This document shows, piece by piece, positions 1-18,034 of a stretch of DNA of 18,034 nt. The position numbers and the translations under genes were made by a program. The notes under the pieces were generated by a model that was given only the letters and a program-made list of their open reading frames with translations, did no database searches and was not told where the DNA came from. The stretch's first letter is position 1. Each line of letters begins with the position of its first letter. The stretch is from Synechococcus sp. (GTDB lineage Bacteria; Cyanobacteriota; Cyanobacteriia; Thermostichales; PCC-7336). The stretch is taken from NCBI GenBank assembly GCA_051439605.1, contig JBFRWN010000108.1, positions 1-18,034 of the forward strand. Reading direction: 5' to 3'.

Positions 1-20
1 ATTCATAGAACCTAGAGAGT

Positions 21-857
21 CTACTTCAATTGACAGCTAGGGCAAAAGTGAGCCGATCGCCCCGCCAACTTGATGCGTTCAATCGTGCTGCCACATCGTC
101 GACAGTCCTCACCATCGCGGCTGTACACCCAAGCGTGCCCCAAATAATTCCCGTTCACCCCTCCCAAATCGCGGTAGTTGCTAAACGTTGTCCCCCGTTG
201 AGCAATGCTGTCACTCAGCACCTTCACCACCGCTTCCCGTAACTTTGCCGCACGGGATTTTCCAATGCGGTTGCAGGGGGTTTGGGGATGAATCTGACTC
301 AGAAATAGCGCCTCATCCGCATAGATATTCCCCACCCCAGCCACTAGCTTCTGATCCAGCAGAGCGTTCTTAATCGGCTTCCGACTCCTTTTCAACGCTT
401 TCAACATATAAGTATCGGAAAAGTCCGGCTCTAACGGTTCTGGCCCCAACTTCGCCAATCCGCTCATAACCTCCGGATCAGGAACACCCGTGGGCACCAA
501 CCACATCTGACCGAACGTCCTCTGATCGTTAAACCGCAGTTCGCACCCGTTTGCCAGCGTAAACCTCACCCGCGTGTGCTTGTGTACCGGCTCTTCGCAG
601 GAGCCCATCCAAAGCAACTGCCCGGTCATGCGCAGATGTACGCCGAGGCGATCGCCGCTCTCCAGTTCCCCCAACAGATACTTGCCCCGCCGATACCAAG
701 CCACCAATAATTGACCGACAAGTCTTTGGCAAAACTCTTCTACAGAAGGAGAGGCAATCGTGCGATCGAGCAAGACTTCTACTGAGGCGATCGGCTGATG
801 CAGCGTCTGTTCTTCCAGATCTCGCCGCACCGTTTCTACTTCAGGTAACTCAGGCAA
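21..857 (-). CDS. mutM: Formamidopyrimidine-DNA glycosylase / AP lyase (Fpg/MutM), 278 aa
   Basis: N-terminal PELPEVETV signature with catalytic Pro2/Glu3 implies the start is the TTG at 857, not 881. Also has RRGKYL, HLRMTG, the H2TH motif LLDQKLVAGVGNIYADEALF and a C-terminal zinc finger CRRC..CPSCQ. Confidence 0.97.
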   Translation of the reverse strand: MPELPEVETVRRDLEEQTLHQPIASVEVLLDRTIASPSVEEFCQRLVGQLLVAWYRRGKYLLGELESGDRLGVHLRMTGQLLWMGSCEEPVHKHTRVRFTLANGCELRFNDQRTFGQMWLVPTGVPDPEVMSGLAKLGPEPLEPDFSDTYMLKALKRSRKPIKNALLDQKLVAGVGNIYADEALFLSQIHPQTPCNRIGKSRAAKLREAVVKVLSDSIAQRGTTFSNYRDLGGVNGNYLGHAWVYSRDGEDCRRCGSTIERIKLAGRSAHFCPSCQLK

Positions 858-861
858 AACG

Positions 862-1251
862 CTACTCGCCACAATACACAATCAAATCGATCTCGACACT
901 CCCTCGGTCGGCCAATCCCAGTACCCCCACCGTGGTGCGAGAAGGTAGTCGTTCCGGTTGGAAGTAAGCAGCATACACTCGATTTGCGTCGTCGTAGTCG
1001 CGAAAATCCGTCAGAAAAATCCGCGCCATCACGACTTTATCGAAGCCCGCACCCGCATGTTCCAACACCAACTTGAGATTTTCCATCACTCGCCGGGTTT
1101 GTTCGGCAATGGGTCCCAAAATCAGCTCTCCCGTCTCAATATCCTCCGGTAGCTGACCGGTGACGAATAGAAAATCCCCCGCACGTACCGCATGGGAGTA
1201 AGGGGCAACAGGGGGCAACGTGCCGTCAGGTAGGGTGATGTACTCCAGCAT
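862..1251 (-). CDS. RidA/YjgF/UK114 family enamine/imine deaminase
   Basis: Motifs APYSHAVRAGDFLFVTGQLP, PSRTTVGV (conserved Arg) and VEIDLI; 129 aa; stop codon 4 nt upstream of the mutM start. Confidence 0.92.
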   Translation of the reverse strand: MLEYITLPDGTLPPVAPYSHAVRAGDFLFVTGQLPEDIETGELILGPIAEQTRRVMENLKLVLEHAGAGFDKVVMARIFLTDFRDYDDANRVYAAYFQPERLPSRTTVGVLGLADRGSVEIDLIVYCGE

Positions 1252-1363
1252 TCAAAGTCACAGAAGGTGAAGGGAACAGGAATAGGCACCGATAATTGCC
1301 ATCAATATTTTGCCTTGAGAATGGAGAAGTCTATGCTAGACAAAAATTAGCCTTAGGCAACAA

Positions 1364-2557
1364 TCAGCGCAAATCGGTATTTAGCGATTCTTCAACACGC
1401 TTGGCAGCAAAGGCCATGCCGTAGCAGAACACAAAATAAATTGCAGCGGTAAACACCAACGCTTCCTGCTGGGTTCCCAACCAGTCGGGTTGGTTATAAA
1501 CCAGGCGGGCGGCCCCCAACAGTTCGATCATGCCAACAATAAAGACCAAAGAGGTGTCTTTAAACAGAGTCAAAAACTCGTTCACTATTGCTGGAATGGC
1601 GGCTTTTAACGCCTGGGGCAGAATGACCAGCATCGTAATCTGAAACGGATTTAGCCCTAATGCCCGTGCAGCTTCAGTTTGACCGCGCGAAACTGACTGC
1701 AAGCCCCCGCGAATGTCCTCTGCCACATAAACAGCAGTAAATAGAACCAAACCAATAATGGCTCGAATAATCAAATCCACTGTGATGCCCCCTAAAAACA
1801 GTGGAACCAACAACCAGGCGGCAAACAAAATTGTGGTGAGCGGGACGCCGCGAATCACTTCGATCGCGATCGTGCAAAACCACTCGATCGCTGGTAAATC
1901 TTTGTTGTTGCGACCGAGTGCCAGCAAAATCCCGATGGGAAAGGCGGTAATCAGCGAAGCTGCTGCCAAAATCAGGGTCAGCAACAAGCCGGTCAATTCC
2001 TTCGTGTTCAAGGGTTGCAGACCAAAAATTCCGCTCACTAAAATTAAGAAGACGATGGGCAAGATAACCAACCAAGCCACAAGCGAAAACAGCTTTAGAG
2101 AGTCCCGCTTCCACCCCAACAGCAATCCCAAGAAGGTGCTACCGCACACTGCCCCTAACCACGGCTGTGATGCACCAAAGGGTAAAAAGGCCAGCAATCC
2201 TAGGAAAGCACCCACCCCGATGACGTAGGATTTCAACAAACCTTGCCAAGCGCCACCGGCTAGACCCAGCATGGCCATGACGATACCGAACACCAACCAC
2301 ACTCGCCAAAGCTGATCGGAGGGATAGGTACCGCTAGCAAACAGTTTGAAGTTTGCAGAAATCACCCCCCATTGGGTTTGGTCGCTCAAGGCCCATTGCA
2401 AGAATCCCCATACAATCGCCACCACGATCGCCAATGAAACAATCGTCAGACAGGTATTAAACAGCGAATCAAACAGATTGTCTCGCAGCCATTGCGCTGG
2501 GGTAACGCGCCGAATGGGAGGTTGCATCGACTTCGAATTAGGAGAAGTGACAGTCAT
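1364..2557 (-). CDS. aapM: General L-amino-acid ABC transporter permease (AapM/BztC; cyanobacterial NatH-like)
   Basis: Multi-TM protein with WLRDNLF, IEVIRGVPL, the EAA loop AEDIRGGLQSVSRGQTEAARALGL, and LFKDTSL. Confidence 0.9.
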   Translation of the reverse strand: MTVTSPNSKSMQPPIRRVTPAQWLRDNLFDSLFNTCLTIVSLAIVVAIVWGFLQWALSDQTQWGVISANFKLFASGTYPSDQLWRVWLVFGIVMAMLGLAGGAWQGLLKSYVIGVGAFLGLLAFLPFGASQPWLGAVCGSTFLGLLLGWKRDSLKLFSLVAWLVILPIVFLILVSGIFGLQPLNTKELTGLLLTLILAAASLITAFPIGILLALGRNNKDLPAIEWFCTIAIEVIRGVPLTTILFAAWLLVPLFLGGITVDLIIRAIIGLVLFTAVYVAEDIRGGLQSVSRGQTEAARALGLNPFQITMLVILPQALKAAIPAIVNEFLTLFKDTSLVFIVGMIELLGAARLVYNQPDWLGTQQEALVFTAAIYFVFCYGMAFAAKRVEESLNTDLR

Positions 2558-2560
2558 GAA

Positions 2561-3727
2561 TTACCGCTCCACTAACTTGACGCGATTGTTGATCCAGTTC
2601 ACGAAATAAGACACTCCTAAATTGATAACTAGATAAGCCAGCATCATGATGGCGAACACCTCCACAGAACGCCCCGATTGGTTGATGATCGTGCTGGAGA
2701 TATTGAACATATCCGCATATCCGACAGCAATTGCCAGACTTGAGTTTTTGATCAGGGTTAGAAATTGTGTATTGAGCGAAGGCAGCATGATTCGTAAGGC
2801 TTGAGGAACGATGACTAGCCGGAACGTGTTCAATTCCGTAAATCCGATCGCCCGAGATGCCTCCCACTGCCCTCGCGGAACCGCTAAAAATGCCCCCCGC
2901 ACCACCTCGGCAATATAAGCTCCCGTATAGGTAACCAAGCCCAGCATCAAAGCTAAAAATTCTACCGAAAGCCGCCATCCCCCCTTAAAGTTAAATCCAG
3001 ACAATTCCGGCAGAGTCAACTGAAAGGGAGGACTGGGTGCTAGCAGCCAAACACCTGCAAATACCAACACAGCTCCCAAAAGCCCCAAAACCAACCGGAG
3101 CCCGTCGGGAAGATGGGTCTTAGCCTGCAAGAGTTTCGGTAACTGCCAAAGGGCCAACACGACCAAAACAACCGCTGGAAACAACCACCAAGTTGGCACC
3201 AAGCTGGGGAAATTTAAGCCCCGATTACTCAGGTGAAAGCCGAACAACGAATAGCTTTCCTTCACCCGGGGCATCTGTAAAAGCACGCCCTGGTACCAGA
3301 AAAAGATGATCAGCAGGACAGGAATGTTGCGGAACACTTCAGTGAATACAGCCGCCAATTTCCTAGCCAGCCAGTTGCTCGACAAGCGAGCAATACCGAG
3401 AACCAACCCTAGTGCCGTTGCTAACACAATGCTGAATATGGACACCCAAATGGTATTCACGACTCCAACGAAGAATGCCTTGAGGTAGCTTTCCGAGGGG
3501 TCATAAGGAATTCCTTCACTGATGCCGAAACTGGCAGGGTTGTCGAGGAAGTGAAACCCCAAACTCAGACCCGCCCGGTCCAAACCCACCAGCAAATTGC
3601 GAAAGAGGACCCCTAACACGATCGCGACAGCTACAGCAAAAAAGATTTGCAGCACGATCTTCAGGGTTTGCTCGTCTCGCCACCAGGGCGCACGAGCATA
3701 AGTATCGACTTGGGCAGGGCTAGTCAT
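2561..3727 (-). CDS. aapQ: General L-amino-acid ABC transporter permease (AapQ/BztB; NatG-like)
   Basis: Motifs GFHFLDNPASFGISE, GIARLSSNWL, EVFRNIPVLL, SNRGL, AEVVRGAFLAVPRGQWEASRAIG and KNSSLAIAVGY; 3-nt gap to the next permease. Confidence 0.9.
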   Translation of the reverse strand: MTSPAQVDTYARAPWWRDEQTLKIVLQIFFAVAVAIVLGVLFRNLLVGLDRAGLSLGFHFLDNPASFGISEGIPYDPSESYLKAFFVGVVNTIWVSIFSIVLATALGLVLGIARLSSNWLARKLAAVFTEVFRNIPVLLIIFFWYQGVLLQMPRVKESYSLFGFHLSNRGLNFPSLVPTWWLFPAVVLVVLALWQLPKLLQAKTHLPDGLRLVLGLLGAVLVFAGVWLLAPSPPFQLTLPELSGFNFKGGWRLSVEFLALMLGLVTYTGAYIAEVVRGAFLAVPRGQWEASRAIGFTELNTFRLVIVPQALRIMLPSLNTQFLTLIKNSSLAIAVGYADMFNISSTIINQSGRSVEVFAIMMLAYLVINLGVSYFVNWINNRVKLVER

Positions 3728-3741
3728 AGGGGTTTCAGCAA

Positions 3742-3757
3742 TGTTGTCCTGAATACA
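3742..3757 (-). promoter_or_regulatory. Possible NtcA-like site (TGT-N10-ACA; GTA-N8-AAC)
   Basis: Minus strand reads TGTATTCAGGACAACA, one mismatch to GTA-N8-TAC, about 15 nt upstream of the aapQ ATG. This is too close for a classical activator position. Confidence 0.25.
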
Positions 3758-4353
3758 GCATCAACATAGCCGCCATTAGCACCCCCCGCCGCCAATTTGC
3801 TCACACATTGATTCTGTTTTAAGGGCGATCTCGGGCATTAGACCAAATTCAGCCCACGCAGTCCTCGAGATAGGGAAGGGAGAGCTTCATAAATCGAGAT
3901 ATTGCGCAACAAGTTCTAGCAACGTATGAATCGATATCTCGCAGAGGCGATCGTCATCGGTTTCCTTGACTGACTCCGTACTCTGAGAAATATTTCTGAG
4001 CTGAGAATCACAAAAAGTGTAAAAAAGTGCATTTTTCTCGGTCACTTCCCGCAAAAAAAGCTGCACAACAGTTCTCATCGGCACCGTACTCTTTCTGAAG
4101 ACAGATTGTCGCTAATGCCTGACTTTAGACTCTAGGAAAGCTTCCTCTCTCCTCGCACTATGCAGCTACTCGAGTTTTTTCATTCCGGCCGCATCTGTTC
4201 CAACAGTCCTTGAATGCGACATCCAGTCGCAGAAAGACGCAGCTATTTCTCCCGAGTGCTAAGCAATCTGAGGAGGCTGCTTCCCCATAGATGGCTGGTA
4301 TGGACTCCGGGTTGCCCGCAATCACCTCTACCTTTATCAAGGAGAATTCTTCT

Positions 4354-4791
4354 GTGAATCTTTTCAAAAAACTAACCCGATCTCTAACGGCAATCGCCAT
4401 TGTCCTGATGGTTTTCTTGGCAGTAGGGGTTGGCCCTGCCCGAGCCGCAGATTGTTTTCAGACTGTTAAAGCTAATGTCCAGCAAGATGGGACATTTGCA
4501 GTGAAAGTTCAAGGTAAAATTCCTGCTGATGTTAGGGTCGGTTCAGCTGTTCTTAGTTTTCCAGCCTCAAGTGACAAGGGCACAATTGAGTCCATCAAAA
4601 TTGTCAACACAGATTTACCCTCATACCGTCAGCTTGAGTTTGGTTGCGGCCCTCTCACAGTAAGCGATGGTACTGACCTCATTACCGCCTGCGGTGGACC
4701 AGCTTATTTGGACAAAGGAAACACAATCTACAAAGCTTTTGGTTCCGAGTTCCCTCCGGGCGAAACCTTTAGCGTTTGCTTGGCAAAATAG
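4354..4791 (+). CDS. Hypothetical secreted protein, 145 aa, Sec signal peptide, 4 Cys
   Basis: AAGGAG at 4339-4344 precedes an in-frame GTG at 4354. N-terminus MNLFKKLTRSLTAIAIVLMVFLAVGVGPARA has n/h/c regions and an A-x-A site; the mature part looks beta-rich; a terminator follows. Confidence 0.8.
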   Translation: MNLFKKLTRSLTAIAIVLMVFLAVGVGPARAADCFQTVKANVQQDGTFAVKVQGKIPADVRVGSAVLSFPASSDKGTIESIKIVNTDLPSYRQLEFGCGPLTVSDGTDLITACGGPAYLDKGNTIYKAFGSEFPPGETFSVCLAK

Positions 4792-4837
4792 TTTGTTTTT
4801 AAGCATTCACTGAAATCTCGCCAGAGATGTCCCATGT

Positions 4838-4875
4838 AAAAAAGCGGAGGCCCCTACAAGGTAGCCTCCGCTTTT
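4838..4875. terminator. Bidirectional intrinsic terminator
   Basis: AAAAGCGGAGGC (4840-4851) / GCCTCCGCTTTT (4864-4875) is a perfect 12-bp inverted repeat with an A-run on the left and a T-run on the right, between convergent genes. Confidence 0.85.
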
Positions 4876-4946
4876 CGACGTTAAACTCTAAGCTCACAAG
4901 GAAAAATCAGCATAAGACTCACTCGCAGGCTTGTGACCCTCAACCA

Positions 4947-5975
4947 TTAACGAAAAGGAGGTGCATACAGCAACCCCCCATCGGTATAGGCTGCGTTGAG
5001 ACCGCGCTCCGTTAACCCTAAGGGAGCTAGGTGACGCTCGAATATCTCGGCATAGTTTCCTACGCCCTTGATGATACTCACTGCGAAATCGGCATCAACC
5101 CCCAAAATTTCCCCTAAGTTGCCTTCAACACCTAAGAATCGCCGGATGTTGGGATCCTCACTGTTCGCAATAAAATCATCGACATTTTCAGAGGTGATAC
5201 CTGCTTCTTCGGCGTAGAAAAGAGCGTACACGGACCAGTCCATAATGTCTGCCCACTGCTCGTCCCCTTGGGGCACTGATGGGCCGAGGGGTTCTTTGGA
5301 GATAATCTCGCTCAAAATGACGTGCTCGTCAGGGTTCGCCAGAGTTGAGCGGCGAGAAATCAGAGTACTTTGGTCGGAGGTATTGGTGTCGCAGCGGCCT
5401 TCGTCGTAAGCGGTATAGCTAGCGTCATCGGTGTCGAAGACCACCGCTTCAAATGCCAGACCGCGAGCGCGGAAAACATCTGCCAAATTCAGCTCGGTTG
5501 TTGTGCCGGCAATAATGCAGACGGTAGCGCCGTCCAACTCATCAACAGACGTCACCCCAAGAGACTTGGGTACCATGAACCCCTGACCGTCGTAGTAGGT
5601 GGTGGGGCCGTAGGTTGCCCCCCATTCCCGATCGCGGGTAAGGGTGTAGGTGGTGTTGCGGCTGAGCAGGTCTATGACCCCCCCTTGCAATGCCGACTGG
5701 CGGTTTGCAGAGGTTAGGGTGACGTATTCCACTTTGTCGGGGTCACCAGACACGGCTGCCGATACCGCCCGGCAAATATCGACATCAAAACCAAAGTGGT
5801 TTCCTTCGGAATCGACGCTACTAAAACCCGGTAACTGACCGTTAACGCCACATCGTAATTCTCCGCGCGCGCGCACTTGATCGAGAATCTGCGCTTGAGC
5901 CGTGCCAGCAGTTAAGCCTACTGCAACGGACAGCAATGCTGCCCCTGCCAAAGTAGTCAATGGATTAACCTGCAT
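4947..5975 (-). CDS. aapJ: General L-amino-acid ABC transporter substrate-binding protein (AapJ/BztA; NatF-like), 342 aa
   Basis: Motifs LDQVRARGELRCGV, GFDVDICRAV, LSRNTT, YYDGQGF, GTTTELNL, ISKEPLGP, VGNYAEIFERH and GGLLYAPPFR. The likely start is the ATG at 5975 (AGGAG at 5989-5993), followed by a signal peptide ending AQA. Confidence 0.93.
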   Translation of the reverse strand: MQVNPLTTLAGAALLSVAVGLTAGTAQAQILDQVRARGELRCGVNGQLPGFSSVDSEGNHFGFDVDICRAVSAAVSGDPDKVEYVTLTSANRQSALQGGVIDLLSRNTTYTLTRDREWGATYGPTTYYDGQGFMVPKSLGVTSVDELDGATVCIIAGTTTELNLADVFRARGLAFEAVVFDTDDASYTAYDEGRCDTNTSDQSTLISRRSTLANPDEHVILSEIISKEPLGPSVPQGDEQWADIMDWSVYALFYAEEAGITSENVDDFIANSEDPNIRRFLGVEGNLGEILGVDADFAVSIIKGVGNYAEIFERHLAPLGLTERGLNAAYTDGGLLYAPPFR

Positions 5976-6059
5976 CGTATGTTGAACTCTCCTGTAAGGT
6001 TGGGTTGCATCATTAAGTATTAACAGATCTGAGCTTTGCATTCCCAACAGGGGGGGGAC

Positions 6060-6075
6060 TGTTGCGATAGATACG
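6060..6075. promoter_or_regulatory. Possible NtcA-like site in the divergent aapJ/aapP intergenic region
   Basis: GTTGCGATAGATAC at 6061-6074 (GTA-N8-AAC on the minus strand); a weak -10-like GACAAT lies 21 nt downstream on the plus strand. Confidence 0.3.
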
Positions 6076-6175
6076 AAGGATAATCACCGTTGTCGGACAA
6101 TCTTGCTAGTATTTCCGCAATGGAATCGAATTATAGTCATACGCAAAGCTGACAAGTACAGACGTAGGATACGCC

Positions 6176-6961
6176 ATGAAAGTTCCCCAGGCTTCTGTTG
6201 ACAGTAAAGTTGAGAACGCTCCCAAGTCAGCCATCATCGAATGTATCGACGTGCACAAATGGTATGGGGAATTTCATGTCCTGAAAGGCATCAGCACAGA
6301 GATTAAAAAGGGTGAAGTGGTTGTGGTGTGCGGTCCTTCGGGATCTGGCAAGTCAACGTTCATTCGCACCATTAACCGGCTAGAAGAGCACCAACAGGGC
6401 ACGATTCGGGTTGATGGCATCGAACTTACCCATGACCTGCGCAACATCGATGCCATCCGTCGCGAGGTGGGAATGGTGTTTCAGTCCTTCAACTTATTTC
6501 CACATTTGACGGTGTTACAAAACGTCACCCTGGGTCCAGTTTGGGTGAAGAAAAACAAGCGAGGCGAGGCGAAAGCAAAAGCATTGGAACTTCTCGCTCG
6601 CGTGGGCATTGCCGAACAGGCTGATAAGTTCCCCGGTCAGCTTTCGGGGGGACAGCAACAGCGGGTGGCGATCGCCCGTGCGCTGGCCATGAATCCAACT
6701 GTCATATTATTTGACGAGCCTACCTCCGCCCTCGATCCTGAAATGATTAAGGAAGTGCTGGACGTTATGAAAGAGTTAGCTCGCTCTGGCATGACGATGG
6801 TATGCGTCACCCACGAGATGGGATTTGCCCGCGAAGTCGCTGACCGGATTATCTTTTTCGATCTCGGTCAGATTGTGGAAGAAAACACCCCCGAGGAATT
6901 CTTTACCAATCCGCGAGAAGAGCGCACCAAATTGTTCCTATCCCAGATCTTGTCCCACTAA
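6176..6961 (+). CDS. aapP: Polar amino-acid ABC transporter ATP-binding protein (AapP/BztD/GlnQ family; BgtA-like)
   Basis: Walker [10 protein letters not shown]-loop [12 protein letters not shown], signature [15 protein letters not shown], Walker [14 protein letters not shown], switch VTHEMGFA, and C-terminal [10 protein letters not shown]. Confidence 0.93.
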
Positions 6962-7168
6962 TGTCTTTAGCACTGTCAGCCTGTGTTCGGGTTTCTTCAG
7001 CGCTGGGACTTTGCAGGGTTGGGAGAATCTATTGCAGCAAAACGTTTCTCCACTTGCCAATGGTGGATTCAAACTATGCGTCGGGGAATGAAGGGGAGTT
7101 CGCTCGTACCCATGAATTCTTAGGAGTATACGGGCGATAGTCAAATTGTTCCCCCTCCTGACCTGCCA

Positions 7169-7912
7169 ATGTTGTCTCTCTCCCCCCCCGCTTTTTCACA
7201 TTCCTATGTTGTTCGTCCGCTGGCTGCAGTGGTTGCGGTTGCCCTCTCCGCGATAGCGGCTGTCCTCCCTTCTATGGCAGCTGAAGAGGTTACGATTTCC
7301 ACCAAACTCGGTAGCCGCTCCGTTGACACTCCCGAGCTAGAGCAATATGCGCGAACGGGTGAGGCGGATGGCACCCTGGGCTACTTCATCGCCGATTTGT
7401 CCAGTCACCAGCAGGACGTACTGCGACGCTCGCTGATCCAAGAAATCGATATCGATTTTCTACCATTTGCAAAGTTTGTTCAGTCGGACATGGGGAAAGT
7501 GGTGATAGAAAATTTGGCGGAGGGCATCGAACCTGGGGCCCCAAATGTGCTTCCAGAGCAAGCCTTGCGAGCAGCTTTGGTTGGTTCTGCAACCGATGGT
7601 TCGCTGTCTTTATTGGAGCTCGTGTCACGCTATCCCACCAGTGAAGTAGTGTTGGATTGGCCGGATATCCAGAGTTTAGCCCACGACTTTCAAGCAACCG
7701 GAGATTTTGCCACTGCGTTGGGTCTTCACCAGCTGCTATCAGATGGACTGGCTGCCAACTTGCTCAGCGTTCCTCTAAGCCTGTTCGCCCAACCTGCATC
7801 TGCCTCCCCCAGCAAATCCAATTTGAGTCCCCATGAACTGTTGGGGCTGCAGCGATCGCTGACTCAACTCCGTCAGGAATTAAACGGTGTAATGGAGGTT
7901 TTTGCAGAGTAA
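7169..7912 (+). CDS. DUF1400 domain protein with signal peptide, no hydrolase domain
   Basis: Hydrophobic N-terminus ending PSMA-AEEV, then RSVDTPELEQYARTG, SDMGKVVIENL, QALRAALVGSA and LSLLELVSRYPTSEVVLD, the pattern of cyanobacterial DUF1400. No GxSxG motif seen. Confidence 0.8.
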   Translation: MLSLSPPAFSHSYVVRPLAAVVAVALSAIAAVLPSMAAEEVTISTKLGSRSVDTPELEQYARTGEADGTLGYFIADLSSHQQDVLRRSLIQEIDIDFLPFAKFVQSDMGKVVIENLAEGIEPGAPNVLPEQALRAALVGSATDGSLSLLELVSRYPTSEVVLDWPDIQSLAHDFQATGDFATALGLHQLLSDGLAANLLSVPLSLFAQPASASPSKSNLSPHELLGLQRSLTQLRQELNGVMEVFAE

Positions 7913-7989
7913 CGCTGATATGAATTAATAAGACTGGGTGCCATCCAAACCGTCCGGCGCGCCCACACCTATAGCTGTTGCCCAATCAA

Positions 7990-9234
7990 TCAGGCACGAA
8001 TACTGTGCCATAAGTTTAAATACTGTCTAGCCTCCGACTCGGGCAGCGGGTCAAGTAGTTCTGCGCGATCGAGAATATCCTCCTGGAATGTGTGCCGCCC
8101 TCTTAGGACATCCGGTAATTGTTCGGGAGAGATCGCAATGGGGTTCGGTAAGCGGCTTGCCACTGCAGCGCGCCGGGGAACGTCCCCACTCAGCAGATAG
8201 TCAAACCACGACAGGGTTGCTGTTTGTAATTCCTCCATGGGAACCTCGGTGTTGAGGCGGCGGGGCATCACCCACAAATCCCACCACAATGCAGTACCAG
8301 ACTGCGGTACGACCACTTCAAACCGTCGGTCTAACTTGGGCAATTGATATAAATCGCTGCTCCACCCCACTACTACCGCCGCATCCTTCAACAGCATTGC
8401 CGGTAGATAGCGATTGGAGCTGTAGATCAACACCTGCTTGTGTAAGGCGTTAAGTCGGTTTTCCACGTTGGCAGTTAAACCCGATAGCGGCGTGTTGTAG
8501 GACTGACCGATAGATTTGAGGATCAGACCCACCACTTCACGAGGGTTATCGGGAAGGACCACTTTTTGGGCCAAATCTGGTCGCCACAAATCCCCCCAGT
8601 CAGAAATGGGTTCTGTCACCTGCTGGCGATCGTAGGCAATTGCTGTAACCCCCCAGCTCCAGGGCAGCCCCCAAATTTGTCCCTGCCGTTCGGCTGCCTG
8701 CAACCAAAATTCAGGTAATCGGTCTTGCAAGGTTTTTCGAAAGTTCGAGGCATTGAGGGGCAAGAGTAATTCTTGGGCAATCGCCGTATCCAGCCAGTCC
8801 GATCCCAGCAAAGAGATAGACATCATCGGTGGAGAAGGAAACATCGCTTGCCTGAGCTTAGACAGCCATCCCTGTTGAGTTTTATCAGTGCTGTCGTCTG
8901 AGTTGGCTCCTCCATCTGGAGAAGTGGACTGAATACGCTGGAATAGTTCGTTGCGATTTGCCACAGGTACAGCTTGAAGGGGTAGGGAGCTCATGGCTTT
9001 GTACTCCCGCCAAATACTGCCTGGAAAACTGTCCTCTAATGTGGCAATTTGCAGCATCAATTGCCGATCGCTTCCACATCCTGACAGTGCGGTAGAGGAA
9101 AGTGCTACCGCCAGTGCCTGCAAAAACTTTCGTCTAGTTTGAGATGGAATGATTCTTGAGGGGGCTTGAGGTAAACTGCCCGTTTCGGGTGGGGAAGAGG
9201 CAATGGGTGAGAAGCTCTCCGAAGGAACGTTCAT
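7990..9234 (-). CDS. PotD/PotF-like (polyamine-type) extracellular solute-binding lipoprotein
   Basis: Tat motif TRRKFL and lipobox LSGC; motifs WGLPWSWGVTAIAY, ISDWGDLWRPDL, VVGWSSD and VPQSGTALWWDLWVMP. Confidence 0.85.
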   Translation of the reverse strand: MNVPSESFSPIASSPPETGSLPQAPSRIIPSQTRRKFLQALAVALSSTALSGCGSDRQLMLQIATLEDSFPGSIWREYKAMSSLPLQAVPVANRNELFQRIQSTSPDGGANSDDSTDKTQQGWLSKLRQAMFPSPPMMSISLLGSDWLDTAIAQELLLPLNASNFRKTLQDRLPEFWLQAAERQGQIWGLPWSWGVTAIAYDRQQVTEPISDWGDLWRPDLAQKVVLPDNPREVVGLILKSIGQSYNTPLSGLTANVENRLNALHKQVLIYSSNRYLPAMLLKDAAVVVGWSSDLYQLPKLDRRFEVVVPQSGTALWWDLWVMPRRLNTEVPMEELQTATLSWFDYLLSGDVPRRAAVASRLPNPIAISPEQLPDVLRGRHTFQEDILDRAELLDPLPESEARQYLNLWHSIRA

Positions 9235-9235
9235 G

Positions 9236-9661
9236 CTAGAGGCCTTGCTGCTGTAAATACCGCTCGATCAGGATTTGGGCCACAATATCGTCGATGGGGC
9301 GAGGGGGTTCTCGCATCCCCAACGGTATCAGCCTCTGTAGGCCTTTAGCGGGGTAAATCGCCCAATAGCGCTGCCGAGCCTCCTGCGAGCTGAACCGCTC
9401 GTCGATAGGATGAATGGTAAGGGAAGGAAACGCACTCAACAGCCGTTTCTGCCATTGACGGGCGGTGGTTTGGTTACCCATCACAAAGTCGATAGGCTGC
9501 CCTGAACCGAAGTAAAATTCGTCAAATAGCTCCTGCAGGCGGCTTTCAACGTCTGACGATCGCAGGATTTCACGGTGAAGGATCTTCCCATCGGTAGTGG
9601 CGATCGCCACGCCACATTTGTCTCGACCGGGGTCGAAGCCGACTAATCGTTGGGGGTTCAT
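9236..9661 (-). CDS. YqgF/RuvX-family RNase H-fold nuclease (cyanobacterial paralog)
   Basis: Motifs GFDPGRDKCGVA, VMGNQTT, IDERFSSQEAR and IDDIVAQILIERYL; directly downstream of DUF3084, as is common in cyanobacteria. Confidence 0.87.
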   Translation of the reverse strand: MNPQRLVGFDPGRDKCGVAIATTDGKILHREILRSSDVESRLQELFDEFYFGSGQPIDFVMGNQTTARQWQKRLLSAFPSLTIHPIDERFSSQEARQRYWAIYPAKGLQRLIPLGMREPPRPIDDIVAQILIERYLQQQGL

Positions 9662-9755
9662 CAGAGCTTGACTATTGCATAGCTAATGGAGTCTGAATTA
9701 ACAGGCAAAGGGTCCCCGCGCGTCCACAATAGCGAATTCTGAATGAGGGGGTGAC

Positions 9756-11600
9756 CTAGCTGGGTCGCGGGAAAGTGGAACTCCCCTCAGTTGATTGAAT
9801 TTCGCTGGACACTAAATCCACCTCCAGAGGACCAGACGTGTAAATATCCCGTTGGGCCACAACCTGCACTTGCTGAGGCTCATCAATCCGTCGCAGAGTC
9901 TGGACCAGCTCGAACAGTCGGGATTGGGAAAACTCCCCAACAGTTCCGGAGCTCGAGTTAAACACGATCCCTTTACTGCGCGATAGTTGTCCGGCCTCTA
10001 AAAAGAGTCGTACCAGCGTTGCTTCAATATCTTCATCCGACCCCCCCGGGGATACGGCTGTTTCGGCCAATACGGTACCCTCCGTAAATAGGAGTCTATT
10101 GGGAATCACGCCTGTGATCACCGGTACGGGCTCCCCCACGAGGCGGTTGGTGAGGGAATAAACCTGTACCACCCAGCTGCCTGGGGACGAAACCGCCTGG
10201 ATAGTACGAGTCACTTCGGGAACACGAATCTGAATAGCTCTACCCCCAGCATTTTCGGGACTTGCCCCCAGCGCTCGGGCTCGTCGCTCAGCGATCGCGA
10301 ATAAAGTATTTAATCCTTGTTGAATCTCTCTTGAAGTCATGCCCCCTTCAATCACCCCTGTGGCCATCGGTTCCCCCGCTAATACAGCAAATTCTCCTCG
10401 GCGCAATCGATCTGCCACCGTTGTCAAATTGGCAATATCCATCTCCAAATTGGATTTTTGAGATTGCAATTCGCTCAGTTCCGACTCGGTATCCTGTAAT
10501 GACGATTGCAACTCGTCGACCCGCGCACGAGCAGAAGCGGCCTCTGATTCCGCCTGCTGAGTTTCCTGACGTGCGGCATTCAAAGAAGCTTGAGCTTCGC
10601 TCAGTCGCTGACTGGCCGCCTCTAATTCTTGATTGGCATTCAGTAATGCTGCCTCAGCTACCTGCTGCTGCTGACGCAGCTGGGCCTGCTCGTTCGTGAG
10701 TTGTTCAACTTTGGTTTCGGCTGCAAGCCTCTCAGTTTCAAGGTTAGAAAGCTGCCCTTGAATAGAGTCAATGTTGCCCTCAAGCATAAGAATCGTGGAT
10801 TGGAATTCATTCACTCGCTCGCCGTAGCGAAACAGGGCATCTCTGATGGCTTCGTTGGTCAGCAGGAGTACACCCACTGAAGAGGCCGAGATGATAATTC
10901 CCGTCAGAATGGTGATCACGATAGCGGTGTGTCGGGGCCGCATATTGAACCAACTCAGCCGTTTCTTGCCGATGCGGTATCCCAACCGATCGCCCACAGT
11001 GGCAATCACACCACTCAACACCAGGATGTAAAAGACAAATAGAACCCCCTGCATGCGCTGCCAGCGACTGGGTTCCTGAGTGATGATTTCTGGTGTCTCC
11101 TTGGCCTCATTTCGATCATCTAAAATGCTTGCCCCAGCTGGCTGTTTTATCTGCAGAGAGTCTCCATCGGTTAGCGGTGATTCGTCTCCAGGTTGGGGAT
11201 TCTCGTCAAGTTTAGGCTCGTCAATACTTTGGGCAATCCAGGCAGATGGTCGCTGGTGCAGCGATTGGGTCGGAGCCAGTGGGGGGGAGAACTGAGTTGC
11301 TAGCCCATCCGATCGGCTTAATGATGTGTCGGATACTGGAGTCGCTCTACTCGATAGCTGCACAGCCCCCCCCCACAAAACTGCCGAGATCGCCAGACTG
11401 ACCACCAGCACACGCAATAAGTGTGTTCGTTTCGAGCTGCTACATTTTGTTCCGTAAGGACTCAAATCGCACTTCAGACAAAAAAGGCACATTTTTTTGC
11501 AGGCTGAAAACGTGTTGAAACGATGGCATGAGATAGCAACCAGCCCAACAATGACAATAGCGATCGAAAGTATTTGCAAGGCCTGCATGAGGACTGCCAC
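9756..11600 (-). CDS. DUF3084 domain membrane-anchored coiled-coil protein; start uncertain (conserved core begins at ATG 11054)
   Basis: LSGVIATVGDRLGYRIGKKRLSWFNMRPRHTAIVITILTG is the DUF3084 N-terminal signature. A long Q/E/A/L coiled coil follows, and the C-terminus has AQRDIYTSGPLEV. The frame is open for 182 codons upstream of the core. Confidence 0.85.
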   Translation of the reverse strand: MAVLMQALQILSIAIVIVGLVAISCHRFNTFSACKKMCLFCLKCDLSPYGTKCSSSKRTHLLRVLVVSLAISAVLWGGAVQLSSRATPVSDTSLSRSDGLATQFSPPLAPTQSLHQRPSAWIAQSIDEPKLDENPQPGDESPLTDGDSLQIKQPAGASILDDRNEAKETPEIITQEPSRWQRMQGVLFVFYILVLSGVIATVGDRLGYRIGKKRLSWFNMRPRHTAIVITILTGIIISASSVGVLLLTNEAIRDALFRYGERVNEFQSTILMLEGNIDSIQGQLSNLETERLAAETKVEQLTNEQAQLRQQQQVAEAALLNANQELEAASQRLSEAQASLNAARQETQQAESEAASARARVDELQSSLQDTESELSELQSQKSNLEMDIANLTTVADRLRRGEFAVLAGEPMATGVIEGGMTSREIQQGLNTLFAIAERRARALGASPENAGGRAIQIRVPEVTRTIQAVSSPGSWVVQVYSLTNRLVGEPVPVITGVIPNRLLFTEGTVLAETAVSPGGSDEDIEATLVRLFLEAGQLSRSKGIVFNSSSGTVGEFSQSRLFELVQTLRRIDEPQQVQVVAQRDIYTSGPLEVDLVSSEIQSTEGSSTFPRPS

Positions 11601-11825
11601 AGGTTACGCAGATCCTATCACCCACATTTGATGGGGCAAGAGAAGCTGATTGATTCAGTGATATCTGCGATGGATACGCTCTTGGAGGAGACCCATTCTC
11701 AAAAACAAGGTTCAGACAGAGTAATACAGGGTCGATTAACAGAAAAATATTAACCAAACACCCTAACTGCGCAGAAATGCTTGGCTACAAAGCAAGAGAG
11801 ATTTCAAGCTGAGAGATTACTCGGC

Positions 11826-12245
11826 CTACTCTTCTATTGTCACGGAAATAATGCGATCGCCTCGACGAATGGAGTTCACCACATCCATGTCTTCAGTTTT
11901 GCCAAAGACTGTATGGACTCCATCCAGGTGACGCTGTGGAGAGTGACAAATAAAGAACTGGCTGCCACCCGTATTGGGACCAGCATGCGCCATAGATAGG
12001 GAACCAGCCAAATGCTTGTTGGAGTTAATTTCACAGTCGATGGTATATCCCGGTCCACCAGAACCGGTACCGTTGGGGCATCCCCCCTGAATCATGAAGT
12101 TCGGAATGACACGGTGGAAATTAAGTCCATCGTAGAACCCCTTCTTGGCCAGATCTATGAAATTCTGAACGGTGTTCGGTGCATCTTCAGCGAACAGCTC
12201 TAGATTGATGACCCCTTTCTCGGTGTTCATTGTTGCGCGTGGCAT
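11826..12245 (-). CDS. Cyclophilin-type peptidyl-prolyl cis-trans isomerase
   Basis: Motifs [43 protein letters not shown] and [18 protein letters not shown] upstream. Confidence 0.96.
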
Positions 12246-12666
12246 AGTTACACTCCTGACATTGGCGATCTACCGATCGCTCTTGTTTAGATCGTGACTC
12301 AAGCACTGAGGTTTCAAGGGCAACGCAAGCTGTTTGTCATCCAATCAACGTTGCCAACTTATAGGTCTCTAATCTATGAGATAACGCCCAAAAGACGGTG
12401 ATTAGCTTCAACCAAGCGTTCCTATCGAGATCCTATACTGCGGTGCAGGAATCATCCTCATACTGCGGATCGAAGGGTCACTATTGCAAGTCTAGGGTTC
12501 GTTTTTAAAAGATCGATGTCAATTTCTGAGCGCTAGACGCTGTCTTCACCAACGGGGTCAAAACTCAAGCGGCCATGTTCAAGCACCTGAGAGACTCGGT
12601 TACTTTGCAAAAGTTTGCGGAAATAGAGCTTCTCTCAAGATTAGGGATTGCATTACGTTAATTAGC

Positions 12667-12696
12667 TTGTTGTAGTCACTTACCAAGGGCTAGAAT
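12667..12696 (+). promoter_or_regulatory. Candidate sigma70-type promoter for the reductase gene pair
   Basis: TTGTTG (12667-12672), 18-nt spacer, TAGAAT (12691-12696). Confidence 0.4.
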
Positions 12697-12943
12697 TATC
12701 AGCCGGTATGACTGTTGACTCCTAGAGTAAGCCAGTCGCAGCAGAGTTTTGTTTTCTCTATCAGAAGCTCCACTGTTTGCGGCCTGTCAGTCATCCCAAC
12801 TTAAAAGACTCAGGGGATAATCCCCTTCGCCGAGTTGCGACGCCTTACAGTGTCGTTACGACTGATGAAACTCCAATGAAACTGGAACCCGTTCAAGTCC
12901 CATCTCATCTCGCGCGAACTAGCATTAGAGGAACAGCAGAACA

Positions 12944-15280
12944 ATGGCCGATCGAAAACCATCCCTGACTTGGAAAAGCGTCTTGGGCAACAAGATTTCT
13001 GACCGGTTGGCCGAGGAAATCGATACGTTTGAAAGTCAGATGGAACTGCGAAAGCAGGGCAAAATTGACGAAAAAGTATTTGCGGAACTGCGCCTTCGTC
13101 GCGGAGCCTACGGCCAGCGCTACGACAACGGCTATAGGGACGATGGCGAGCGATCGCGGGAACTTGAATTTCCGAACAAGACTCTCATGAAAGGCCCTGG
13201 CACGCTCTACGAGGCACCAGGTATGCAGCGCATCAAATTGCCTTACGGTGGCCTCAATGCCGAGCAAATGGAGGTGATGGCCGATATCGCTGAAGAATAT
13301 TCCGACACCATCATTCACATCACCACCCGCCAGGATGTCCAACTGCACTTCCTCTCCCTGGACGACACCCCTGATATGCACCGTCGTCTGGCAGCTGTCG
13401 GCATTACCACCCGCGAAGCTTGCGGCAACTCGGTGCGAAATGTTACCGCTTGCCCCCTATCCGGCGTTTGCCATGACGAGTCCTTTGACGTGACGGGCTA
13501 TGCTAACGAATTAGCACAGTACTTCCTTGGCCATCCCGACGTTCAAGACTTCGGTCGCAAATTGAAAGTGGCCTTTTCCGGTTGCGCCGACCATCCCTGC
13601 GGTCTCACTTCCATGCACGACCTGGGGTTGATTGCCAAAACTAAGGTCATCGATGGCAAAGAAGTGCAGGGCTTTGAGATGTATGTGGGTGGCGGTCTGG
13701 GTGCCGTGCCACATTTGGCCAAGCTGTTCTCTGAATTTGTCACCCCAGAAGAACTGCTGCCTCTATCTCAAGCGATCTTCCGCGTATTTGCCCGCCTGGG
13801 TGAAAAGGCAAACCGCAATAAGGCTCGCATCAAGTTCTTGGTTGGCAAGTTGGGCATTGACGAGTTCCGCCGTCTGGTCATGGAGGAGCGCGCAACCCTA
13901 CCGAACGATCCTGAATGGACCAGCTGGCTAACAGACATCCAGCAGTATGAAGAAGCCGGATCCCCTGCGGCAGTTTCCCCCAACGAGACTCCGGTAGACG
14001 CGGATGCCTTTGCCAAGTGGAAGTCCACCAACATCTATCAGCAGCGCCAAGCTGGCTACGTCGCAGTCACCATCCCGCTGCCATTGGGAGATATGACAGC
14101 TACCCAAATGCGTCGGTTGGCAGATGTAGTTCGCCGCTTCGGCTACGAAGAGCTGCGCACCACCGTCGAGCAAAACCTGTTGATGCGCTGGATTCACGAG
14201 TCTGACCTACCCGCCCTCTATAATGCGCTCCATGCCATTGACTTGGCGGCGGCAGGGGCAGAATCAATCGTGGATATTGTGGCATGCCCCGGTACAGACA
14301 CCTGCAAGCTGGGGATTTCCAGCTCCCGTGGATTGGGGGGGGAACTTATGCGCCGTCTGGCGGTGAAGGGTTGGCAGTATGACGAAGCCGTGAAGAACAT
14401 CCGCATCAAGGTTAGCGGTTGCTTCAATTCTTGCTCTCAGCACACGGTGGCCGAGATTGGCTTCTATGGGGCGAACCGTCTTGTCGATCGCCACCGCGTT
14501 CCCCACTTTCAGCTCATCTTAGGGGGCACGTGGGATAAAAACGCCGCTGAATACGGCCAGTCCGTTGCGGTTGTTCCCTCAAAGCGGGTTCCCGATGTGG
14601 TCGAATTCCTGGTGGATATGTACATGCAGGAGCGGGAAGGGAAGGAAAAATTTAACGAGTTCGTGAAGCGCATCGGTAAGAAGACCATTCGCGATCGCGT
14701 GCAACCCTTTCTGGCTGTCCCCAGCTATGCGGAAGACAAATCTTTCTACACCGACTGGGCTGACAACCGCGAATATACTCTGGGGGATATCGGCATCGGC
14801 GAATGTGCCGGTGAAGTGGTAACCCTAACTGACTTTGGGGTGGCAGCTGCCGAAAGTATTCACTTCGATGCCACTATTCTGCTGGAGGAAACCCCGACCA
14901 ATGGCAACGTTAAGCAGGCGGCCGATAAAGCGTTGGAATCCATGCTGAGTGCAGCTCAAGCTTTGGTCAAGATTCAAAATATTGATATTGCCAACGACGC
15001 AGACAGCATTGTGGCTGAGTTCCGCAAGTATTTCTACGATACGGAGTTGTTCTTCGACCCCTTTGCCAAGGGTAAGTTTGCCAGCTACCTGTTCAAGGCT
15101 TACGACGCACGAAACCAGCCAGTGACGATTGACCGCGCCAAACAGCTGATTGAAGAGGCTCGTCTGTTTATTGAGGCGGCCCACTCCTGCAATGCCCGCA
15201 TGGTTGAGGGTGGTATCACCACGCCTGCAGGGTTCCAACGTTGGTTGAACGAAAAGCAGCTACAAACCAGCGGTAGCTAA
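12944..15280 (+). CDS. Siroheme/[4Fe-4S] nitrite/sulfite reductase family protein with C-terminal helical extension (probably a sulfite reductase)
   Basis: First ferredoxin-like half has MQRIKLPYG, HITTRQDVQ, ACGNSVRN and RKLKVAFSGC; RNKARIKF follows. Second half has LRTTVEQN, CPGTDTC and KVSGCFNSC (CX5C...CX3C siroheme-cluster ligands). GAGG RBS at 12928. Confidence 0.9.
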   Translation: MADRKPSLTWKSVLGNKISDRLAEEIDTFESQMELRKQGKIDEKVFAELRLRRGAYGQRYDNGYRDDGERSRELEFPNKTLMKGPGTLYEAPGMQRIKLPYGGLNAEQMEVMADIAEEYSDTIIHITTRQDVQLHFLSLDDTPDMHRRLAAVGITTREACGNSVRNVTACPLSGVCHDESFDVTGYANELAQYFLGHPDVQDFGRKLKVAFSGCADHPCGLTSMHDLGLIAKTKVIDGKEVQGFEMYVGGGLGAVPHLAKLFSEFVTPEELLPLSQAIFRVFARLGEKANRNKARIKFLVGKLGIDEFRRLVMEERATLPNDPEWTSWLTDIQQYEEAGSPAAVSPNETPVDADAFAKWKSTNIYQQRQAGYVAVTIPLPLGDMTATQMRRLADVVRRFGYEELRTTVEQNLLMRWIHESDLPALYNALHAIDLAAAGAESIVDIVACPGTDTCKLGISSSRGLGGELMRRLAVKGWQYDEAVKNIRIKVSGCFNSCSQHTVAEIGFYGANRLVDRHRVPHFQLILGGTWDKNAAEYGQSVAVVPSKRVPDVVEFLVDMYMQEREGKEKFNEFVKRIGKKTIRDRVQPFLAVPSYAEDKSFYTDWADNREYTLGDIGIGECAGEVVTLTDFGVAAAESIHFDATILLEETPTNGNVKQAADKALESMLSAAQALVKIQNIDIANDADSIVAEFRKYFYDTELFFDPFAKGKFASYLFKAYDARNQPVTIDRAKQLIEEARLFIEAAHSCNARMVEGGITTPAGFQRWLNEKQLQTSGS

Positions 15281-15308
15281 GCTCGAGCTGGCTGAAAACA
15301 TAATTTAA

Positions 15309-15328
15309 GCCGAGTTATCCGACTCGGC
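15309..15328 (+). other. Intercistronic stem-loop without U-tract
   Basis: GCCGAGT/ACTCGGC 7-bp stem plus a U-G pair, between the reductase stop and the next RBS; more like a stability or processing hairpin than a terminator. Confidence 0.5.
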
Positions 15329-15360
15329 ATTGATTCTCAAGACCAAACTGGAGTAATACG

Positions 15361-15930
15361 GTGGATCTCGATCGCTTCTGCGTCAAATTCTTTGCCACTT
15401 CTGGAGCCAATATTGACGAAGCCCACTACATTAATATCTTTCACGAGTGGATTCGTAAGGATGCCATCGACGGCCTGTTATTGGATGTCGTGGATTACCG
15501 CCACGTTCCCAACGGCCCGGGCATCATGTTGATTTCAAACGAAACCAACTACGCAATGGACCGCGAGGGGGGCGAGTTTGGGGTTTACGCCCAGCGCAAG
15601 CTAGGGGGCGGCGAAACTCATACCGACAAGATTGTGGAGTTAGTCAGAGCGACTGCTAAGTTTGGCTCTTTGTTGGAGTCCGATAGCCGTCTAGAAGGCG
15701 AATTTCGTCTAGATGGTAGCGGCTTTCTGTATATGACGAACGATCGCCTCAACGCCCCAAATACGGATGAAACCTTTGCCGAACTAAAGCCCGATTTAGA
15801 GGCAGCTGCAGCGGCCCTATATCCTGGTAAAGCTGTGACGGTGACTCGCATAGAGAACGATGGGCGCGATCGTCTGTCTGCCCGCGTATCGGTGGCCGAA
15901 TCAGTTAAAGTGGCTGCGCTGGCAGCATAG
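15361..15930 (+). CDS. Hypothetical cytoplasmic protein, 189 aa, likely co-transcribed with the reductase
   Basis: GGAG RBS 7 nt before the GTG start; globular composition; motif-like blocks IFHEWI, LLDVVDYRHVPNGPGIMLI and NDRLNAPN. No family recognised. Confidence 0.85.
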   Translation: MDLDRFCVKFFATSGANIDEAHYINIFHEWIRKDAIDGLLLDVVDYRHVPNGPGIMLISNETNYAMDREGGEFGVYAQRKLGGGETHTDKIVELVRATAKFGSLLESDSRLEGEFRLDGSGFLYMTNDRLNAPNTDETFAELKPDLEAAAAALYPGKAVTVTRIENDGRDRLSARVSVAESVKVAALAA

Positions 15931-15999
15931 GTGAGTTGTTAACTGGCTTCATCCTTGATGGCATCAACTGATTTTTCTAGTGGTGAAGGCGGAAAGCTA

Positions 16000-16008
16000 T
16001 GGTAGTGT
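16000..16008 (+). promoter_or_regulatory. Candidate extended -10 (TG-n-TAGTGT) for the tRNA
   Basis: TGGTAGTGT lies 19 nt upstream of the mature tRNA 5' end. Confidence 0.35.
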
Positions 16009-16027
16009 ATGTATCGCACTACCTCAC

Positions 16028-16109
16028 GCGGACGTGGCGGAATTGGTAGACGCGCTAGATTTAGGCTCTAGTGGAGCAATCTGTGAGAGTTCGAGTCTCT
16101 CCGTCCGCA
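16028..16109 (+). tRNA. tRNA-Leu (anticodon UAG), CCA not encoded
   Basis: Acceptor GCGGACG/CGTCCGC with discriminator A; D arm GCGGAATTGGTAGACGC; anticodon stem CTAGA/TCTAG with loop TTTAGGC; long variable arm; T arm GAGAG-TTCGAGT-CTCTC. Confidence 0.97.
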
Positions 16110-16143
16110 TCTGTAAGTTAAGGTCAATTAATCAGTCGATTGC

Positions 16144-16171
16144 AGCAGCTATTCCCTCATAACTAGCTGCT
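16144..16171. terminator. Possible terminator hairpin between the convergent tRNA and birA
   Basis: AGCAGCTA (16144-16151) / TAGCTGCT (16164-16171) 8-bp inverted repeat; the U-tract is weak. Confidence 0.45.
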
Positions 16172-16194
16172 TAAGCACTCTGATGCTGGTGCGG

Positions 16195-16989
16195 CTATAG
16201 TTCGTAGCCTAACTGTACTTCCCCAGATTGAAAGGCGCGCATCTCACCCGCCAGATTTACCTGCAATTGACCATCCCGTGCCACCCCAACCACTGTTCCC
16301 ATGCGATCGCCAATCGTAATTGGGCAATCGCGATACACCATCAACGATATGTAGCTAGGATTCAACCCTGCCAATCCTACTTGCTTCCAAGCCTCGTAAC
16401 CCCGCTCAATACCAGCTAAAACCGCCATCGCCGCATCTTGAGCGATCGCCCGACGGTCTGGACATGCTCGTTCTCCCAAAACATCCAGCAACGAAATTCC
16501 CACCTCTGGAGTGGAATTGTAGACGTTCAAACCCACCCCAGCCACCACTGATTCCGCGTGGCCTCCCACCAGCTGAGACTGCAGCAGCACGCCCCCCAAC
16601 TTTCGGCCTACCAGCATTAAGTCATTCGGCCATTTCAGCTGCACATCCAGTGCTTGCCAAGCGCGTAACTGCAAAGCAATCCCCCAGGCAACGGCGAGCG
16701 TCAGCTCTAGTAACTCTGACGCCGCCACCTGCGGATACAGCAAAACAGAAGCATACAGCCCCCCTGGCGATGACTCCCATCTGTGGCCCCGTTGCCCTTT
16801 GCCACTCATTTGCCGAGCGGAGATTGCGGTCGTCCCCTCTGGTAGCTTTCTACCCACGCGATCGGGCCAGGTATTCTTGGCCCAGTCAGCCAATAGTCTG
16901 TTGGTTGAGTCCAACTGGCAAAATTGCAGCAAATGCCGACCGCAATATTTCGTGCGCAAACTTTCTTGGAACTGGATGGGGTTGAACAT
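16195..16989 (-). CDS. birA: Biotin--[acetyl-CoA carboxylase] ligase (class I, no HTH)
   Basis: Motifs LDSTN, QMSGKGQRGHRWES, KWPNDL, KLGGVL and GVGLN, plus a C-terminal SH3-like segment GVARDGQL. Confidence 0.95.
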   Translation of the reverse strand: MFNPIQFQESLRTKYCGRHLLQFCQLDSTNRLLADWAKNTWPDRVGRKLPEGTTAISARQMSGKGQRGHRWESSPGGLYASVLLYPQVAASELLELTLAVAWGIALQLRAWQALDVQLKWPNDLMLVGRKLGGVLLQSQLVGGHAESVVAGVGLNVYNSTPEVGISLLDVLGERACPDRRAIAQDAAMAVLAGIERGYEAWKQVGLAGLNPSYISLMVYRDCPITIGDRMGTVVGVARDGQLQVNLAGEMRAFQSGEVQLGYEL

Positions 16990-17164
16990 GGATGGAATTC
17001 AGAAACCAGCAGCCACTCTAGCCGAAAACTTGAATCTAAACATGACATCATGGCCACTCTGAATTATGCCGCCACCTTTGTGCCAGTTGACTGTTCCACA
17101 ACGATAGAACGGCAACCACAATAGAGATACGTGTGGTGTAGGACGAATCAGTCAAACCAAAGTA

Positions 17165-17647
17165 ATGCGTCGATCGGCCAATCACCAAACCTGGATGCGA
17201 CGGGCGATCGCCCTGGCTGCAAATGCAGGTGCTGCAGGAGAAGTCCCTGTTGGCGCGTTGGTGGTGGATGGTTCGGGCAACCTGCTGTCAGAGGCAGAAA
17301 ACCGGCGGGAACGGGACTGCGATCCCACCGCTCATGCAGAAATCCTTGCCCTGCGGTGGGCGGGGGAGCGCCGCCAAGATTGGCAGCTAACCGGCTGTAC
17401 TCTTTACGTCACTTTAGAACCCTGCCCTATGTGTGCCAGTGCGATCTCCCAGGCGAGAATTTCCAGATTAGTCTACGGAGCCGACGATCCCAAGGCCGGT
17501 GCCATCCGAAGCGTCCTCAATTTGCCCGCCAGTGCGGCTTCGTTTCATCAACCCGAGACCATTGGCGGAATCTTAGAAGACGACTGCCGAGAGCAACTGC
17601 TGGAATGGTTCCAGGTACTTCGTCAGGCTCCAAAAAAGCATCGATGA
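17165..17647 (+). CDS. tadA: tRNA adenosine(34) deaminase
   Basis: Motifs GEVPVGA, DPTAHAE, LYVTLEPCPMC and YGADDPKAGA. Confidence 0.94.
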   Translation: MRRSANHQTWMRRAIALAANAGAAGEVPVGALVVDGSGNLLSEAENRRERDCDPTAHAEILALRWAGERRQDWQLTGCTLYVTLEPCPMCASAISQARISRLVYGADDPKAGAIRSVLNLPASAASFHQPETIGGILEDDCREQLLEWFQVLRQAPKKHR

Positions 17648-17681
17648 TAGCTGCTGGGGTAGTTTGTCGATCGGCCCCTAC

Positions 17682-18034
17682 TCAGCTGCCCTTCACCTTG
17701 GGCTCTAAGAAGCCCCCTGCTTTGGGAACGCGACCACTCGTTTGAGGCAAAGCCACTTGCTTCGTTATGGGTTTAGCAGCAGGCACATTAGTAGCCCTGG
17801 ACTTCGGCATTCTGGGCAACGAAGTTGAGGAGGCTGGCAACACCACTTGGTTGTCATCAGCCTGCTGCGTTATCACCTCAAAAGCTTCTGGTACGCTCTC
17901 ATCTTTCACAACAGGGACCCTGACCACCTGGGCTCCTGAAAGAGCATCTTCAGCCTGCGGGACCAAAGCAGAGTCATCGTCATCGGTTTCATGGGGGGCA
18001 GCAAGTTCAGGTTCTGACTGTCTAGCAGCATCTA
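17682..18034 (-). CDS. 3' end of a CDS running off the window; acidic/Pro-rich low-complexity tail, unidentified
   Basis: The frame stays open from the window edge (DAARQSEPELAAPHETDDDDSALVPQ...) to the stop at 17682; convergent with tadA. Confidence 0.7.
   Translation of the reverse strand, partial: DAARQSEPELAAPHETDDDDSALVPQAEDALSGAQVVRVPVVKDESVPEAFEVITQQADDNQVVLPASSTSLPRMPKSRATNVPAAKPITKQVALPQTSGRVPKAGGFLEPKVKGS

Follow-up and report, generated by a model that had tools for sequence, protein, structure and literature searches.

A long siroheme reductase and its conserved small partner in a Synechococcus genome: a candidate two-subunit sulfite reductase

Introduction

In a Synechococcus sp. 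genome (GCA_051439605.1), a long reductase gene of the sulfite/nitrite type is followed on the same strand by a small gene of no named family, which raises two questions: which reaction does the long enzyme serve, and does the small protein belong to it? The initial annotation, made from the sequence of an 18,034-nucleotide stretch (contig JBFRWN010000108.1; hereafter the window, meaning the whole stretch analysed), described the pair as a candidate two-gene redox module of a cyanobacterium, formed by a distinct, probably horizontally acquired reductase and a dedicated accessory subunit. Here, family models, phylogeny, surveys of gene neighborhoods and structure prediction are brought together to assess this description.

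Gene Layout and Expression

The gene layout (Table 1) agrees with the initial annotation in its 778-aa siroheme reductase, 80-nt spacer and 189-aa open reading frame, as well as in the isolation of the pair between a divergent cyclophilin and a tRNA. A Pfam scan of the 18 ORFs of the window recognized Fpg, RidA, an ABC transporter, DUF1400, a solute-binding protein, RuvX, DUF3084, the cyclophilin and BirA, and detected no nrt, narB or cys genes among them. The described hairpin without a U tract and the ribosome-binding site were likewise recovered from the sequence by pattern scan: the hairpin has 8 bp and is followed by ATTGATTCTC, with no clean T run, and the GGAG lies 7 nt ahead of the GTG start of the partner gene, which is aligned opposite the Met of 35 homologs. 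Both genes are considered real because their homologs are conserved, the partner is modelled with a pLDDT of 92.2, and RNA of a relative spans both of them. In that relative (G157; 64–65% identical in the C-terminal domain of the reductase and 51–53% in the partner), three stranded runs from a single study gave unbroken sense coverage of ~100–1700x over the 3′ part of the reductase gene, the spacer and the partner gene, with no start peak in the spacer and with a depth over the partner of the same order as that over the reductase.

Table 1. Coordinates of the gene pair, its flanking genes and the segments of the reductase in the window.
Feature	Position	Strand	Remarks
Divergent cyclophilin	11826-12245	-	Upstream of reductase; Pfam Pro_isomerase 3.6e-42
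Long-form siroheme/[4Fe-4S] reductase gene	12944..15280	+	ATG start, 778 aa; predicted catalytic subunit, assimilatory sulfite reductase
N-terminal extension, residues 1-93	12944..13222	+	Contains LRLRRGAYGQRY and clade-specific insertion
Clade-specific insertion, residues ~61-92	13124-13219	+	Within N-terminal extension
Repeat 1 segment, residues 160-219	13421..13600	+	C160 and C170, C176, C214, C219; predicted second [4Fe-4S] site
Repeat 2 segment, residues 448-497	14285..14434	+	Siroheme-coupled [4Fe-4S] ligands CPGTDTC ... GCFNSC
Linker, residues 588-624	14705..14815	+	GDxGxGECAGE motif; C621 at 14804-14806
HEPN-like helical domain, residues ~625-754	14816..15205	+	AF2 model pLDDT 87.6
Spacer	15281..15360	+	Exactly 80 nt; hairpin 15309-15328; GGAG 15350-15353
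Partner gene	15361..15930	+	GTG start, 189 aa; unnamed family; predicted tightly bound second subunit
tRNA-Leu	16028-16109		Downstream of partner gene

A Separate Clade of Siroheme Reductases

Pfam placed two NIR_SIR stretches (185 bits) and two NIR_SIR_ferr stretches (132.7 bits), both far above their cut-offs, in residues ~94–586 of the reductase, which is thus built of two tandem repeats that each combine a ferredoxin-like half-domain with an NIR_SIR domain. Judged by its sequence, the protein is a member of the siroheme/[4Fe-4S] sulfite-nitrite reductase superfamily, with siroheme and activity being predicted. It fell below the cut-off of every NCBIfam family tried (11 families, including Sir, NirA, CysI and CobG). 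The best of the 11, the actinobacterial “NirA family protein” of the SirA type (NF007126), gave 269.1 bits against 523, about half of the cut-off; the scores were 220.2 against 594 for NirA (NF007125), 114.6 against 731.5 for Sir (TIGR02042), 175.4 against 234.8 for CobG (TIGR02435), and 105.8 against 756.55 (TIGR02041) and 158.8 against 457 (NF010029) for CysI, the references of which fall in another clade. An assignment to DsrAB was rejected as well, as dsrB and dsrA gave 57 and 28 bits against cut-offs of 341–393 and the gene contexts are assimilatory.

In a quick tree with canonical Sir, CysI, NirA, proteobacterial CysI and the Persicobacter-type enzyme as references (CobG sequences not included), all 20 of the 20 long forms fell in one clade (SH-aLRT 99–100), apart from canonical Sir plus CysI and from NirA. 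Tree and bit scores both uphold the proposal of a distinct reductase clade. The sizes and the motif that had been quoted for the canonical enzymes also hold: canonical cyanobacterial Sir frames, in which KFHGSYQQ is present, measure ~596–715 aa in most families and 598–605 aa in one small-genome family, and the NirA-like gene of the genome lies in a 579-aa open frame.

Four marks characterize the long clade, namely a 32-residue N-terminal insertion, four extra Cys in repeat 1, a GECAGE linker and an HEPN-like C-terminal domain. Together with the downstream partner gene they make five module features that are common to the surveyed loci, and the window has all five, with YGQRYDNG in the N-terminal insertion. 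In the extension, LRLRRGAYGQRY occupies residues 49–60, and the insertion behind it (residues 61–92) is missing from a 728-aa Persicobacter relative, a 541-aa Sphingomonas enzyme, NirA and canonical Sir. Throughout the long clade, Y56 and C160 do not vary.

The expected cluster ligands are found in repeat 2, where C448, C454, C493 and C497 (CX5C ... CX3C) are conserved in all seven aligned enzymes, including NirA, canonical Sir and proteobacterial CysI, and in 76–78 of 79 long forms, and match the cluster region of 1zj8. In an internal repeat alignment, the four extra Cys of repeat 1 (C170, C176, C214 and C219) stand opposite these ligands one-to-one; at each position, 78 of the 79 aligned long forms have Cys and the remaining row has a gap, and none of the six comparison enzymes has them. 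As these four invariant Cys align with the repeat 2 ligands, a second [4Fe-4S] cluster is predicted in repeat 1. The extra Cys would hold it at the pseudo-symmetric site, which in canonical enzymes is filled by a linker, as described for SiRHP (PMC11947256).

Beyond the repeats, all 31 C-terminal regions compared, which come from several phyla, share the linker sequence G-D-x-G-x-G-E-C-A-G-E. C621 is Cys in 77 of 79 long-form rows, and the pLDDT of the linker is low when this part is modelled by itself. According to its model, the following domain takes the HEPN fold, an up-down helical bundle: the top five VIA-align matches are all HEPN (Z 15.6, 13.0, 12.8, 12.4 and 11.7), led by 2hsb (rmsd 3.0 over 119 aligned residues), the best Foldseek matches are also HEPN (TM 0.74 normalised to the target), and atlas features link the domain to HEPN clusters at 0.89. 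The Rx4-6H nuclease motif is not conserved. The tail of the reductase has R740-x6-H747, but R740 varies in the consensus of near and far homologs, and of the 79 long-form rows 55 have His at position 747, 21 have Tyr and two have Arg.

A Conserved Partner of Unnamed Family

The partner had no match in Pfam, NCBIfam or PDB sequences, and 36 of its homologs had none in Pfam at E<=10. Among 166 close homologs every source-given name is “hypothetical protein,” and the family comprises 1525 representatives at E<=1e-3. Its AF2 model has a pTM of 0.90. The fold does not hint at a function: the top Foldseek match (E 1.1e-3) and the top VIA match (Z 6.7) are both in the range of common arrangements. 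The candidate identity DUF934 (PF06073) was rejected in comparisons by sequence and profile, hhalign against a DUF934 protein giving a probability of 0.07% and the 36 homologs having no Pfam match. The homolog alignment contains no conserved Cys and no cofactor motif.

The two genes are closely linked across genomes when searched from either side. The partner gene lies directly downstream of the long reductase, on the same strand, in 73 of 80 genome loci from at least eight phyla; five of the seven misses are contig ends, and the two true misses carry the partner elsewhere in the genome. Conversely, the long reductase lies directly upstream of the partner in 72 of 80 metagenome loci, and the other eight have <200 nt of upstream DNA. 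One genome (G206) has both genes unlinked. In a Bacteroidota relative that has the HEPN-like tail, the partner is missing both from the neighborhood and from the rest of the 859-kb record; therefore, not every long enzyme needs one. The pair is thus real, as the initial annotation supposed, but not particular to cyanobacteria. Its horizontal acquisition is plausible because its cyanobacterial occurrence is patchy and Anaerolineae copies are 67–69% identical.

The complex prediction points to a physical association. The reductase and the partner gave an ipSAE of 0.93 (0.92, 0.93 and 0.93 in three runs), compared with 0.25 for the best of three controls; this score is the model's own confidence, obtained with unpaired input alignments, and this mark is reached by 116 of 157 solved complexes and by two of 215 mismatched pairs. 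The predicted complex has 88–93 contacts, of which at least 97% are shared between runs, and a partner pLDDT of 93. On the reductase, the modelled interface covers residues 7–10, 13, 59–60, 65, 67–69, 74–76, 90 and 92 of the N-terminal extension, thereby taking in the clade-specific insertion, residues 452, 462–463, 466 and 469 near C448/C454, and residues 606–609 at the start of the linker. On the partner it coincides with an invariant patch (residues 41–53, 78, 80, 127–131 and 169–171). Conservation of the reductase interface is only slightly higher than that of the whole protein (0.74 vs. 0.69). Linkage and complex prediction therefore favor the dedicated partner that had been proposed, whereas two of the functions suggested for it, a persulfide-type sulfur carrier and an Fe-S electron carrier, are unlikely because no Cys is conserved.

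Metabolic Role of the Pair

The window's genome, which is 99.98% complete, has only two NIR_SIR genes, the long reductase and the NirA-like gene (contig C47). No canonical Sir over the TIGR02042 cut-off was found in it by a search that finds one in the control, Synechococcus elongatus, and PAPS reductase and ATP sulfurylase are both present. Since ATP sulfurylase, PAPS reductase and NirA are present and canonical Sir is absent, the pair is most likely the housekeeping assimilatory sulfite reductase, standing in for canonical Sir. The “redox module” of the initial annotation thus survives as a two-gene unit, but most likely not as an additional one.

The distribution of the long form is consistent with this role. 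Among 201 sampled genomes of the phylum, four contain the partner and the same four contain the long C-terminal domain; none of these four has the canonical Sir that is present in 81 of 86 same-class genomes. With four of five further cyanobacterial carriers, eight of the nine checked have no canonical Sir. A separate NirA-like gene is retained by the carriers. Replacement is not universal, as a canonical Sir (1052 bits) exists beside the long form in one cyanobacterial MAG (G210). Neither Sir type was found in a 99%-complete cyanobacterial genome (G111), so the lack of a recognizable Sir does occur in the sample.

In five carriers of other phyla, the long form is the sole NIR_SIR gene, apart from one fragment at a contig edge, and no CysJ over the cut-off was found in these five. 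In other phyla the long form adjoins PAPS reductase at two loci (L024 and L072), with siroheme-synthesis genes nearby at five (L024, L049, L054, L058 and L072) and Cys/Met PLP enzymes nearby at two (L041 and L082); in Chloroflexota, the pair often lies among siroheme-synthesis genes. The closest genetically tested relatives, which are near the long clade in the quick tree, are proteobacterial CysI enzymes with DUF2849/DUF934, reported to be required for growth on sulfate (10.1101/072470).

Proposed Function and Alternatives

On balance, we favor the reading that the long-clade reductase is the organism's only assimilatory sulfite reductase, serving cysteine synthesis, and that the 189-aa protein is a second subunit that binds it tightly and has no cofactor of its own. 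The siroheme of repeat 2 would reduce sulfite to sulfide, as in other assimilatory enzymes, with electrons most probably supplied by ferredoxin, a donor suggested by the failure to find CysJ in the five carriers of other phyla. The partner would clamp the N-terminal extension with its insertion, both ferredoxin-like half-domains (the “parachute”), the loop by C448/C454 and the start of the C-terminal linker; the GECAGE linker and the HEPN-like tail would be part of the same clade-specific equipment. Because nearly all of the partner's invariant polar residues lie in the interface and no Cys is conserved, a structural or docking role is more likely for it than one as enzyme, Fe-S protein or persulfide carrier.

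A wider proposal can be advanced only tentatively. The long forms may represent a class of assimilatory sulfite reductase that has not been described before, in which a catalytic subunit with two clusters forms a heterodimer with an obligate beta subunit that belongs to a new family and has no cofactor. By retaining an Fe-S site in each pseudo-symmetric repeat, the catalytic subunit would resemble a living intermediate between the DsrAB type and the monomeric enzymes. Many Chloroflexota, Acidobacteriota, Myxococcota, Latescibacterota, Planctomycetota and Verrucomicrobiota would have no other sulfite reductase, and in several cyanobacterial lineages the class would have taken the place of canonical Sir.

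Alternatively, the partner might be an adaptor or gate at the docking site of ferredoxin, or of another donor, near the [4Fe-4S] cluster, a site that it would shape or cover, thereby setting donor specificity or controlling electron entry. The contacts beside C448/C454 and in the N-terminal region fit such a role, as does the lack of CysJ over the cut-off in all five carriers; in maize SIR, the ferredoxin site is located close to the cluster, with the N-terminus on one side and domain 2 on the other, and the N-terminal 80 residues of the E. coli enzyme hold its reductase partner (PMC11947256). DUF2849 and DUF934 have been proposed as electron source and accessory protein of a CysJ-less CysI (10.1101/072470). 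We nevertheless regard this role as unlikely, given that the partner has no redox cofactor motif and that phototrophs and heterotrophs of many phyla, whose sets of ferredoxins differ, have the same partner.

Somewhat less probable still is that the partner helps only transiently, in maturation or assembly (insertion of siroheme or Fe-S, or folding of the long subunit), binding the apo-enzyme and then leaving. The partner has no cofactor motif of its own, tight synteny and a confident interface would be expected equally of a dedicated chaperone, and the Chloroflexota pairs are often found among siroheme-synthesis genes. Catalytic helpers, however, are usually required in lower amounts, and in the relative the RNA depth of the partner is about that of the reductase; moreover, a large interface of ~90 contacts including a clade-specific insertion suits a permanent contact, although neither point is decisive.

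It is improbable that the long enzyme reduces another substrate (nitrite, hydroxylamine, or sulfite for detoxification) while sulfite is assimilated by another route. No equivalog cut-off is met, G210 keeps canonical Sir as well, and G111 does without either Sir type, but the carriers keep a separate NirA-like gene, canonical Sir is missing from nearly all cyanobacterial carriers checked, and in other phyla the long form adjoins PAPS reductase and Cys/Met enzymes or is the sole NIR_SIR gene. That the two genes are operon neighbors without any physical or functional tie is hardly credible: adjacency by itself is weak evidence and the pair is unlinked in G206, but linkage runs both ways in at least eight phyla while the other neighbors vary, both exception genomes retain the partner, both features occur in exactly the same four of 201 genomes, and the complex prediction clears its controls.

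Comparison with Known Systems

With regard to the favored two-subunit sulfite reductase, the best solved match of the catalytic subunit is the ferredoxin-dependent sulfite reductase NirA/SirA of Mycobacterium tuberculosis (1zj8; phmmer E 4.9e-47, in two stretches covering both repeats), a monomer with the same two-repeat siroheme/[4Fe-4S] fold, in which the Cys aligned with C160 is conserved (EACG). A 2005 paper by Schnell et al. names a Cys-Tyr pair in its title, to which Y56 and C160 of the long clade would correspond. SirA differs in having 566 aa, its match starting at residue 94 of the long reductase with nothing past residue 578, and in having Ser, Glu and Leu at the positions of C170, C176 and C214; we know of no partner gene for it.

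The proteobacterial CysJ-less CysI, the nearest named clade after the Persicobacter-type enzyme in the quick tree, resembles the long form in concept, as its gene stands in sulfate-assimilation clusters between those of two small proteins of uncharacterized chemistry, with DUF2849 on the upstream side and DUF934 on the downstream side (in Sphingomonas, cobA-DUF2849-reductase-DUF934-PAPS reductase), and cofitness data show that both small proteins are needed for sulfate assimilation (10.1101/072470). These enzymes share part of the N-terminal region, tblastn matches beginning at residues 18–29, but they measure 541–577 aa and lack the 61–92 insertion, the extra Cys, the GECAGE linker and the HEPN-like tail. 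Canonical Sir (TIGR02042) of cyanobacteria and plants belongs to the same superfamily and most likely shares the reaction and metabolic place of the long form, the two being almost mutually exclusive in the cyanobacterial genomes checked. However, it groups with CysI (SH-aLRT 100), separately from the long clade, has KFHGSYQQ where the long form has LRLRRGAYGQRY, carries a large insertion in repeat 1, and has neither the extra Cys nor the C-terminal domain. That domain, as modelled, shares its helical bundle with HEPN proteins such as AF_0298 (2hsb), but it is fused to a metabolic enzyme rather than placed in a defence or toxin system and has no conserved Rx4-6H.

A stable second subunit has a precedent in E. 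coli SiRHP-SiRFP (CysI-CysJ), where the N-terminal ~80 residues of the hemoprotein hold it (PMC11947256). The predicted interface of the window reductase lies on the N-terminal extension, too. In E. coli the electrons are delivered by CysJ, a large diflavin reductase, whereas the partner has 189 aa and no cofactor motif. Finally, DsrAB has Fe-S ligand sets in both of its homologous halves, just as the long form has four Cys in each repeat, but its two halves are separate chains, which carry inserted ferredoxin domains and assemble into a heterotetramer.

The gene pair and its genomic setting

The initial annotation proposed that a 778-aa siroheme/[4Fe-4S] reductase (the long form) and the 189-aa protein encoded behind it (the partner) constitute an atypical two-gene redox module, and our results support this overall reading, with amendments on how widely the pair is spread, its probable role as main enzyme, an unproven horizontal transfer and an unlikely sulfur-carrier role. 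Both ORFs, the spacer with its hairpin, and the flanking cyclophilin and tRNA genes were recovered as proposed (see table). The 80-nt spacer also contains GGAG 7 nt ahead of the GTG start of the partner gene, and the pair is flanked by a divergent cyclophilin gene upstream and tRNA-Leu downstream. A Pfam scan of 18 window ORFs found no nitrate- or sulfate-assimilation gene, as had been claimed for this neighborhood.

Features of the window and of the compared loci
Sequence	Feature	Position	Strand	Remark
Window	ORF	4291-4791	+	166 aa
Window	DUF3084 gene	9756-11600	-	
Window	Non-coding gap	12246-12943		~700 nt, cyclophilin to reductase
Window	Long reductase gene	12944..15280	+	ORF, 778 aa
Window	Spacer hairpin	15309-15328		8 bp, without clean T run; within 80-nt spacer between both genes
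Window	Partner gene	15361..15930	+	ORF, GTG start, 189 aa
Window	tRNA-Leu	16028-16109		
Window	ORF	17131-17745	+	204 aa
L015	6S/SsrS RNA	2797-2979	+	directly 3' of partner gene
L023	DUF3084 gene	2-1642	-	
L049	CbiX-DR2241 protein	780-2114		precedes pair
L054	CbiX-DR2241 protein	826-2154		precedes pair
L058	CbiX-DR2241 protein	812-2143		precedes pair
L114	Persicobacter relative	3929-6115		728 aa

The gap in front of the reductase gene is unusually long; this 5' region gave 0 Rfam matches to a riboswitch or other RNA element at gathering score, and the only match of a simple promoter scan falls within the partner gene, with no site 5' of the reductase. The gene order DUF3084 protein, cyclophilin, reductase, partner is also found at L023, from a named cyanobacterial MAG; the reductases of L023 and the window share 92% identity. 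At E<=1e-3, Pfam gave no match for two further window ORFs (166 and 204 aa).

RNA data are available for a relative (G157), in which 14 runs from 5 studies contain the stretch. In three stranded raw-read runs from one further study, sense coverage is unbroken over the reductase, the spacer and the partner, and no start peak was observed in the spacer. Directly behind the partner gene of this relative, where the window has tRNA-Leu, lies a 6S/SsrS RNA (Rfam RF00013, 66.3 bits vs gathering 46.4), which is the most abundant RNA of the stretch (~3400-5700x).

Linkage of the two genes across phyla

A scan with the reductase, using one genome per species, yielded at least 598 relatives, of which we retained the best 80 loci. 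The partner lies directly 3' of the reductase on the same strand in 73 of these 80 loci, and five others break off at a contig end. The remaining two, L034 and L065, are true misses whose genomes keep a partner elsewhere, one unlinked and the other behind a second long-form paralog. Similarly, a search from the partner side found the long reductase directly upstream in 72 of 80 metagenome loci, the other eight having less than 200 nt of upstream DNA, and among 201 genomes sampled from the window's phylum, four encode the partner; these same four, and no others, encode the long C-terminal domain, next to it. The pairing proposed from the window is borne out as gene linkage on both sides. The pair had been described as a feature of a cyanobacterium; it is found there, although it is not confined there, as the best 80 reductase loci come from Cyanobacteriota, Chloroflexota, Planctomycetota, Myxococcota, Latescibacterota, Acidobacteriota, Verrucomicrobiota and Actinomycetota.

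No believable fusion of reductase and partner was found. One 481-aa candidate (P0305), which joins a C-terminal reductase fragment to the partner, has its last HEPN helix replaced by unrelated sequence and looks like a frameshift artefact; a search for longer forms yielded just two singletons, fused to PF14261 or NTP_transferase. No weight was given to any of the three as evidence for binding. In an acidobacterial genome (G207; L065 and L124), two long-form paralogs are present with the partner behind just one of them, and the second is 52% identical to the window protein.

A distinct reductase clade

Two NIR_SIR and two NIR_SIR_ferr domains of Pfam span residues ~94-586 of the long reductase, and its nearest solved structure is M. 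tuberculosis NirA/SirA (1zj8, E 4.9e-47). Nevertheless, it stays below every NCBIfam equivalog cut-off tested: the best score was for the "NirA family" NF007126 (269 bits vs 523), followed by NirA (220/594), CobG (175/235), CysI (159/457) and Sir (115/731.5). In a quick IQ-TREE analysis of 35 sequences, which comprised 20 long forms, named references from plasmid records, the genome's own NirA and 5 canonical cyanobacterial Sir, with CobG left out and support given as SH-aLRT without bootstrap, all long forms fall into a single clade (99-100). Closest to it is a 728-aa relative from Bacteroidota (93), and next comes the proteobacterial DUF934-type CysI (81); canonical Sir and CysI group together (100), and the NirA of the window's genome pairs with a haloarchaeal ferredoxin-nitrite reductase. 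The proposal of a distinct, probably horizontally acquired clade holds for its distinctness, and horizontal acquisition is plausible.

Several features set this clade apart. A 32-residue insertion within the N-terminal extension (residues ~61-92, starting YGQRY-DNG) is missing from the Bacteroidota relative, the proteobacterial enzyme, NirA and Sir. When repeat 1 is aligned with repeat 2 (E 3e-14), C170, C176, C214 and C219 line up residue for residue with the cluster ligands C448, C454, C493 and C497. In an alignment of 79 long forms drawn from at least eight phyla, each of these four extra cysteines is found in 78 rows, with a gap in the other one, and none occurs in six comparison enzymes. 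Because they align with the ligands and are conserved, and because a linker fills the pseudo-symmetric cofactor site of canonical SiRHP (PMC11947256), we predict from the sequences a second [4Fe-4S] cluster in repeat 1 of the long form. In addition, the linker motif GDxGxGECAGE is invariant in all 31 aligned C-terminal regions, and its C621 is a cysteine in 77 of 79 aligned rows.

The C-terminal domain is HEPN-like on the basis of its AF2 model (pLDDT 87.6), for which VIA-align returned 2hsb (Z 15.6) and then four further HEPN proteins; Foldseek and Atlas features also point to HEPN. A HEPN nuclease role was rejected because the Rx4-6H nuclease motif is not conserved in this domain. Atlas also contains clusters joining HEPN, TusA and NIR_SIR in Nitrospirota, Nitrospinota and Bacteroidota. 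The 728-aa relative, encoded on a plasmid of Persicobacter sp. JZB09 (L114; CP012860.1), is 35% identical and has the GECAG linker cysteine and a long C-terminal region; it has neither the four extra cysteines nor the N-terminal insertion, and its gene is followed by siroheme-synthesis genes, with no partner nearby.

The partner and the predicted complex

By sequence, the partner has no usable match in Pfam, NCBIfam or PDB sequences (the last at E<=10). All 166 close homologs carry "hypothetical protein" wherever the source gives a name, and a search of 1.84 billion cluster representatives placed 1525 in the family at E<=1e-3, nearly all of ~190 aa; Atlas returned unnamed clusters only, commonest in Acidobacteriota. 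The AF2 model (pLDDT 92.2, pTM 0.90) has an alpha+beta fold. Foldseek found nothing in the PDB at E<=1e-3 (best AdoMetDC/prozyme, 1.1e-3, TM 0.40), and a wide VIA-align search gave TBP (Z 6.7), then phosphoglucomutase C-domain, AdoMetDC and BamC, matches in the range of common arrangements because all have Z < 8; therefore, the fold assigns no function. SHD1 matched 5 of 36 members, probably by chance (best E 8e-4). Identity with DUF934 was rejected by profile comparison, and identity with the reductase C-terminal domain, also of 189 aa, by BLASTP (E 4.7). Sulfur handling had been among the suggested roles; a sulfur carrier is unlikely, as the family has no conserved cysteine (position 7 is Cys in most members and Ala in several).

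Complex prediction with the full reductase supports binding of the partner: ipSAE was 0.93 (runs 0.92, 0.93 and 0.93) vs 0.25 for the best of three controls, and in calibration 116 of 157 solved complexes reached this mark, as did 2 of 215 mismatched pairs, counts that hold only roughly, own alignments having been used. The models have 88-93 contacts, with at least 97% contact agreement between runs and a partner pLDDT of 93. On the partner, the predicted interface involves residues 41-53, 78-80, 127-131 and 169-171 and takes in almost all invariant polar residues (D42, D45, Y46, H48, N63, Q78, K80, N127, D128, R129 and R171). On the reductase, it involves residues 7-13, 59-76, 90-92, 110-138, 380-390, 452-469 and 606-609, that is, in the model, the N-terminal extension together with its clade-specific insertion, the two ferredoxin-like half-domains (110-138 and 380-390), residues beside the cluster ligands (452, 462-469) and the start of the C-terminal linker (606-609). 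Conservation of these reductase residues is just slightly higher than average (0.74 vs 0.69). We propose that the partner would be a stably bound subunit with no cofactor of its own, which may stabilize the enzyme, shape donor docking or help assembly.

Metabolic role

The window's genome (99.98% complete) has two NIR_SIR genes only, the long form and a NirA-like one; canonical Sir was not found in it, and PAPS reductase and ATP sulfurylase are present. Canonical Sir occurs in 81 of 86 sampled genomes of the same class, the others being four pair carriers and G111, a 99% complete genome in which no canonical Sir (E<=1e-100), long form or partner was found; this may come from a gap in the assembly or point to a third way of reducing sulfite. 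Four of five further cyanobacterial carriers also have no canonical Sir. The fifth, a 7.9-Mb MAG (G210), has both; its two other NIR_SIR genes are a NirA-like one and one in an 846-aa frame. In five carriers of other phyla, one contig-edge fragment apart, the long form is the sole NIR_SIR gene, and no CysJ scored over the cut-off. Among the genes beside the pair in other phyla are those for PAPS reductase, parts of siroheme synthase, uroporphyrinogen methyltransferase, CbiX-DR2241 proteins and PLP enzymes of Cys/Met metabolism. Thus, the pair is most likely the housekeeping sulfite reductase of assimilation, and so probably the principal enzyme for this step and not an additional module. In three Chloroflexota loci, the pair is preceded by 443-445-aa proteins with two CbiX and DR2241 domains, two of which also have a Fer4_23 Fe-S domain, and siroheme synthase parts adjoin.

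Comparison with known systems

[quoted passage not shown] The long form with its partner would add a fourth, widespread arrangement, which annotation pipelines label merely "nitrite/sulfite reductase" and "hypothetical protein"; a literature search, with subscription journals and supplements outside its cover, found no paper on either. Such an enzyme would escape metabolic models and sulfur-cycle surveys built on Sir/CysI profiles, and it offers a reason why some cyanobacteria seem to lack sir. This reading predicts a stable two-subunit enzyme with a second Fe-S cluster, and it gives a functional context to a nameless protein family that forms about 1500 clusters at the 50% identity level. In addition, the predicted extra cluster site bears on the evolution of monomeric assimilatory enzymes from symmetric ancestors.

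In concept, the pair comes closest to the CysJ-less CysI of proteobacteria, which goes with DUF2849 and DUF934, two proteins that Price et al. (10.1101/072470) call, on cofitness data, electron source and accessory protein. One such cluster, in Sphingomonas, has the order cobA-DUF2849-reductase-DUF934-PAPS reductase. The long reductase has four features that this type of CysI lacks, and by profile its partner is not DUF934. The predicted mode of binding likewise resembles that of E. coli SiRHP, for which PMC11947256 describes a stable partner held via the N-terminal 80 residues.
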